64,000 bases of DNA from a virus. The stretch is taken from IMG/VR virus record IMGVR_UViG_3300025011_000038, positions 5,949 through 69,948 of that record. The stretch is one strand, 5' to 3'. The translations under genes and the position numbers were made by a program. The notes beneath the pieces are model-generated. The model was not told the origin of the DNA and did no database searches. It saw nothing but the letters and a program-made list of their open reading frames with translations. Positions 1-64,000 of this stretch are shown one piece after another (position 1 is the first letter of the stretch; each line of letters begins with the position of its first letter).

Positions 1-17
1 TGTCGTTTAACCTTCAT

Positions 18-1636
18 TCACCCCACCCCCTCAATAATCTCCACTATTCTCTCTAGTTGTTCTTTGCTGAGAGAATGTAGATTAAATTCCCTTAACCTAT
101 TTATTGCTTTATGTCGGTCTATTTCATCTAAAACATTCTGAGTGATTGGACGTATTGTAAATGAGCAACCCCAAGCATTAGAAGATTTATGGTAACCTTC
201 CTTATCTGTCGATAAGCCACTCTCTAAGCGCACAATGCCGGTAGGAGTCATTTTTTTAACTTTATCAATAGTGTATACTGTGTCCCTACGTCTAATATAA
301 CAAACCTTATCGCCCGGTTTAAGAGACTTTAGCCAATCGACGTATTCTATATGACTCACCCCTCAATAATCTTATGTCGCTTCTTCTTCGGATATAGAAG
401 AACACATATATTCCACGGAAGGATATACTTCCATTTCTTTTTTGCACTTAGGACATTCTATTATTCTTTTGTCTAAATCATCGTTAATTGCCCTTCTCCC
501 GTTGAATTCATGGCCACAGTAGGGACAAATACAAGTGTCAACACTGATGGTTTCATCGGTCGGATATGTGACCTCATCTTTTGGTTGTTCCTCAATAATA
601 GCCTTAATCTGCCGGAGTTGTTGGAGAGTAATTTTATTGTAATGTGGACTGGAAATAATTTTTTCTATATTTATAGCAGTAGAACTATATTCCTGCTCGT
701 CATAATAATTTTGTGCGGATAGATAAATTTTAAATGAAGTAGCATCTAAACATGCGAGATTATTGATCTTAACCTTATACTGCCTAGAATTAGGCGACAT
801 GCTTATATAGAAATAAGTCCTACCTACTTTTACTATTTCATATTCTCGCAGTTCCCTACCTCCATAATAATCCTTAACATAAACCTTCTGCCCAACTTCC
901 ATGCTAGTCACCTCCTACAAATGAAATAAACAGTAAATAATTACAACTGCACCAATAACACCAAACAGTGAACCGATGTATTGTATTATATCGTTGTCTT
1001 GCGTGTTAATCACCTGCCACATCATGTAAATATAAAGTATCATTTTCTTTACAATAACCACAAACGCAACCCCATGGTTTTGAAGTTAATTCTACTTCTA
1101 CTGTTTTATATTTAGGGAATTTCGTTATATCATTGTTTAGTGATATAGATGGTAATATATAAACAGCAATATTCCAAAGTCCTTGTTTTACAATATGATA
1201 TTTAACCCTACTCACCTTCCTCCAACTTCTAACACCCATCAAACTCAGGCAGTGCTTTAAATTCTTCTTCTGTCATTGCAACCGCTTCCACAGTAAAGAA
1301 GTCGTTAAATAGATGTGTCTTATCCCCAATCTGTAAAGATTTTAATGCTGTTTCAGTTAACTCTTTGGCGACTGAATCAAGGCAAAATTCGTCTATTTCT
1401 TTTCTTTCTTTATCAGGCATTTCTTCTAAAGTAACCATAATATCTTCTACGGCATCCTCTGGTTTATCGTGCATAACCCAGGAACCATATTCTATATTTG
1501 AAACTTTATAGCATTTTATGAGATTAGGTTTACAGGAAAGACAACATACTTTTACTATCCCATCTTCCCCTATCTTTATTTGACATTCTGTATCTATTAA
1601 TATTTCTTTATTACAAACTATGCAACAATTAGACAT
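18..1636 (-). CDS. Run of small hypothetical phage proteins (18..359, 372..911 with C-terminal CxxC Zn-ribbon, 1006..1242, 1229..1636)
   Basis: Co-oriented ORFs with GGAGG/GAGGGG-type RBSs; no recognisable family. Confidence 0.75.
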
Positions 1637-1811
1637 TCCCTAATTCCTCCTTTATATCTCTGATTTTGCGTATTTGCTCTAGTGTAAATGTCGGCAATAG
1701 GTAAACTTTTTGACTTGACATTTTATTTTCTTCCCTTCCTACTACGCCGCAAACCAATCGCAAACCCGGCAGCGAAAACAATGGTGATTATAGCGGTGAG
1801 TGTGAGCCACT

Positions 1812-2252
1812 TCAATTGTTTTCACCTACCAATAACTCAGGATTTTCGTGAATATTTCCGATTACCTTACAATCCTCAAGTCCGTCAAAAATAGGACTAT
1901 GTGACGAGTAGTATATTTTCCCACCCAAGAATTTTCCATTGGGCTTAGCTAGGCAAAATGCACCCCAATGAATATTACAGCGTATTGCAAACATTTGATT
2001 GTGCTTGTCTTTAACTAAATCTCCCTCAAAAACCTCCTGCTCTTCGGGAAACTCGGCAGTTCTCTTGCTGTCGCGTAGGCCGGTGAACTGACCAATAGTA
2101 GAAGGATCAACCTCAAAAGAATTCACATAAACCTGTGCCCAATTCGTAACGATTATGTGCTTAACGGTTCCCATATGTTCGTAACGGATATAATACCCAT
2201 AAACAAACTCGCCATTATCTACCCTTCTGCCTCTAAATATAATTTGCCGCAT
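1812..2252 (-). CDS. YopX family protein
   Basis: MRQIIFRG...GQFTGLRD...EVFEGDLV...VIGNIHENPELL signature. Confidence 0.9.
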   Translation of the reverse strand: MRQIIFRGRRVDNGEFVYGYYIRYEHMGTVKHIIVTNWAQVYVNSFEVDPSTIGQFTGLRDSKRTAEFPEEQEVFEGDLVKDKHNQMFAIRCNIHWGAFCLAKPNGKFLGGKIYYSSHSPIFDGLEDCKVIGNIHENPELLVGENN

Positions 2253-2260
2253 TAGTTTTC

Positions 2261-2461
2261 CTACTTCAAACTACTTCCTGTGTTAAAAATACTTATACTC
2301 TCAATTTGCGATCTATTTACCATGATTTTCGGATTATCTCCGAATCCGCAAAAATCGCTTTGAAGTACGCTTTTAACGTCCTGCTCTGCCTTATACATAT
2401 TGCTACCATGTAAACCGACTATAATTTTTCTTCCAGAAATCAAAACTATTTCTAATTCCAT
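2261..2461 (-). CDS. Hypothetical protein
   Basis: ORF with GGAGG RBS, TAATG-coupled to the upstream RHH gene. Confidence 0.7.
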   Translation of the reverse strand: MELEIVLISGRKIIVGLHGSNMYKAEQDVKSVLQSDFCGFGDNPKIMVNRSQIESISIFNTGSSLK

Positions 2462-2622
2462 TATTTTTCCTCCCTCTCAATTTTCTTTATTTCCTTAATA
2501 ACCAATGCCCGAATCCATGCACTTTCCTTCACGCCGAGTTTACCGACAACCTCATTAACCTTTTGCTTAGTTTCGTGGTCAAAGTAAACTCTTATTGATG
2601 CTTCGTTTTTACCTGCCGCCAA
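2461..2622 (-). CDS. Ribbon-helix-helix (CopG/Arc-like) regulator, 53 aa, not in ORF track
   Basis: TTG start after GGAGGT; (M)AAGKNEASIRVYFDHETKQKVNEVVGKLGVKESAWIRALVIKEIKKIEREEK. Confidence 0.75.
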   Translation of the reverse strand: MAAGKNEASIRVYFDHETKQKVNEVVGKLGVKESAWIRALVIKEIKKIEREEK

Positions 2623-2651
2623 ATCAATTACCTCCTAATTAGTATATTAAT

Positions 2652-2732
2652 ATTATATTCCCTTTTAATTAATAAATCAAGTCTAAAACATGCTTAAATG
2701 GTATAGATTTTTCGACATTTCTATGGTATAAT
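2652..2732. promoter_or_regulatory. Divergent sigA-type promoters (leftward to RHH gene, rightward to rep), with a Spo0A box in the rep promoter spacer
   Basis: Minus: TTGATT-17-TATAAT (2680..2652). Plus: TAGATT-17-TATAAT with extended TG (2704..2732). TTCGACA at 2711-2717. Confidence 0.65.
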
Positions 2733-2738
2733 ATTCCT

Positions 2739-3617
2739 ATGGAGGTGTTTCAAATGGATAAAAATAAGACCGTAAAAGAACTGTTATTGTCTGAAAACTA
2801 CATTCAATTAAATAAACTACTTATACATGCCATTGGTCTGCATGAATCAATACTTTACTGTGAACTATGTTCAAGGAAGAAGTATTTTGAAGATAAGGAT
2901 TTATTGTCGGAAGACGGATATTTTTTTAATACCGTTAATGATTTATATGCCGGGACAGGTATTACCGAAAAACAACAGAGGGCAGCAATTAAGAATTTGA
3001 CAAAATTAAAACTACTAAATGTTGTAGTAAAGGGTTTACCAGCTAAAAGATATTTCAAAATTTATGACCATGACGAACTGATAATTGCCCTAATAAATAA
3101 GGGAAAAGAGGTTTATAATGAGATAAAAGAGTCCTCAGCCCTTAAATATCAACAGTTACGCCAAAATGGCAGAAGTACATCGGACAAAATAGCAGAACTA
3201 CCTCCGCTATATGGGCAGAGTAATAAGAACAATACCAATAAGACTAATTCAGAAGAAAAATCTAATAATGTATATAATGTTGGTTTTGCTAAAAAACACA
3301 AAACCAAAGCATATTTTTTATTTAATGAATTAATCAATAAACCTATTAGTAAGGATACAGATACATTTGAAGAACAGTGTGTTAAATACTTCTTTTACCA
3401 ATACCGCGACATGATGGGAGAAGATCACCCTTCCATGAAAGATGATCAAATACAAAACGCACTTGATATTATGAGGATTAATTTCAGTAGCGGAAAAGTA
3501 GTCATGGAGATAATAAAAGACTATTTCAGTACGGAAATGGATTGCGACTATAACCTTAATCATTTTGTTAGCGGAGAAATAATTGAGAATAGACTATATA
3601 ACACGGGAAATCATTAA
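2739..3617 (+). CDS. Replication initiator-like protein (N-terminal winged HTH)
   Basis: NKLLIHAIGLHESILYCEL...DGYFFNT...TGITEKQQRAAIKNL...KGLPAKRYFKI pattern of phage/plasmid initiators, followed by an N/K/T-rich linker. Confidence 0.75.
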   Translation: MEVFQMDKNKTVKELLLSENYIQLNKLLIHAIGLHESILYCELCSRKKYFEDKDLLSEDGYFFNTVNDLYAGTGITEKQQRAAIKNLTKLKLLNVVVKGLPAKRYFKIYDHDELIIALINKGKEVYNEIKESSALKYQQLRQNGRSTSDKIAELPPLYGQSNKNNTNKTNSEEKSNNVYNVGFAKKHKTKAYFLFNELINKPISKDTDTFEEQCVKYFFYQYRDMMGEDHPSMKDDQIQNALDIMRINFSSGKVVMEIIKDYFSTEMDCDYNLNHFVSGEIIENRLYNTGNH

Positions 3618-3840
3618 CTGTATAAAAAAATAACCCTTCACGGGTTAAAAATACATTCGCTGCCCTGTTCGTTTTTTAGATCGCACCATTGATCGCACAA
3701 CCGTCTTTAAAAGAACAATATCAGTCCGCAACGTCAATAAAATCAAGGTAATGGACAAGCAATCAAATTTATATATAAGACGGACGTCACGACGGACGGA
3801 TTATAGCGATGAAATTTTCAACAACTAATCGACCGACCAC

Positions 3841-3867
3841 CTAACTAACTAACTAACTAACTAACTA
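3841..3867 (+). repeat. (CTAA)6 tandem repeat plus CTA
   Basis: ctaactaactaactaactaactaacta directly abuts the stop codon of 3865..4146. Confidence 0.95.
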
Positions 3868-4146
3868 TAAGTCTAACCCGAAAAAACGTGCAATCTTGGA
3901 AATAGCCGACCAAACAACTCCGATAACCATAGCAATAGCGGTAAATATTGTAATAATTTTAACCATACCGGCCACTTGACCATAGCCCAGTGCGGAAGTA
4001 ATGTATTGCATAATCCAGCTAAAAGTACATAAAACCATTAACTGCACTATCGGCATACCTATTCCCTTTAAGGTTTCTGCCGCCACTCCTGCATGACATA
4101 GAGAGGGGAATAAGAGTAACCCAATTATTGCCGCTAAATATTTCAT
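3865..4146 (-). CDS. Small membrane protein, SpoIIIAC/SpoIIIAD-like
   Basis: Signal-like N-terminus and two hydrophobic helices separated by ALGYGQVA, ending ISKIARFF, similar to SpoIIIAC architecture. Confidence 0.5.
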   Translation of the reverse strand: MKYLAAIIGLLLFPSLCHAGVAAETLKGIGMPIVQLMVLCTFSWIMQYITSALGYGQVAGMVKIITIFTAIAMVIGVVWSAISKIARFFGLDL

Positions 4147-4814
4147 CCTAACACCTCCCGGCGAATATTGCCCACAAGATAACTTTCGAACTCTAACCCG
4201 TTTTTATTTTCCGTCCTAACTAACTCGTTAATCTTTTTAAGTTTGCGCTCGTTGTCGGTGATTAACAGAGTTTTTGGAAATCTCTTGGTCTGCTTCACCC
4301 ACCACTGATCCGGCAGTTTGTCGAATAGCTTATTGTATTTTTTTACCTTATCAAACTCGTTGGCCGGATGGTGAATATCCATTTCGATAAACAGGAAACG
4401 AAATTGGCCTGTGATAGTGTTTTTGATAGCAATAAAGCAATCTGTAAGTAGTATTTTCATGTCGTAATTATAATTAACGGAGTGAATTTCCTCCCATGAT
4501 TTTAAGTTTCGTTCTATCCAAATTACTGCCCAATTCAATAATACAGTGTGTTGCATTTGCTCTAGTCGCTCCCGGTAATAGGCGTATGGTTGCTCTAGGT
4601 CGTACCGCCAGCGTTGTAGGCGTTTTTGGTCAGTTAACCGTTTGAGGCGTTGTTGGCATTTGCGCTTGCCGGATGCCGTGAGAGGGAATAGTAGTACCTG
4701 CACCTGTTCGGCATTGAGGCATCTGTGGGTGTGTATGCGCTCTAGTATTCTTTCATCGCGGCAATAACCTAACCGGCGGTTCGACATTTGACCAACTAGT
4801 GAAAGCATCGACAT
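4143..4814 (-). CDS. Replication-relaxation (Replic_Relax-like) protein
   Basis: N-terminal wHTH (RDERILERI...LNAEQVQVLLF...QQRLKRL), QHTVLLN motif, C-terminal D...FIEMD...KVKKY nuclease-like motif; coupled to FtsK gene. True start may be near 4794. Confidence 0.8.
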   Translation of the reverse strand: MSMLSLVGQMSNRRLGYCRDERILERIHTHRCLNAEQVQVLLFPLTASGKRKCQQRLKRLTDQKRLQRWRYDLEQPYAYYRERLEQMQHTVLLNWAVIWIERNLKSWEEIHSVNYNYDMKILLTDCFIAIKNTITGQFRFLFIEMDIHHPANEFDKVKKYNKLFDKLPDQWWVKQTKRFPKTLLITDNERKLKKINELVRTENKNGLEFESYLVGNIRREVLG

Positions 4815-5883
4815 TAACCCCTTTCAATAACTTTTTGGCCTGATTTACTGGAAGGTGCATCGTTTGGACTTCCCGGGTATCCATGCCGAATCTGTAAATT
4901 GCCCGACCTTTTACTCCCGGGAGATATGCGGCAAGGGAACAAGTTTCACCTAAAACCATACGGCTATTAAGTTCATCGGCAACCTGGAAACATAGTCTGC
5001 TTTGAAACATTGCCCTGGTATCTCCCGGGAGAACCTTTGTTGATGGTCTTTGTGTCGCCGCAACCACTGAAATACCAACCGCCCGGGCAAGTCTGGTTAT
5101 CCTGTCGATAAGTTTAATCGTTTTAGTGCAGGATATTTCCGCTAATTCATCTATTACAACAACGATAAAAGGTAACGGTTCCTTCGCCCTCTTATTGTAG
5201 TCCTGAATTTTAACCACTTTTGCCCTCTCTAGCGTCTTAATACGCTGTTCCATGCCCTTCTCAATGGCTTGCATCAGCAATAGTGCTTCTTCCTCCGTCC
5301 TTGCTAATGCCGCATAATCTTTCAAATAGGCAAATTCTAACCTTTTTAGGTCTATAATGCCGATTCGTGCTACTGGTAATAGGGAAGTAATAAGAACGTG
5401 CAGGAAGTTAGATTTTCCATACCCAGGAACACCTGCAATAAGTAGATGCGGAGATTCTTCAAGCGGTAGCACCTCCAGTCCCTGCTTACTAATTCCGACA
5501 GGTATTGGCAAGTCTATGTTACCGTCATAATTCCAGTTATAAGGTAGCTTATTTGGTATCTCGTTTGTATTGATGTTAATGTGTAGAAATTTGCCGTGTT
5601 TCTCCATTTCTACATTTAGCCCGGTAGCATCTTCGAAGTATTCCTGCTGATTTTTTAGAGTGTTGAATGACGTACCCGGGCGAAGTGTGAATATCATGTG
5701 CCATCCTGTTTCGGTGCGCTTGATACCTTTGCGGATCGGTAGTGGTCGGGGTTTGTCGAGGGGATAGAGAGTTTCTAGGGTATCTAGGATGGCGGCAGGT
5801 ATTTCGTATCCTCTGCGGTGTCTATAGGCATCTTTTAGGGCATTTATCGCCTCACCTAGCATGTTGATTTTTTGTTGCTTCAT
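4753..5883 (-). CDS. FtsK/SpoIIIE-family DNA translocase / coupling ATPase
   Basis: PHLLIAGVPGYGKS (Walker A), IDLK, VVVIDELAE (Walker B), RLARAVGI, ATQRP. Confidence 0.95.
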   Translation of the reverse strand: MKQQKINMLGEAINALKDAYRHRRGYEIPAAILDTLETLYPLDKPRPLPIRKGIKRTETGWHMIFTLRPGTSFNTLKNQQEYFEDATGLNVEMEKHGKFLHININTNEIPNKLPYNWNYDGNIDLPIPVGISKQGLEVLPLEESPHLLIAGVPGYGKSNFLHVLITSLLPVARIGIIDLKRLEFAYLKDYAALARTEEEALLLMQAIEKGMEQRIKTLERAKVVKIQDYNKRAKEPLPFIVVVIDELAEISCTKTIKLIDRITRLARAVGISVVAATQRPSTKVLPGDTRAMFQSRLCFQVADELNSRMVLGETCSLAAYLPGVKGRAIYRFGMDTREVQTMHLPVNQAKKLLKGVNVDAFTSWSNVEPPVRLLPR

Positions 5884-5915
5884 GCTGTACCTCCTGTTCG
5901 TTGTGTTGTTCGTTA

Positions 5916-5945
5916 AGTTTATGCGGAGGCGGTTTGTCTATATTC
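5916..5945 (-). promoter_or_regulatory. Putative sporulation sigma (sigE/sigG-like) promoter of the FtsK operon
   Basis: Minus strand GAATA-N17-CATAAACT upstream of AGGAGG RBS; no sigA -10 in this interval. Confidence 0.5.
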
Positions 5946-5955
5946 GTTTTTGGGC

Positions 5956-5982
5956 AAAAAAATAAACCGCCCGGAGGCGGCT
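5956..5982 (-). terminator. Intrinsic terminator ending the early operon before the FtsK cassette
   Basis: AGCCGCC-TCCG-GGCGGTT followed by TATTTTTTT on minus strand. Confidence 0.85.
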
Positions 5983-6014
5983 AGTTGTATTATGGTTAAT
6001 ATCTAGTTTAATAG

Positions 6015-9000
6015 TTAAATAATTTTTGAGATAATTTCTTTAACGGATTTTTGTATTTCGTAAAGTCTATCGCGTTCTGACTCAATGAGTTTAATGAGCG
6101 ACAATTCATCATCTAGCGACATATTATATTTCTTAGCCATTGAACTAATGTTGCGCTTTAATTCCAGTAGGTTGTTGATTTGTTTTTGCTCTCCATAAGC
6201 AAACCATTCTTGATCTCCAATTTTATTGAACGCGTGAATTTCTCCATTGTCATCAATGATTTGGAAAACCAAATTATCCTCAGAAATAATATCATAATGC
6301 CTGTCCTCGGTACAAAATCTTTCTCCGTTTGGTATGTTATAATAACCGTCCTTAATGCACAGTATTCGCTTATTCATACTATCGTCCTCCCTCTCTTTAA
6401 TTCCCCTACTCCCACCCATATACGGCATGGGCAGGATAAGGAAACTAGCGGAAACCTTTCTTTGTTTTTGGACTGAATTTCTTGCAAGCAAACTGATTAG
6501 AGCTAACCCTGTTTTTGCTTATGCGACAGTTCTTAACTGTCATAGGCGCATAGTGATTGCAGTCACGACACACCTCGTTCATCGGCATATTACCAATTGA
6601 CTTATTTTTATAACCCCCGAACATACCCCAACTATCAGAACGAAAATACATTATACTATCACCTCAATCCATTCTGTCATCTTCCACTGTGTCGCCGCAA
6701 GTGTCATGGCATCTAGGGGCGATGATGCCCATATGGTGTCCTTGCTGCAACCGGCAGGTATGGTCGTTTTGCCGATTGTTAGTTCAGGGAAATGGAGTTT
6801 TAAGCGGTATTTGTTTAACTCAGGTATAAAAGTACCTCTGGCTGTTTCTTGGCGTTGTATGGCCTTTAGGATGCGGTTTGCGGTTGATGTGGTCATTGTG
6901 GTTGTCCTCCTATGCAATTCTAATATCCTCGTTAAATACTGTCTTGTCGCCGCTATCAATGCGATCTCTAATCTCGCATACCTTGTCGGCAATCTTTTGA
7001 GCGTTTACTTTGGTTATATCACCCTCAAAAATAAGCCAATTTCTCCACCCTCTTATGGTTGCCGTAAATCTTCTGATTTTGTCATTGTCGATGTTGTAAC
7101 TTTCGGTTATTGTAGTCCCAGCAATCCAAAAATGCCTAGCTATAATTTTCCATTTTTTCATGTGGTTGCCCTCCCTCTAATATAATCCTTCGGCATCCCC
7201 TGACACGGCAGGAGATAACGAAAAACTATTTAAAATCCTCCATAACTGCATCGACATATAATTTAGTTTGTATTTCCTCCTTCTCCCAATCCTGCACCTT
7301 TAATGCCGTATTGGTTGCTGCTGTTTCGATGCACTCGTCGCGCCTTCCGTATGGTATTGGACCGCTACAAAAACCTCCATAATGTTGCTCTCCTGTACGT
7401 TGTGCCTCGTTTGGTCGTTTGCATCCTAAGTAAATTGCCCTCTTGCGTGTAATCTTTTCTGCGTTGGGACAATGCTTTTTGATAGCATCGGCAATTTGCT
7501 GATTCTCGGCAACAAAAACGGTGTACTCGTTACTAAAGTTTCTCGGATAAACTACAAAATATTGGTTCATTATTCCTCCCTCTGGCCTCGGTATTTCGTT
7601 TTGCGCCCCAACTTTGGAGACCGGCGCGTATTTTTAATTTTACCAAAACGCCCTCTTGTGGTGCTTTGGTAAAACTGCGGTTTATGGATTACCGCGAACC
7701 GTATAACTTTTCAATCGTTAAACCCTTACTAATAAGGTGCTTTGCTACATCAATACAGAAATTGGGTGCGCAAACATCAGCGAATACGCGATCCAATTCG
7801 TTTTCGGTAAAATTCTTGATGCCGTGTTCTATCATTTTGGCTTTTACCGCTTCGGCGTGGTGAGCGTAATAGGTTTTTGGTGTTTCGTCAATGGTTAGTA
7901 GGTCTAATAATTCCCTTCTGTTCATACTATAACCCCCTTATTAGTCTTAACTCAGCCATCCTGCCAGATAACTCAGGTAAAACTGGGGTTTGGAACCTGC
8001 TACATATAAATTTCCGCTAAATAATCATTCTTGATAAAATTTCTTACCCACCTACCCGATCTCCGTATCCTGTTGTTTTCGCCATTATAAGTGTATGCAA
8101 TATCGAAAATATCATCTTTTACGTTGGTTATCCTTTTACCGCTTAAATATATCGCTTTGCCTTCTCTTAGTAATTTCATTGCTTTTCTGATATTCCTATC
8201 AATCTTTACCATCTTATCATCCTCCCTCTTAGTTTTACCTAAACCCTCCCCCGAAAGGACTTAGGTAAAACTGCGACTTTAGGTAGTCGCTAGTTTTTCT
8301 AGCCATTTGCGCTCGGCGTAGTTTTCCGATGCGTAATATTCAGGTTCTGTATTCTCGCCCCATACTACAAAATAGGGACCACGAAAACCTAAGTAAATTT
8401 CGTTTTGTTTCTTTAAGACTTGTACCTCTTCTGGATTAAATTTAGATACATTGTATATACTTCCTAGCATCTTATCGACCTCCCTCTAATGTCTCAACAA
8501 AATACCCTCTCGAAGGTACTTTGGCGAAACAGGGGTTAATTAACCCCATACTGCCTTGTTGTACTCAGGCGTATTGGAAATAATTTCGGCGGCCAATCTA
8601 TGCTCTAGTTTTACAAAATCCTGATATAGTTTAGATTTAACCACATCGCCCTCGCTGCATTGATATACAAAACATTGTACGGATTTATAAACCTGCATTA
8701 AATTTCTAGGTGATTCGTAGCTATGTCGGTATAACTCAACCGGGTTGTTTTCGTTGTAACGCTGATCTACTGCTTTATTATTCATGTTAAGCATCTTTTG
8801 ACCTAGTTTGTTGCAGTCGCCAAGGAAATTGCGGTATATTTCTGGGTACTGTCCTTCTGTGCTGTAAAGCGGTTTACTGTCGATATAACTTACAATACGG
8901 TCAATAGTTTTCTTTTCTACAACGTAAGCGCTCATTTATAAATTCCTCCCTAGTTATTTAAGAAATCTAATTGCTCTCTGGTTAAATATTTGGTACATTC

Positions 9001-11728
9001 CGACCTTACAATTCCATGCTCTTTCATTACTTCAGTAAATTCTTCTTCCGCACAAACTGCCCATGACCAAAATCTCGGCGGTGTATTTGCGCTACCCTTG
9101 CAGATTATAATTTTCATTAGAATAGCCCCCTCATTTAGTCTTAACTCAGCCATCCTGCCGGATAACTCAGGTAAAACTGGGGTTTATGGTTAACCCCTAA
9201 CCTTTATATAGTTATGACCCCAGGTTGATTTGTCCGTAACGTCAACAGTCTTATGATAGTATTTACCTGTACTTCTGTCGTGCAAGTATTGTGAAGTGTA
9301 ATATCCTGTTAGCATTTCAGACATGCAGAACATTTCGACATTATCTATGGTAGTCCATTTTATCGGCGGTAATATGGTTAGCATTTCTTCAAATCTTTCC
9401 GAGGTTATTTCTGTTAATGGTTGGTTAATATAGCAATCTCTTTCCATTTGCAGGTATTCGTTAAAAGTCATAATCTTATATTTTTTATTTTGTGCTTGGC
9501 TTAAATAAGTTTTGAATTGCTCGGTGTCAGGATAATTCTTACAATGATTTGCCCAGGTTTCAATATCTTTTTCGTTGCTTTCAATGGCTCTTACTAATAC
9601 TTCTTCCGCTTGTTCCTGACTGTTGGCAAAATTAAATATACCAATTCCTACGGTGTCAACTATACATAATTCATTTTTCATCTTATCGCCCTCCATGTTA
9701 TAATATTGGTGAATATATTTTTACCTGCTCCCCGGTTTTACTGCTCGCAGCAGCTACCGGGGAGTTTTAATTTTTAGCAGGCATATTTTCCTAGTACAGT
9801 TTCAGTTATATTTTCCTTCCAGTTTTCATTGTTTGTTATTGACCAGTGTTTATTGTATCCGTTGAAATGCCGCAACAAGTGAAGCATTTCCGGGTTATCT
9901 TGGTCAACCCACAAAGAGAGGTTAGGGTATTGTTTGCCTTCGCTTTTTTCTAACTCGTAAAAATGCGCTTTAATTTCTTCTGCGCGTGCGGTGAGTTCTG
10001 CGTTAAACTTAAATTTATCTCCGAAGTTGTGACCGCCACCATCTTTGAAAACTCTATAACCGGCCAGATCTGGAAGTATAACAACCTCGTCAAAACTGCA
10101 TCCCAGTGAGTTTACAATATTAAGTATTTCGGCTTTGTTATACTCAAATGTTTGCCTCATGTCTTTTATGCTGTGTTTGTTACAATCGTCGTCGCCCTTA
10201 ATATAATGGCAATGGTCAACGAATCCGGCATATGCAAACTGCTTAATGCTTTTCGAGCTGCTTTTCGTTATAATGCGGCAATTCTCAACCATTCCGCGCG
10301 GTACACTTCCGGCACCTTCAAAATATAAAGTTTTCATTGTTATATCCTCCCTTAATTTTAGTTTAGATTTTAACTCCACACCCGGCAGGATGCAGAGGTA
10401 AAACCTAACCGGAGTTAGGCAATATAGATTCTCTTGCCGTAAAAATTAAAATAGATTCCTTGTTTGCTTTGGTATGTTTGTAATCCGTATAACCTGTCGA
10501 AGTTGAAATATATCTTATTTTCGTTTATCGTTCCTTCTGTTTCAACCTCTTTATGACTGTTATCATCAAACAGGAGAAACGTAACTCTCTGTACTACTGT
10601 TAATTCCTGTGTTCCTCTGTATGCTCGTTCTTCTGTTTCGATGCTCAGTTTTAGCTTTTCGGCAACTTCGCCATATGTACCTTTATACTTGTAGGTATTC
10701 CCTGTTGCGCTATAACTAACATGTACGCCGCCAGATGCTTTCTTGATGCTGCCGTTAGGGTTTTTAGTTAGGAACGCCTTTTCTAGTTCGGCAAACTTGG
10801 TTATTTGTTTCATGCTATCTTCCTCCTAGTTTAAGTTTTACCTCAAAGTCGCGCTCTCAGGTAAAACCTAAACCTTAACCCCTTTTCTGCACCTCTAGTC
10901 GCGTTCGCTTCGGGTCCAGTGTTCGCTTGCCTTGGCTGGCCCTTTCGGATATGCCAACTTCGCCGGTTCGCGCTGTGGGGTTTCTGTATTCTGTTGGTCG
11001 GTTGTTGCTGTCGGTGCGCTGGCTGTCATCATCAGAGCAGGTAGCCAATCCTGCTGACCGCCGAAGCGGTTTCGACTTATATTTTTTCTTTCATCGGTAC
11101 TAAGACTGCGCCGTTTTCCAGGTCGGGGTGGTAATCGTGCCAACTTTCGGTTACTTTGTAATATTTGCCGTCCATCGTGACCACGTTCTGACCTCTGTGT
11201 AGTACTGGGATGTTCATTTCGTCTGTTACGTTCTCAAAAGGACGTTTGCGGCCTTCTTGTGGGTTCCAGTTTACCCGAACATCGTTACCTGCTGCTCTTT
11301 CAAATCTATTTCTTGCCATTTGCGCGTCCCCCTCGTATTTAGTTTTACTTACCACCTCTCCCCGGAGGGAGAACGCTTCGGGCTTAAGGTTGTTTATACT
11401 CACCCGAATGAGTTTAGTATCTTCCGCCCTCAATTATGAGTTCCAGGGTGTCCTGCTTCATGTTGCGCTTTAGTGTCGCCTTGCTTCTGTTGTCCTTTAC
11501 CTCCTCCTTCCAGTCAATTCCCATTCTGCGGAAGTAAAGTGTTACCTCTCTTATATCGCCTGCCAGCAAGTCCTTCCATGAGTAGTCGAAGAAAACAAGT
11601 AAGTCGGTGCAGTAACAGTCACACTGCTTTACTGCTTCGCGCATCAACGCTTCTTTAATTGGTTGCGTGTTTTGCTCTTCCCCGTGAGAATTGCAAACCT
11701 GACTTTCGATAATGTGTACTTTCGGCAT
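6015..11728 (-). CDS. Early/host-takeover-like operon of small hypothetical genes (6015..~6377, 6445..6651, 6910..7161, 7226..7570, 7689..7925, 8000..8212, 8279..8470, 8540..8935, 8950..9117, 9190..9681, 9774..10337, 10415..10813, 11077..11433, 11414..11728)
   Basis: All leftward, most with strong GGAGG RBS; several starts corrected to the RBS-supported ATG. Confidence 0.8.
7636..10873 (-). repeat. Dispersed family of ~42-nt imperfect intergenic hairpins (AGTTTTACC...GGTAAAACT-like)
   Basis: Copies at 7636-7676, 7943-7984, 8231-8272, 8490-8531, 9137-9178, 10361-10409, 10829-10873. Confidence 0.9.
9190..9681 (-). CDS. DUF1419-like protein
   Basis: EITSERFEEMLTILPP...FCMSEMLTG motif. Confidence 0.55.
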   Translation of the reverse strand: MKNELCIVDTVGIGIFNFANSQEQAEEVLVRAIESNEKDIETWANHCKNYPDTEQFKTYLSQAQNKKYKIMTFNEYLQMERDCYINQPLTEITSERFEEMLTILPPIKWTTIDNVEMFCMSEMLTGYYTSQYLHDRSTGKYYHKTVDVTDKSTWGHNYIKVRG

Positions 11729-11780
11729 GTTATCCGCTCCTTCGTATTTAGTTTTTCGTGTTGCCGTTTTCCATGTGCTT

Positions 11781-11810
11781 ATTATATTCTATGGGTATCC
11801 ATATCGTCTA
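11781..11810 (-). promoter_or_regulatory. Early-operon promoter with operator in spacer
   Basis: TAGACG-18-TATAAT on minus; near-palindrome ATGGGTATCCAT at 11791-11802. Confidence 0.55.
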
Positions 11811-11858
11811 GCCTGATTTAGTCTGATATTCAGCCATTTATGGGCATCCACATTAGCT

Positions 11859-12062
11859 TTACTCTTGGATATTAGCTGTATCTGCCTTTTTCAGCGTTTT
11901 TTGAAATTCTGCAATTTCTTTTTCAATAGCTTTTCTGGCTATGTCTGATGCCGTTAAGCCAGTAGATACGGCAATTTCAGCTAGTTTTGCCTTTTCTCCT
12001 AGCGGTAATCTGAGATTGAAACTTTCCCAGTTATCGCGGTATTTTTCTTTTTTCTTTTTCAT
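11859..12062 (-). CDS. Ribbon-helix-helix repressor
   Basis: SFNLRLPLGEKAKLAEIAVSTGLTASDIARKAIEKEI RHH pattern. Confidence 0.8.
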   Translation of the reverse strand: MKKKKEKYRDNWESFNLRLPLGEKAKLAEIAVSTGLTASDIARKAIEKEIAEFQKTLKKADTANIQE

Positions 12063-12250
12063 TCGTTCGTCACCTCCGATAAGTATAGTATATCATATGG
12101 GTATCCACTATGGCAACCCAGAGGGAAGGGTAATGTTTTCCGCATATATGTTTGCAAAATGTTTCCGTTGACAGTCTATATTTATTGTGATTTCGCTAGA
12201 AACGATATATAATTTATATAGATTTCGCTGAGAATATTGGAGGCGTAAAA

Positions 12251-12697
12251 ATGACTGATTACATAGAGCAAGCGGAGAGAGTACTGGAGTTTTACCAGGA
12301 TATGAAACTTGCCGTTGAAAATATGGACAGGCAGATCCGGAGATTGTCTTTGTCAACTTGTCCTCGGAATATGAGAGCGTCTGTGATAGATGAAACCGGA
12401 GTAAGAGGCAGTCGGAACGATAATACCGGCTTTTTGTTTAACAACTTGCTAGAAATGCAAGAGAACCGGGAATTGACGGTACAGCAACTGAGAGAGATTG
12501 ACGAGACTCTTGAGGCAATATCACGGCCGGAGAAATGCGAATATTACGGCCGTATTTTAAGGTTATGGTATATTGAAGGGAAAACGAAAGAACGAATTGC
12601 GGAATTGATGAATTATAGCGAAAAGAGCGTTTACAATAAGAGGAAACTTGCTATTGAAAAGTTTTCCGTGCAGATGTTTGGAAGTGCTGCGCTATGA
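12251..12697 (+). CDS. RinA/ArpU-like late transcriptional activator (sigma70 region-4-like HTH)
   Basis: ILRLWYIEGKTKERIAELMNYSEKSVYNKRKLAIEKF; lies upstream of packaging genes. Confidence 0.85.
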   Translation: MTDYIEQAERVLEFYQDMKLAVENMDRQIRRLSLSTCPRNMRASVIDETGVRGSRNDNTGFLFNNLLEMQENRELTVQQLREIDETLEAISRPEKCEYYGRILRLWYIEGKTKERIAELMNYSEKSVYNKRKLAIEKFSVQMFGSAAL

Positions 12698-12866
12698 TAT
12701 TACAGAGAATAGAAAAGTGTTTATGGCGCATATCGTATATTTGTTTATCTTTGGCCGCTGTTATGGATTTGTTGGATGGATAAATTGCAAAAACTTTACC
12801 TGTTGTTTTCCTACCGTATGCGGTAATATGTTACTATAGGAAAGTTGTAATTTGAGGTGAATTGGC

Positions 12867-13376
12867 GTGTCTGACAAGGATATTGTGTTAAAAGAATTCG
12901 CTAAAACAGCATCCAGACTGCAAAATAGGGGCGTTGATTTAACAAATACTTATTTCGGCTGTCGGGAAGATATATCGAAGGAGCAAGATCGCATACTCTG
13001 GAAGCCGGACAAGAAGTTCGTAAAGGTATTTCCGGATGAATTGGCAAACGTGGTTCTCGCTTTAGATGAAGAAGGTAAGCGCTTAAGCGGTGCAGAGTTA
13101 GCTATTACAATGCTGTTGATTGGACATATCAGTTATGACAGCGGAATGTTGACCAAAGGTGGAGGAAATCAGTTAACGCATGCAGACATTGAAAGAATAA
13201 CCGGATTTAATAAAATGACGGTTGTTAAATCAATGGACAAGTTAGTTAAAAAGAAGGTATTTTCTCGGAATAAGGTTGGCAACAGGTATCAATACTTCGC
13301 AAATCCTTATATTTTCTTTCGTGGTCGGTTCGTAAATGCTACTCTTGTAGATATGTTCAAAAGTTATATTAGTTAG
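12867..13376 (+). CDS. repL: RepL-like replication/maintenance protein
   Basis: KFVKVF...LTHADIERITGFNKMTVVKSMDKLVKK...YFANPYIFFRG matches the Firmicute RepL pattern. Confidence 0.75.
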   Translation: MSDKDIVLKEFAKTASRLQNRGVDLTNTYFGCREDISKEQDRILWKPDKKFVKVFPDELANVVLALDEEGKRLSGAELAITMLLIGHISYDSGMLTKGGGNQLTHADIERITGFNKMTVVKSMDKLVKKKVFSRNKVGNRYQYFANPYIFFRGRFVNATLVDMFKSYIS

Positions 13377-13468
13377 TTTTTACGTATCTTAGAGTTATAA
13401 GAGGAGTCTAAGTCCTTAAAAATGTCGCTCATGCCTTGTAGTTATTAGTGTGAGACAACATATTGATA

Positions 13469-13524
13469 GTATTACTGTAGGCATACTAGATCGCCAATCT
13501 TGTATTACTGTAGGCATACTAGAT
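13469..13524 (+). repeat. Two perfect 23-bp direct repeats (iteron-like)
   Basis: GTATTACTGTAGGCATACTAGAT at 13469-13491 and 13502-13524. Confidence 0.9.
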
Positions 13525-13658
13525 TAAATGCCTTTTAGGTCAGTAGTATCAACGCCTGAGAGGTGTTTTTTTGTTAATAGATGCCTCTTATTACTCTAAA
13601 GTGTTTTGGTGCTTTGTTTAAGGTTATGAAATCAAGTTAATTTTAGGAGTGTGCTTAA

Positions 13659-13784
13659 ATGTATGGAAGCGAAGGTTTAGACGGTATTTGGACGTTGGCA
13701 AAGATAGGATTGTTTTTTATTGGACTTTCTGTTATTGGTGTTGTTGGATTTAGCGGTTATTTGCTGTTTAAGTTGTTTAATTAA
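13659..13784 (+). CDS. 41-aa single-TM peptide (not in ORF track)
   Basis: AGGAG RBS; MYGSEGLDGIWTLAKIGLFFIGLSVIGVVGFSGYLLFKLFN. Confidence 0.65.
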   Translation: MYGSEGLDGIWTLAKIGLFFIGLSVIGVVGFSGYLLFKLFN

Positions 13785-13877
13785 CCTGCAGCTACAAAAC
13801 CACCTGCAATGTGATTATCTCCGCTGTATGAGACTGTGAGAGGTGTTAAATAAAAGAAAAAACCGCTGTGTTAGCGG

Positions 13878-14051
13878 TTAGATGTAGTCATTAATATTTA
13901 ATCCGTGACTTGCTAGAAAGTTTCTATATTGTTCTGTCATTTCTAAGGACAAACTTATTAAATTATGATTATCTCTGCCACATTTGCACCAAGACTCATA
14001 TTCGCGTATCCATCCCTTTTCGATATCGGATAGGTTGTTGTATGTTTTCAT
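13878..14051 (-). CDS. 57-aa hypothetical protein (not in ORF track)
   Basis: AAGGAG RBS, TAATG coupling to upstream RHH gene; MKTYNNLSDIEKGWIREYE... Confidence 0.65.
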   Translation of the reverse strand: MKTYNNLSDIEKGWIREYESWCKCGRDNHNLISLSLEMTEQYRNFLASHGLNINDYI

Positions 14052-14215
14052 TATTTTTCAGTCTCCTTTTTAATTATATTTCGGATATACTCACTGACTG
14101 TTACCTCTTGCTCTGAGGACAGTTGTTGGAGTTGTTGCCATTCTTGGTTGCTGAACTTAATTGAGTGATTTTTTCTAAGTGTTTCCGTTAGTTTGGGGCG
14201 ACCTACTTTCGACAT
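14051..14215 (-). CDS. Ribbon-helix-helix protein, 54 aa (not in ORF track)
   Basis: GGAGGT RBS; MSKVGRPKLTETLRKNHSIKFSNQEWQQLQQLSSEQEVTVSEYIRNIIKKETEK. Confidence 0.8.
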   Translation of the reverse strand: MSKVGRPKLTETLRKNHSIKFSNQEWQQLQQLSSEQEVTVSEYIRNIIKKETEK

Positions 14216-14228
14216 GTTTACCTCCTAT

Positions 14229-14447
14229 TTAACTGATTTTGTAAATGTAGTAGATTAAACCTTCGGTGCTTTCATACTCAAATATTTGCGGTACGTTCTC
14301 TAATTTACTGATGTGGTGCTGAATGTAATCGTCCTCGGCATCGTCTGAGATTAGAAAACTATTGCCAGTTACGTTGTTGCGTATGTGGTTAGCGATTTCG
14401 TTTTGGATACTGTTGTGGTTTATGGATGCGGTGAAGGTAAATTTCAT
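14229..14447 (-). CDS. Hypothetical protein
   Basis: GGAGGAG RBS. Confidence 0.7.
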   Translation of the reverse strand: MKFTFTASINHNSIQNEIANHIRNNVTGNSFLISDDAEDDYIQHHISKLENVPQIFEYESTEGLIYYIYKIS

Positions 14448-14596
14448 GTGTTTACTCCTCCTTAATTTTCGTGTGGATGTTTATTAATTAGAGTATACAG
14501 GATGATTGAATTATTGTCAACACGTTTTTTATTGTTTTTTTTTGAGAATTGAGTTTTGCTTGCATTTGTGGGCAGAACTGAGTTTTTAGGAAGGAA

Positions 14597-14785
14597 GTGA
14601 GTTTTGTGAGGTTTAGCTGTAATGATTGTAGGCATAACGAGGTTTGTAAATATCGGGATGATTATAAAAAGGCTGTTGAATCGGTTAAGAAAATAGAGAT
14701 TGCGGATAACTTTAGCGTAGAGGTTAATTGCAAGTATTATCGGAGTGAACAGAATAGCTTTTTAAGAAATCAATATATGGTGTAA
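14597..14785 (+). CDS. Small Cys-rich hypothetical protein
   Basis: CxxC...C...C ORF with AGGAAGG RBS. Confidence 0.65.
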   Translation: MSFVRFSCNDCRHNEVCKYRDDYKKAVESVKKIEIADNFSVEVNCKYYRSEQNSFLRNQYMV

Positions 14786-14825
14786 ATGTAGTTTATTTAT
14801 AGAAGTATTGAAATGAGGTGAGAAG

Positions 14826-15254
14826 ATGAAAATTCCGAAGGTTGGTAGACCGCTGAAATTTCAGAGCGTTGAGGAAATGGAAAAGTTAATCAATACTTAT
14901 TTTGATAGCTGTTTTAAGATAAATGAGGAAACGGGAGAAGCGGAGCAGATTGAACCGTTTACCGTAACGGGATTGGCTTTAGCTGTTGGAACGGATAGGA
15001 AGGGATTGTGTGAGTACGCTGAAAGGCCAGAATTTAGCAACACGATTAAAAAAGCTAAGGCTTACATAGAGCAATATGCGGAGAAATCAGCTTATACTGC
15101 CCGAAATCCAGCAGGGCCATTATTTATACTGAAAAACTTCGGTTGGAGCGATACTCAAAAGATAGAAATGACCGGAAAAGACGGTGGCCCTGTAGAAATG
15201 GAGCTTACTTCCGCAGAGTTAGCCCGGAAAGCCAAAGAAGTACTTGGACAGTAG
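14826..15254 (+). CDS. terS: Terminase small subunit
   Basis: GRPLKF..EEMEKLINTYF...PFTVTGLALAVG...YAERPEFSNTIKKAK...FILKNFGWSD..KIEMTGKDGGPV. Confidence 0.9.
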   Translation: MKIPKVGRPLKFQSVEEMEKLINTYFDSCFKINEETGEAEQIEPFTVTGLALAVGTDRKGLCEYAERPEFSNTIKKAKAYIEQYAEKSAYTARNPAGPLFILKNFGWSDTQKIEMTGKDGGPVEMELTSAELARKAKEVLGQ

Positions 15255-15283
15255 TATGGCTATGTACGCGCTGTATATAGTTT

Positions 15284-15311
15284 GGTTCCTATAATAAGTG
15301 TTATGTCAACC
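15284..15311 (+). other. dif: dif-like XerC/XerD recombination site
   Basis: GGTTCCTATAA-TAAGTG-TTATGTCAACC: 11-6-11 layout, close to B. subtilis dif ACTTCCTAGAA-TATATA-TTATGTAAACT. Confidence 0.8.
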
Positions 15312-15663
15312 AGTGAAACGGATAAAAGCCCGTAAACACTGGTTTTTTCTATTTGACCACAAATATCCATAGTAAAAACGGAACCAAAAGCCCAAAAGTC
15401 CACCCCAAAAAGACAATCTACCATTTATTGTAGTAGTCGCAATGCTAGGGTTGTGACACTATATTGTGCTGTTGTACTGGTGTGTGCGCTAGGCTGTAGG
15501 TGTGGGTATGTGATCACCCCCCCCTATGAGACAATCGATACCGGGGGTGGGTTCGCATTATAGTATATAGTACCGTCACATATAGAAGTCAATTAAGCAA
15601 TTTTAATATCGTACCTTCATAGACATAATACACATCTATCTAATTAAGAAAGGAGAACCTAAG

Positions 15664-16456
15664 ATGCCCAAAATCAAGACTATCAAAATCAGTCAATACG
15701 AACTAACACTATCTCCAGATGAAATGACTGAACTATGGTGCATTATGTCCGATTTACATAATGGGATAAAACCAAAACAATTAGTCACAAGAAAATGGTA
15801 TGACATTCTTGAAGATGTTAGACCTGGTGGCGGTTTTGAACAAAGAGAATACATTGACTAACCGAGAACGGGGGTACTAACCATTGAAAGAAGATGAAAA
15901 GCAATTCTTCCTACAGGTCGTTAATGGATGCACAAAACCATACAAAGATGGTTCACGCATTAGACCGAGAGACATTATCAACTCCGAAGGATTTACTATG
16001 CACTATAAGCGGTCATGGTACTTGCTGGGCAAATGGAGTGACAAAGGTTGGTATGATTATGGAGTAACTCTTGACTTAGGTTGGATAACTCTAAAAGGTT
16101 ATGAGGTTGCTGAATCTTTATTAAATTAACTACCCCCCTATCCCATTTCAGATTAGAAAAAACATTTTTCCGGCAACCTAAAATTTTTAAAAATTTCGCT
16201 ATAAATTCCGAGACTGAGAACAGGAGGTAATACATAAATGTGTGATCAATACAAACCAATAGAATCAAATCCCGATGCTAAGTCAAACGTCGATCCTTCT
16301 AAAACATTTACTGTTGGCAGGAAAGATATAGACTGCTATATTTCAGAAAAATTTCCTAGTTTCTTAAAAGAGACTCCCGAAAATATTAAACCTACCGTTA
16401 TACTTTGTCGTCCTGAGTTTCTTAAAGACGCTAAAAAGTTAGCCGGTATAAATTGA
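15664..16456 (+). CDS. Three hypothetical proteins (15664..15861, 15884..16129, 16238..16456)
   Basis: RBS-preceded co-oriented ORFs. Confidence 0.7.
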
Positions 16457-16472
16457 AACAGGCGGTGACAAT

Positions 16473-16739
16473 ATGCCTAAAACTCCTGCTTGGTCCAGAA
16501 AAGAAGGTAAGAATAAATCTGGAGGCCTAAACGAGAAAGGTCGTAAATCCTACGAAAAGGAAAATCCCGGTAGTAATCTTAAACCTCCCGTATCTAAGGA
16601 ACAAGCTAAAAAATCCCCTAAATCAGCGGCAAGAAGAAAGTCCTTCTGCGCCCGTATGGGTGGTATGCCGGGACCGATGAAGGATGAAAAGGGCATACCA
16701 ACGAGGAAAAAATTGGCCCTTGATAAATGGGACTGTTAA
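16473..16739 (+). CDS. Basic phage protein, DUF6321-like
   Basis: PAWSRKEGKNKSGGLNEKGRKSY...RRKSFCARMGG...ALDKWDC motif. Confidence 0.75.
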   Translation: MPKTPAWSRKEGKNKSGGLNEKGRKSYEKENPGSNLKPPVSKEQAKKSPKSAARRKSFCARMGGMPGPMKDEKGIPTRKKLALDKWDC

Positions 16740-16761
16740 ATTAACCGAGGACGGTGCGGAA

Positions 16762-16992
16762 ATGGTTAAAAACATCAAGGCATTAAGAGACAAGAAGAAT
16801 GGCAGGGTAACTATCGAAACGCTTGCCAATGGTATACATGAAGATGTTTTAAATGGAGAAGTAACTTCTCTAATTATTATACAAGTTGATAAAAATGACA
16901 GAGTCTATGCCGGTTGGTCAACTAACTCTCTGGAAGCGATAGGATTAATGCAGACAGGTATTGATCAAGTATTGCGGGCAATGAAAACTTAA
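16762..16992 (+). CDS. Hypothetical protein
   Basis: Likely start at MVKNIKAL within track ORF 16684..16992. Confidence 0.6.
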   Translation: MVKNIKALRDKKNGRVTIETLANGIHEDVLNGEVTSLIIIQVDKNDRVYAGWSTNSLEAIGLMQTGIDQVLRAMKT

Positions 16993-17012
16993 CATTCTAA
17001 GGAGGAATATCA

Positions 17013-17840
17013 ATGGCAAAAGAATATTCACATATCGGTAAACCTGTAGGCACAGAAGGTATTTTTGTAGGTACGGAAGGTTCTGAAATACAATTAGCAT
17101 CCGCAACAGGTGGTCTATATCAATCCGGTACGGCAGTAACCGCTAGTGCAGCAGAACTAAATATTATGGATGGAGTTACTGCGTCAGCGGCAGAGATAAA
17201 CCTTATTGACGGTTCCGTTGCAGGTACGGCAGTAGCATCTAAGGCGTTAGTATTGGGTGCAAATAAAAACGTAGACGTTCTTGCTGTTGCCGACTTAAAA
17301 CTTGGTGCGGCGGCAGGTACGTCAGTTACTTCTACCGCAGCAGAGTTGAATTTGCTGGATGGTTCTGTCACAGGTACTGCGGTAGCTAGTAAAGCATTGG
17401 TGCTGGGAACTAATAAGAATGTAGACGTTCTTGCTGTTGCTGACCTTAAATTAGGTGCAGGTGCAGGCACTTCTGTAACCTCTACTGCTGCTGAGTTAAA
17501 CATACTTGATGGTGTAACTATGACAGCAACACAGATTAACCTACTTACCCAAGGCGTAGAGGCAGGTTATAAAATTGCTCGCGGTACTGCTGCTGTAGAT
17601 GCAGCAAGTAAAGATATTGTAACTGGTCTAGCAACAGTTGTGGGTGTTGTTGCTTCTATGGTAGGCGATCCATCATTGACCCATATGTATTCAAGTGCAA
17701 CAGTTGGAGATCAGGCAGGCGCACCGGCAGCAGGCAGTATTAGAATAAAGTCTTGGAAACCGACAGCGACAGGTGATGTAACCCCTACCGCCGCATCTAG
17801 TCCGTTCGGTAATGTTGCGTGGATTGCTATCGGTACTTAA
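17013..17840 (+). CDS. Virion fibre/decoration protein with tandem repeats
   Basis: Repeated SAAELN(I/L)(L/M)DG motif and two ~50-aa near-identical units. Confidence 0.7.
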   Translation: MAKEYSHIGKPVGTEGIFVGTEGSEIQLASATGGLYQSGTAVTASAAELNIMDGVTASAAEINLIDGSVAGTAVASKALVLGANKNVDVLAVADLKLGAAAGTSVTSTAAELNLLDGSVTGTAVASKALVLGTNKNVDVLAVADLKLGAGAGTSVTSTAAELNILDGVTMTATQINLLTQGVEAGYKIARGTAAVDAASKDIVTGLATVVGVVASMVGDPSLTHMYSSATVGDQAGAPAAGSIRIKSWKPTATGDVTPTAASSPFGNVAWIAIGT

Positions 17841-17871
17841 ATAAAAGAGGTAAATAATAGCTGGTGAGAAC

Positions 17872-20595
17872 ATGGCAAAACTAACTGCAAAAGAAAAAGA
17901 AGCGTTACGATTTATTAATGAATTAGAACGGCGGCAGAAGGAAGAACATATTCGCTTTATTAGACCTTACGACAAGCAGGAAAAGTTTCTATTATCCAAT
18001 AAAAGGAATAGCTGGATACTTGGTGGGAATCGCACAGGAAAAACGGAATCTGGCGCAATTAGGGCGGTATTCCTTGCTTTAGGTGAGAGAATACGCCCTT
18101 ATCTTATAGATTGGCCGGATGATTTAAGGGAGAAATATGAACCTCTAATAACCCGTTTTGGCGGTAAACCTACTCGCGGTTGGATATGTTCCGTATCCTT
18201 TGAGGTACAAAGGGACGTTACTCAGAAGAAAATATTAGGTGACGTTGAAACCGGAATACCTGGATTGTTACCGTTAAGAGAGATTAAGAAAATAACCTAC
18301 CGCAGTACAGGTATTATAGATACCATACGACTTGTCGGTGGTGGTATTATTGGATTTAAGTCCTATGACCAAGGCAGAGAGAAGTTTCAGGGTTCATCTC
18401 AACATTGGTGTATTGCAGAAGATCAACGTGTATTTATGGCTGACGGAACATATAAACCCATACAAGATGTATGTCCCGGAGATATGGTTGTAACTAAAAA
18501 TGGTTGCGGTAAAATGGTAACCAGAAAAGTAGTTGCTAAGCATGACATGGGAGAAAAACCTGTATTTGATGTTGTTACTGGTAAATCTCCTTGGATACAA
18601 CTTACAGAAGATCACGAAGTATATGTTTCTTCTAAGAAAAAGAAAAAAGTTGTTGATGCTGACAGAATATACTTGTCTGATATGAATTTTCAGCCTAGTA
18701 CAACCGAGAATATGCCGGAAGGCTTTTATCCTTGGTTGGGACTTGTGCTTAGCGAAGGTACCACATCTGAAAAGAAAATAACTATTGGCAGTGAGGAAAT
18801 AGTTGCTGCCGCCAAAGAGTATTTACCTAGCGGTGTATATTTGCGGAAAACTGAGTTTAAAGCCTGCAATCATGTTCCAGATTGGCATATCAATAATTGG
18901 CCTGAGTTCTGGAAGGTAGTACCTGCCGGACTTGCCTATGAGAAATATGTACCAGATTGGGTTTTCCGTTCAGACAAAGAGCATATTGCTCTTTTTTTGC
19001 GTTATCTATTTGCCGGTGATGGTTGGGCAAGCGGTCATACAATTGGCTATGCTTCTACTTCTCGCAGACTGGCAGAAGATGTATGCTTATTATTAAGGCG
19101 CTTAGGTGTACGCTCAAGTTTTACTAAAAAGAAGAGTCAAAAGGTTGGGGTTTGGCGCGACCAATGGTGGGTTATGGTTTGCTCTGCCGACCATGTAGTT
19201 AGGTTTTCCGACAGTATTGGAATAGAGGGTAAGCAAGAAGCAGTTAATGCTGTTGTTTGCGAAGCTAAAAGACGTATAGAGAGTAAAATAAATAATACTG
19301 GTTTCTTAATTCCAAGATGTAAAAACGAAGAAGATAGTTTTAAATGGAAAAAACAAAATAGCAGAGCAAAAGAAACATACGCACGAATTAAAAAACTTAT
19401 TCCCTTGGGAAATAAGAGAACCTATGACCTATCTATAGAAAAGGATCATAGGTTTTTTGTTGGTACTTGCATGGTTTCAAATTGCTGGATGGATGAAGAA
19501 GGACCCAAAGATATCTACACAGAAATAATGATGCGTCTTATGGATACCGAGGGTGACTTATTTGGAACAATGACACCGCTTCAAGGTATGACGTGGGTGT
19601 ATAATGATATTTACCTTAACGACTCAAAACCCATTGAGAAGCGTGACGATGAAATATTCCTGATAATGGTTGAATGGAACGATAACCCTTACTTATCAGC
19701 AAGTGAAAAGAAACGTCTTGAAGCGTCTATGGATGAAGCGGAGTTAGAAGCGCGGAAATATGGGCGTTTTATTATGCCCGGCAAATGTTCCTTTAATATC
19801 GGCAGAATAGCGGAGATGCAGAAGAAATGCTATCCCGGCGAGCGAGGCAACCTTATATGGACAAGTCCTGCAAAGGTACAAGTCTATTGGCAACCAGAAG
19901 AAAAGGGCGAATATGAGGTATGGTTCCATCCTGAGAAGGGCGCAGAGTATTTAGTACCTGCTGACGTTGCAGAAGGTTTAGAGCATGGCGACTTTGATGC
20001 TGTGGGAGTTATTAACCGGCACAGGTTAAGGTTAGATGCTGTATATCATGGACACGTTGAACCGGACGTACTTGCCGATTATATGCGCCGATTAGGGTTT
20101 TACTACGGCATACCGATGTTAATACCTGAAGGCAATAACCACGGATTAACTACGATAAGTCACTTGAAAAAGGATTATTATGATATATATAGAACTCAGG
20201 TTTACGATAAGCGCAGCGACCAAACAAGACAAAAGTTAGGTTGGTATACAACTCCTAAGACTCGTCCGTTAATCGTTGATGCTATTAAAAAGGTTGTGCG
20301 TGAAGGAGTATTCGAGTGCTATTGGAAACGCTTTGTTGATGAAGCAATGAATTTTGTCCGACACCCAAACGGAAAAGAGGCGGCAAGGGGTGGACAGCAT
20401 GACGATGTTATTCTAATGTGCGCTATCGGGGTACATGTTCATATGACTACTGCCTTTAAGAATAACAATAGTATTCCCTTCCTCCCCGGTCAAGATAAGG
20501 GAAGAAGGTTAAACGCTCAGTCAATGGAACAATGGGCAGAGGACGAGGACGATGATGAATATGAAGAAGGATTACCGGGATTTTACGGAATGTAG
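17872..20595 (+). CDS. terL: Terminase large subunit, intein-containing
   Basis: GGNRTGKT Walker A, KSYDQGREKFQG, WMDEE Walker B, TMTP coupling motif, DVAEG and HDD nuclease motifs. Confidence 0.95.
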   Translation: MAKLTAKEKEALRFINELERRQKEEHIRFIRPYDKQEKFLLSNKRNSWILGGNRTGKTESGAIRAVFLALGERIRPYLIDWPDDLREKYEPLITRFGGKPTRGWICSVSFEVQRDVTQKKILGDVETGIPGLLPLREIKKITYRSTGIIDTIRLVGGGIIGFKSYDQGREKFQGSSQHWCIAEDQRVFMADGTYKPIQDVCPGDMVVTKNGCGKMVTRKVVAKHDMGEKPVFDVVTGKSPWIQLTEDHEVYVSSKKKKKVVDADRIYLSDMNFQPSTTENMPEGFYPWLGLVLSEGTTSEKKITIGSEEIVAAAKEYLPSGVYLRKTEFKACNHVPDWHINNWPEFWKVVPAGLAYEKYVPDWVFRSDKEHIALFLRYLFAGDGWASGHTIGYASTSRRLAEDVCLLLRRLGVRSSFTKKKSQKVGVWRDQWWVMVCSADHVVRFSDSIGIEGKQEAVNAVVCEAKRRIESKINNTGFLIPRCKNEEDSFKWKKQNSRAKETYARIKKLIPLGNKRTYDLSIEKDHRFFVGTCMVSNCWMDEEGPKDIYTEIMMRLMDTEGDLFGTMTPLQGMTWVYNDIYLNDSKPIEKRDDEIFLIMVEWNDNPYLSASEKKRLEASMDEAELEARKYGRFIMPGKCSFNIGRIAEMQKKCYPGERGNLIWTSPAKVQVYWQPEEKGEYEVWFHPEKGAEYLVPADVAEGLEHGDFDAVGVINRHRLRLDAVYHGHVEPDVLADYMRRLGFYYGIPMLIPEGNNHGLTTISHLKKDYYDIYRTQVYDKRSDQTRQKLGWYTTPKTRPLIVDAIKKVVREGVFECYWKRFVDEAMNFVRHPNGKEAARGGQHDDVILMCAIGVHVHMTTAFKNNNSIPFLPGQDKGRRLNAQSMEQWAEDEDDDEYEEGLPGFYGM
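18409..19482 (+). mobile_element. Intein with LAGLIDADG homing endonuclease (358 aa)
   Basis: Starts CIAEDQRV, block B LTEDH, LGLVLSEG and LRYLFAGDG motifs, block F TYDLSIE, ends VSN followed by Cys+1. Confidence 0.92.
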
Positions 20596-20615
20596 GAATA
20601 GAAGGGAGAACTCAA

Positions 20616-22377
20616 ATGGATCATGTATTTGAAAATGCGGAAAAAGTTTCTAAAGTAGCAATAACTGTAAGGGTGTACGATGCTGATGGAGAGATACCGT
20701 TAATCGCATACACAAAAGGAATGGACCTTTATGGTTGTAGTAGTGTGTGGGAGAAAGTAAAAAGACTACAGGACCTAGTGTGTGCCGCATATCGTACACT
20801 GCAATATTTGGTCGGTGTAAATATTAAGGAACCGCACAGTACGGTAAACTTTAATACTCCGAGAAGGGAGAACCTAGATGATAAAGACATTGCAAGAACT
20901 TAGGAAATTTTTATTATCAATGCCACAATCGCATATACTTGATTCTGGACTTGGTTGCGAAGATGCTATAAAAATGATAACAGTATTATGGAAGCATGGA
21001 AGAAAATTTAAAACTGCAACCACAGATAAGTTAATTACTGTTTACCATATAGACGACTTGGTACCTACTCACATAAAAATGGTTACAGATGAAATTGAGT
21101 ATCAGAAATCGCTAGACAGAAGGGTACTTGTCAGACGCGTTACTTCCGGTAATATTCCTTCTGATCTTATAAATTTCGGGTATGATTGGGTTTATTTGAT
21201 TACTCGTATACAGTGTGGGTATAAAGGTTCAACTATAACACCAGAAGAATATGAGGAGTTTATTGGTTCTAATAATAAACCTACTAGGCCGGAAGAAGTT
21301 ATCTGGTTAAAAGATAAAGATATGTTTGAAAAATACTATGTGCCTAAATATGGAATTGATTTTCTAATTAAGGGGAGAACCTATAATGTCAGATACTAAA
21401 AAACCGCTTGTTTTAGAATATCAAGAAACTCTAAACAAGCAGATTAAGAGTTTAAGCGACACTATATTTCATATGTCAACTACCGTTATTATTTGCAAAA
21501 CAAATGAGCGTAAGGCAGGAGAGATTATTCCTTTAGATAGTATTAACTATTCATTAATAAATGGCGGTAGCGACATTGATGCCGACACAATCAAAACTCT
21601 AGTCGATACAGAGTTAAAACTTATGCGGGCAGTCCTATCCCTAGAGGGCGTTGATATTCCCCTTGAGTATCCAGAAGGTACGCATGAGGATGATGTAAAG
21701 CAGGTAGAAACTGCCGAGGAACGCAACGCAAGAGAGGAAGAAAAGGGGTTTTATAGTTGAGAAAGTGTAAGGTATGCGGAAAACCGGAAACAGATTTTGA
21801 GAGCGTAAGCAAGTTTCTCCTTCATTGCCGACTATGCAAGAAAGAAGCAGGCAAAGACAGTCACATAAGCGAAACTCCCAACGATGAAGAATTTATCGAA
21901 GTGCCTGACGTTACCGAAGAACCGGAAACAGAGGAACCGGACAACTCTATATCAATACCGCTATCTATTTGCCCGAAGGAATTGGGATATTTAGCGGATG
22001 ATAAGTTAATTAAGATAATGGTTATCGGCAGGAAACAGGGAGATAGGTTTGTGATTGAAGAAACTAAGTATAAATAGGGAGAACCTTAAATGAGCGAATC
22101 AACAATCAGGCAGGTATTAAGAGAACATGATTTAATGCTTACCATTAATAATATGCGGTGGATGTCTACGTGTCATAAAGAATTAAAAATAAAAATTATA
22201 TTTTTATTGGGTGAATCTAAAATATACTACACTGGAGAACATAGGGAAATTGACGGTTGCTATATTATTAATGACGCTGTTGTTTTGACAACTAACGAAC
22301 TTATGTTTAGTGATACCGTAAGAGTACCTATTAATCATGTGATGTTTATTTGTGACATGCCTAAATACAATAGTTAA
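20616..22377 (+). CDS. Five hypothetical proteins between terL and portal (20616..20903, 20878..21399, 21386..21760, 21757..22077, 22090..22377)
   Basis: Overlapping co-oriented ORFs, several sharing the leader GGGAGAAC(C/T). Confidence 0.75.
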
Positions 22378-22400
22378 AACGGATAACCGGAGGATTGAAA

Positions 22401-22535
22401 ATGCAACTAACTGATGCAGAAAAGAAAGTCATTTCAGAACTACACAACCTTGGAGGTTGGGGTACGCTCACCGTCAAAGTAAAGGGCGGCAGAGTAGTTA
22501 TGATTAGTCCTACTAAGGACATTAAATTAGATTAG
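22401..22535 (+). CDS. DUF2292/YezD-like small protein (44 aa, not in ORF track)
   Basis: GGAGG RBS; MQLTDAEKKVISELHNLGGWGTLTVKVKGGRVVMISPTKDIKLD. Confidence 0.7.
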   Translation: MQLTDAEKKVISELHNLGGWGTLTVKVKGGRVVMISPTKDIKLD

Positions 22536-22547
22536 GAGGTGATAACG

Positions 22548-22661
22548 ATGGCAGGCTGTAAGGGCGGTAAAGGAATGAAGGGCATGGGCAAAGGAATGTC
22601 TATGTCTAAGTCAGACAAGAAAGAAATGGGCATGGGCAAGGGTTACGGTAAGAAGAAATAG
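22548..22661 (+). CDS. 37-aa Gly/Lys/Met-rich basic peptide (not in ORF track)
   Basis: AGGAGGTG RBS; MAGCKGGKGMKGMGKGMSMSKSDKKEMGMGKGYGKKK. Confidence 0.75.
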   Translation: MAGCKGGKGMKGMGKGMSMSKSDKKEMGMGKGYGKKK

Positions 22662-22706
22662 TTTTTATTAGTTTAACTAAATAACCAATATCTCGAATCG
22701 AGAACG

Positions 22707-22770
22707 ATAGGGATAGGGCGTAACAGAGTACCATTATTGGTATTGTGCTATGTCCTATCCCTATTTTTTA
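22707..22770 (+). terminator. Long hairpin with U-tract upstream of portal
   Basis: ATAGGGATAGGGC...GTCCTATCCCTAT followed by TTTTT. Confidence 0.7.
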
Positions 22771-22790
22771 TGCCCAAAAGGTGGTGAATT

Positions 22791-24806
22791 ATGGAAAGCG
22801 TAAGAGGAAATTCAAAAGCAGAAAGCGATGCCGTTAGAACCTGTATGGATTGGTATGACGATGATAAGGCGGCAAGGCAATTCTATGTTGATGAAATGCG
22901 TGAAATGTATAAACTCTATACCTCTAGGCACTGGGATTTGCTTGGCCCGAATGGTAATCCGCTAAGAACCGAGGCACAGCAACAGAACCGTCCTAACAGC
23001 GTTGAAAATATTACCTTTTCTCTAATAGAAGGTACGGTTTCCGAGTTTGCCAATGAGATAGAACTTATCGACCAAGGCGTTGAACCGGGTGACGAAGAAA
23101 AGTCCAATATTATGACCGATCTTAAAAAATTCATATTCTATAAAAACAAGCTAACATCCGAGAGAATTAAGTTTCTTCGGTGGTTTTTTCTTTATGGTAC
23201 AGGTATTTGGCATATCTATTGGGACTCTAATTGGCGAGGCGGTAAAGGTCCGAACCGTTGGGAAGGTGATGTGCGCTGGAAAGCATTGCATCCTTTATGT
23301 TTAGTACCTGATGCACGTTGTCGTGAGGATATTAACGAAGGTAATCGTTGCCATAAACCTGTATGGCGCACAATGGAGTACATTGCCGACAACTTCCCTG
23401 ATAGGGCAAAGTTGGTACAGGAACAAGGACTACACGATGATGATTTATTAGATACTGACCAACTTGATACCGAGGGATTTAGTCGCTCATACAATCAAGA
23501 ACAAGTACCAGTTATTGAAACATGGTACATCGGTAGGCCTTTGATTTTAGCAGAAGGTGAGCAGGATCAAGGGATAGGTTTACACGTTATCTTGTGGGCA
23601 GGGGAACATCAAGGGGTTTATCTTAAGCATAACAACTATATGTATTTTGATCCCGGTGAAACTCCGATATTTCCGTTTATTGTGCGGCAAAGATACCCAA
23701 GGGAAAACAGTGTTTGGGGATTTGGTGATGCCTTTTATCTTAAAAATCCGCAAATTGTTAGGAATAAAACTGCTGAGATTATACTTGAAGGCCATATTCA
23801 TGGGGCGATTGGCCAAACATGGTATGACGAGAGGGCACTAACAAGTAGGCAAAAACGACTTATTGAGGAGCGTGGTACTGCCCCTGGTATGTGGTTTCCT
23901 GTTGCCGATATTAATGGGGTTAAGCGAGAGCATGGGCAACCTATCCCTGGCAGTTTAATAGCTGAAATGGGAAGGTTACAGGCATCTATGGAGGGTATGA
24001 TTGGTCGCTTTGATGTAAGTCAAGGCAGAACCCCCGGCAGCGTAACCGCATTTAAGGCAATTGCCGAGTTGGTATCGCAGGCTAAAATACGGCTAAGAAC
24101 AGCAGAGCAGGCTATTAATTCATCCTATGAGGATGCGGGACAATTTACTAACCGCTTAATCGGCAAGTATTACACCGAGCAAAGAACCTACCGCATAAAC
24201 GGCAAGGGAAGTGGCGGCAACGAAAAGGAAGGTTATCAATACAACACATTTAATGCCGATGAAATGAAAAAAGTTTACGACAGGGAGAGCGGTGTAACTG
24301 TTCCCTTGAGTGAGATAGGAAGGTTCAATGACGGGGAAATGGTAATGCCTGATGGTAGGGAGATTGATTCCGATACCTATTCTAAAGAATTCGAAGAATA
24401 CTTCCCCGACTTTGACTGCTACTGTAAAGTATCATCCGTGATACCGTCTGACCGCATGTATCATATGGAAATTGCTAAAGAGTTGTTGGTAGCTAGTGTT
24501 ATCGATCCTGAGACATTCTTCTACGTTATGGAATATGGCAAGTTTCCTCCTATCCCAGAAGTTATGGCGAGGATGAATAAGCAGAAGGAAGAACAGCAAC
24601 GGATGACAATGGAACAGGAAATGATGAAAAATAATCCTATGATAAATCAACAACCTCCTATACAGGAAGAAGTACCGCAACAAGGTAATGAGTTAGAACA
24701 AATGCTATCTCAGTTACCACCAGAAATTAGAGAATATCTAATTTCACTGCCACCTGAACAAATGATGGCAGAACTGCAAGCAATAATTCAGCAACAAGGT
24801 ATGTAA
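22791..24806 (+). CDS. Portal protein (P22-like/podoviral)
   Basis: 671 aa after terL; RP..VENITF..IEG, GTGIWH.YWD, SVWGFG, DVSQGRTPGSVTA; Q-rich tail. Confidence 0.9.
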   Translation: MESVRGNSKAESDAVRTCMDWYDDDKAARQFYVDEMREMYKLYTSRHWDLLGPNGNPLRTEAQQQNRPNSVENITFSLIEGTVSEFANEIELIDQGVEPGDEEKSNIMTDLKKFIFYKNKLTSERIKFLRWFFLYGTGIWHIYWDSNWRGGKGPNRWEGDVRWKALHPLCLVPDARCREDINEGNRCHKPVWRTMEYIADNFPDRAKLVQEQGLHDDDLLDTDQLDTEGFSRSYNQEQVPVIETWYIGRPLILAEGEQDQGIGLHVILWAGEHQGVYLKHNNYMYFDPGETPIFPFIVRQRYPRENSVWGFGDAFYLKNPQIVRNKTAEIILEGHIHGAIGQTWYDERALTSRQKRLIEERGTAPGMWFPVADINGVKREHGQPIPGSLIAEMGRLQASMEGMIGRFDVSQGRTPGSVTAFKAIAELVSQAKIRLRTAEQAINSSYEDAGQFTNRLIGKYYTEQRTYRINGKGSGGNEKEGYQYNTFNADEMKKVYDRESGVTVPLSEIGRFNDGEMVMPDGREIDSDTYSKEFEEYFPDFDCYCKVSSVIPSDRMYHMEIAKELLVASVIDPETFFYVMEYGKFPPIPEVMARMNKQKEEQQRMTMEQEMMKNNPMINQQPPIQEEVPQQGNELEQMLSQLPPEIREYLISLPPEQMMAELQAIIQQQGM

Positions 24807-24924
24807 TATAAATGTCTGAAACGTGCTGTAGACTAAAACCGCATGGCATAGTCCAAAACATGCTTATGACTCTAAACTGTGCAAGGATATTATAACCGAC
24901 GGGTTTAAAACGGGAGGCAATAAT

Positions 24925-25905
24925 ATGTTAGATTTATTAGGACTTAAGGCAACGGAAGATAAATTCTTAGGCAGATTTAATCGTGCTTTAATGATAAGAA
25001 ATGATGGCTTTTCCGGTGGTGGTTTTGTAGATGATACCGAAGTTGACGATCCTAATATTGCCGATAAAGACGATGATAAGGACGTTGAACTTGTTGACCT
25101 AATTACTGACGATGAAGGCTTAGAGGACGATAATTCTGGCGAAGAAAATGACTCAGAGGAAGAAGAAGTCAAGAAAGAACCAGAAGTCAAAAAAGAACCT
25201 ACTCCTAAAGAAAAAACCTACACTAAGGCAGAAATGCAGGCTGAAATTGACCGAGTTTTAGCCGATAGACTTGCCCGCGAGAGAGCAAAACTTGAAGCTG
25301 ATAAGCAGGCAGAAAAACGTCAGGCACAGGTAGAGGCAGAAGCAAAAAATTATTGGTCAGAGCAGCAGGCAGAGAAAGAGGAATACTTTACTGCCCTTGG
25401 TTTTGATGAAACTAAGGCAAAGAAACTTGCTTCGGAAGAAATCAAAAAGGAACAGAGAATTGCCAGACTAGAACAAGAACTCATTAACGCTAAACAGCAG
25501 ATTGAGTTTACTGGCAAGTCAACTGACTATGAGAGACAAAAGCAGGCGGTTCTAAATAGTAATCCTCAAATTAGGCCATATGCAACCATGTACGCCGCCG
25601 AGATTGATGCGGTAAGTCAAAATGGTGCATCTGTTGATTTTGAAACTGCTATGAAGTTTGTCATTGGGGAAAAGTTTGCTTCTGGAGAATTGAGTAAAAA
25701 GGTAAAAACTGCCGCCGAACAAAAGACTCTTGCTAACATTAAAGGTCGTCAAAAACTTAAGGTTGAAGATGCTAACCTGCCGGGAAGTAAGTCCTCCGAG
25801 CAGGTTGATTTAACTCCATTACAAAAACTTTTCGCCGCAAGACTTGATATGTCTGAAAAAGATTTTGCCTCCGGTATAGTAAAAAAATCTAAGAAAAGAA
25901 GGTAG
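24925..25905 (+). CDS. Capsid scaffolding protein
   Basis: Acidic N-terminus, KTYTKAEMQAEIDRVLADRLARE coiled coil; between portal and capsid. Confidence 0.8.
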   Translation: MLDLLGLKATEDKFLGRFNRALMIRNDGFSGGGFVDDTEVDDPNIADKDDDKDVELVDLITDDEGLEDDNSGEENDSEEEEVKKEPEVKKEPTPKEKTYTKAEMQAEIDRVLADRLARERAKLEADKQAEKRQAQVEAEAKNYWSEQQAEKEEYFTALGFDETKAKKLASEEIKKEQRIARLEQELINAKQQIEFTGKSTDYERQKQAVLNSNPQIRPYATMYAAEIDAVSQNGASVDFETAMKFVIGEKFASGELSKKVKTAAEQKTLANIKGRQKLKVEDANLPGSKSSEQVDLTPLQKLFAARLDMSEKDFASGIVKKSKKRR

Positions 25906-25914
25906 GTTGAGAAA

Positions 25915-26613
25915 ATGGCTTTAACTGCATCGAGAACTACTAATGGCTTTGAGCCGAAATATAACAAACTTGGCGGGATTGTTGATAATGCCGTTGAGTA
26001 TGAATTGACTCCCGGTGCTGCCTTTAGTGCAGGGGATATGGTTGTATTGACTGCCAACAAGGTCGCTAAAGCAGCAGCAAACGCAACTAACGTACTTGGC
26101 GTAATGGCTGAGACTATTGCGGCAGCAGACAATCCGGCAACAACTAAAACTATGGGCAGGGTCTACGATAACCCCTTTATCGTTTACCGTTGTTCGTTTG
26201 CTGACCATAGGGATGCTTCTGCAACAGGTGGTACAACTACTACTTTAGTTGATACCGCACTAAGTACATCATCCGATGATGATTGGAACGGTGCATTGCT
26301 TTACATCTACGAAGGTCCAGCTGTAGGAAGTATTCGTACCGTCAAGGACTACACTGGTTCCTCTGATACACTGACCGTTGAGGAACCATTCCCGACTGCT
26401 CCGACTACCGCAAGTAAGTATATCCTACTTGGTGCTGGCGGCGCGGGTGACGTTATTAATAGGGGTAGTATCGGCGTTGATTTGAAGGATGAAAATACCA
26501 TTGATGCTAACGCTACTATCGCTAATGAGGCAGGTCCGTTGGTTGTTATGGCCATTGATCCTGCTAATCTGATGATGGACGTTATGATTCGCAAGCACAT
26601 CTACAACGCATAG
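25915..26613 (+). CDS. Capsid cement/decoration protein
   Basis: AFSAGDMVVL...VLGVMAE pattern immediately before the major capsid gene. Confidence 0.65.
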   Translation: MALTASRTTNGFEPKYNKLGGIVDNAVEYELTPGAAFSAGDMVVLTANKVAKAAANATNVLGVMAETIAAADNPATTKTMGRVYDNPFIVYRCSFADHRDASATGGTTTTLVDTALSTSSDDDWNGALLYIYEGPAVGSIRTVKDYTGSSDTLTVEEPFPTAPTTASKYILLGAGGAGDVINRGSIGVDLKDENTIDANATIANEAGPLVVMAIDPANLMMDVMIRKHIYNA

Positions 26614-26700
26614 CAGTAACCGCAAAATAAAAATAAAAATTAAATGACAAAAGACTTAGGCAATTGCGCCTGGGTCTTTTTGTTTTGAGGAGGAAAACAA

Positions 26701-27603
26701 ATGCCGTTAATTTCCGACAATTGGGCAGAACAACTTGAGCCAGGTTTAAGGAAGATTTTTGACTTGGCCGGGAAAAAAGAAAAAGACTATCTTGGTCTGA
26801 TGTATAACGTGGAGAACTCCACAAAGGCACAGGAAACTAATCAGGGTATCGGTGACTTGGGGTTAATGGAAGAATGGGGCGCAACCGGGAATAAGGTTGC
26901 TTATGAGGACTTCAAGAAAGGTTTCACCCAAAACTACATTCACCGCAAATATTCTAAGGGTACACAGATTGAGCGCGAGTTAGTTGACGATGAACAATAC
27001 GGCGAGATTAAAAAACGTGTTCGTAACCTTCGGATGGTTGAGTACAGAACCATTCAATACCATGCGGCAATCCCTTTTAATAACGCTTTTAATGCTTCTT
27101 ATGCCGGTCCTGATGGGGTTGCTCTTTGTTCCGCATCCCACCCGAAAGCGCCGGGAAGTTCTGCTGTAACCTCTAACTTTGGCGCATATGAATTAAATGC
27201 CGCTAATGTGACTACCGTCAGAAACAATATGCGCCGGTGGGAGGACGATAAGGGTAATCCGTTCTTGGTCATGCCGGATACTCTGATTGTGCCGACTGAA
27301 CTTTTTGAACCTGCGAGGGTTATTGCTGATACTGAGGAAAAACCTGGAACAACCGATCACGGCGTAAACGTTTGGAAAGGCGTGTTTAATGTAGTTGAAT
27401 GGCCTTGGTTAACTGATCCGAACGCTTGGTTTCTTGCTGATAGCGAAAGAATGAAGCAATTTTTAAATTGGTATTGGAGGAGAAAGCCAGGATTTAAAGC
27501 AACTGAGGACTTCGATACTGAGATTGCTAAGTATGCGACAATTGCACGTTTCAGTTATGGTTGGGACGACTTTAGTTGGATTTATGGCTGCAATCCTAGC
27601 TAG
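26701..27603 (+). CDS. Major capsid protein (Mu gpT-like)
   Basis: LEPGLRKIF, GPDGVALCSASHP, PDTLIVP.EL, PWLTDPNAWFL, RFSYGW. Confidence 0.9.
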   Translation: MPLISDNWAEQLEPGLRKIFDLAGKKEKDYLGLMYNVENSTKAQETNQGIGDLGLMEEWGATGNKVAYEDFKKGFTQNYIHRKYSKGTQIERELVDDEQYGEIKKRVRNLRMVEYRTIQYHAAIPFNNAFNASYAGPDGVALCSASHPKAPGSSAVTSNFGAYELNAANVTTVRNNMRRWEDDKGNPFLVMPDTLIVPTELFEPARVIADTEEKPGTTDHGVNVWKGVFNVVEWPWLTDPNAWFLADSERMKQFLNWYWRRKPGFKATEDFDTEIAKYATIARFSYGWDDFSWIYGCNPS

Positions 27604-27658
27604 GACTAATAACTATTAGGCAGGGCGATAAACCCTGCCTTTTCTGTTTATATAGGAG

Positions 27659-28849
27659 GTGTTTCAAATTTCTATCATAGAAGGTAAAAACCCGGTAGGT
27701 GAAAGTGCAGCAAAACAAAATCCAGTCAGTATCGGCGGTGTTGACGCAAGTAATAATATTGTCGGCCTTGTCTTAGGTGCTGATGGTTCGTTGTTATTGC
27801 CTGCTGATGCGGCAACGGAAACAACTCTTGAAGCAGCGCGAGCATTATTGGCAAGTTTGGATGGTAAAGATTTTGCTACACAAACGACACTTGCTAGTAT
27901 ACTCGCTAAAATTATTACTGCCCCAGCAACTGAGGCGAAGCAGGACACGTTGATCGCTAAGGATTTTGCTACTCAAGCTACTTTGGCTGAAATAAAAAAT
28001 TTCGATGGTGGCATAGCTACCGGGGGCAGTAAGACAACCATAATTGACACCGGCAAGGACTGGGAAACTAACATGTTCGCCGGTCATACAGTTAAGGTTT
28101 CTGTTGGAGAAAAAGAATACTTGCGTACAGTTTCTAGTAATACGGCAGACACATTAACTATGGCAACTCTCCCTGGTGCGGCGGCATCGGCTATAATCGG
28201 TACTCCCGGAACAGCAGAGGTAACTGTAACGGTTGCTACTGAGGGAATAGGAGGCAACGAATACACAGCAGAGGTCGTCGAAGCTCCTGGTGATGATGAT
28301 AATTTAAGCGCTTCATTAACTGGACTTGTTCTGACTGTCTACCTTGGAAAGACTGGTGGCGTACTTGATAATGCTAAAAATACTGCTACATTGGTAGCGG
28401 CGGCAATTGATACGATACCTGAGTTTACTGCCGCAATGACTGGTTCCGGCGGCGTTGTGCCTGTAGCGGCAGCTGTTCCGTTTACTGGTGGTGTTGCTGT
28501 GGTAAATGTTTCAGCAGGATCAGAATACCAGATTATGCGGAAAACCCATGTCCAGCTAACTGGTAGTTTAATCGCCAAGGAAACCAACAAAGCGGTTACA
28601 GTAGATACGGACATTTTGACCGATTATACTGCGACGGCAAATAGTAATTCTGCCTTAATGGTTTCAACTAACACTGCAGGTATTTTGAAACTGGAAGTTG
28701 ATGGAGTTCTGGGTAGTCTTAATTCCGGCACCGCTTTGGATGCCGGTAAATGGTATGCCTTTGATGTGCTCATGACTGATGGTTCGGTTTACAACCTGCA
28801 ATTTTCGGTAAATGCCACTATGCAAATCAAATGGATTGGGGGTATTTAA
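27659..28849 (+). CDS. Virion structural/appendage protein
   Basis: Ala/Thr/Gly-rich, KDFATQ repeats, VQLTGS junction before a C-terminal beta domain. Confidence 0.65.
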   Translation: MFQISIIEGKNPVGESAAKQNPVSIGGVDASNNIVGLVLGADGSLLLPADAATETTLEAARALLASLDGKDFATQTTLASILAKIITAPATEAKQDTLIAKDFATQATLAEIKNFDGGIATGGSKTTIIDTGKDWETNMFAGHTVKVSVGEKEYLRTVSSNTADTLTMATLPGAAASAIIGTPGTAEVTVTVATEGIGGNEYTAEVVEAPGDDDNLSASLTGLVLTVYLGKTGGVLDNAKNTATLVAAAIDTIPEFTAAMTGSGGVVPVAAAVPFTGGVAVVNVSAGSEYQIMRKTHVQLTGSLIAKETNKAVTVDTDILTDYTATANSNSALMVSTNTAGILKLEVDGVLGSLNSGTALDAGKWYAFDVLMTDGSVYNLQFSVNATMQIKWIGGI

Positions 28850-28850
28850 T

Positions 28851-29924
28851 ATGTTACGGATGCCCCCGCAAGGAACAAGTAACTTCACTGCAGCCGAACG
28901 TGAAAAGCTTGCAAAAATTGACGTTGGCGTAAAATCCAATCTTAACGCTACATCTGCACCTACGGCAAATGACGATAGCGTTAATGGCTATTCTGTTGGT
29001 TCAACATGGATATATAACAATATAACATATTTGTGTACCAACGCCGCACAAGATACAGCCGTTTGGGTTTCCACTGCCGATATATACTATTTTGATACGT
29101 GGTCGTTACTCGTAACCGCTATATCAGAGGCAGGAACAACATATGTAAATAAACACGCTACCGTAGCAAATGCGAACGGCGGCCCGGCTGGTGGCACAAC
29201 ATACACCGCGCCGGATGCACTTATGAACATTGTTGTTGATGGCGGCTCTGCAACGTATAAAATAAACACACAAGGCGCAAATTACTCAGTGACTTGTCAG
29301 GCAAGAACGGTTACAAATCCAGTTATTAAATCCGTTATGCTTACAGCAGCCGCAAAGCCAACAACGGCAGGATATTACATATTTACGGTTACTCCAACGG
29401 ATGGATTGCCTAGCGGGGTATCTTTAAACGATATTTCCTATTATGACGGTTCGGCTTGGTCGTGCTGGCAGAAATACACGCAAGCTGTAACGGCTCTTGT
29501 TGCTAATGATGAAACAGGGCTTATACAGGTAACATGGCGTAAATTTAATGGAACATGGATGAGTACTGCCGATGAGTTTATACCTGATGGAAACGAGTAT
29601 CAGACAGGCAAATTGTATAACGGTAAAGCTGTTTACAGAAGATGTACTGCCGGGACAACTGGTACGATAACGTCAGCTGCTATCAATACAGGCATGACAA
29701 TACCTATGACTGGTACAGTATTAAGAATAGAGGGAACAATCAAAAGAAGTACTGGCACTATATGGCTGATCTCATCACAGGGTGTAGCTCCCGACACATT
29801 CAATTTTGCCGTTCTTTCAGATGGAGAAGTTGTGTATGGGTTAAACCAAAGTAGCGGTGGAGGCTATACTACATCATACAATAACACCGATTATACCGTA
29901 TGGGTTGAATACACCAAATCATAA
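28851..29924 (+). CDS. Tail fibre-like protein
   Basis: APTANDDSVNGYSVGSTW motif and C-terminal EYQTG..YNGKAVYRR...WVEYTK fibre domain; start corrected to ATG 28851. Confidence 0.7.
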   Translation: MLRMPPQGTSNFTAAEREKLAKIDVGVKSNLNATSAPTANDDSVNGYSVGSTWIYNNITYLCTNAAQDTAVWVSTADIYYFDTWSLLVTAISEAGTTYVNKHATVANANGGPAGGTTYTAPDALMNIVVDGGSATYKINTQGANYSVTCQARTVTNPVIKSVMLTAAAKPTTAGYYIFTVTPTDGLPSGVSLNDISYYDGSAWSCWQKYTQAVTALVANDETGLIQVTWRKFNGTWMSTADEFIPDGNEYQTGKLYNGKAVYRRCTAGTTGTITSAAINTGMTIPMTGTVLRIEGTIKRSTGTIWLISSQGVAPDTFNFAVLSDGEVVYGLNQSSGGGYTTSYNNTDYTVWVEYTKS

Positions 29925-30001
29925 CCGCATAGGCGGTTTTTTTATACGTTAGTTCCGAAATAATTAACCGTCCTAGTGGCGGTTTTTCTTATAGGAGGGG
30001 T

Positions 30002-30637
30002 TTGCAAATGTCTTTTATAAATATTGATAATCAAGGAAGAAAAACAAATTCAGATGTTGTTGCCTGGGCTCCGAAGAAAGTAGTTGCTACTGGTGCAGGC
30101 GATATAAAAATAAAAAGCGGTTCTGGAATTGTCGGAAACTTATATGTTGCTACAGAAGGAGTTAGTGTTTCTATTAAAGATGGTACGGAGGAAGTTAGAC
30201 CGGCACTTACTGGAGTAGGTGAGGATGATTATAGTCAATTGCCTATTGTGGTAGGTGATTCTATTACACTTAATTTTAGCGGTGCCGGTACGGCATACAT
30301 TATATATAGGTAGGTGATTTAATTGATTAGAACTGAATTAGGGAAGAATGTTAATGCGCAACTAACTGGTAGTATAGCTATTGGACACGAAACCCTTACA
30401 TTGTCAGAAGCAGGAGGTTTCGCAAGTATCCCAAGCGGAGCAACAAAAGCAGAAATTTCAATAGATGATACAGGTAGTGATATTAGGTATTGGATAGATG
30501 GCACTGATCCAACTACCATGCAAGGTCACTATCGGTATGCTGGAGATCAGTTTATGTTATTACCTCCTAATCCTTTGGCAAATTTTAAGGCAATCCCTGT
30601 AAGTGGTTCTGCTACTTTGCAGATTACTTATTATTAA
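30002..30637 (+). CDS. Two small virion-associated beta-sandwich proteins (30002..30313, 30323..30637)
   Basis: Second has AQLTGS junction and DIRYWIDGTDPT..G motif seen in small phage structural proteins. Confidence 0.6.
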
Positions 30638-30650
30638 GGTGGTGGTATAG

Positions 30651-32030
30651 ATGGATGCAGCAGCTTTTAATCGGGCGAAAAGAAAGATAAACGAAATAAA
30701 CGACAATAATATACTTGGTAAAAAAATTAATTGGGAGTTAGGCAGTATTAACTTAGTTACAAATATAAACTCAAGTAGCAATGCACGAATTAGAGCCATA
30801 AACCAAGTATATTTTTTAGCTGGTGAAAGCATAAATACAAAAAATAGCGAATACTTAGTTGGCGGTATTTTGCTTGACGGTGCCGGAAATTTTATCTCAA
30901 ATTTTAATTTTACAGACGAATATGTGTTTACGCAAGATGCCTATGCAAGATTTACAATAAAGAATGGTACTGCTGACGAGGATTTTACCACTAAGGTTGA
31001 TGCTATATCATATTTTTTAAATTATACACCACCGGAGAATAAGGGTAAGATTTTTAACTGGGAATTAGGTAGCATTACCTTAACTACGAATGTAAACTCA
31101 GTTAGCTCTTTAAGAATCAGAACAACAAGTCCTGTTTATTTTGTAGCGGGTGAAAGTGTAAATACGAAAGATAGTGACTATTTAGTAGCCGGTATTTTGC
31201 TTGACAGTGCCGGAAATTTTGTAGCTAATTTTGGTTATGCTGATAACTACACTTTTACCCAAAACGCCTATGCTAGATTTGTAATAAAAAATGGGACAAT
31301 TGATGAAGATTTTACTTCGCTAGTTAACACGGTATCAAAGAATTTTAAAGTTGTGCAAAAAACAGTGTTTACTCAAAAAGAAAATAAGTGGCGTGGTAAA
31401 TCATGGTATGCTTTTGGGACAAGTATGACAGATACAAATACAAAGGGTAAATATCCACAGGTAGTTGATAGGTTAAGTGGTTTAATAAGAACAAACATGG
31501 CTATAGGTGGTGGTGGTATTTGTCCGACTGCTTCACATGGTGGAAATGTCAAAGCTAATGTACTTGCTTGTCCGTATGATGTAGATTTAACAACATTAGA
31601 AGCAGGATTAAATGACTGGGGCAGTGTAGATTTAGGTACTATTGGTGATACAAGTGACAATACATTTATAGGCAATTTTACACAATGCCTAGAATATTTA
31701 ACAACGAATACGCGTTCTAGAGTTGTTGTAATACTAATGATTGCCACGACATATGAGTTAGATGGAATCACTAGGCGTAGTCCTTTTTATACAAATACTT
31801 TTAGTCATTTGTATTCTGATTACATTGATGCTATGAAAAAAGTTGCCGCAATGTATGGTGTACCTACAATTGATATATTCGGAGAATGTATGGGTGGAGG
31901 ACGTAAAAACCATGATACTATTCTCGATACAATTCATCTTACTGACCTGGGTGGTAAAATTGTAGGCGAATTTGTATGGGATAAACTTAAAAATATAAAT
32001 CCTATGCCACACATGCCAAGTGGAATTTAA
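30651..32030 (+). CDS. SGNH/GDSL hydrolase-domain virion protein with duplicated N-terminal domain
   Basis: FGTSMT, GLND, DTIH catalytic blocks; two ~105-aa WELGSI repeats. Confidence 0.85.
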   Translation: MDAAAFNRAKRKINEINDNNILGKKINWELGSINLVTNINSSSNARIRAINQVYFLAGESINTKNSEYLVGGILLDGAGNFISNFNFTDEYVFTQDAYARFTIKNGTADEDFTTKVDAISYFLNYTPPENKGKIFNWELGSITLTTNVNSVSSLRIRTTSPVYFVAGESVNTKDSDYLVAGILLDSAGNFVANFGYADNYTFTQNAYARFVIKNGTIDEDFTSLVNTVSKNFKVVQKTVFTQKENKWRGKSWYAFGTSMTDTNTKGKYPQVVDRLSGLIRTNMAIGGGGICPTASHGGNVKANVLACPYDVDLTTLEAGLNDWGSVDLGTIGDTSDNTFIGNFTQCLEYLTTNTRSRVVVILMIATTYELDGITRRSPFYTNTFSHLYSDYIDAMKKVAAMYGVPTIDIFGECMGGGRKNHDTILDTIHLTDLGGKIVGEFVWDKLKNINPMPHMPSGI

Positions 32031-32097
32031 CTCACTAATAGTATATGTATCGTTATATAATGCACTTAACTATAAAGTATATTACATTGTTTTTATG

Positions 32098-32301
32098 CTA
32101 CTTTAAATGATTTAAGGTAGCTTTCATAATATTTAACTTTGCATATTCTGTATGTAAATACATTGCATGATGCAAAACATCTAGTATTTCAAAATTTTCA
32201 GTTGAATTTCTAATACTTTCAAGTAATTGTTTTTCAAGATTACGTATAGATTTTTCTGTTAGGTCTACTTTAGAATTTATCCAATTTGCAGTATTATTCA
32301 T
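32098..32301 (-). CDS. Moron-like AT-rich hypothetical protein
   Basis: Antisense to structural operon, AGGAGG RBS. Confidence 0.7.
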   Translation of the reverse strand: MNNTANWINSKVDLTEKSIRNLEKQLLESIRNSTENFEILDVLHHAMYLHTEYAKLNIMKATLNHLK

Positions 32302-32463
32302 ATAAATACCTCCTAATAATATAAGCTATGCTCTTTCTTATTTGATACAACAAAAGTTTGAAAAATCCTTCTAGGTAAACAGGAAAATTTTACTCAACTA
32401 ACAAAGTTGCGTTAGTTGAGTAACCAGGGGAGGGCAAAACCTCCCATTTTACATATAAAGTAG

Positions 32464-33078
32464 GTGATAAAAATATCTCTAACCCTAAGAAAAATTGTAG
32501 ACATGGCAGATAAGCGAGTGCCAAATACCGAAACAGATGCGGAAAAAGTTGAGTTTCTAGATCAACTACAAAAACAACTCTACCGCAAAATAGAAATACC
32601 TGAGAAGATCGAGAAAATTTCAACTACAGCAGAAATTTCACTTTATACCCTACCTAGCTATATTGTGCCAAACCGCATAAAAAGTATTTCATTGACTAAG
32701 TTGGATGGAACCGAGTCAACTAACTATGAATTTCGTGAGGATGGTCAAGAGGTAGTCTATAACTGCTATTACATTATTAATGGCATCAACTCCAATACGC
32801 TAGGAATTTACCCGACTCCAACAGAAGCAGGTTATATGTTAATAAACTTTATGGATAGTCCTAATACCTTGGACAGTGGAGATATGAACACTGTACCAAG
32901 GTTTTTTGATGATTACCAGATGGTTTTCGTATATAAACTTGCTTCCGAGTTGGCGAAGTTGCAAAGAGACATTGACTTAGCCAACAACTATGAAGCAGAG
33001 TATAGCGCATTACTCAAAGATGCAATTAAGGAAATAAATTACGAACCTTCATCAATGCAAGTAAAAACAATATGGTAG
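32464..33078 (+). CDS. Head-tail adaptor (tail tubular protein A-like)
   Basis: YTLPS, LGIYPTP, VPRFFDDYQMVFVY pattern; position in operon. Confidence 0.75.
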   Translation: MIKISLTLRKIVDMADKRVPNTETDAEKVEFLDQLQKQLYRKIEIPEKIEKISTTAEISLYTLPSYIVPNRIKSISLTKLDGTESTNYEFREDGQEVVYNCYYIINGINSNTLGIYPTPTEAGYMLINFMDSPNTLDSGDMNTVPRFFDDYQMVFVYKLASELAKLQRDIDLANNYEAEYSALLKDAIKEINYEPSSMQVKTIW

Positions 33079-33082
33079 GTGT

Positions 33083-34282
33083 TTGAATATGAATGTTTCA
33101 GAGTTAATAGCTCAGGAATTGATATTACTAGAAGCGGCAGCAGATATAGCAAAAACAGCAGCAAAAACCATAATCGCTCCTGTTTATAATATAGGAGGTT
33201 ATGGAGTTGATGGCGATGGTGAAACAAATGATTCCCCATTGATTCAAGAAATAATTGATTCTATGCCGGATGGATCAATTATCTATTTCCCTAATCCTGT
33301 TGTTTCCTATAAACTAGATACAAATATTTCATTTAACAATAAGTCTATTATGGTAATGATGGACCCTGGCGTAGTATTTAGTGGAAGCGGAAATATGCCA
33401 GCAAATATGACAAACTCTGGGCATCCAGTCAGACAAAATTACTATCTTTACAAACCAACAGGAGGTATTGCTGATAAGGGCTATGTGACTCTTACCTCAG
33501 AAGTAGCTCCAGATGAAACTTTTGTCGGAAATGCAGTTGCCGGTTATTTTGGTGCTTTATCTCCTACCTCTGGAAATGGATTTATATGGGGATTAAACCC
33601 TATTGTTGTATTGCAAGCTGGGTTTGGTGGTAACGGGATAGGTGTGGAAGTAGACTTAGATAATTACGATGCTGATTACAAAGGTCAGGGCGTTTTAATT
33701 ACGGGGGTTGGCGATCATAAACCGGAAGTTGGTTGCAAAATAACTAGGGCTGATGCTACTTCCGATTGGAAACAAGGCATTGTTATAAACAGGTCTGAAA
33801 TAGGTATACTTATAGATTTATCCGATGCAATAACTGCGGCATACGGAATTAGCATTAAAGGAATTTCCAATAATCACATAAAACTTCAACCATCAGACGA
33901 TCTAAATCCAGAAAACGCATTAATCTATGGTGTAAATACAGCTGACGATCAAGTTGTTTTCAAAGTAACAAAGCGTGGAGGTATCGTTCTTGGTGGAGGA
34001 ACGGAAGTAATAAAACATATTTCTCTAAACTCACCTGTTTTAAACTTTGGAAGCATTTCTGCTCAATCAACTTCCGAACTTACTGTAACTGTAACTGGTG
34101 CGGAGATTGGTGATTCTGCTTACGCTACACCCTCTGGAGCCCTTACGTCTGGATGCATATATAGCGCATATGTAAGTGCAACTAATACCGTTACGGTAAG
34201 GGTTGCAAATATTACAAGCGGTTCACTTGACCCTGATGGAGGTGGAGGTTTAGTTTGGCGTATTGATATTTGGAAGCACTAG
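33083..34282 (+). CDS. Tail spike (beta-helix, pectate-lyase-like N-terminus)
   Basis: YNIGGYGVDGDGETNDSPLIQ...IYFP motif; C-terminal LNFGSI..TVTVTGA.IGD domain. Confidence 0.75.
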   Translation: MNMNVSELIAQELILLEAAADIAKTAAKTIIAPVYNIGGYGVDGDGETNDSPLIQEIIDSMPDGSIIYFPNPVVSYKLDTNISFNNKSIMVMMDPGVVFSGSGNMPANMTNSGHPVRQNYYLYKPTGGIADKGYVTLTSEVAPDETFVGNAVAGYFGALSPTSGNGFIWGLNPIVVLQAGFGGNGIGVEVDLDNYDADYKGQGVLITGVGDHKPEVGCKITRADATSDWKQGIVINRSEIGILIDLSDAITAAYGISIKGISNNHIKLQPSDDLNPENALIYGVNTADDQVVFKVTKRGGIVLGGGTEVIKHISLNSPVLNFGSISAQSTSELTVTVTGAEIGDSAYATPSGALTSGCIYSAYVSATNTVTVRVANITSGSLDPDGGGGLVWRIDIWKH

Positions 34283-34293
34283 GTGGTGTATAA

Positions 34294-35706
34294 ATGTCTT
34301 ATTGGAAACCAATACGAGGAGTACGTGAACCTATCTCAATAAGAGAATTTAAGGGTGTCAACAAGCTTGACGCTTTTTCTATTTCAGACGGTCAATTTAC
34401 TTCTACAAAAAACATGACCGCATCTAAATATCCAACAGTTACAACTAGACCCGGTACTTTAAAAGTTGGGGCAGACCTTACTGCTGCTATCTTGGGTTTA
34501 GGTGTCTGGAAGGATGAGGAACTGCACGTTATTGACGATAACGGTCTTTGGGTTAAACTTTTATCTAACGGCAATTGGGGCACAACTTTAGAGTCTGGTC
34601 TTAGTGCCGGTGATATGTGGAGTTTTTGCAACTTCAAGGGTAATCTAAGCGAAATAAATTTAATCGGCGCTAACGGTAGTGATCCTATCAAAAGATATGA
34701 CGGTACCAATGTTAGCGATCTATCTAATGCTCCGACAGGTGGAAACTTCATCGAGCAACACGACAACCGCCTGTACTGTGCAGTAAATAATACGGTCCAT
34801 TTTTCCGCATTGAGTAAGGCAGATGATTGGTCAACCGTTGACGATTCTGGGCAAATTGTTGCTGAGACTCAGGACGGAGAAGAAATCAACGGCCTTAAGG
34901 CAGGACCTGGACATTTAATCGTATTTAAACCTCATGCAATTTTTGAACTTTATGGGACAGGTCCAATAAACTACGATCTGACTCCGGTAAGTGAAAAAAT
35001 AGGTTGTGTCTCAAACGCTTCTGCCGTTATGGTCGGAGGCGTTTTGTATTTTCTAAGTCATAGAGGGATTGAGAGATATAGCGGTGGTTTATCGCCCGAT
35101 AATGGATTTTGCCTGCCTATTCAGTGGTATCTTAATAATATCAATGCCACTAACCGACATAAATCTTGTGCCGGTACTGACGGTAAAAATCTTTATATGG
35201 CAATACCACTTTTGACCGCCACTGAACCTTCTCACGTTCTCGAATACGACACGACATTTAATGTGTGGTACGTTTGGGAGATGGGCAACTACCCAAGAAT
35301 ATTTACTAACTTCAAAGAGGATTTTTATTACGGCGATTCTGCCGGACAGGTACATAAGTTTGGTGGCACGCTAGACGGTGAATCGGCTGTATCATGGTAT
35401 GCTATTTCTAAGCCGTTTGGCGCAGGTAGTTTAGCGCAACGCAGGCAGTGGTATAGTATGTGGCTTATTGTTGACCTGCCGGTTGGTAGCACATTGAATG
35501 CTTATCTTTCTGCTGATGCCGAGGGTGACGGTAGCTGGACGCTGGTAAAATCGTTGACCGCACAAAGCAGTATACAGGACACAAGAATTATCATTCCGGT
35601 CAATACTGTAGCTAATGCAAATTGGATACGGTATAAATTAAGCGGTACCGGACCGTGTACCGTACATGAAGTAATAAGGCAGGAAAGAATCCTGCCTTGG
35701 AGGTGA
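34294..35706 (+). CDS. Tail nozzle / DNA-stabilisation beta-propeller (tubular protein B / P22 gp10-like)
   Basis: FKGVN start, HDNRLYCA..VHFS, LIVFK, IGCVS, GGVLYFLS repeats. Confidence 0.8.
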   Translation: MSYWKPIRGVREPISIREFKGVNKLDAFSISDGQFTSTKNMTASKYPTVTTRPGTLKVGADLTAAILGLGVWKDEELHVIDDNGLWVKLLSNGNWGTTLESGLSAGDMWSFCNFKGNLSEINLIGANGSDPIKRYDGTNVSDLSNAPTGGNFIEQHDNRLYCAVNNTVHFSALSKADDWSTVDDSGQIVAETQDGEEINGLKAGPGHLIVFKPHAIFELYGTGPINYDLTPVSEKIGCVSNASAVMVGGVLYFLSHRGIERYSGGLSPDNGFCLPIQWYLNNINATNRHKSCAGTDGKNLYMAIPLLTATEPSHVLEYDTTFNVWYVWEMGNYPRIFTNFKEDFYYGDSAGQVHKFGGTLDGESAVSWYAISKPFGAGSLAQRRQWYSMWLIVDLPVGSTLNAYLSADAEGDGSWTLVKSLTAQSSIQDTRIIIPVNTVANANWIRYKLSGTGPCTVHEVIRQERILPWR

Positions 35707-35710
35707 TAAT

Positions 35711-36646
35711 ATGCCCTTTCCGACACTATCTAATTTTTCCGGTATGCAAGATAAAACGCCGGATGAATTAGCTAGATTAAGGAAGGAATTGCAATGGCTT
35801 TTACAATCTCTTGACCATTTTAATGTTAAAGAACTATATACTGAGTATTGTTCTATTAAGTCTAAAGACGGAGAAACTATCATTGATGGTCCAAAGTTAC
35901 TAATGTCAGACAAACAAGCAACTCCTGTTCTTAGATTAAGACAAGGATATGACGATGTTACCGGAGATTTTCTATTTGAGTTATATGACGCTTTGGGCAA
36001 TAAGACAGTAGGTATTGATAGCAATGGTCAAGCAACATTTACTGGGACTATTACTGGTGGAGTGATTCAAACGGCTGTAGGGGGAAACGACAGGATTGTT
36101 ATTACGAATAATTCTCTTGCAACATACAAGCATGATTTGATTACCGAAACTGACTACAAGAACGGTATAGCATGGGGTTTCGATGAAGGCAGCAATTACG
36201 GTGACGTTGTTTTTTATGATGCAGGGGTTCCGGTTATGCAGTTTTATAATAATCTAGCCGGTGATGGATATTCCATTAAACCATTAAATGCTGCTACTGT
36301 ATTTGCGGAAGGAAGTTGGGATTTTTTTTATGCCGATATAACTGGATTAGTGACTGATACCGTTGGCGATCATAGGCACTCTTACGGAGAAAGTAGTTAC
36401 ACAGGTTATTCTGGTGGTCATAGTCACTCAGTAAATGGAGGTTAATGTATGGATATTGAGATTCAAATAAAAGAGGAATTAAAGCAAAGAAGGTTAACTC
36501 AGTTAAAACAAAGATACTTTTCTTTAGAGTTAGATTTAGTTGCTTTAGAGGCTGTAGGTAATATTAAGGGTAAGGAAATGACCATAGAACGTATGGCTAA
36601 CGTACAAAAGGCTTACGAGGCTGTGGAGGCCATTATTATTGAATAG
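35711..36646 (+). CDS. Tail-associated proteins (35711..36445, 36449..36646)
   Basis: Continuation of the structural operon; GDHRHS...GGHSHS motifs. Confidence 0.6.
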
Positions 36647-36657
36647 GAGGTGTTAAT

Positions 36658-38169
36658 ATGGCCTACAATAGATACGGCGAATTAATTGGCTTACAAAGTC
36701 AACCTGCCGCTACCTCATGGCAAGATAAGTTAAAGTCTTATTCTACCGACAGGGGTTCCGCTATTCAAGAATTAATGAGAGCAAAGAATGTCTACGGTCA
36801 AGAACAGGCGTTGGGCGCAGGGCAGGATAGACTAAATCAAATATCCAGATGGGCAAGTCAGGTAAGGCAGGCAGGCGGTCTTAGCGACAGCCAATATGGT
36901 TCAGGTGTGTCCGGTCAGCAGGCAGAAAGAAATTACGGCAACTATCAGAATCAGCAACAACAAAAGAACTATCAAACGCAAACCCAAAACATGCTTAGTC
37001 AATTGCAGAAGAAAGTCAATACTCCGTTTAGCTATGACCCTGAGAATGATCCGAGATACAAGGCAGCGCAACAATTGGCCGAATCACAGGCAAGAACGGC
37101 AGGAAATCAGGCTATGGAGGCATTAAACGATAGGGGTATTCTGAACTCTACTATTACCTCTGATAGACTTGGACAGATAGGTAAGCAGTATTCCGATAGC
37201 GTACTCCAGATGGTTCCGCAGTTATATCAAAATGCCTATCAGGAATATCAAGGTGGCATAAACAATATGTCTGCAATGCTGAACGCTCTAGCTAATCAAG
37301 AAAATACTCTCTATGGCAGGGTTGCACAGCAGGATCAATCAGATGCTGCAGCTAGTCAGTGGGGCCAGGAATACGATCTCAAGAAGGCATTACAAGATGC
37401 TCAGATACAGAACTATGCCGATGATATGCAATATAAATATGCGGCGTTGGATGCTGAAAACAGGAATAGCCTCAATGACCTTGCTTATCGGTACTCGGCA
37501 TTAAATAGTAAGTCTGATGGTTATGATGATAAAAATGCCCAAGAAGAAGGCTTGCAACTAATGTTAGCGCAATCAGAATTCTACAGCACAGGAAACGACT
37601 ATTTAGCTGATGTTAGGAGAAATAAGTCAGAACTGCTAAAGATGCTTGGGACAGATGGATACACCAAACTTGAAAAATACGCATTAAGTATGTCCGATGA
37701 TACGGAAGGATGGAGCGGAACTAAGTTTAAAAAAGGTAGTTCTAGTCCAATAGGGCAAAGGTTAAAAGAAATAATGGTAAACCCTAATGCCCCCACCTCG
37801 AGCAAAACAGGCATATCTAGCGACATTGTGAGTGTCGTGAATAATGTCGCCTCTAGGTACGATGTTGACCCTGCACTAATTCTAGCAATCGGTCAACATG
37901 AGACGGGGTGGGGTAAATTAGGTGATGGCAGAAAAGGCATGTATACCGGATATGGATCATACGATAGCGGTTCTGATTACGGTTATGCCGGACTTGAAAA
38001 GCAGGTTGAAGGTACGGCAAAGAAAATGAGGGCATGGGGCATGAGTAGGGGTAACGTCAGTCTTGAGAGGTTAAAGACAGGTAATAGCGGTAAACTACCA
38101 ACAGGAATATACGCTACCGACAAGAATTGGCCCAATGCAATATGGAAATATTATCAGAAGTATAGGTAG
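36658..38169 (+). CDS. Internal virion/ejection protein with C-terminal lysozyme-like domain
   Basis: Q/A-rich FSYDPENDP coiled coil; ASRYDVDPALILAIGQHETGWG lysozyme-fold motif. Confidence 0.75.
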   Translation: MAYNRYGELIGLQSQPAATSWQDKLKSYSTDRGSAIQELMRAKNVYGQEQALGAGQDRLNQISRWASQVRQAGGLSDSQYGSGVSGQQAERNYGNYQNQQQQKNYQTQTQNMLSQLQKKVNTPFSYDPENDPRYKAAQQLAESQARTAGNQAMEALNDRGILNSTITSDRLGQIGKQYSDSVLQMVPQLYQNAYQEYQGGINNMSAMLNALANQENTLYGRVAQQDQSDAAASQWGQEYDLKKALQDAQIQNYADDMQYKYAALDAENRNSLNDLAYRYSALNSKSDGYDDKNAQEEGLQLMLAQSEFYSTGNDYLADVRRNKSELLKMLGTDGYTKLEKYALSMSDDTEGWSGTKFKKGSSSPIGQRLKEIMVNPNAPTSSKTGISSDIVSVVNNVASRYDVDPALILAIGQHETGWGKLGDGRKGMYTGYGSYDSGSDYGYAGLEKQVEGTAKKMRAWGMSRGNVSLERLKTGNSGKLPTGIYATDKNWPNAIWKYYQKYR

Positions 38170-38182
38170 GAGGTGAGTACCG

Positions 38183-41100
38183 ATGGCTAAATATGATTTT
38201 TCAAAAGCATGGGAATCTACTCATGCCGCATATGAAATGCCTGACTATGTCGAAGAAGAACCTCAAGAACCAAAACAAATACCCATACCTCCGAAACAGT
38301 CACTATATAAAAGACTTGACAGTAGGATTGGCGGCATACTGCCTGCGGGTGCAGAAGGACCGTCATTTAAGGACGTTTCTTCTGATGCTATCTATTTACC
38401 AAGAAATATAATGGAAAAGGCGACTAATGCTGCATCTCTTGGATTATACGACAAGTTTATGAATTGGTCTGATAGGAAAATTTCAGATTTAAACGATAGT
38501 CCAATTGAATCATCCCTCTACGAAGCAAAATCACCTCTTGGTAAAAGTGCTGGCGTTGTCGGAGAGATGTACGGCATGATGGCCCCGATTGGAGTTGCCT
38601 ATAAGGGTGCCAACTTACTAGCTAGAGGAATTAATCCAACTACTACAGCAGGCAAATTGGGCAAAACAGCATTAACTGGAGGATTAGCAGGGGCAGGATA
38701 CGAGGGCGCATTATCAGCACTAGAAGGCAACGACCCTTCCAAAATAGCTGAGGATGCAGGCAGGGGTGCATTATTCTTCGGTGCAGGTGGACTTGCCGGT
38801 GACGTTATTGGTGCAGGGGTAAATAGGTATCTACCTAATACCCCTAACCTAGCAAAAGATTTTATTCATGGCGCAACTGTTGGTGGTACAGGTTTAACGG
38901 CAACGATACCAACATTATCTGATGGAGAGAAACCTACTCTTGGAGATTTAGGTACTACAGCAGGTAGTTTAGGTGCTTTTAGTGCCATTATGTCCGCGCT
39001 AAGTAGAGGTAAGATAAAACCTGATATGCCAACAAAAGAAGTCATCTCTCCCGAAGTCAAGGCAGACATACCGACAGATATTAACGGCGCCAGGAATATT
39101 CTAAACAGCGCAACCAACTTCGGCAGGGCGACAAGGATATTAGATGCTTACCCTGAGTTGGGCGCAGAGTTTCCGCAATTCAGACTAAAGCAGGGAGATA
39201 AGGTTATCCTACCTAACGGCAAAGAAGCAACCGTCAAGAACGCTGACAGACTGATTATTCAGGCTGAGGTGGACGGTAAAACGGTTAGTGTTGGCCGGAA
39301 GGTTGTTAAGATACCGGAAACTAAGGTTGAAGTGCCGGAACAGGTATTACCGGAGGTTGAAACACCTGAGACTATCCAACAACCTGCCGTAAGAGAGACT
39401 AGAAGCGGTGCTGAGATTTTACCTGATGAAAATATAATGCAGGCAGACTCACAGGCTAAGAGCATGGCCGAGGACATTGGACTTAAACCGGAGAAAGCTG
39501 AAACAGAGACGAAGGTAGATACAACCACACAAGAAACTGTTGACGGTCCAGAGAGGGCAGGTTATTACGATCCTGGTACTATTGGTGCGGCAAGACTTAC
39601 TCCACCGGAAACAATAGATACTATCACATCTAAGACAAATAAGCCAGTATTAACTGAAAGATTAGCACCCTCCAATGTTGGCAATATGATTAAAAAAGCC
39701 TACTACAGGACGGTTGACGGATATAACCGCCTTAATGACTTCGATAAAGCGGCAAACAGAGCAGGTAGAACAATTCCATTCAATAAACGTGCCTATATTC
39801 TGGCGCATAACACGACTAATGCCGAGGCCATGGCAAGAAGAACCCTTGAAGAAAACATGGTTAATGCAAAGGGTGAACCAGTATATGCGCCACTAAAAGA
39901 TATAGTTAAGCAGGTTCCCAAGGGTGAATGGCGAAAGTTTGAGGATTACCTAAAACTTAAGCACTACAAGGCATGGGAAAATTCAGACATGACCGTATAT
40001 GACAGAGAAATCAATATGTCGCCGGAAATGGCTGATTTAAAAATATCAAAGTACGATAATAAGTATTCATGGATGAATCAGGCAGCAAAGGATTATACCG
40101 CATGGATTAATAAATTTGGCGAGGAATGGTTGGTTAAAACTGGACTACTCTCTGAGAATGTATGGAACGCAATGAGGTTAAAATACGGAGATTATATCCC
40201 CCTGCAACGGATGATGGAAGAAGTTGAGATCGGTAAAACGGGAGTAAATGGTTCATTTGCCGACCAACCTAATCCGGTTAAACGTGCCAGAGGTTCGGAA
40301 CGCAAAACCATTGAGTCGCTTGAAACCATGCTTGAGAGAGTGCCTAACTACATTAAAGCGGCCAAGCGCAACGAGGTCATGCAGAAGGTTATTGAGGGTA
40401 TAAGGCAAGACCCCGAAGGTATGAGCATTTGGGGCGAGATAGTTGATTCGAATACCGCCAATCTCACTATGCCGAACATTGTTGCTGGGAGAATAAATGG
40501 AGAACGTGTTCACGTTAGAGTTAATGACTTGCCACTACTGGAGGCAATATCCGGTCTAACTCCGCAAGCACAAAATGTAATTATTAATGCTGCAAGGTCA
40601 TTAACAAGCAAGATGAAACTTTTAACGACCGGCATTAACCCCATATTCTCACTCGGTAGAAACGTAGTTCGTGACCTGCCCATGTCCTATGTGGCATCTA
40701 AAAGCACTAACAACCCTATAGAGTGGTCTAGGGATATTGTAGGTGCTTTAGTAGATATACTAGGAAATAGGGCGGCATATAGGTCATATAAAGATATGGG
40801 CGGTGGCTATGCCTCTGCCGTATCAACAGACGTTAATATATTGGCTGACTCTAAGGCAAAATTAATGCCTGGATATTACGATCTAAGTAATATTAAAAAT
40901 CCCGTTGAGTATACAAGAAGGCTAATGGGCATACCGTTTAAAGCACTTGAGAAAATAGCTGACGTTACCGAGGCAGTACCGAGACTTGGAGAGTATCGGC
41001 GCATTGTTCGCAAGGAAGGTAACAGTTACGCATCGAGAACTAAGGCATTATATGAGAGCAAGGACGTTACAGTAAATTTCCAGAAGAAGAATACCGCTGA

Positions 41101-42184
41101 TGTTACCAATTTCCTAGATACTTTTATTCCTTATTTTGGTGCTTCCGTGAATGGACTGGATAAACTTGGAAGAATATACAGAGATAATCCGGTTGCCGCT
41201 ATCAATAAGACTATTGGGGCAATAACTATTCCAACTTTAATGCTCTATGCTATGAATTACGATAATGAGGAATATAGGAAGTTGAGTAGTTGGGTGAAAG
41301 ATACAAACCACTTAATTCCCTTGCCTAATGGTACGTTTTTGAAAATGCCTAAACCTCGTGAGGGTGGGGTGGTTTTCGGTGCCTTAGTTGAAAGAACGCT
41401 AGACAGTCTATTGAAAGAAAATCCAGACGCTTTTTATAAATTTATGGATACGGTAAAAGCCAGTTTCTTTCCTCCGATTAGAACTATTTATGCTCCGGTT
41501 AGTGATATAAGGGCAAATAAGGACTTTGTTAATCGTCCAATTGTTCCTAAATATATGGAAAGCATGTCAGCTGGGCAACAGTATGATGAAAAAACATCTT
41601 CATTTGCTAAGATGCTAGGAGAGGTAGACCCCAGCAAAATATCTCCTAAACAGGTTGATTACTTGGTAAAAAGTTATCTTGGGGTTATCGGGCAAATCGG
41701 TATCCCTGCACTATCTGAGGGAAGTACCGGGGATGCCATTAAGCGTATATTTACCGCTGACCCTGCTTACTCCAACGACACTATTCAAAAGTTTTACGAC
41801 AAAAAGAAAGAATACGACACAATCAAAGCTGACACTAAGCAGACCGGGGATACTGTCGATGCCAATGACGAGAAGCTTAGGAAGTTATATAGCAAGGTGG
41901 CTGAAATGATTTCCGATAACGCCAATGAAGCGAGGGAGTTGCAGAAAAATAAAGACATACTCCAGAAACAAAAAGCTAATAAGTTAAGGGATATTCAGCT
42001 TAAAACTATCATTCTTGCTGACATAGTTAATAGACCTGTCGAAGAACAGTTAAAGATTTACAATGACTTGAAGCGCAAGAAGTTTATCGTTGAAACAAAA
42101 CCTAAGTCCGAATCAAAAACCAAGGCAGAGCAGAAAAGACAGCAAAAAAGAAATGATGCCATAGGGAAGATTATTTCCCAATAG
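38183..42184 (+). CDS. Large ejection/polyvalent protein with LPD38-like C-terminal region
   Basis: 1333 aa; Gly/Ala N-terminus, DYIPLQR, TTGINPIF..RNVVRD, MPKPREGG, NKDF..RPIVP, SPKQVDYLVKSYLG. Confidence 0.75.
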   Translation: MAKYDFSKAWESTHAAYEMPDYVEEEPQEPKQIPIPPKQSLYKRLDSRIGGILPAGAEGPSFKDVSSDAIYLPRNIMEKATNAASLGLYDKFMNWSDRKISDLNDSPIESSLYEAKSPLGKSAGVVGEMYGMMAPIGVAYKGANLLARGINPTTTAGKLGKTALTGGLAGAGYEGALSALEGNDPSKIAEDAGRGALFFGAGGLAGDVIGAGVNRYLPNTPNLAKDFIHGATVGGTGLTATIPTLSDGEKPTLGDLGTTAGSLGAFSAIMSALSRGKIKPDMPTKEVISPEVKADIPTDINGARNILNSATNFGRATRILDAYPELGAEFPQFRLKQGDKVILPNGKEATVKNADRLIIQAEVDGKTVSVGRKVVKIPETKVEVPEQVLPEVETPETIQQPAVRETRSGAEILPDENIMQADSQAKSMAEDIGLKPEKAETETKVDTTTQETVDGPERAGYYDPGTIGAARLTPPETIDTITSKTNKPVLTERLAPSNVGNMIKKAYYRTVDGYNRLNDFDKAANRAGRTIPFNKRAYILAHNTTNAEAMARRTLEENMVNAKGEPVYAPLKDIVKQVPKGEWRKFEDYLKLKHYKAWENSDMTVYDREINMSPEMADLKISKYDNKYSWMNQAAKDYTAWINKFGEEWLVKTGLLSENVWNAMRLKYGDYIPLQRMMEEVEIGKTGVNGSFADQPNPVKRARGSERKTIESLETMLERVPNYIKAAKRNEVMQKVIEGIRQDPEGMSIWGEIVDSNTANLTMPNIVAGRINGERVHVRVNDLPLLEAISGLTPQAQNVIINAARSLTSKMKLLTTGINPIFSLGRNVVRDLPMSYVASKSTNNPIEWSRDIVGALVDILGNRAAYRSYKDMGGGYASAVSTDVNILADSKAKLMPGYYDLSNIKNPVEYTRRLMGIPFKALEKIADVTEAVPRLGEYRRIVRKEGNSYASRTKALYESKDVTVNFQKKNTADVTNFLDTFIPYFGASVNGLDKLGRIYRDNPVAAINKTIGAITIPTLMLYAMNYDNEEYRKLSSWVKDTNHLIPLPNGTFLKMPKPREGGVVFGALVERTLDSLLKENPDAFYKFMDTVKASFFPPIRTIYAPVSDIRANKDFVNRPIVPKYMESMSAGQQYDEKTSSFAKMLGEVDPSKISPKQVDYLVKSYLGVIGQIGIPALSEGSTGDAIKRIFTADPAYSNDTIQKFYDKKKEYDTIKADTKQTGDTVDANDEKLRKLYSKVAEMISDNANEARELQKNKDILQKQKANKLRDIQLKTIILADIVNRPVEEQLKIYNDLKRKKFIVETKPKSESKTKAEQKRQQKRNDAIGKIISQ

Positions 42185-42350
42185 CATCATTTTCCTTTTT
42201 TACTAACCATGCACCGAGAAAAATCATAATAGTAAGACCTGCCCCAATGGCTATTTCTAAAATATTTTGCAATGATGATGGTAATAGCATGTATATTAAG
42301 CTAAAGATAATAAATAGATATAGCCATTTAGCTTGAGTTTGTTTATCCAT
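42171..42350 (-). CDS. 59-aa two-TM membrane protein (moron, not in ORF track)
   Basis: GGAGGTG RBS; MDKQTQAKWLYLFIIFSLIYMLLPSSLQNILEIAIGAGLTIMIFLGAWLVKKENDAIGK. Confidence 0.75.
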   Translation of the reverse strand: MDKQTQAKWLYLFIIFSLIYMLLPSSLQNILEIAIGAGLTIMIFLGAWLVKKENDAIGK

Positions 42351-42572
42351 AAGATCACCTCCGGTAATATTATATTACTAGAGTATAGCATTATTCCTTG
42401 TTGAATGAAATATTTTTCTTTCGACAAACTAAATTATATATTCATTTATCAAAATAAAATCGTGAGACCCGCCAATCCAGGAGGATTATTAGCGGTGGGT
42501 GCTGTCACACCCTGTCTCACATTTTCATTATAACACCAGTTATTTAATTAAACCACCAGGAGGTACTGTAAT

Positions 42573-42809
42573 GTGACGCAGGAACAAGACGTTACAAGAC
42601 TACAGGAACAGGTAAAATCATTATTTAACGCACAGGAAAAGTTAGAGAATAATTTAGAACAACATGAGCGGGACGATAAACAAACATTTGCGGAGGTATT
42701 GAAGCGCATGGATGAAATGCACAAATCCTTTCAAAATCGCCTGCCGCCGTGGGCTACCGCCGTTATTGGTATACTAATGGCTGCCTGCGGTTGGCTGGCA
42801 AAGGGCTAG
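42573..42809 (+). CDS. XhlA/holin-like protein
   Basis: Coiled coil followed by C-terminal TM helix at start of lysis cassette. Confidence 0.65.
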   Translation: MTQEQDVTRLQEQVKSLFNAQEKLENNLEQHERDDKQTFAEVLKRMDEMHKSFQNRLPPWATAVIGILMAACGWLAKG

Positions 42810-42811
42810 AT

Positions 42812-43093
42812 ATGCTAAATAAAAACCAATGTAAAGTATGCGCAACGTGTATCGTGATGGGTTTAGTAGTTATATTATTTATGTGCATAAACTTTCAGAA
42901 GTTAGACATTAACGAGTTATCAGACAAACAACTAACCACTGAATTAATCAATATAAAGGGCATAGGCGAGGTTACAGCACAAAAGGTAGTTACATACCGC
43001 AAAGAACATAAACCCATCACCATAGCCGAATTAGACGGCATTAAGGGCATCGGAGAGAAAAGGTTATCTCTGATTAAAAAGAAATTTAAGTAG
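42812..43093 (+). CDS. Membrane-anchored helix-hairpin-helix (ComEA-like) protein
   Basis: N-terminal TM; LDINE...LINIKGIGEVTAQKVVTYR...LDGIKGIGEKRL. Confidence 0.85.
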   Translation: MLNKNQCKVCATCIVMGLVVILFMCINFQKLDINELSDKQLTTELINIKGIGEVTAQKVVTYRKEHKPITIAELDGIKGIGEKRLSLIKKKFK

Positions 43094-43104
43094 GAGGAAA
43101 ACCC

Positions 43105-43794
43105 ATGAATATCATACAAAAACCAAGTAAAAATTTCAGCAGTAGACAGGGCAGAAAAATACTCGCCATCGTTGACCATATAACGGCAGGTTCTTTCAAC
43201 GGTGCGGTATCATGGCTATCTAACCAGACATCTAAAGCAAGCGCACATTACGTTATTAGTCGAGCTGGCGAGATTGTGCAGTTAGTCGCTGATGAAAACT
43301 CAGCATGGCACGCAGGCAGTATAAATAAACCTAATTGGCCCTTATATGACGGTGTAAATCCTAACCGCTATACTATTGGCATTGAACATGAGGGATATAA
43401 AGATAATGGCGGTGACGGTAATCTAACAGAAGATCAATATGATGCAACACTATGGTTACATCGTAAATTAATAGCTAAACACGATATTAAAATTGACCGT
43501 GACCATATCATCGGACATTACCGCATCGACAGCGTTAACCGTCCCAATTGTCCAGGTCCGGCGTTTCCTTGGGATAGGTTGTTTGCTGATTTACAAGGAC
43601 AACCTGTTAGTCAAGTTCCCGGACCCTTCCCTGACGTTCCCGGTGACAGATGGAGTGCCGGACATATCCAATGGTGTAAAGATAACGGTTGGATGAAGGG
43701 TTTTGACGATGGCACTTTTAGGCCAGAACAACCTATGACACGTGAACAAATGGCGGTTATTCTTGCTAGATTTAGAGATAAGGGGGTTATATGA
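43105..43794 (+). CDS. Endolysin: N-acetylmuramoyl-L-alanine amidase plus SLH domain
   Basis: IVDHIT, SAHY, AWHAG, IGIEHE, IIGH, CPG; C-terminal FPDV...GFDDGTFRPEQPMTREQMA. Confidence 0.95.
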   Translation: MNIIQKPSKNFSSRQGRKILAIVDHITAGSFNGAVSWLSNQTSKASAHYVISRAGEIVQLVADENSAWHAGSINKPNWPLYDGVNPNRYTIGIEHEGYKDNGGDGNLTEDQYDATLWLHRKLIAKHDIKIDRDHIIGHYRIDSVNRPNCPGPAFPWDRLFADLQGQPVSQVPGPFPDVPGDRWSAGHIQWCKDNGWMKGFDDGTFRPEQPMTREQMAVILARFRDKGVI

Positions 43795-43982
43795 TGACTA
43801 AAATGGATTGGCTTTTCGCTGGCTGTATGGTTCTCTGTTTGACGGTATACCTATATGGCTGTCTGACGGGTAAACCATTAGACAATGTAAGAGAATTGAT
43901 CTTTATTTTCGGCACTAGCATAGGTCTAGCCGCAGGAAGTAGATTTCTGGCGAATAAGGATGCGGATAAAAAGGTAGAATAG
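43791..43982 (+). CDS. Holin-like two-TM protein
   Basis: Two hydrophobic helices and charged tail directly after endolysin. Confidence 0.6.
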   Translation: MMTKMDWLFAGCMVLCLTVYLYGCLTGKPLDNVRELIFIFGTSIGLAAGSRFLANKDADKKVE

Positions 43983-44006
43983 CGTAACGCGAATAACTTT
44001 CTTTAT

Positions 44007-44053
44007 GTCCCGGTGAACTATCCGGAAATCCCGGACGGTTGCCGGGATTTTTC
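44007..44053 (+). terminator. Late operon terminator
   Basis: TCCCGGT...GCCGGGA hairpin followed by TTTTT. Confidence 0.7.
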
Positions 44054-44064
44054 TATTTTTACGC

Positions 44065-44298
44065 AAAAAAAAATAGACAGTCCTTTACCGTAGACTGTCG
44101 TTTCAATTATAATGATGATTTGACTTCGTAACTGATCCAAACTAAAGGCTAAAATTTTAAGTAGTGTAACACAGACATTGACTATTGCCGCCTACTACAA
44201 CAGCAACAGCGCACTAACAACAACTATTCATAACAAGGAGGATTCACCTCCCATTATAAATTACCGCTACATACCACGCGAAGATATGTTTTACGGCT
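44065..44298 (-). ncRNA. Putative ~230-nt structured small RNA
   Basis: Own promoter TTGCAA-17-TATAAT (44333..44305), three consecutive G-U-rich hairpins, terminator GACAGTC..GACTGTC-T run; no ORF behind its GGAGG. Confidence 0.6.
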
Positions 44299-44364
44299 AG
44301 AAATATTATACCACTATGTCGTAGATATTGCAACTGTATGCGGTAAACAATTATCGTTTGCGGT

Positions 44365-44768
44365 AAAGCAAAACTCCCCCAAGTGGAACTCAGGAGAGTT
44401 TTGACTGAATGATCTGAATAATACATTAGTCCGTTATTTTATCAGGGCCAAAGCCACGGCAAGATCATTCTTTCCGACACAAAACCATGGATTAAAGCCA
44501 TGTTGCAGTAATGTCGGTTAAGCAGACTCCAAGAAGAAGGAACCCACACCTATTTAGGGTGCTGCTATCTTTCAGATAACCTTCTTTAAACCTTGCGCTA
44601 GCCTGCTTAATATGCGCTTCTTGGATTATTTAATAAGCGGACAGGGATTTGCACCCTGCATGATTATACCCAGCCAAGAGTATCTAAAAGACCTCTCGTG
44701 ATAATCTTACCTCGTAAGCGTCTACATATTCCGCCACCGCTTATTGCATAGTTCAATTAGTTCCCGCT
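44365..44768 (-). ncRNA. Putative ~400-nt structured RNA with tRNA-like 5' domain and pseudoknotted 3' domain
   Basis: Promoter TTGATA-17-TATAAT (44803..44775); multiple long-range pairings; terminal hairpin 44369-44403. Confidence 0.65.
44632..44745 (-). tRNA. tRNA-Leu-like element (atypical, probably non-decoding)
   Basis: AATAAGCGG/CCGCTTATT acceptor-like stem, TGGCGGAATATGTAGACGC D-arm, CAGGG-TGCAAAT-CCCTG T-arm; collapsed anticodon arm, very long variable arm, no CCA. Confidence 0.6.
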
Positions 44769-44886
44769 TAGAACATTATACCACTTTCAACGCACAATAT
44801 CAATATACGGTATAAATTTACCGAATGGGGTATAAAAGTATTTACTTAGCAATATAACTATTGTATAATATTATAGGAGGTGCAAA

Positions 44887-45024
44887 ATGAAAAAATCAGT
44901 AACATATACCATTGACGAGGAAGTTATCGAGAGATTAAAAAAACTCTCGGATAAAACACTAATACCTCAGACTAGACTTGTTCAAAAGGCTATTGAGGAA
45001 TTATTGAAAAGGGAGGAAAGTTAA
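44887..45024 (+). CDS. Ribbon-helix-helix protein, 45 aa (not in ORF track)
   Basis: AGGAGGTG RBS, promoter TTTACT-17-TATAAT (44841-44869); MKKSVTYTIDEEVIERLKKLSDKTLIPQTRLVQKAIEELLKREES. Confidence 0.85.
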   Translation: MKKSVTYTIDEEVIERLKKLSDKTLIPQTRLVQKAIEELLKREES

Positions 45025-47199
45025 TTGAGTAAATGCCAAACATGCGAATACTATCGTTATTCTGCCGGAGTTTCGCGGTCAATATCAGAAAAACTAGGCA
45101 AACAGTTTCCAACAAGTCCAACAAACTACTGCGATTATGCAAACATTTCTTGGCCTAGAAATTCTGCTAAAGTTATAAAGCCAAGAGGCACTAAGTGTGA
45201 CTATAAATTAAAATATATGCGCTGCGATGCTTGTGGAAAGGTCTTAAGAAAGGGTTCCGATGCGTGGATGATACTAACATCAAAGTCATATATCTGTAAT
45301 GGTTGCGGAGGAAGGAAGGAGGAAACCAATTGAGAGTACATGAACCCAAAATATGCGTTAAATGCGGAAATGAGTATGTGCCGACTAGCGGACCGCAAAA
45401 GTTTTGTCTTAACTGTAAACCTCCTAGTTGCGAGGGATGCGAGAGAATTGAATTAGCTGTAGAAGTGGAACGCAGGGCAGTTAATGATCTAGTTACAAAC
45501 ACCCATAACTTTTTAAAATTAGTGCCTTGCATATCAAGAACCGTCTATCCTGATCAATGTATTGAGTGTAAGAATGTTTGTGAGTGGTATATAGCTATGG
45601 TTGATGTTACTGAGATTCTAGGTAAGTATTCTCGAAATAAGAAGGATGGATAACTATGGTGTATGGATGCAGTTTCAATCTCTTTTTCAAAGACAACAAA
45701 GAAATATCGAACCAAGAAAAAATTGATAAATTAAAGAGTTATTCTGTAGGTGATATGTTAACTCTTTTAAGAAACATAGAAGAATCACCATATAAATATG
45801 AAAAAGAAATTATAAATGGTGTGTATTCGTGTTTATTCGATAAAGGTATAGTTTGTATATAATTAAGAAGGAGGTAAACTAACTTGTCACCATTTACAAC
45901 AATTGCAGTAATATGGGTAGGTGTGAGTGCTTGCGTTGGTGCTGGACTATATCTAACGCATAACGCTAACTGTCTATGGGCGTTTATAATACCTGCGCTT
46001 ATTGGAGTTACTAGCGGAGGGAAGGACACAAAAGAGGAGGATAACCAATGAAAATATACGAATACATGTTTGTTCATCATAACAATCTTGGTGTAGGAAG
46101 AATTATGGTACACAGAACTAAAGAAATTTCATCTCACGATGAATTGCCTGATTTGGATAAATTTGTTTTAGATAATTTGAAAGATAAAAATATTAAACAG
46201 CTTGTCGTAACCGATTTTAAACTGCTCCGTATCTATAATGATGGCAAGGAGATAAGCCAATGAAAGAACTTTTAGTGGAGTGTCTTATCTCCGGCATACT
46301 ATCTATGCTTATCTATGCTTCGATACGTAATAAGTAAAAATATTGGCAAGGAGGATAATTAAATGGGTAAATGTAAAGATTGTGGCGCGGAAACAAAATG
46401 CAATGTATGGACCGAGGAATACTTTCAATGTCGTGATTGTGCCGAGAAGGAAATGTTGGAGATCGAGAAGGATTGCGAATAGGGGGTAAATAATACCTTG
46501 TATACGAAGCAAAAAGTAACACCATCCGATATACGCAAACTCAAAAGACTTCTTTTCTGCAATAAGATACTTAACTTTATATACTGGAAAATATTATCTA
46601 GTCCATATTATTATGTGACGCGAAAGATAGAAAGCAATAGAAAGTTATATTGGGATATTTTGGGTAAATATAAGTAGGAGGTAAACCATGAAACAAAGGC
46701 TTGAACCATCCGACCTTGCACAGCTAACCGATAAGCAGAAGGATAGACTGAGGGAGTTGTGGCAACCAGAGAAAAGGGATTTCGTTTTGTGCAATGATAC
46801 CAGAGAGGTTATTGTGTCTCGTTGCGATAGCGATAAAATTTATTTATTTATTTACGGTGGGTATATTTTAGAAGTTAAGCATTGCTTACCACTTTTAAGT
46901 ATAGGTCAGATGATTGAGATATTAAAAGAAAAAAGAATAATAATGTGGCAAGGCTGGGGAAATCATTTAAGTTTATGGAATGTTGAGAAATTAATACTTA
47001 ATAGCGATAAAGCATTTGAATTGGTAGGTAAGGGTGGTGAACTCTGTGACGCACTCTGGCAAGCAGTCAAGGAAATACTCTAATGCCCTTCGACTACGCT
47101 AAACATTGCGAACATGAATTATGCCTCGGTTGCGGTAGGAAGTTAACTGCTGCGGAGAGGTTAGAGGGATATTGTGATAAATGTAAAGGAGATTGTTGA
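45025..47199 (+). CDS. Operon of small hypothetical proteins, several Cys-rich (45025..45333, ~45330..45653, 45656..45862, 45884..46051, 46048..46263, 46688..47083, 47083..47199)
   Basis: Co-oriented, RBS-preceded or stop/start-coupled ORFs. Confidence 0.7.
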
Positions 47200-47702
47200 T
47201 TTTGAAATTTAAAGTAACTCGTACTGACGGTAAAGATAATGGTAATGAAAAATATCTTATTGTAAACACAAAAGAACCATATGCAGGACTGGTTGCCGAT
47301 TTAATTGAAAGCGAAGAAAGATGCAAGAATACATGGGAGCATGGCGAAGATAAATCCATGAGAAGTATTATGGGTATTTGTGGAATAAATAAAATGCCTA
47401 AACTATCAATACCTATGATGGTAAAAAAGGCATGGCATAACCATAGGATATTAAAAGGTTTTTTATTTGACAGGGCACATTTCCCTACAGACATTGCATT
47501 AATTCACAGTGAAGTCTCGAAAGCATTAGAAGCACATAGAAAGGAGGAAGGCAAGGAAAGAATTTCAGAAGAATTGGCCGATGTTATACTTCGTGTTGCC
47601 GTTGTATGCGGAGATATGGAAATCGACATTGAAGATGCCATACTAAGAAAAATGGCTAAAAATTCAGAGCTTCCTTATAAGCATGGAGGAAAATTATACT
47701 AA
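47193..47702 (+). CDS. MazG-like nucleotide pyrophosphohydrolase with extra N-terminal domain
   Basis: IALIHSEVS.ALEA.RK...EELADVILR...KMAKN..PYKHGGK. Confidence 0.85.
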   Translation: MLILKFKVTRTDGKDNGNEKYLIVNTKEPYAGLVADLIESEERCKNTWEHGEDKSMRSIMGICGINKMPKLSIPMMVKKAWHNHRILKGFLFDRAHFPTDIALIHSEVSKALEAHRKEEGKERISEELADVILRVAVVCGDMEIDIEDAILRKMAKNSELPYKHGGKLY

Positions 47703-47888
47703 CTAATCACGCTTCAACCTACCGTAAGCAGGAAAAACCCTACCGCACGTAGAATATAACAATATCACGGATTATCTTGCTGGCACAAAATAATCCTAGT
47801 ATACTACTCCACTAAACGGCACAGTAAACCACGGTCTGTGCTGTTTTTTGTGTAATAAAATAACCGGGGCGATTAACCCCGGCATGTT

Positions 47889-48817
47889 CTATCGTCTAGT
47901 AGCGTACTTCTTGCCGTTCTTCTTCGGAACCAAGCACGATGCCATTCTGAACATAGAAACGTCCTGCTTAAAGTAGATTGAATTTCCGTCAAGGCAGGTT
48001 ATCTCTCTTGCCTTACCACCATCAACATGGCTGTTCATGCACCTTTCGCAGATGCGCGGAGTTCCGATATAACTCATTTAATCACCCTTTCTTCTTTACC
48101 TTTGCCTTAGTCTCAGTAAACTTCGGAGGGTCTTTTATCTCTCTCCACCATTCTGGCACTAGAACCCATTTACCATTTACTGTTTTATAGTCTAGTGGGT
48201 TGGTGTCGCTTATTTTAAGAGGATTTGGTCCTATTACATCTTCTCTAAGCATTGTCTTTTTCTCTCCCCTGACCACAAATTTGCCCTTGTCGTATGCCTA
48301 TCGCGCCTAAACTTTACGGCTGATTTATTTAGTTTGCGTGAGTTATCTTGATATTCAGTCTTTCTCCATAGCGGTAAGTTTTCTTCATAAGGGTATATGG
48401 ACGGATCATATTCACGCAAATTATCTATGAGACTAAATATTTTGCATAATTCTTCTTGCTCACTCATATAATCAACAAACATTTTAAGATGTTCCTGTAC
48501 TTCTGGAGGCAATTGAGATACAAGAATAGCACCATGCCTAATATATTCCGGCAGTTCCGCTATCTCTATATATTCCTTATGCCAATGGTCAGTAGGTTCT
48601 TCACTTCTTATTTCAATATACAAGTTTAATCCCCCTTAATCAAATAAGGTCTAACTTTCCGCAAAATCAAATATTGCGGAATATGTCCCAATTCATCATA
48701 GATAAAATTCATCCTAGTAGAATTATCCTTCATACCTGCCAACTTGTCCCTATTAACATTGCAGAAGATAGTAAACTCGTCGGTTAGTTGACGTTCCATA
48801 CTCTTTGTTAACTTCAT
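47889..48817 (-). CDS. Hypothetical proteins (47889..48077, 48082..~48252, 48234..48623, 48626..48817)
   Basis: End of the leftward arm. Confidence 0.65.
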
Positions 48818-49347
48818 TATTCAACCTTCTTCTTAATCTTCTTCTTGACCTCCGACTTGCCATGCAGAGCGTCAATGACTTCCTGCTGATATGCCGTTAA
48901 ACCGTCTATATTTCCCATATAAGCTAGTCCGATATACACAAGTACCGCAGCGTCAGTTTCATCGTTTGTAGGACATTCTATGCCCCATTTCTTATATGCG
49001 GCGACTGCTATTTGCTCTTTACTTGCGCTGCCGTTTCCTGTTGCAAATTTTTTTAATTGTTTAGGTGCTACTTCCAAAAGATTTAGTTCGTATTCGGCAA
49101 ACGTAACACGAAGGACACCGCCCAATTCACCCACTTGATGCGCTTGATTAGGTGAAGCATAGGAATATCCTTCAATTAAAACTAAGTCGGCACCGAATAA
49201 ATCATTCATAACTTCCTGCCGTATTTCTATTAGTCGGTCAACTCCGAACTTCTTGCTTTTAATGCTCCTTGTGGTGCATCCTGCAGGTAAAATATTTTTA
49301 GCTATTCCGGTACTCGTCAAACTAGCGTCTATACCAACGATTTTTAT
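48817..49347 (-). CDS. ruvC: RuvC-like Holliday junction resolvase (probable ATA start)
   Basis: IKIVGIDASLTSTG, VLIEGYSY, ELGGVLR, LKKFATGNGSASKE, NDETDA. Confidence 0.85.
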   Translation of the reverse strand: MKIVGIDASLTSTGIAKNILPAGCTTRSIKSKKFGVDRLIEIRQEVMNDLFGADLVLIEGYSYASPNQAHQVGELGGVLRVTFAEYELNLLEVAPKQLKKFATGNGSASKEQIAVAAYKKWGIECPTNDETDAAVLVYIGLAYMGNIDGLTAYQQEVIDALHGKSEVKKKIKKKVE

Positions 49348-50353
49348 TTTTGCTCACCGCCCAACCATTGCTCGATATGTCTAACACAGTCACTGATACA
49401 TTCATTAGTTGAAGCATAAACGCAAAAACTTCTTTCCCTTAACTTCTCGGCAATCCTCCGGCGTTCTTCCTTCGCCCCATCCTGCTTAATTCTCTCAACA
49501 AGTGCGGATAGTTCTTCTTTATAGTCGCTCACAATATTCCCCCTCAACACCCACTAATATCCACAAATCCACACCTCGCCCACTTCGGATGATCCATATT
49601 CGGTTCAAAATGTCGGCAAGGCTTAAATAAACCGTTCTTACACAGACAATTCTTCTCCTTCACTCTGCCCACCCCAACTTGCCGGGATGGTACTCAGACA
49701 AGCACCATCCGACATGAGGAGTTTTTCTTTTCTTCCGCTTTCTCACCGGCAAGCACCGCATTTTTTAAGGTACTGCCATACCCTATCAGCGTTCATTCCG
49801 TAGTCCTCAGCAATTGCTCTATGAGATTTTCCCTTATCGTGCAAGGTAAGAATCAACCGCTTTCGGTAGTCAGATAACTTAAAATGCTCGGTTAGACTAC
49901 CACCATTGCCGTATTCGCAGGCATAGTTATTTAGAAATTCGTTTATGTTAACGGTTAACCCTGCCTGTTTTGCCTTGCGGTCATTGGTGAGCAGACAGCG
50001 CATGAAGTGTTCTGCTTTTACCTGTTGCTCTGCGGTGAGGACTTTTTTATATGATGTGCTGTTTGTGTTTGCCATAAAATCAACTCCTAGTCAATAATCG
50101 TTATCTGAATTTTATCGGCAGGGATTATTTCTTTGATTACACTTTGAATACTATCAAGCAGTTCGTCTATAGAATCGTATTTATAAGTTGTTGCTCCGAG
50201 TCTTGTTGCTGAAACAAGTAAATATTTACTATCTAAGCGACATATAAAGTATATTTCATTTTCACTGAATACAATTAAATCCCCTACTCCTGGCTCATGC
50301 ACCTTTGATGCAACTCTAATATCTATAACAACAGCCATTTTCTCTACCTCCAC
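49344..50353 (-). CDS. Hypothetical proteins (49344..49550, 49743..50075 with C-terminal HTH, 50087..50353)
   Basis: 49743 ORF ends GKSHRAIAEDYGMNADRVWQYL (HTH). Confidence 0.65.
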
Positions 50354-50856
50354 AACTCCGTAATATTTACATACTCATTGCCCCGTTTCTGCCAAACCTG
50401 CTGATTTGCGCTGCCCCGAAATTTAAGTCCAATATCCCGCTGCGCCAAGATAAACGGACCATCCACAACATACTCAACGTGTCTGAGCATCATTAGTATA
50501 GCTGGAGTCATAACATATCCCGTATACAGCATAATATTAATGTCAGGACGTTCTCTTACAATCAACTCGTTAACGGCGTTCACATCGTCTATCTGGTCCA
50601 TTGGTTCTCCCCCAGACCATGTAATACCTGTGAGTAGTGGATCGTCCTCTAAATGTCCTAATATGATGCTTGCCAACGCTTTCGGACTAATGCAATACCC
50701 GGCATTTCTGTCGTGAGTTTGCGGATTGTGGCAACCTTCGCATCCGTGACCGCAGCCTTGAACGTATATTGGTATTCTCAATCCGGGACCATTAACTATA
50801 CTTGCCTCTGTCTGTATCGCGTTTATTTTCAAAATCTCTCCCTCCAAACACTTCAA
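50344..50856 (-). CDS. nrdG: Anaerobic ribonucleotide reductase activase (radical SAM)
   Basis: SIVNGPGLR..YVQGCGHGCEGCHNP, GITWSGGEP, VVDGPF, FRGSANQ. Confidence 0.92.
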   Translation of the reverse strand: MKCLEGEILKINAIQTEASIVNGPGLRIPIYVQGCGHGCEGCHNPQTHDRNAGYCISPKALASIILGHLEDDPLLTGITWSGGEPMDQIDDVNAVNELIVRERPDINIMLYTGYVMTPAILMMLRHVEYVVDGPFILAQRDIGLKFRGSANQQVWQKRGNEYVNITELWR

Positions 50857-50982
50857 TGATGGTAGTCTTAACCGTTAAAATATAGTCGGTGTAGCACCGG
50901 GAGCATTTTATTGTCGTTGCCCCCGGTGAGAACACATTGGCCTGATTTTTCTGACCGCATTTGCATGTCCATGTTTGGATCA

Positions 50983-51228
50983 TCAATAGCGACCTCTTTC
51001 GGAGTTTTTCACCACCACTTCGGCAAATATATATTCCACATTGACACCGTCACGCTCACGAATACGGAAATAAGTTTCGCAGGAGTGCATCAGATCCGCC
51101 ATTTCTATGTCAAGCTCATGGTCAGTCTTAGTTCTGACTACCTCATTTGCCTCCGAAACTGCGTGCATTGCCTGTTGAAAGTTACTGTTAGTATCGGCAA
51201 AACATATTTTAGGAAAATTATAGTTCAT
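50983..51228 (-). CDS. Small MazG-like protein
   Basis: HAVSEANEV...EMADLMHSCET...KNSERG pattern; start at MNYNFP. Confidence 0.6.
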   Translation of the reverse strand: MNYNFPKICFADTNSNFQQAMHAVSEANEVVRTKTDHELDIEMADLMHSCETYFRIRERDGVNVEYIFAEVVVKNSERGRY

Positions 51229-51830
51229 CTTTTTCCTCCTGCATCTTAACCAAATCAGCACGGATAACCTGTAACTGACTAATAACAACGTCTATTGATG
51301 CCACGTTATCGAAAATCATCTCAATTTGAGTATTCATATCCTCTATATCTAATCCAATATGATGCGGATTAGGCTGACCGATTGGATTACATTCCGTATC
51401 CTGAATTAAACAGAGTGTTGTGTTTATATCGCTATCAATTTTTCTGGCGGTACCTACAGCAATATCACCCTTGCCAAAAACGCAAACCTTTGTATCACCA
51501 TCGTTATATATCGGCATCTTTATCCTCCCATAACCCATAATTACCCGCCCGACACTGCCCAGCATAAAATATCGAATACTCGGAACATTCCCAAGCGTCT
51601 AGTATATTGACCTGCTTAAATTTACCGTACTTGCAGGTTGAGCATGATTTAACTATTGCATTTTTCTTGTCACAGTCAATGCTACAATAGAATTTCTTTC
51701 CAGAATTAATAATAGTGTTTATAAGCTCGGCATGTTCCTCATTGGTACAAACCCTACAAGAGTTTTGTTCTGCCGCTTCTCTACAAAACTTAGGCCAAGG
51801 TGCGCTTTCTAATTCTTCTAACCAATCCAT
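51218..51830 (-). CDS. Hypothetical proteins (51218..~51517, 51504..51830)
   Basis: Coupled ORFs. Confidence 0.6.
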
Positions 51831-52225
51831 TAATCAGTTACCTCCAACATAGGTTCCCATTTAGAACGTTTCTCACAATCAATACACGGTTTTTTTGTTA
51901 TCGGCCAACATGCGTACTTACAATTGTTGCAATACTTTTCTATCTCACCGTCTTGCATCTTTGGTTTATTCTCCTTACTCAACTCCACCCCACAAAGGAT
52001 ATGCGAGTAGTCCGAAACCTTCTTTAAATCGTCAAGGTTGCGAGTATGCTTAAACCTCAGAGCGTACTTAACCATATTGGTAATAGCAAAGTCCTCAAAT
52101 ATGCCGTTTGCCATTGCTATTTCAATTGCATCAATACCGCCATTCTCTCTAATTTTTACATAGTGTTGCGAACCTACTGTTTGGCAGAAATTTTTTCCTA
52201 GTTCTCTTATTTCGTGTATATTCAT
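51830..52225 (-). CDS. DUF3310-like protein
   Basis: GSQHY...IDAIE...NMVKYALRF...DDLKK motif. Confidence 0.7.
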   Translation of the reverse strand: MNIHEIRELGKNFCQTVGSQHYVKIRENGGIDAIEIAMANGIFEDFAITNMVKYALRFKHTRNLDDLKKVSDYSHILCGVELSKENKPKMQDGEIEKYCNNCKYACWPITKKPCIDCEKRSKWEPMLEVTD

Positions 52226-52692
52226 TATTCCAACATCCCTTCGTCTGGATTTTCTATGATAACGGCATCCTGTTTGTACTGCTCGACTTTAACCCCACAC
52301 TTACGGAGGTAGTCAACTCCGTCATTAAACTCATGTTCATCCCGGTAAACTACCTTCTGTATTCCTGCCTCAACAATCAGAATAGAGCAGTCAAGGCATG
52401 GCTTATATGTGCAATACATCGTTGCCCAATCTGTCTGAAAACCGAATTGCGCTGCCTTCAAGATAACTGCTTTCTCGGCATGAATGACCGGACATTCACC
52501 ATTCCATTGTCCAGGTTGCTTACCTTCTCTCAGACAGTTTTTGCAGAATCCTTCTTCTACTCCTTCCGGTAAGTGATTAAATCCCTGTACGTGTCTTGCA
52601 AATCCTCCCTTAACAATAACAGCACCAGTCTGTTTGCGGCTGCAGTCAGAGGACTTTGCCACACGTTCAGCTAATTCCATATAATCAACCAT
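52225..52692 (-). CDS. dCMP deaminase
   Basis: SDC.RKQTGAVIV, GFN, IHAE, TYKPCLDC. Confidence 0.92.
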   Translation of the reverse strand: MVDYMELAERVAKSSDCSRKQTGAVIVKGGFARHVQGFNHLPEGVEEGFCKNCLREGKQPGQWNGECPVIHAEKAVILKAAQFGFQTDWATMYCTYKPCLDCSILIVEAGIQKVVYRDEHEFNDGVDYLRKCGVKVEQYKQDAVIIENPDEGMLE

Positions 52693-52707
52693 TTAATTAG
52701 CCTCCAA

Positions 52708-53538
52708 TCATACCGCTACAGGTATGTTTTTTATTTGCGGACAACAAAAGTAATCTTGTAGCATGAAGTCCTCAACTTTAAAGTCATAGAAATTTCTTAC
52801 TTTAGGATTAACTCTCAATGTAGGTGCTAGGTAAGTTTCCCTCTTTATTAAACCTTTAACTGTATCAATATGCCTGTCGTAGATATGAGCATCAGCAATG
52901 ACATGAACAAACTCTCCAGGCTTTAAACCTACTGACTGAGCAAACATTAATACGACAATTGCATGATGGCACACATCCCAATTATTAGCTACCAGTACAT
53001 CCTGCGATCTCTGACTTAGTATGGCATTTAGTTTATCTCCAACAACATTAAAGGTCATGTTATAGCAACAAGGATATAAATTCATTTCGTGTAGATCATG
53101 GTGATTATACATATTAGTAATAATTCTTCTGCTGTATGGGTTATTTTTTAAGTCAAAGATAACCCTATCGACCTGATCCATTTCACCTTCGGCATATTTG
53201 TGTTTAACACCTAACTGATAGCCGTAAGTTTTTCCTATTGAACCGTTCTTATCTGCCCAACTATCCCAAATGCGACTATTAAGTTCGTTGATATTGTTGG
53301 ACTTTTTCTGCCACATCCATAAAACCTCGTCAATAACGGCTTTCAAGTTAGTCGGCCTGAGTGTCATAATCGGAAATTCCTCCGCAAGATTATAGCGGTT
53401 AACAACTCCGAAACGCTTAATTGTATGTGCCGGTGTCCCGTCCTCCCACTTTGCCCTTACTACTTGACCTTCTGAGGACTCGCCGTTTTCTAAAATATCC
53501 TGGCACATTGAAATGAAAATTTCATCTGCTTTACTAAT
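52708..53538 (-). CDS. thyA: Thymidylate synthase (probable ATT start)
   Basis: IWDSWAD..GSIGKTYGYQ, NPYSRRI, MNLYPC, QRSQD, DAHIYDRH. Confidence 0.95.
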   Translation of the reverse strand: MSKADEIFISMCQDILENGESSEGQVVRAKWEDGTPAHTIKRFGVVNRYNLAEEFPIMTLRPTNLKAVIDEVLWMWQKKSNNINELNSRIWDSWADKNGSIGKTYGYQLGVKHKYAEGEMDQVDRVIFDLKNNPYSRRIITNMYNHHDLHEMNLYPCCYNMTFNVVGDKLNAILSQRSQDVLVANNWDVCHHAIVVLMFAQSVGLKPGEFVHVIADAHIYDRHIDTVKGLIKRETYLAPTLRVNPKVRNFYDFKVEDFMLQDYFCCPQIKNIPVAV

Positions 53539-53584
53539 TGTAATTCATCCCCTTCTCAACACATATTATACCGCATACGGTAGA

Positions 53585-54460
53585 TTACCGCCTTAAAAAC
53601 AACCTAACTCTAGCGCAAAACCTTCTCCACAATCCACGCCTAACATGTTCCTGCTCTGCTCTCAACGCAGTAACCGAACATTCGATTTCATCCAATTTCT
53701 TATTCAGAAATGCAATGTCGCGTTGAAGTATTCTCCCGTTATCCGTTGCCGTTGATGTGTCGTTTATTAGCGTTTTGAATAGAACGGCATAACCATCAAG
53801 TCTATGAGAAATATTAGAACTGGAAACAATATGCTCGGAAATTATCTTAAGTAAGGTTTCGTTATCGCGCTCCAGTTTTCTAATCCTCGCCCCGGTTCTC
53901 CCCACCCCTTAACACCTCCAAACTCTTAGCAATATGGCAACTCCAATTATTTCTGCCGAATCTAACATACACATTACTATCGGCATAAATCGACCTGACT
54001 TCGCCAACCTTGCCCTTGTTCCGACCACGCTTAGGAATAACATTATCATTAACTTTTACGTCCATGCGCCCACACATGGCCTTTCAAATAATACCTGTCC
54101 ACCGATAATATCAACCTTCAATAGCGGATTAGCGAAACATTCCTCCATCAACTTTTCCTCCGATACCTTACTTTTGCGCTTTTTCACCACTACCGCCGAT
54201 TCATCCACTACTTTAGGTTGCTTGGCTTTCTTGGTAGCGGAACTTTTTCCGGTAAACCTTGGTACCTCTACCTTCTGCCGACCTGGAGTAGTTTTGCACT
54301 TACTTAGAATTATTCCGGCATCTTTGGCGAATAATCTTATCTGCACACCGCTTAATCGCAACTCCTTAGCGATCTCAGTTATCGGAATTTTTCCGGAATT
54401 CTCGGTCATATATTTTATTTCGTCTGCCGTTAATATTCTCCTAATATTGTTAGCTGGCAT
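53585..54460 (-). CDS. Hypothetical proteins (53585..53905, 53880..54077 KOW-like, 54056..54460 HTH-like)
   Basis: Coupled ORFs. Confidence 0.6.
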
Positions 54461-54675
54461 ATCAAACCTCCATAATCAACCTTTAACCCTCTCAAACCGA
54501 TAATTATTTATCCTTACCAAATAATTTACCTAACTGCTTAAACATGCCCTCGCTACTAAATTCTAGCTTGCCACCACCTAAGCAGATAATTGTTACGATA
54601 ATCCAAGGGAACGAAACTAATAAAGACGTAGCCCAAAATGCTAGTTTTTCAAACACCTTTATCTACCTCCTAAAT

Positions 54676-54924
54676 TTAATCTACCCTCTCAAACCTATAA
54701 TTACAGCACCCCGGCACACTAACAACCATATTGGCACGTTCCAGATAAATCCTATCCACGGTATCCATAAACATTTCAAGCGGTCTAACCCATACCTTGC
54801 CATCACGCAGATACACAACCATCTGTTTGCCTGTTTCTGTATGAGTTGCATTTGCGGTAAATACTGTATATTTATTGCCCTTAAAGTGTTGCCATACTTC
54901 GCCTACTTGCGGTTTATTTCTCAT
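54676..54924 (-). CDS. DUF1653 family protein
   Basis: WQHFKGNKY...HTETGKQMVVY...WVRPLEMF. Confidence 0.9.
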   Translation of the reverse strand: MRNKPQVGEVWQHFKGNKYTVFTANATHTETGKQMVVYLRDGKVWVRPLEMFMDTVDRIYLERANMVVSVPGCCNYRFERVD

Positions 54925-54937
54925 TGTTTACACCCCT

Positions 54938-55404
54938 TTAAACAGCATTTATTTTACCTGTCCCATTACACGAATTACAGGGGTAGTATGTGCCTTCATC
55001 CTCTGCGCAAGATCGTTTCTTAACCTCTCCCTTACCATTGCATGTGCCACATATAACGGTAAGTTCATTATATATTTTTTCTAAACTAGAAACCGTTACA
55101 TTTATTTCATCTATACGATTCTGCCTTAATTTTACTTCTCCAGAAAGTATGTCTTTCTCTTTGTTAAGCAAATTAATAATTTCTTTTATCTCCATAGCCC
55201 TCACCCTATTTCCTTATAGTTAATTACTTTACCTAGTCTTATTTGATCTTCCATGTCCTGCAACGCTTTTGCATGACTATCGAATTTACACAGACAAATA
55301 TGACCTTTAGTTAGATTCACAAATGAATATTTGCCCGTATTTTTGTGCAGCATTATTGCAACTTCAACTGTATCTTTTGGTCTTGTCACTAAGTACCTTT
55401 TCAT
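54938..55404 (-). CDS. Hypothetical proteins (54938..55204 with DnaJ-like CxxCxGxG motifs, 55201..55404)
   Basis: CGTCNGKG / CNSCNGTG. Confidence 0.65.
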
Positions 55405-55519
55405 GTCTACATCACCTCTTCAACGCCCTTTCGCAACAGCAGGATAAATTATATGTCCTGCAATTTTAAGTCGCTGTACGGGCTTAATTTTGGCGTTTCC
55501 GTTTATTTTAGCTAATCAG

Positions 55520-55840
55520 TCAATCCTCCATTTTTATAATCTCCGCAACAGTCGCCAGAAACTGACTTGTCATAGGTTTGGTTATGATGTTATTAGGAAA
55601 TATATCGCAATACCTGACGGTCCCGTTTTCCTGCGTTTTGTGAATTGTGTGACGGATTGACCTTTCAACACGTTTTCCGGTTGTGCTGTGCTGCTCTGCC
55701 ACCTTTTCGTACAACTCACACCAACGTACGGAGTTCGGAATTTTGGTTAACTCCAAAATAGCTGTTCTTGCGTACTTGAATCCGTCCATTTGTGGGGGTA
55801 CTCCTATGTCAAGTAGGAGTTTTGTTGTTCTGTTTTTCAT
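55520..55840 (-). CDS. Stand-alone Spo0A C-terminal DNA-binding domain protein
   Basis: LLDIGVPPQMDGFKY.RTAI...LYEKVAEQHSTTGKRVERSIRHTI...KPMTSQFLATVAE. Confidence 0.9.
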   Translation of the reverse strand: MKNRTTKLLLDIGVPPQMDGFKYARTAILELTKIPNSVRWCELYEKVAEQHSTTGKRVERSIRHTIHKTQENGTVRYCDIFPNNIITKPMTSQFLATVAEIIKMED

Positions 55841-55841
55841 G

Positions 55842-57242
55842 TTAACTCTCCTTTCCTATGTTAACTATCTGGCTAAATATCCAATCGGCTATATTCATCA
55901 CAAGTGAGTTGCCGATTGCCTTATATCTTGCCGTGTCGGATGCACCGGTTATATCAGTCCAACCGTCAGGCATACTCATCAGTCTTTCACACTCAATCGG
56001 CATTAGTCGGCGGACAGCATAACCCTGCTTTACAAGGGTTTTACTGCCGCCCCCACAGTCACCATAAAACGATCTCAGGGTTGCTGCTCCACCCTCAGAA
56101 TAAACACCGTGACCGACAAGAGGAAAACTATTAACTATACACAAATCAGTCTTATTCCCCTGCCCTGCCGGTCTATTGGTCCCCGCTCCGCTTGCGCAAA
56201 TAGTTCCTGCTACTTTGGGGTGCATTACACATTGTGTCGCTCGATCGGTATCAAGCGCACCTGTCACTTGACCATGAACGGGGTCTTGTCTGCCGTTAAA
56301 AGCTATTGGTTTTTGATGTAGGATATTAAACGCTGGGTAACCTCTCTCGCCACCACCCCGTAAAGCAGGACTTATACCGCCAGGAGAAACAATCCGATTT
56401 CCTTGACCATCCCAGGGAGTTAGGCAACCGTCGCCGATAGGTAGTAAATATAATCCTGTTTTTGCTCCACCACCCCCGCCACCAGATTTTAATGTGCAGC
56501 TTTTCCTTGCATTTATAGTTACTCTATCTGAGCATTGTTCAAGATTAACTGTTGTCTCAACGCTATCTCCAACACTTCCGGCAACTTCTTCCCTCGCTTC
56601 TCCGCTCTCCGCAAAATGCCTTGACACGCTTTCGCGCTCAAAAAGTATTTCTCCGGCACGTTGACCTCTAAAATCTGCGACAAGAAAGATTCTCTTACGA
56701 CGCTGGGCGACTCCCCAGTATTGCGCATCACAGACTCGCCAAGCAACACTATACCCATCCCCTCTGACCATTCCGGCATTTGCCCACTTTCCAGACTTAG
56801 GCATTGGAATTTCGGACGCTGTGATTTCTTCAAGCACGGTTCTAAAATCCTGTCCTTTGTTACTGCTAAATGCCCCTGGTACATTCTCCCATATTGCATA
56901 TCTTGGATATTCGCCATTCGTAACGAACCTCATTTCTCTTATTATCCGTATTGCCTGACTGAATAACCCTGAGCGTTCTCCTGCCATGCCCTCGCGCTTA
57001 CCTGCTACTGACAGGTCTTGGCATGGGCTGCCGAATGTTATTATGTCAACAGGTTTAATCTCTGCCCCATTTATTAGGCATACATCACCCAAATGCTCCA
57101 TATTAGGGAAATGATATTTACTTACCTCCATCGGGAACTTTTCTATCTCACTGGCCCAAACAGGAGTTATACCATTTAGTGTTGCAGCCAAAGGAAACAT
57201 TGCCACACCGTCAAACAGCGAACCCATTGTAAATTGTTTCAA
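55842..57242 (-). CDS. DNA cytosine-5 methyltransferase
   Basis: GSLFDG, GSPCQDLS, WENVPG, QRRKRIF, RRLMPIECERL, YKAIGNS; TTG start after GGAGGT. Confidence 0.95.
   Translation of the reverse strand: MKQFTMGSLFDGVAMFPLAATLNGITPVWASEIEKFPMEVSKYHFPNMEHLGDVCLINGAEIKPVDIITFGSPCQDLSVAGKREGMAGERSGLFSQAIRIIREMRFVTNGEYPRYAIWENVPGAFSSNKGQDFRTVLEEITASEIPMPKSGKWANAGMVRGDGYSVAWRVCDAQYWGVAQRRKRIFLVADFRGQRAGEILFERESVSRHFAESGEAREEVAGSVGDSVETTVNLEQCSDRVTINARKSCTLKSGGGGGGAKTGLYLLPIGDGCLTPWDGQGNRIVSPGGISPALRGGGERGYPAFNILHQKPIAFNGRQDPVHGQVTGALDTDRATQCVMHPKVAGTICASGAGTNRPAGQGNKTDLCIVNSFPLVGHGVYSEGGAATLRSFYGDCGGGSKTLVKQGYAVRRLMPIECERLMSMPDGWTDITGASDTARYKAIGNSLVMNIADWIFSQIVNIGKES
56519..56917 (-). CDS. Overlapping alternative-frame polypeptide inside the methylase (beta-subunit-like)
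   Basis: LSQILE.NVPEKYFLS.KACQGILRRAEKRGK.LP motif in a second frame. Confidence 0.6.
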   Translation of the reverse strand: MANIQDMQYGRMYQGHLAVTKDRILEPCLKKSQRPKFQCLSLESGQMPEWSEGMGIVLLGESVMRNTGESPSVVRESFLSQILEVNVPEKYFLSAKACQGILRRAEKRGKKLPEVLEIALRQQLILNNAQIE

Positions 57243-57665
57243 TTCACTACCTCCACCGCTGCCCGACATAACCCCGGCGACATTCCCCAGTCACTTAGCC
57301 TAACGCCGTGAATATCGACCTGCTTATTGCCGTACTTGCGGTTAAATTCAACCCGGTTATCATTATTCGGCAGAACTATGACAAATTTCGGCTGCTTCTG
57401 TTTGCGTTTTTGTTTCGGCATTGGTAGTAACCTCCTTTTTTCTTTCCCAAATCAATCGACCTGCAGGACAATCAACGATAAACTTATCGACATACTTTCC
57501 TGCCTCGGCATCCATGTAAGACATTGTTGCGGCAAGCACTTCTTGTGTTCTGTTATTACTTTTGTCTGTGGAGAATTTTCCTGTCTTGTCCGTCTTGCCG
57601 ATGTATATTTGATTAGTTAACGGACTGCTGAGAATTCTTATCTTATCCCAATTAATTCCCATCAT
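57239..57665 (-). CDS. Hypothetical proteins (57239..57421, 57363..57665)
   Basis: Coupled ORFs with RBS. Confidence 0.6.
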
Positions 57666-57708
57666 TCTACCTCCTAAAGTTATTCTCTACCTCATGCGGT
57701 AGGTGAAA

Positions 57709-58110
57709 TCATAGATAATAGTTTTCGATGATGTATTGAACGGCATCTTCCATTAACAGGAAATGTCTAGTCGTATATTCCAGCACCCAAAATGCGTTTT
57801 TATAGGCAACGCGACTGCCCCAAGTTATTACTGGCTTACCAAATATCCCTGCTGCGGTAATCTCGCTTACGGAACTCAAAGACGGTTCTGGATGGTCTAA
57901 TTCGGCAAGCATTACATGAGAGTTTTTAAGTTGAAACATATTGCTATGCTGAATTTCTCTCGGATTGGGATCTAGTATTGTATTTACCGGACTTAACACG
58001 CGAAAACCTGAGAAAGTCAACATATCGGTTGCTTCTCTGCGCCATTTGCTCATTTCCTCTAGGGATAAACCCGTCATTTTGCCTATCATGTATACTGTTG
58101 GTTTCATCAA
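57709..58110 (-). CDS. Nucleoside 2-deoxyribosyltransferase-like protein
   Basis: VYMIGKMTG...WR...VLSP...SEITAA..GKPVI. Confidence 0.7.
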   Translation of the reverse strand: MMKPTVYMIGKMTGLSLEEMSKWRREATDMLTFSGFRVLSPVNTILDPNPREIQHSNMFQLKNSHVMLAELDHPEPSLSSVSEITAAGIFGKPVITWGSRVAYKNAFWVLEYTTRHFLLMEDAVQYIIENYYL

Positions 58111-58508
58111 TTAACCCCCTGCTCATAAGTTTTCTTAACCATTTCTAAAAACTTTTCGGCGGCGCGAAGTCTCTTACTTAAATCCTTTACTATTTTCTCT
58201 GCTTCGCTTACTTCATACTTTCTTACGCGACACAAGCCACTTCCAACATAAAAACCTTTGGCAGCAATACCCTTCTTTACCCCAAAACCTCTAGCGATAT
58301 TGTATGTCGGTATTTGTTCTGCCGCTATACCGAAAGCGTCTTTGTATGGGGTCCCTGATACTACTTTAGGCATGTTGTAGCTACCGATAACGATTATATC
58401 TCCCTGCTTAAATCTTTCATGTAGCGGCACAAAACACTTCTCCGCTTCTTCCGGTGTATCATATTCTGCGCTACATACTGGACAGTGGTATTTTACTATT
58501 GGTTGCAT
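58107..58508 (-). CDS. Hypothetical Zn-finger protein
   Basis: Likely start MQPIVKYHCPVC after GGAGG. Confidence 0.6.
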   Translation of the reverse strand: MQPIVKYHCPVCSAEYDTPEEAEKCFVPLHERFKQGDIIVIGSYNMPKVVSGTPYKDAFGIAAEQIPTYNIARGFGVKKGIAAKGFYVGSGLCRVRKYEVSEAEKIVKDLSKRLRAAEKFLEMVKKTYEQGVN

Positions 58509-58551
58509 TGTTGACCTCCTATATTTGTTATTTTCTACCGCATAAGGTAGG

Positions 58552-60312
58552 TTACTGACTGAATAATTTCTCTGCATCAGCGGCAGTCGGTTCATCCCAA
58601 CCGTATCTTTTGGGCCCCGTGTCGCTCGGCATACTAAACCTTCTGCATGAACTATCAAAATTTAGCTGTATTTCAACGTCCTGCTGACCACTAAAACGGT
58701 TCTTGAAAATCTCTAGTATGGTATCGCAGTTTTCCTCTGACTTCTCTTTTGGGGTAAGTCTATGAACCGCTAATACATTGTCTGCCCTATTGGTTATGTC
58801 TCCACTACCTGCAACGTCCATCTTGGTTAATCTGCCATGCGTTTTTCTTGGGTGTGCTACTAGGTGAACATGAACATCGTACTTCTGTGCAAATTCAGCT
58901 ACTCTATTTACAAATTCACTCTGTTTACGGTAGAAGTCTTTTTCGTTTCCGGCAAAAACGGTAGTCATAAGATTATCAATCATAAACACCTTACAACCGT
59001 ATCTTTGCGCCGCGTATCCAAATACTTCTAAAAGTGAATCATCGGAAACAGCACCGTAACTATCACACAAGAAAAATTTATCCATGTACCAATTGCGTAT
59101 TTTGTCTAATGCTTCTTTGGTCGGGTGCGCTACATTTGATTTTCTAATATCATCGAATCTGTATTCTAAGTTATCTGGTCCGGCAGCTTGTAAGTCAGTC
59201 CAGTATCTAAATACTGGCGCAGGCAATTCTCCAGAATAAGCACATACGGAAAATCCTTGGTCAACTGAGTCAAGCATAACCTGTCCTAGTAGTGTGCTTT
59301 TTCCTGACGAGTTAACGCCTGTCCAAATAGTAAACTGCCCCGACATGAAACCACCCATTACCGTATCAACTCCTCGGATACCGCTTCTAATTCTTAATGT
59401 GCCGTCATAGTCAAATGCTTTTACTTCTCCAAGTCTAGTCAATCCGCTAATTGGCACCTCCACAGCGTTTTTAACGGCATCCCTAACCGCCTGCTTACCG
59501 TCATAAACCAAAACTTCGTTGGCATCTTTTCTTTCTGTTTTCACAATCCAACACCTGGCAGCACCTAGTCGGTTGATTAGTTTTCTTTGTAGTCCCTGCC
59601 CTGGTTCGTCATTATCAACCCAAATTATTATTTTTCTAAAACTTTGTAGCCAGTCCCAACACAGGTCAACACAGGTCAAGTCCTCTGCCCCTGACGGAAC
59701 GCTTACGGCATTAGGTATTCCACATTCATCTAGGGCAAGCAGATCCATTTCGCCTTCACAGATTAAGAGAGGTTTTCCCGGCACACACAAGTCTATTCCC
59801 CAAAATATCGGTTTGCCGCCAGGTTCCCGCCAACCCTTTTTCTCTCCTTTTTTAGGTTTATGCGGCGGCCTAAACTTCATCAGCACCAATTTACCATTTT
59901 CGTAATACGGCATTGCTATATTTCCGTCAACTTCACATACTCCGCGCCGTTCCCATATTGCCTTTGAAAATCCGCGTTTCTTTAGGTATTCCTCGACCTT
60001 AGATGTTGCCGGTATTGTTTTTGACGCGGGAGGTACATAATTAACCTTTGGCCGCTTAATCTCAAAGTTTTTTGCTTTCTGCGTAACCTCACCTAATTCC
60101 CTAAGTAGTTGATGAAATGAACCAGTTGCACCGCATGAACCACGTTTACAGTTATATGTTCCGCTATTCTTATTAACGGCAAAGGTATATTTGTCTTGAC
60201 TATTACCGCCTTGACAGAAAGGGCAGTAGACAGGGACTATTTCCTCACCCTTAATTCTATAATCCCTAAAATACTTATCCGCTATATCTATTGGCGTTAT
60301 GTCGTAGTTCAA
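58552..60312 (-). CDS. Bifunctional primase-helicase (T7 gp4/Twinkle-like)
   Basis: CPFC Zn finger, TOPRIM (CEGEMD, SVPSGA, DNDEPG, KDANE), TGVNSSGKS, IDNL, VAHPRK, GSGDI. Confidence 0.93.
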   Translation of the reverse strand: MNYDITPIDIADKYFRDYRIKGEEIVPVYCPFCQGGNSQDKYTFAVNKNSGTYNCKRGSCGATGSFHQLLRELGEVTQKAKNFEIKRPKVNYVPPASKTIPATSKVEEYLKKRGFSKAIWERRGVCEVDGNIAMPYYENGKLVLMKFRPPHKPKKGEKKGWREPGGKPIFWGIDLCVPGKPLLICEGEMDLLALDECGIPNAVSVPSGAEDLTCVDLCWDWLQSFRKIIIWVDNDEPGQGLQRKLINRLGAARCWIVKTERKDANEVLVYDGKQAVRDAVKNAVEVPISGLTRLGEVKAFDYDGTLRIRSGIRGVDTVMGGFMSGQFTIWTGVNSSGKSTLLGQVMLDSVDQGFSVCAYSGELPAPVFRYWTDLQAAGPDNLEYRFDDIRKSNVAHPTKEALDKIRNWYMDKFFLCDSYGAVSDDSLLEVFGYAAQRYGCKVFMIDNLMTTVFAGNEKDFYRKQSEFVNRVAEFAQKYDVHVHLVAHPRKTHGRLTKMDVAGSGDITNRADNVLAVHRLTPKEKSEENCDTILEIFKNRFSGQQDVEIQLNFDSSCRRFSMPSDTGPKRYGWDEPTAADAEKLFSQ

Positions 60313-61118
60313 CGTATCACCGTCTTTGTTGGTACTTCCTTTGGTTTAGGAGTAGGTTTATTTTCCGTCTTTAGATTTCTTCCCCATTCAACATGTTTTT
60401 TACAGGAAGTATTTATTTGACTTCTAGGATTGCAGTTAGCTTTTAGTGGTTTGTCTATTTTATAGGTAGACCAATCCTTTATAGACTCGACCAAATCTAA
60501 TTGAGGATACCGTTCTTTTAGTTTTTCGTACATTTCAAGGTCTTTTGCCCTGTCGAATGGATAGTTTTTGACTAATTGAAGTGCTTTAAAAAAGGCATCT
60601 TCCTCAGAAGTTAGTATAATTGTATTTTCTTTCTCTATATCTAACTCTTGATCTATATCTGTTCCGTTACACTGCGTTACGGTAACGTTACATGTAACGT
60701 TACCATCAGGTAATTGCCTTTGCTTTTTGCGGTAATCGGCAACTCTCTTTCTATTCTGCTCTCTTATTTTGTCTAATCCTTCTATATTTTGATGCTTGTT
60801 CCAGTTAGAAATAAATACACCCTGTGAGCGCAGTTGAATCATTCCCATTTTGTCGAATGTTTCCAAAGCAAACCTAACGGTATTTATTGGCCTTCTAAAT
60901 TTATGAGCAAGCATTTCATCGGTATAAGGAATACTTTCAGTTAAGAAAATATATCCGTTCTGGTTGCATTTGCCGGCCAACGTCAATAATTTTATCCAAA
61001 TAATCAATACTGCATCGGCATCTGGCAGACTTTCTATGAAGTCTATTTTTTCATCCTCAAACATGGTAGTTGTTATTTTAATCCATTTAACTTCTGCCAT
61101 ATTCAATAACCCAAACAA
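60309..61118 (-). CDS. Phage replisome organizer / replication initiator
   Basis: VKWIKITTTMFEDEKI...IWIKLLTLAG...PYTDEMLA...NWNKHQN. Confidence 0.9.
   Translation of the reverse strand: MFGLLNMAEVKWIKITTTMFEDEKIDFIESLPDADAVLIIWIKLLTLAGKCNQNGYIFLTESIPYTDEMLAHKFRRPINTVRFALETFDKMGMIQLRSQGVFISNWNKHQNIEGLDKIREQNRKRVADYRKKQRQLPDGNVTCNVTVTQCNGTDIDQELDIEKENTIILTSEEDAFFKALQLVKNYPFDRAKDLEMYEKLKERYPQLDLVESIKDWSTYKIDKPLKANCNPRSQINTSCKKHVEWGRNLKTENKPTPKPKEVPTKTVIR
60666..60704. repeat. GTTAC/GTAAC repeat cluster with a 24-bp perfect palindrome (putative origin)
   Basis: GGTAACGTTACATGTAACGTTACC at 60681-60704 preceded by two CGTTAC copies. Confidence 0.75.
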
Positions 61119-61312
61119 TCACAAATATTTTTAACGGCAACCTCATACGCTTCTGAGGTTCTGAGTGCCGTATTCTGCCCATAAAAGCCAACTAATTCGG
61201 TCAATGCCGGTTTATACTTATTACTCCAGAGTTCGTCCACATTATTTGCGGCAACATTCTCCTGCGCTGCACGTTCCGCAAGTTCCTGTAATCTAGGTTC
61301 GATAAATGCCAT
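61103..61312 (-). CDS. Hypothetical protein
   Basis: ORF upstream of replisome organizer. Confidence 0.65.
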   Translation of the reverse strand: MAFIEPRLQELAERAAQENVAANNVDELWSNKYKPALTELVGFYGQNTALRTSEAYEVAVKNICDCLGY

Positions 61313-61371
61313 CTGTTCCCAAGTTATTTTTGACCACCCTTTACTATAATTTTTACCTCACTTACCTCTAT

Positions 61372-61417
61372 ATTATAGCATTTTTTAGTTGAAATTTCAA
61401 TAATTTTATGGTATAAT
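61372..61417. promoter_or_regulatory. Overlapping divergent sigA promoters whose -35 boxes form one palindrome
   Basis: TTGAAATTTCAA (61389-61400) gives TTGAAA-17-TATAAT on both strands. Confidence 0.8.
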
Positions 61418-61454
61418 TTACGCCAATTACGAATATAATTAAGGCGGTGATTTA

Positions 61455-61634
61455 ATGCCTAGACCAAAAAGAGATATGGTAAAATTTAATATGATGATTG
61501 AAAAAACAATGCTTGCCGATATAGAGAAGTTTAGAAAGACTTATTCTAATATTCCTTCTATAGCTGAGGCAATGCGCGACTTATTCAAATACGCCCTCGC
61601 CAACATTCCTACTCCCAGGGAACCCCGGCAGTAA
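61455..61634 (+). CDS. Ribbon-helix-helix protein, 59 aa (not in ORF track)
   Basis: GGCGGTG RBS; MPRPKRDMVKFNMMIEKTMLADIEKFRKTYSNIPSIAEAMRDLFKYALANIPTPREPRQ; terminator follows. Confidence 0.8.
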   Translation: MPRPKRDMVKFNMMIEKTMLADIEKFRKTYSNIPSIAEAMRDLFKYALANIPTPREPRQ

Positions 61635-62091
61635 AAGGGGTTTCCTTTTATGTGTCCTAATAAACAATCGACCTACTAACCAAATCTCCCGCATACCGCC
61701 GGTCAATAAACATAACCGTAACAATAAGATCGTCTATTGACCGCCATCCACAACTGCCATTCGGATATTTTAAGTAACATAGAATGTCCATTACTACCTC
61801 CTAAACCTATACCACTCCAATATCAAAAAATCCAACTCCTGCGACAATCTCAACGCCTCGTCACCATCACCGCACATATACGCTCTGTGCATCCTCTCGC
61901 GCCCTGCGTCAATCTTCGCCATTAACTCTTGCACACTATCCCCACCCTTCACGATACATTCCCTGCCTTATACGGTAGGCTAATTCATAACGAATAAACC
62001 TACATGAACGATGAAGTATGCAGCGATAAGTCCTAGAATTAGTTTGCAGGTTTTTACTGTGTTATTTTTCATTGTTAGCAACTCCAAAGTT

Positions 62092-63717
62092 TTATTCCGT
62101 ATATATCGGCAATTCGCTATCGCAATTACCGTTTTCATCAATTGATATTCTCTCTAAACGACATAAACTAATTTCATAGTTTAGATGATTGCAATTACTG
62201 TTGCTGCAAGCAACAAACGTTTCTTTTAGTTGTTTCCGCAACCGCTCAACCTCTGCCTGCAAATCCTTAATAGTAGCCTTAAGTGAGTTCTGAGCTTTTA
62301 TATCTTCTTCGATGGATATGTTGTTTGCTTCCATAAGAGCGGCACCAGCGGCCTTTAATCCTTCAACTATATATTCTGCCTTGATAGCCCGGTTAATTGC
62401 CTCCGGCCATCCTTCGCGGGCAGCGGCTATGAAATTAGCAGTCCCTAAATTGTAGCAATCGCAAACCGGCATATCGTTAATTTCCGTAAAAACGGTTGCA
62501 CCGTCACCATCTACATACCAACTACCGCTTATTACATTCTTACAAACCTCTAAATCCTTCTGTAAATCTCTCACTTAACCACCGCCCCAAAGTGTTTTTG
62601 AAGGCTTTTCAGGATTTCGCTACCTAGACTATCTAAATAGTTTTTAATCTCCTGTACGCCCTCTAAATCGTTGTTTTCGATGCCATAAGATAGGCAACCT
62701 TTTATCGCACCTTCAAGGGATGAATAGTAACCAACTTGATCCCAGAAAACCTTCCCCGGTACCTTAGCTTTTACACCGGCAATGCGTTTTTCCTCAAGGA
62801 TATAATTGTGCGGGTCCGTTGAAATTCTGTAACCGGAATTACCTATTTCTACCTGCATATCATTACCTCCCAAGCACTTTCTTAATATGTTCCTCTACTT
62901 GCTTAGATAGTTTTTCTTGCTCGTCAACCAATAGAGCAAACGCTCTAAATATGCTATCGGGACTACAGAATATATAACCTTCCTTACGCATCCACCGATT
63001 AAATCTATAAGTATTGTCGATAAAGTCACTTGCCATTTTGTCTGTTATGTCACCTTTAAACATTTCTTGTTCTGCTTTATTCCATCTGGTCAGTAATTCC
63101 TTAATAGAATCTAATTCTTTTTGCCTTTTTAATTGTTGCTGATCTAAATTAAATCCGCAATGTTCGCAATTTATGGAGTTTGCATCATGGGCAAACATAT
63201 AACCTTCAAGTGCAACAGCACCCTTACCGCACTTCGGACACTCAACAGGTATTTCCCATTGACCACAGTCACCGGCATCCCAAGCACGCTTAGATTCACC
63301 GATAACTTTTAGCTCCATATCAAGTAGGTTTAGTTTATTATCCCTGACATGATTACCGGCAATGTCACAAACAAAGCCAATTGCATTGCCGCCTTCTATT
63401 ATCTGTTTACAAGGCACTATTCAACCCCCTCTTAAACTACTTGACTACTCATAATACCTAAACGATATTTAAACCGCTGTACGGGCTATCTGGTGATGTT
63501 TTAAGGCTACCTCAACCCTGCCCCAAAGTATATGTTCTCCCCGAACACTCCCATGTACGTCAAGTCGTGTGCCATCGGGATAGCGGTACAAGTCCTCGAA
63601 AACCAGTCTGAACGCTCTCTCGATAGGTGAGTAGTCTTCTACAACCTTAAGCATGGCATCGTCACCGCCCAAAAGTTGCAATGAGCCGTTATTAATCATT
63701 AGTTGTACTGCTGACAT
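62092..63717 (-). CDS. Hypothetical proteins (62092..62574 Ead/Ea22-like, 62571..62873 DUF5405-like, 62863..63417 Zn-ribbon, 63469..63717)
   Basis: ANFIAAAREGWP motif; YRISTDPHNYIL..GYYSSL motif; CxxC pairs. Confidence 0.6.
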
Positions 63718-64000
63718 TTTTACCCCTCCCTACACCGTTGTTCCAACTCAGCACATATCCGTTCAACATCGGAGAGTATTTTGTTTAGTCTGACAATGTC
63801 CTCCGATGTTGCGGTTATACTAAACAATTAGTTAGTTTCCTTTGACTGTCTAGCCTTCTGTACCGACACATTTAACTTCTCTCTAATTGCAAGTGCTTCC
63901 GGTTCAGTGAGTTGCTTTAGCGAAGTAATTTCTCGCCCCAACCCCTTAGAAATCCATCGCTTTAATTCCTCCTCAGTTCTGCCGAGTTCGTTTCGCATTG

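Follow-up and report, generated by a model that had tools for sequence, protein, structure and literature searches.

The 64,000-nt stretch of phage DNA analyzed here (the window) carries a self-contained three-gene transcription unit, in which overlapping minus-strand genes encode an FtsK/SpoIIIE-type ATPase, a Replic_Relax protein, and a small membrane protein. By its architecture, the promoter upstream of these genes appears to be of the sigmaE (mother-cell) type and not of the sigmaA type. The kind of cassette is known but uncharacterized; new here are the conservation of the promoter-like motif, the kinship of the ATPase with conjugative coupling proteins, the likeness to SpoIIIAC at the level of the small-protein family, and the spore-former host range. 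We tentatively suggest that the cassette, read from a sigmaE-like promoter, carries the phage genome into the spore or retains it there, a reading that we regard as plausible and well short of established. The initial annotation, which saw in the same genes a sporulation-gated device pumping the phage genome across the septum into the forespore, is supported in part.

ORF calling and the accompanying scans gave the following features (positions in the window):

5955..5982, minus strand: intrinsic terminator closing the upstream early operon (terminator scan and sequence)
5916..5945, minus strand: promoter-like motif (sequence, pattern search, and conservation in relatives)
5890..5895, minus strand: ribosome-binding site AGGAGG, 6 nt 5′ of the ATPase ATG (sequence)
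4753..5883, minus strand: FtsK/SpoIIIE-type ATPase, 376 aa (Pfam, PHROGs, PDB profile search, hydropathy, and motifs)
4143..4814, minus strand: Replic_Relax protein, 223 aa (Pfam PF13814 and alignment)
3865..4146, minus strand: small membrane protein, 93 aa (hydropathy, profile comparisons, and AF2 model)
3841..3867, no strand: perfect tetranucleotide repeat, CTAA in 6.8 copies, beginning at the small gene's stop codon (Tandem Repeats Finder)
3631..3647, minus strand: terminator-like hairpin with T-run, end of the cassette transcript (terminator scan)

By their longest ORFs, the ATPase and Replic_Relax genes overlap by 62 nt and the Replic_Relax and small genes by 4 nt, with Met3 or Met10 as possible alternative starts of Replic_Relax. 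The overlaps and gene identities originally described are borne out, the ORFs and Pfam being in agreement for the ATPase and Replic_Relax. The strong upstream terminator described with them was also recovered by the terminator scan: a stem AGCCGCC/GGCGGTT at 5982–5965 (7 pairs, 5 of them G–C) with the loop TCCG is followed by a T-run. At the other end of the cassette, the hairpin at 3631..3647 faces a convergent 292-aa gene (2739–3617, plus strand).

The promoter-like motif upstream of the cassette

The motif at 5945–5916 reads GAATATAGACAAACCGCCTCCGCATAAACT and has the form GAATATA-N15-CATAAACT, with GAATATA as the −35 element (5945–5939), a 15-nt spacer holding AGACAAA, and CATAAACT as the −10 element (5923–5916). 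In a pattern search, the full motif is single both in the window and in the 69.9-kb phage genome; the short form ATA-N17-CATANNNT is weak, matching 10 times in the window where 4.8 would be expected. No sigma-70-like site was listed by the scan between the terminator and the ATPase ATG, the nearest (6018–5989) lying upstream of the terminator.

Conservation of the motif was counted over the 17 related loci whose available upstream sequence reaches 400 nt or more. It precedes the cassette in the window and at 13 of these 17 loci, which together represent 10 distinct lineages with ATPase identities down to 49%, and it is missing upstream of the related cassettes L021–L024. Between the motif and the ATPase gene, locus L006 has an extra 81-aa ORF and locus L005 about 1.4 kb. 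The gap from ATA to CATA is 17 nt in all motif-bearing lineages, and an inner GGACAA, a possible SpoIIID box, moves by one base.

Published sigmaE promoters have ATA at −35 and CATAT.AT at −10, with a spacing of 16–18 bp (PMC3789822). The arrangement found here, ATA followed after 17 nt by CATAAACT with a gap that is constant across the 10 lineages, agrees with that description and with a second source (PMC517825). In genomes with related cassettes, moreover, the host spoIVA, spoIIID, and spoIIIAA promoters show the same TCATAAT/TAATAAT and CATATATA boxes, with a spacer after the 7-nt −35 element of 13–14 nt in the host sigmaE-type promoters examined, compared with 15 nt (1–2 nt longer) in the cassette. 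Across five host genomes the motif pattern gave four matches, two of them at cassettes and two in or beside coding sequence without an evident target. By eye, the motif was judged to be neither a sigmaK nor a sigmaG promoter: AC is absent at the distance required, and the −10 element lacks the TA of sigmaG.

The promoter architecture, sigmaE-type and not sigmaA-type, is supported and proves to be conserved among relatives. Transcription of the cassette would be sigmaE-dependent, as we infer from that architecture.

The three proteins and their likenesses

The ATPase matches the Pfam family FtsK_SpoIIIE (PF01580) at 70.9 bits against a cut-off of 24, and its Walker A (GVPGYGKS, 151–158) and Walker B (VVVIDE, 241–246) motifs are invariant in the ATPase alignment. 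Its best solved relative in a PDB profile search is a “DNA translocase coupling protein” (6o1w–z, E 3e-31, residues 36–346), behind which the solved FtsK 2iuu ranks (E 4e-24, residues 123–311). Entries 6o1w–6o1z are presumably TcpA of pCW3. Among solved proteins, a conjugative coupling protein and not chromosomal FtsK is thus the closer profile match; the ATPase is TcpA-like and predicted to be soluble. The likeness to the TcpA-type coupling proteins of Firmicute ICEs, IMEs, and plasmids covers the motor and the N-terminal region (residues 36–346), the alignment to the solved coupling proteins reaching N-terminal of the motor; TcpA systems also have the ATPase gene directly 5′ of the relaxase gene (PMC5357655), an order seen in the cassette with its relaxase-like gene.

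The cassette differs from TcpA systems in the N-terminal membrane anchor and the cognate T4SS encoded in the same element. The ATPase has no predicted membrane segment (no 19-aa window before residue 159 has a mean Kyte–Doolittle value of at least 1.6), and the phage has no T4SS genes: in line with what had been noted earlier, a Pfam scan of 87 + 6 window ORFs finds no mating-pair (T4SS) family, and an ORF scan of the genome's other 5.9 kb finds none either. Nor does the ATPase have the form of a chromosomal FtsK/SpoIIIE, a type built of a membrane domain, a long linker, the motor, and a C-terminal gamma (sequence-reading) domain: it is 376 aa in all, with a Pfam motor match that ends at residue 281, a profile match to solved FtsK confined to residues 123–311, and no membrane segment. 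PHROGs classes it under “moron, auxiliary metabolic gene and host takeover,” and a predicted complex of the ATPase with Replic_Relax scored 0.25 against a mark of 0.32.

The Replic_Relax protein matches PF13814 in two stretches, at 34.1 bits (cut-off 25.3), and is helical and HTH-like toward the N-terminus and alpha/beta toward the C-terminus. In a seven-sequence alignment, D125, E144, D146, and K156 are invariant, and the order of secondary structures is compatible with a PD-(D/E)XK core; a nuclease fold has been described for the family (PMC3424549), and PF13814 is counted in the MOBC relaxase superfamily (PMC5357655). The AF2 model, built from 7 sequences, is poor (pLDDT 48), and the Replic_Relax profile drew only chance-level rows from PDB sequences. 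PHROGs matches are to “replication initiation protein” (E 4.6e-6) and “replication initiation by nicking” (E 1.3e-5). No oriT was recognized.

The small protein, of 93 aa, combines a signal-peptide-like N-terminus (residues 1–19, ..CHA|G) with a two-helix hydrophobic hairpin, and its AF2 model is likewise a helical hairpin (pLDDT 80). Neither the protein nor its relatives reach the threshold of any family in Pfam, PHROGs, or NCBIfam, and the window's own copy has no Pfam match at E ≤ 0.1; Foldseek of the model against the PDB gave nothing below E 3.5. In the ESM Atlas, a look-up gave only viral clusters without names. A T4SS pilin identity (VirB2/TrbC; PF18895, PF04956) was considered and rejected, with no Pfam match for 14 members at E ≤ 1 or 111 at E ≤ 1e-3, hhalign values of 0.3–0.8% against a 9-sequence pilin profile, and no fold match.

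The initial annotation described this protein as SpoIIIAC-like, which is supported at the level of the family. The family profile aligns with SpoIIIAC over 59 collinear columns (hhalign 60.4%, E 8.5e-5), compared with 0.6% for reversed SpoIIIAC, 0.4% for T4SS_pilin, and 3.6% for SpoIIIAD; five 9-sequence SpoIIIAC subsamples gave 39–60%. Reciprocal HMM searches agree: SpoIIIAC accounts for 21 of the 25 top matches of the family HMM among 413 ORFs, and the SpoIIIAC HMM finds 29 of 132 family members at E ≤ 0.01 and none of the reversed controls. SpoIIIAC is also the sole Pfam family to recur among 111 relatives of the small protein (3 matches). The window's protein alone gives a nonsignificant E of 0.44 against a 28-sequence SpoIIIAC HMM, and the best of its relatives, at 21–22 bits, stay under the PF06686 gathering threshold of 24 bits. 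The hhalign value is 78% in short relatives without a signal peptide and 21% in long, window-like forms; a first comparison of 21 small-protein with 5 SpoIIIAC sequences had given 0.2%, and was later replaced by deeper alignments. It is probable from these profiles that the small-protein family is specifically but remotely SpoIIIAC-like, with homology at the family level only.

Both families form a two-helix membrane hairpin of ~65–75 residues with a short A-G-K loop and match collinearly, but the small protein has an additional signal peptide and a match under the Pfam threshold, and, unlike SpoIIIAC, it is encoded by a phage beside ATPase and Replic_Relax genes, outside any spoIIIA operon. 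The spoIIIA operon itself depends on sigmaE, with SpoIIID binding across the −35 element (PMC517825).

Hosts and related cassettes

The tailed phage, of ~70 kb, has as its host an anaerobic, endospore-forming bacterium of the Peptococcaceae/Desulfotomaculia type. The genome has a CI/Cro-like HTH gene pair and no integrase, encodes a stand-alone Spo0A C-terminal domain, and contains a replication module of replisome organizer, DnaB/primase, and initiator (60309–61118, 58552–60312, and 62571–62873). All eight genome loci with a relative of the cassette are labeled as Firmicute MAGs of spore-former lineages, in addition to one contig binned as Archaeoglobus. The proposed confinement of close relatives to phages and prophages of endospore formers is supported, in a sample that covered nonsporulating Firmicutes through the phage collection only. 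The spoIVA, spoIIIAC/AD, and spoIIID genes are present in all five cassette-relative genomes tested. For spoIVA, presence in 9 of 9 cassette-positive genomes compares with 323 of 401 in the host-phylum sample, a background that leaves the association of cassette and sporulation without power inside the host phylum.

Pairs of FtsK and Replic_Relax genes in other spore-former phages, mentioned in the initial annotation, are indeed found: such cassettes are annotated in the Bacillus and Geobacillus phages Novomoskovsk/Bolokhovo, BtCS33, GBSV1, 268TH007, and Pavlov. They share with the window the order of ATPase and Replic_Relax genes, which overlap or abut, and spore-former hosts (PMC9658697). 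A small ORF comes third in Novomoskovsk and GBSV1, as in the window, and terminators are annotated at the cassette ends of Pavlov and GBSV1. The Replic_Relax homologs of BtCS33, GBSV1, and 268TH007 lie above the PF13814 cut-off, and those of GBSV1 and Pavlov are named “replication initiation protein” in RefSeq. The differences are considerable, however: ATPase identity to the window is only 22–30%, the small protein of the Bacillus-phage cassettes falls outside the window's small-protein family, and “TrbC/VirB2” and RHH genes are also annotated with them. Searches of the phage collection with the Replic_Relax and small proteins (tblastn) and with the cassette region (blastn) gave no match. The sigmaE-type motif is present in GBSV1 only, and missing at three of the four phage loci examined (BtCS33, 268TH007, and Novomoskovsk); upstream of the BtCS33 and 268TH007 cassettes, iteron-like repeat arrays stand in its place. 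In the literature examined, we found no demonstrated function for these cassettes.

Possible roles of the cassette

If the cassette does serve passage into, or retention in, the spore, it would be read from its own mother-cell-type promoter, outside the early, replication, and late programs of the phage, with sporulation of an infected or carrier cell as the trigger. Replic_Relax, with its putative winged-helix part, PD-(D/E)XK nuclease fold, and MOBC affinity, would bind the phage DNA, perhaps nick it, and pass it to a soluble hexameric ATPase of the TcpA/FtsK type, which the SpoIIIAC-like hairpin may set at the interface of mother cell and forespore. The phage genome would thereby be moved into the developing spore, or kept with it. 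What DNA is moved, which way it travels, the forespore as its target, and the docking of the small protein are presumed in this scheme. In its favor count the conserved motif, the family-level likeness to SpoIIIAC, the kinship of the ATPase with a coupling protein, the spore-former hosts, and the Spo0A C-terminal domain encoded by the phage. Against it, SigmaE is active only once the septum has closed, so that two membranes would lie in the path of the DNA, with no recognizable channel genes. Further points against it are the longer promoter spacer, the nonsignificant score of the window's own small protein, the ATPase without a membrane segment, the related cassettes that lack the motif, and the timing reported for the FtsK gene of phage Fah (see below). 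The more specific proposal of a mother-cell “intracellular conjugation” machine, in which a phage SpoIIIAC paralog plugs into or imitates SpoIIIA–SpoIIQ and the genome is delivered to the forespore after septation, seems to us unlikely.

It is possible, if doubtful, that the cassette is instead a generic DNA-handling module of growing cells, either a mobilization unit that rides on resident conjugation or a means of segregating an episomal prophage, with the motif acting as an operator or as a promoter for another factor. Many phages of Bacillus and Geobacillus, of varied morphotypes, carry FtsK and Replic_Relax pairs, often in the lysogeny region, and the scarcity of the motif at the four loci examined, with iteron-like arrays at two of them, would suit such a module. 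So would the MOBC membership of PF13814, the coupling protein as the best solved relative of the ATPase, and the CI/Cro-like pair without an integrase, which fits an episomal state. A review, moreover, describes the FtsK gene of phage Fah as delayed, in a vegetative infection for which the sigmaA holoenzyme provides transcription (PMC4113786). This explanation sits poorly, however, with a motif that has sigmaE-type boxes and spacing at a single site in the genome, and with a third gene product that is SpoIIIAC-like and not T4SS-pilin-like. T4SS_pilin genes are rare in the host-phylum sample (4 of 151 genomes), so few of these genomes show resident conjugation machinery for the phage to exploit. 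In a published survey, moreover, the coupling protein accompanying PF13814/MobC relaxases in IMEs was VirD4, and no TcpA coupling protein turned up alongside a canonical relaxase (PMC5357655).

Three further roles appear less probable. The same sigmaE-type promoter and SpoIIIAC-like protein could serve interference with sporulation, with a SpoIIIAC mimic and a DNA motor disturbing or re-purposing SpoIIIA–SpoIIQ or chromosome translocation, so that spore formation is delayed, aborted, or altered; the phage Spo0A C-terminal domain gene suggests that sporulation decisions are manipulated. This role we think improbable: it leaves unexplained why a nuclease-fold protein and a coupling-type ATPase are constantly linked to, and overlap with, the small protein, and no toxin-like or inhibitor-like feature was seen in the cassette. 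Superinfection exclusion or defense, with foreign DNA entering the cell as the target of the membrane protein and of the ATPase/nuclease pair, would accord with a moron-like, self-contained unit having its own promoter and terminators, with the PHROGs class of the ATPase, and with the nuclease fold of Replic_Relax (PMC3424549). But it accounts neither for the type of promoter nor for the likeness to SpoIIIAC, and the cassette is also found in lytic-type Bacillus phages; we judge it very unlikely. Hardly to be expected, finally, is auxiliary replication initiation with Replic_Relax as nicking initiator and the ATPase as motor. The PHROGs matches of Replic_Relax and the RefSeq names of its GBSV1 and Pavlov homologs point that way, but the phage already has a complete replication module, and neither a membrane protein nor a sporulation-type promoter would be expected in replication.

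The suggested carriage of the phage genome into the spore has partial precedents. The nearest mechanistic one for intracellular conjugation, likened here by description only, is the TraB/clt/Spd system of Streptomyces, in which an FtsK-like motor and small membrane proteins carry DNA across septa within one organism, without a T4SS. TraB belongs to another phylum, has its own DNA-recognition domain, and is known neither to have a relaxase-like partner nor to be linked to a sporulation sigma factor. In phi29-type entrapment, the phage genome enters the forespore and survives within the spore, relying on host Spo0J/parS-like sites and host SpoIIIE; we know of no phage-encoded translocase in that process. 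To our knowledge, the entry of phage genomes into spores and their years-long persistence there are understood for very few phages, all of them dependent on host proteins.

In Bacillus-type phages, FtsK/SpoIIIE-like genes are a long-standing observation, with a role that is only speculated upon in the literature examined; a conserved mother-cell-type promoter and a SpoIIIAC-like protein turn that speculation into a testable question. Delivery by way of SpoIIIA–SpoIIQ, if it took place, would give phages a spore-entry route of their own and would hint at passage of DNA through the sporulation channel. A genuine link to SpoIIIA–SpoIIQ would also bear on what that channel can transport.

Cassette architecture and promoter-like motif

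The architecture of the cassette is certain: three overlapping genes (by 62 nt between the ATPase and Replic_Relax genes, and by 4 nt between the latter and the small gene) lie between two terminator hairpins. The initial annotation had described such a trio, set off by a terminator and preceded by a non-sigmaA motif, and this description was accurate; the ORFs, families, terminator, and motif were all recovered.

5982-5965: intrinsic terminator (stem plus T-run), dividing the cassette from the upstream small-gene operon
5945-5916: promoter-like motif GAATATAGACAAACCGCCTCCGCATAAACT, lying after the first terminator and ahead of the RBS
5883..4753, minus strand: ATPase, 376 aa (FtsK_SpoIIIE, 70.9 bits; phrog_1358, E 1.7e-64)
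4814..4143, minus strand: Replic_Relax protein, 223 aa (34.1 bits against a cut-off of 25.3)
4146..3865, minus strand: small membrane protein, 93 aa, with no Pfam or PHROGs family
3647-3631: hairpin plus T-run from the terminator scan, closing the cassette unit

A consensus scan listed no sigma-70-like site in the terminator-to-RBS interval that holds the motif. The bare form ATA-N17-CATANNNT is weak, with 10 matches observed in the window against 4.8 expected; the extended motif occurs there once. Relatives were gathered from 12 IMG/VR loci and 8 genome loci, and the form ATA(A/T)(1-2 nt)G(A/G)AC(A/G)A-N8-11-(C/G)ATA was scored upstream of the ATPase gene. The window keeps it, as do 13 of the 17 related loci for which 400 nt or more of upstream sequence were available. 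L014 (a truncated match) and L021-L024 lack it at this position; L011 and L025 are without upstream DNA. Once duplicates are removed, the carriers represent 10 lineages, with ATPase identity down to 49%, among which the surrounding intergenic DNA is otherwise unalignable. The motif is kept even where DNA has been inserted between it and the ATPase gene, as in the two closest relatives: an 81-aa, Cys-rich ORF in L006 (region 5753-5998), and approximately 1.4 kb lacking any long ORF on the plus strand in L005 (region 4550-6000). The ATA-to-CATA gap is 17 nt in all lineages, while the inner GGACAA block is displaced by a single base in the subgroup to which the window belongs, as expected if the two outer boxes are constrained elements. 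Five host genomes yield only four matches, two of them the cassettes themselves, and the motif is therefore not a general host element.

Published sigmaE promoters provide a frame for this motif. Passages of a C. difficile study give a -35 ATA, a -10 common to sigmaK (for example, CATATTAT and CATATAAT), and a "classical" spacing of 16-18 bp (PMC3789822); in B. subtilis, 12 +/- 1 bp are described as separating a -35 block of 8 nt from a -10 block of 10 nt (PMC517825). Among five genomes carrying related cassettes, spoIVA is preceded by TAATAAT-N13-CATATATA in three and by close variants in the other two, and spoIIID by TCAATTT-N14-CATATATA in two; spoIIIAA has TCATAAT-N13-CATATCTA in the genome holding L021 (labelled Pelosinus) and TCATAAT-N14-AATATAGA in another host genome (G002). 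The boxes of the cassette motif are like those of these host promoters, but its spacer, at 15, is 1-2 nt longer. Its GGACAA block resembles what we take to be the SpoIIID box. Overlap of SpoIIID sites with sigmaE promoters, for instance with the spoIIIAA -35 element, is described as going with repression (PMC517825). On balance, the motif is likely to be a conserved, dedicated, non-sigmaA promoter of predicted mother-cell type.

Downstream, a perfect (CTAA)x6.8 repeat (3841-3867) begins exactly at the small membrane gene's stop codon, and the 200-nt spacer beyond that gene contains short direct repeats (GACGGACG and GATCGCAC, each twice). This region could serve the Replic_Relax protein as a cis site, or be a tract prone to slippage.

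The cassette proteins

An ATPase profile built from seven relatives was searched against solved structures. The best matches were chains 6o1w-6o1z, whose deposited name is 'DNA translocase coupling protein' (residues 36-346 of the query, E 3e-31), followed by Pseudomonas and E. coli FtsK (E 4e-24), in which only the motor aligns (residues 123-311). Walker A and Walker B are intact, and hydropathy of the 376-aa protein reveals no hydrophobic segment before the motor. The coupling-protein match and the missing segment together indicate a soluble, TcpA-like coupling-type motor which, unlike FtsK, is without a membrane domain.

The Replic_Relax family (PF13814) has been placed in the PD-(D/E)XK fold, in most cases with an HTH fused to it (PMC3424549), and is counted by CONJscan in the MOBC relaxase superfamily (PMC5357655), as given in the relevant passages. 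D125, E144, D146, and K156 are kept in an alignment of seven relatives; the structure model is poor (pLDDT 48). For this protein, 'relaxase' is therefore a family label, not a demonstrated activity.

The small protein has a signal-peptide-like start followed by two long hydrophobic helices. A word-indexed search recovered 25 relatives, one of which, from Desulfofarcimen acetoxidans, bears the UniRef name 'Conjugal transfer protein TrbC'; an exhaustive profile search recovered 114 cluster representatives. Among 111 representatives, Pfam returned no T4SS pilin, three sub-threshold SpoIIIAC matches (E 2e-4 to 4e-4), and one Spore_III_AE match. A family profile of 132 sequences matched SpoIIIAC (28 sequences taken from 39 host-phylum spoIIIA loci) at 60.4% and E 8.5e-5, with 59 columns aligned collinearly through the two helices and an A-G-K loop; the controls gave 0.6% (reversed SpoIIIAC) and 3.6% (SpoIIIAD). 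A nine-sequence T4SS_pilin profile from the same phylum scored 0.4%, against 39-60% for five random SpoIIIAC subsamples of equal size; an earlier small-alignment comparison with SpoIIIAC had given 0.2%. SpoIIIAC took 21 of the 25 top places when the family HMM was run over all 413 ORFs of the spoIIIA loci (best E 3.6e-7), and the SpoIIIAC HMM detected 29 of the 132 family members at E<=0.01, with zero for either reversed control. The signal differs by form: 78% for 57 short members without a signal peptide and 21% for 75 longer ones. By these profile comparisons, the family is probably a remote relative of SpoIIIAC, and clearly nearer to it than to pilins. The window's own protein reaches only E 0.44 against the SpoIIIAC HMM, and cannot be counted as a PF06686 member.

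Distribution and possible roles

Wherever a related locus extends far enough downstream, the three genes keep their synteny, in some cases joined by a 150-aa insert or by another small membrane gene. The MAGs behind the genome loci carry the labels Peptococcaceae, Pelosinus, Desulfoscipio, Pelotomaculum, and Bacillota; one further contig is binned as Archaeoglobus. The latter (L018, 21.7 kb) carries the full cassette, the motif, and a tyrosine-recombinase-like ORF; most likely it belongs to a Firmicute prophage and was binned to an archaeon by mistake. All five cassette-carrying genomes examined contain spoIVA, spoIIIAC/AD, and spoIIID. The Replic_Relax profile hits 9 of 401 host-phylum genomes, all nine with spoIVA, but a background of 323/401 makes this uninformative on a sporulation link within the phylum.

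An ATPase search of a phage collection returned 381 records, with hosts including Bacillus (264), Geobacillus (8), Clostridium (3), Mycobacterium (52), Listeria (6), Staphylococcus (6), and Ralstonia (5), among others. Among the matches listed, those not of Bacillus type are mostly motor only, and neither mycobacteriophage Constella nor SP-15-like LIS04 has an annotated Replic_Relax neighbour. The FtsK and Replic_Relax pair is present in BtCS33, GBSV1, 268TH007, Novomoskovsk, and Pavlov; the small ORFs beside it in the Bacillus phages among these are not in the SpoIIIAC-like family. Only GBSV1 among these carries the motif (ATAAAAGGACAATCAGGGCCACATAGGC, preceded by TGGACAAG), which is absent in BtCS33, 268TH007, and Novomoskovsk. 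Iteron-like arrays take its place in BtCS33 and 268TH007, as dense short palindromic repeats directly upstream of the operon, and may represent a site of centromere, clt, or oriT type:

BtCS33 (L001), 2120-2300: TACCAnGGTA-like repeats
268TH007 (L003), 2470-2640: ACGG(T/C)A-rich repeats

The cassette would, coherently, deliver phage DNA into the spore, for which Streptomyces TraB/Spd is a mechanistic precedent. SigmaE acts after septum closure, however, and the phage has no recognisable channel genes, so spore delivery faces a topological problem; Pfam and PHROGs scans of its 87+6 ORFs likewise revealed no T4SS component. On this analysis, the full mechanism is a tentative reading, with somewhat less than an even chance.

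Vegetative mobilisation or segregation, replication, sporulation interference, and exclusion are rival roles for the cassette. The FtsK and Replic_Relax pair is already known from repeated genome papers, whose relevant passages offer its role as conjecture only: segregation or replication (PMC11526630, PMC9658697), sporulation cross-talk (PMC3359378, PMC4113786), or DNA injection (PMC3853050). Our literature search found no functional study of the pair. For phage Fah, a review passage places the FtsK/SpoIIIE ATPase in the delayed class and has the sigmaA holoenzyme serve early and late genes (PMC4113786), which argues against sporulation-only expression in that lineage.

The phage genome

The virus record is 69,948 bp and rated 100% complete, the window being its bases 5949-69948. 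By Pfam and PHROGs gene content, it is a tailed phage:

Structural and lysis genes: small terminase, intein-split large terminase, P22-like portal, SU10-type adaptor, LPD38 giant protein
Opposite strand to these: replication and nucleotide gene block (Pfam/PHROGs)
17872-20595, plus strand: large terminase, 907 aa, enclosing an intein with a LAGLIDADG homing endonuclease
43105-43794, plus strand: endolysin, Amidase_2 and SLH domain
2739-3617, plus strand: 292-aa protein, from a lone gene convergent with the cassette
55520-55840, minus strand: Spo0A C-terminal DNA-binding domain, 106 aa (PF08769, E 8e-19), without a receiver domain

In the large terminase, Hint, Intein_splicing, and LAGLIDADG_3 matches sit between the two halves. 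The 292-aa protein, encoded away from the 58-63 kb region that holds the main replication module, matches O-like replication-initiation proteins and DnaD-like loaders in PHROGs (E 8e-10). The 5.9 kb outside the window include a divergent XRE-type HTH pair (80 and 131 aa; G000:C1:2854-3661, locus L062) resembling a CI/Cro switch; no integrase or partition gene was found across the complete genome, and this combination suggests an episomal or carrier lifestyle. The Spo0A-domain protein could bind 0A boxes without phosphorylation, steering host sporulation entry or a phage switch. The SLH domain of the endolysin suggests a host whose cell wall polymer anchors an S-layer.

Follow-up and report, generated by a model that had tools for sequence, protein, structure and literature searches.

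Related hairpins and two self-cleaving ribozymes in the gaps of a small-gene phage operon, candidate RNA processing or end-protection elements

Structured elements between the genes of a phage operon may act in RNA, as sites of processing or stabilisation, or in DNA, as sites of recombination, and the locus described here raises the question of which applies. The window (the whole stretch of 64,000 nucleotides analysed, positions 5,949 to 69,948 of the viral record IMGVR_UViG_3300025011_000038) comes from an uncultured phage and carries an array of small genes in which the earlier note had listed seven related hairpins and two unrelated ones, each lying between a stop codon and the next ribosome-binding site and lacking a U-tract, and had considered both possibilities. 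All nine are present in the sequence, the seven family members at 7636-7676, 7943-7984, 8231-8272, 8490-8531, 9137-9178, 10361-10409 and 10829-10873 and the two unrelated hairpins at 7189-7222 and 9728-9764, and both their placement and the want of a U-tract are borne out.

All features of the operon lie on the minus strand, and it is described here from higher to lower coordinates. At its head stands a promoter-like site, TTGCCA-18-TATACT with TG (12087-12116; 10/12 matches), accompanied by a second at 11781-11810, both called by consensus scan alone. The first gene (11859-12062, 67 aa) is ribbon-helix-helix or CopG- or RelB-antitoxin-like by weak matches below curated cut-offs, and it is the exception among the 15 array ORFs searched, the other 14 giving no informative match in Pfam, PHROG or NCBIfam (one matched DUF1419 and one a PHROG of unknown function). 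The host-takeover or anti-defence role suggested earlier for the array is a speculative one. Next come g104 (11414-11728, 104 aa) and g80 (11077-11319, 80 aa), the latter enclosed by two ribozymes; the family hairpin Ha (10829-10873), 89% identical to its orthologue in the related contig L005; g132 (10415-10813); hairpin Hb with a small hairpin at the stop codon (10361-10419 together, 94% identical in L005); g187 (9774-10337); the unrelated hairpin hpX with a conserved leader (9728-9764; 97% identity over 73 nt in L005); and g163 (9190-9681), DUF1419-like in its C-terminal part. Hairpin Hc with its small stop-codon hairpin at 9179-9197 (9137-9197 together) precedes g55 (8950-9117) and g131 (8540-8935), a pair (8540-9117) with no hairpin at its junction, and is followed further on by Hd with its small hairpin (8490-8547), g63 (8279-8470), He with its small hairpin at 8273-8290 (8231-8290 together), g70 (8000-8212), Hc' (7943-7984), g78 (7689-7925), which has a homologue in L174, and Hf with its small hairpin at 7677-7695 (7636-7695 together). 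The distal part consists of g114 (7226-7570), the unrelated hairpin hpY (7189-7222; conserved in L005, L174, L178 and L196), g83 (6910-7161) and g81 (6651-6896; 6651-7161 as a pair), an additional strong hairpin, hpZ (6398-6447; -27 kcal/mol), and the last small ORF (6015-6380, 121 aa), after which a canonical intrinsic terminator, a GC stem followed by a T-run (5965-5982), closes the operon before an FtsK-like gene. Family hairpins thus stand at 7 of about 16 junctions; all seven were delineated by fold and covariance model.

The two ribozymes are additions to the earlier observation, which listed hairpins only. A pistol self-cleaving ribozyme at 11350-11413 matches Rfam RF02679 over its full length (50.5 bits against a gathering score of 34.5), beginning directly after the stop codon of g104 and ending about 30 nt before the next ATG, and its pseudoknot covaries with that of the copy in L182. 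A type II hammerhead at 11017-11077, which starts on the last base of the g80 stop codon, matches RF02276 at 37.4 bits, a margin of only 0.4 bits over the gathering score of 37; its core elements CUGAUGA, GAAA and GUC are all present, and cleavage is predicted after GUC, near 11056/11055. Its orthologues score 41.4 (L174), 37.8 (L182), 44.8 (L201) and 36.5 bits (L005, 0.5 below the gathering score), and the ribozyme pseudoknots covary among the relatives. Both ribozymes share the orientation of the operon and occupy stop-to-Shine-Dalgarno gaps equivalent to those of the hairpins. In L214, a contig of an unrelated phage, a pistol, a hammerhead segment and a twister-P5 are found at three successive junctions.

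Folding of the hairpins discriminates sharply between the strands. As minus-strand (sense) RNA, the seven family members reach minimum free energies of -17.3 to -24.5 kcal/mol (z -3.2 to -5.8); six of them were matched by none of 200 shuffles and the hairpin at 7943 by two of 200, while the unrelated hairpins at 7189 and 9728 reach -20.4 and -26.0 kcal/mol. On the plus strand, four of the seven (7943, 8490, 9137 and 10361) form no hairpin or fold at chance level (z +0.12 to -1.5). The hairpins are therefore sense-strand folds, exclusively or far better than on the other strand, and their loss on the plus strand shows that it is solely in the transcribed strand that the arm mismatches become G-U pairs, as had been proposed for the hairpins at 7943 and 9137.

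Sequence and placement are likewise constrained. The window contains 11 copies of the motif GTTTTACC against 3.0 expected (0/100 shuffles reach 11), and eight of the 11 fall within 7668-10867. The main hairpin, of 18-20 bp, has a conserved base formed by GUUUUACC/GGUAAAAC; its 5' arm (UUU..CC) is invariant and its outer arms are conserved, while the centre varies. Most main hairpins are adjoined by a small 5-6 bp hairpin enclosing the upstream stop codon, which is absent at Ha. All family copies have the same orientation within a stop-to-Shine-Dalgarno gap, the stem lying 6-15 nt after the stop codon in the six members with a secure upstream ORF call and 17-28 nt before the ATG in six of the seven, with 65 nt at 7636. 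The leader GGAGG..GATAAG-ATG, noted earlier as shared by three genes, is found at 8470, 8212 and 9681 (family D3), and a variant precedes 6380.

A covariance model, proposed earlier as a check, was built, and the pairing proved to be maintained by compensatory change. In an 11-copy MAFFT alignment, 89.8% of cells are paired and 10 of 18 pairs have changed on both sides, with covariation of 0.49 against 0.23 in shuffles (0/500 reach 0.49) and 29-57% paired in slid controls; a model-fitted alignment of 17 distinct rows, drawn from 18 matches of which one is an antisense match of a near-perfect palindrome, is 91.1% paired with 11 of 18 pairs compensatory. The model finds exactly the seven sense-strand sites in the genome. 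A pattern of arm, gap and arm with up to 2 mismatches matches six of them (missing 8490-8531) and nothing else in the 69,948 bases, the reversed-pattern control giving no match over the same length. The family is confined to this operon in both complete genomes searched, and a scan of 185,579 species genomes gave three chance matches to the exact pattern and none to the covariance model.

Comparison with relatives indicates that the spacers form a scaffold on which the genes are exchanged. In six related contigs the RNA elements recur in the same order and the ORFs between them are mostly unrelated; between G0 and G1 the modules are 85-97% identical, the shared genes 70-82% (the FtsK-like gene among them, at 81%), so that the modules are more conserved than the genes, a collinear scaffold holding different ORFs in related phages. 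Hf is the most widely shared family member (6/7 related records), and g81 is conserved in every relative that reaches that far. A homologue of g104 in L196 (77% amino-acid identity) occupies a different slot, between two family hairpins, and the DNA homology runs exactly from ATG to TAA; in the window the pistol stands behind this gene, and in L196 a small hairpin and Hb take that place, so that a ribozyme and a hairpin are directly seen to alternate behind a single gene. ORFs thus differ between conserved modules, but the hairpin-free junction of g55 and g131, whose homologues stand in opposite order in L005, is also a gene-content breakpoint. By these comparisons, ORF-precise gene swapping between conserved spacers is real; because that breakpoint is hairpin-free and the g104 homology stops at the ORF borders and not inside the modules, the swapping is not tied to the hairpins.

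Sense-only folding, compensatory changes, fixed stop-to-Shine-Dalgarno placement, the ribozymes in equivalent gaps and the family hairpin that in a relative follows the gene followed here by the pistol together favour an RNA-level reading. It is probable that the hairpins are functional RNA structures, and we place the probability that they serve as intercistronic processing or end-protection elements at roughly 55%; with the two ribozymes they would probably split a long message into pieces the size of a gene. The earlier proposal of programmed RNA processing or stabilisation sites thus gains indirect support from the structural evidence, while cleavage by RNase III is a step that we infer and hold as a tentative suggestion, somewhat against the odds. 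No phage-encoded RNase III was found, so the enzyme is assumed to be that of the host.

RNase III sites lie between the early genes of T7 and of the Bacillus phages SP82 and SPO1. As there, related intercistronic stem-loops with small mismatches, G-U pairs and no U-tract punctuate what would be an early polycistronic transcript, a likeness at the level of description; unlike there, cleavage in the window is putative, the operon also contains ribozymes, and relatives swap the genes that lie between the sites. Substrates of Bacillus subtilis RNase III are described as stable stem-loops with small bulges, duplexes of 10-36 bp and U-G wobbles, early RNA of phage SP82 being a non-native target (PMC4838370, PMC11780869). 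Perreault et al. 2011 (PMC3088659) describe self-cleaving ribozymes that occur in clusters around individual genes of phage and prophage operons; in prophages several hammerheads enclose single genes whose identity varies, which implies that long phage transcripts are processed. Pistol ribozymes occur near phage genes (Harris et al. 2015, PMC4604425), and the role of phage-associated ribozymes has been called largely elusive (PMC6765202). Such clusters resemble the window in their small, varied genes flanked by structured RNA within one transcription unit, in the pistol and type II hammerhead found here in such positions and in the proposed processing of long phage transcripts; they differ in that the window adds a non-catalytic-looking hairpin family and shows the interchange of ribozyme and hairpin. 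The spacer design is thus known in outline, both from Perreault 2011 and from the RNase III sites of T7 and SP82.

A purely structural role leaves the invariant 5' arm unexplained, the three other hairpins of the operon being unrelated in sequence. The conserved base could instead be bound or cut by a dedicated factor with sequence specificity, and not by general RNase III, and the early genes would be regulated by it in their stability or translation. Candidates are RNA-binding proteins and endonucleases of phage or host, among them the ProQ C-terminal-like protein encoded at 372-911; the phage also encodes an HD-domain protein, and the strong conservation of the modules relative to the genes fits such a partner. 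It is nevertheless unlikely, since one partner cannot serve a whole operon in which three unrelated hairpins and two ribozymes fill like gaps.

Equally unlikely are repeated DNA linkers free of RNA function, either homology patches or a small selfish palindromic repeat, kept by gene-shuffling recombination. Such linkers would account for the recurrence of the same module types in differing gene contexts, for the duplication of Hc as Hc' (98% identity over 51 nt) and for ORFs that differ while module order stays. T4-type phages offer a precedent in their PeSL cassettes (early promoter plus stem-loop), repeated regulatory motifs at which recombination occurs. According to Arbiol et al. 2010 (PMC2839356), these cassettes stand among the ORFan genes of plastic early regions, close relatives differing in gene content at the motifs; Comeau et al. 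2014 (PMC4122927) reportedly also treat such cassettes. The window resembles them in its small repeated motifs at which gene content differs; unlike them, its hairpins lie within one presumed transcription unit, 17-28 nt from the ATG and free of a U-tract, whereas PeSLs include a functional terminator as well as a strong sigma-70 promoter. No convincing promoter was found between hairpin and ATG, the one 9/12 hexamer match, of a grade no more frequent than chance, overlapping the arm of the 8490 hairpin and its leader. Against mere linkers stand the strand-specific fold through G-U pairs, the compensatory changes, the single orientation with fixed distances to stop codon and Shine-Dalgarno sequence, the ribozymes in the same gap and the moved g104, whose homology ends at the ORF borders and not inside linkers.

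Since the family hairpins have no U-tract on their 3' side, unlike the operon's real terminator, they are not terminators themselves. The small GC-rich stop-codon hairpin with the U-rich 5' arm (AGUUUUACC) might still be a weak terminator or pause grading expression down the operon, and in a consensus scan two of the small hairpins, taken together with the AGTTTTACCT behind them, are called terminator-like. This is improbable: the stems have just 5-6 bp, with loops of 4-10 nt and four U after them, terminator-like sites number 8 against 8.0 in shuffles, Ha does without the small hairpin, and the conserved, covarying long hairpin would form after the polymerase has passed.

The swappable-unit behaviour that the integron-like proposal tried to explain is real, yet single-strand DNA sites of integron or REP-like type, recombined or transposed as a folded sense strand by a dedicated enzyme that moves cassettes, are very improbable. 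Integron attC sites measure 57-141 nt and carry a GTTRRRY core. The resemblance lies in small ORFs, mostly without promoters of their own, behind each of which an imperfect palindrome with conserved outer arms and variable centre folds on one strand, in ORFs whose position or identity changes between relatives, and in the ORF-precise relocation of g104. The sites here measure 33-42 nt, half as long as the shortest attC, their arm GTTTTAC departs from the core as generally defined, and G-U pairing points to RNA and not DNA; every copy lies in one operon and orientation, the species genomes held only chance matches, no integrase was found among the ORFs scanned, and a six-frame search of the complete 70-kb genome, with positive controls, found neither a tyrosine recombinase (PF00589) nor a Y1 transposase (PF01797). 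A new self-cleaving ribozyme class is just as improbable: the two-hairpin module lies where pistol, hammerhead and twister ribozymes are otherwise found and has no Rfam match at E up to 5, but it has no conserved unpaired nucleotides outside the paired arms, the loops of both hairpins vary freely and reading by eye found no conserved pseudoknot.

Overall, processing or end protection of a single message would explain the locus as follows. An early polycistronic mRNA of about 6 kb, which we infer to be transcribed as one unit, would start at the promoter-like sites near 12.1 kb and end at the terminator (5965-5982), punctuated by modules that combine the small stop-codon hairpin, the main hairpin with its conserved base and a strong Shine-Dalgarno leader. 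Each hairpin would be a target of the host's RNase III, an endonuclease specific for double strands, or a barrier to exonucleases, or both. Synthetic intercistronic insulators, such as RiboJ-type ribozyme-plus-hairpin parts or Csy4 or RNase III sites between cistrons, follow a comparable logic, whereby a cleaving or folding element directly before the ribosome-binding site frees the expression of a cistron from the influence of adjacent ones. The window shares with them structured elements directly before each ribosome-binding site; they differ in being an engineering concept and not a natural family, and a crude in-silico test of Shine-Dalgarno accessibility gave insulation no support, showing no hairpin effect (0.50 native, 0.52 with the hairpin deleted, 0.46 shuffled). 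If the processing reading is true, the outcome at the hairpins would be that at the ribozymes, a long transcript resolved into gene-sized pieces, and each small gene would be a separately stabilised and separately translated unit of one transcript.

The hairpins between the early genes of this phage are placed like self-cleaving ribozymes and are exchangeable with them. Structured RNA between phage early genes, ribozymes among it, is known in outline; what is new here is the hairpin family itself, which has no counterpart in Rfam, the direct interchange of a ribozyme and a hairpin behind one gene, and a collinear RNA scaffold whose cargo is exchanged with ORF precision.

The source record is 69,948 bases long, is rated complete in IMG/VR and has the gene content of a tailed phage, with a P22-like portal, an SU10-type adaptor, an amidase with an SLH domain, a thymidylate synthase, a primase-helicase and a terminase large subunit of 907 aa (17872-20595, plus strand) that holds an intein made up of a Hint module and a LAGLIDADG homing-endonuclease domain. 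A protein resembling the C-terminal, DNA-binding domain of Spo0A (55520-55840, minus strand; E 8e-19) points to a probable spore-forming Firmicute host, and its presence suggests interference with host sporulation control. Two further observations concern RNA: a full-length DUF3800-VII motif, of a class of unknown function (Rfam RF02967; 44516-44607, minus strand; 68.7 bits against a gathering threshold of 36.2), lies after the lysis genes, and a protein with a ProQ C-terminal-like domain and a zinc ribbon (372-911, minus strand) is a possible RNA-binding partner of the structured early RNAs, though nothing ties it to the hairpins. The small genes form a minus-strand block that begins with promoter-like sites (12116-12087 and 11810-11781) and is closed by a canonical intrinsic terminator (5982-5965), an arrangement from which we infer a single early transcript spanning the array. 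Directly after this terminator, also on the minus strand, come a short FtsK/SpoIIIE-like ATPase (4753-5883) and a replication-relaxation family protein (4143-4814), a pair kept in all relatives found through it. A blastn search of 6500-12100 against 50,697 phage records gave zero matches; of 15 array ORFs searched, 14 had no informative match in Pfam, PHROGs or NCBIfam, and a protein atlas search with g187, one of these ORFs, found nothing.

Reading of the sequence confirmed the seven related hairpins that an earlier note had placed at 7636-7676, 7943-7984, 8231-8272, 8490-8531, 9137-9178, 10361-10409 and 10829-10873, together with its two hairpins of unrelated sequence (hpY, 7189-7222, and hpX, 9728-9764); these two and a third, hpZ (6398-6447), are strong hairpins in other gaps. 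Folded as sense-strand RNA, the seven family members reach -17.3 to -24.5 kcal/mol (z -3.2 to -5.8). On the antisense strand the hairpin is lost in four of the seven, so that the arm mismatches are G-U pairs on the transcribed strand only, as had been claimed. When the seven copies were aligned by MAFFT with four from the nearest relative (L005), a single 18-bp helix emerged with 89.8% of its cells paired and both-side changes in 10 of its 18 pairs, a covariation score matched by none of 500 shuffles, and slid registers were only 29-57% paired. The covariance model built from the hairpins and searched against relatives likewise gave an alignment with covariation (91.1% paired, 11/18 pairs compensatory), which comprises 18 hits from five records in 17 distinct rows, is fitted to the model and includes one row that is an antisense hit of a near-perfect palindrome. 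The family hairpins are thus very likely a functional RNA structure of the sense strand. A genome scan with an arm-gap-arm pattern and the covariance model confines the family to this operon, and GTTTTACC occurs 11 times against 3.0 expected, a count reached in 0 of 100 shuffles. An Rfam search of the hairpins up to E 5 gave no matching family; it took in the CRISPR-repeat families, none of which matched, so no CRISPR-repeat mimicry was seen. Searches of the literature on phage pistol and hammerhead ribozymes, ribozyme-associated RNAs and PeSL turned up no account of the family, with the published lists of ribozyme-associated genes and motifs lying outside this comparison.

Each family hairpin is the central part of a module between two early ORFs. 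In most members the module opens with a small hairpin of 5-6 bp that carries the preceding gene's stop codon in its 5' arm or loop and whose stem letters vary from module to module (GCGGU/ACCGC, GGGGU/ACCCC, GCGACU/AGUCGC, GGGAC/GUCCC and others); in two relatives, unrelated genes share their final codons, supplied by this small hairpin. The main hairpin adjoins it, with a conserved base and a variable interior and loop, and the start codon follows 17-28 nt past the main hairpin in six of the seven, behind a strong GGAGG or GGGGG. The position between stop codon and ribosome-binding site described in the earlier note is borne out by the sequence, as is the lack of a U-tract, the tails after all seven being A-rich leaders. 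Junctions without any element are few, 8936-8949 being an example. A role of the hairpins as insulators is unsupported by computed accessibility, the predicted unpaired probability from SD to AUG being 0.50 in the native sequence, 0.52 with the hairpin deleted and 0.46 in shuffled sequence, which indicates no insulating effect. The stretch of about 140 nt at 10874-11016 (minus strand), between the hammerhead and the first family hairpin (Ha), keeps 75-81% identity in L174, L196 and L201, three of the related contigs; it may encode a peptide of about 45 aa from an AUG within the hammerhead core, or be another RNA element.

Two elements absent from the earlier note came from an Rfam search of the sense strand. 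A pistol ribozyme (RF02679; 11413-11350, minus strand) scores 50.5 bits against a gathering threshold of 34.5 over model positions 1-68 of 68, and it sits directly after the stop codon of g104 (11414-11728, minus strand), some 30 nt upstream of the next start; the relatives L182 and L196 score 57.4 and 60.6 bits. Its core elements AUAAA, UUA.GC, AGCGU and GGU are present in the window alignment, including the G-U at the predicted cleavage site, and the six-base pairing of the P1-loop pseudoknot is complementary in the window and again, with different letters, in L182. A borderline type II hammerhead (RF02276; 11077-11017, minus strand; 37.4 bits against 37) starts on the final base of the g80 stop codon (g80: 11077-11319, minus strand). 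It scores 41.4 in L174, 37.8 in L182 and 44.8 in L201, and 36.5, just under gathering, in L005; L196 and L214 carry its exact 21-nt segment and are absent from the matches at gathering. The hammerhead core (CUGANGA, GAAA and the GUC triplet) is intact, position 7 being G in L005 and L182, and the pseudoknot from loop I to the 3' tail is present, with both sides changed in L182. As both ribozymes have intact cores and tertiary pairings with both-side changes among relatives, the operon is very probably cut by RNA catalysis at two junctions at least. Two three-way junctions with hammerhead-like cores (CUGA..G., GAA), at 4778-4859 in L005 and 6125-6179 in L201, were not counted as hammerheads owing to non-canonical core positions and negative Rfam searches (E<=10 and <=1, respectively); the former fills the gap occupied by the pistol in the window, L182 and L196, and is followed by the same AAACUAAAUA leader.

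The same kind of arrangement occurs in L214, an unrelated phage contig, where a pistol, the hammerhead segment and a twister-P5 occupy three successive gene junctions (6682-7526), each ending just upstream of a Shine-Dalgarno site. The identical 21-base hammerhead stem segment with its UUCG tetraloop was found in 37 IMG/VR contigs, the majority with no other relation to the phage, an indication that this variant of the hammerhead has spread widely by horizontal transfer. Relatives were sought through the FtsK-like protein, exact module motifs and the 21-base segment, and the family was found in six further records: L005 (complete, 72 kb; 4 sense-strand model hits), L174 (1-2), L175/L178 (2), L182 (3-4), L196 (5) and L201 (2). 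A model search found it absent from 33 other contigs with the hammerhead segment, and it was not found in the distant FtsK-like relatives L006-L016; it is thus confined to a small clade. Wider pattern scans returned mostly chance matches. The arm-gap-arm pattern hit 38 loci in IMG/VR, almost all chance palindromes, 20 of which were scored with a model of the family (R1) and gave weak matches of 23-29 bits, none stronger; a 14-base pattern gave at least 118 loci, L088 being the sole real one among the matches listed; and a 20-base pattern gave 11 metagenome stretches, of which five had no hairpin and were chance matches, and three chance matches without the family in one genome per prokaryote species.

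The order of the RNA elements is common to these records, namely pistol, hammerhead, Ha, Hb, (hpX), Hc, Hd, He, Hf and hpY, of which individual records may miss some; the hpY type takes two positions relative to a conserved 81-aa gene. Modules of the window and L005 have 85-97% identity, and the few genes that the two share, the FtsK-like gene at 81% among them, have 70-82%. Most ORFs between modules have no counterpart, and L182 has only three array proteins in common with any other record. The limits of the DNA-similarity blocks lie only a few bases from start and stop codons. The clearest example is g104, whose homologue in L196 (77% aa) has its place between hairpins Ha and Hb and not ahead of the pistol, with homology limits that are exactly ATG to TAA. 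The 3' side of its stop is the pistol in the window and a small hairpin with Hb in L196; ribozyme and family hairpin therefore occupy the equivalent gap behind one gene. The earlier note had proposed to see whether gene content changes exactly at the hairpins. ORFs are indeed swapped between conserved modules, but the hairpins are dispensable for swapping: a plain, hairpin-free junction is also a gene-content breakpoint, and g104, with its ORF-precise borders, speaks for exchange at ORF edges and not for crossing-over within hairpins.

The finding of a ribozyme and a hairpin in the same gap after the same gene argues that the job of the element is generic, that is, cutting or capping the message between genes. 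We give a probability of roughly 55% to a role of the hairpins in intercistronic processing or end protection. In the most economical mechanism they would be the protein-dependent counterpart of the ribozymes, cut by host RNase III, blocking exonucleases, or both, and every small gene would end up on its own stabilised RNA segment. Processing by cleavage has a precedent in Perreault et al., who describe prophage genes of varying identity flanked by several hammerheads and propose transcript processing (PMC3088659). That RNase III is the enzyme is a tentative suggestion by analogy. The stems (18-20 bp, -17 to -24.5 kcal/mol, 0-2 mismatches, G-U pairs present) fit in size and make-up the reported Bacillus subtilis substrates (PMC4838370, PMC11780869), which are stable stem-loops, interrupted by small bulges and containing U-G wobbles, with duplexes of 10-36 bp; phage SP82 early RNA is cited there as a non-native target of the B. 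subtilis enzyme. The phage genome has no RNase III gene of its own.

Generic recognition of double-stranded RNA leaves the invariant letters of the 5' arm unexplained, and two other readings invoke sequence specificity. The broader one, which we regard as unlikely, is a fixed scaffold in which intercistronic "cutters" (pistol, hammerhead, twister and the GUUUUACC/GGUAAAAC two-hairpin module) are interchangeable and ORFs are inserted start-to-stop, the module being cut by a dedicated sequence-specific activity that could be a phage or host nuclease other than generic RNase III, or new RNA catalysis; if true, it would amount to a recombinase-free, RNA-defined cassette system for trialling new early genes. 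The narrower one, that a dedicated sequence-specific factor instead of generic RNase III acts on the hairpins, is possible but unlikely. A terminator or pause site is unlikely because the main hairpins have no U-tract after them, the weak small hairpin being the sole terminator-like feature; the A-rich tails differ from intrinsic terminators, of which the operon's real one (5965-5982) has its T-run. The modules are also unlike the T4-type PeSL, a strong early promoter with a stem-loop terminator, as they show no U-tract and no convincing promoter between hairpin and ATG. One 9-of-12 promoter-like match (8497-8469) overlaps the arm of the 8490 hairpin and the leader, its start would fall inside the ORF, and such matches (31 against 20.0, sd 4.1, in shuffles) were graded as not above chance.

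The earlier note had also offered DNA sites for single-strand recombination as an alternative, and an integron- or REP-like nature is disfavoured. An integron attC site measures 57-141 nt and has R''/L''..L'/R' boxes with a GTTRRRY core; the hairpin sites are short, at 33-42 nt, and their arm, GTTTTAC, departs from that core. A six-frame search of the complete genome for the tyrosine recombinase domain PF00589 gave 0 matches (controls 14/14), a scan of all 26 ORFs of at least 200 aa showed no recombinase, and the Y1 (IS200/IS605-like) transposase PF01797 was likewise absent from the complete genome. Unlike REP/RAYT elements, the copies are neither dispersed nor in both orientations, all of them lying in one orientation in one operon. 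A new ribozyme formed by the two-hairpin module is unlikely because no unpaired nucleotides are conserved.

Early host takeover and counter-defence are candidate functions of the swapped ORFs. With a ribozyme in the gap of one genome and a plain conserved hairpin in the equivalent gap of another, the phage group provides a natural comparison that bears on the purpose of bacterial and phage self-cleaving ribozymes, described as still largely elusive in a 2019 review (PMC6765202). The interchange makes the 2011 transcript-processing proposal directly testable with few constructs, and the group shows how a phage genome can be plastic around a conserved backbone made up of non-coding spacers and not of genes.
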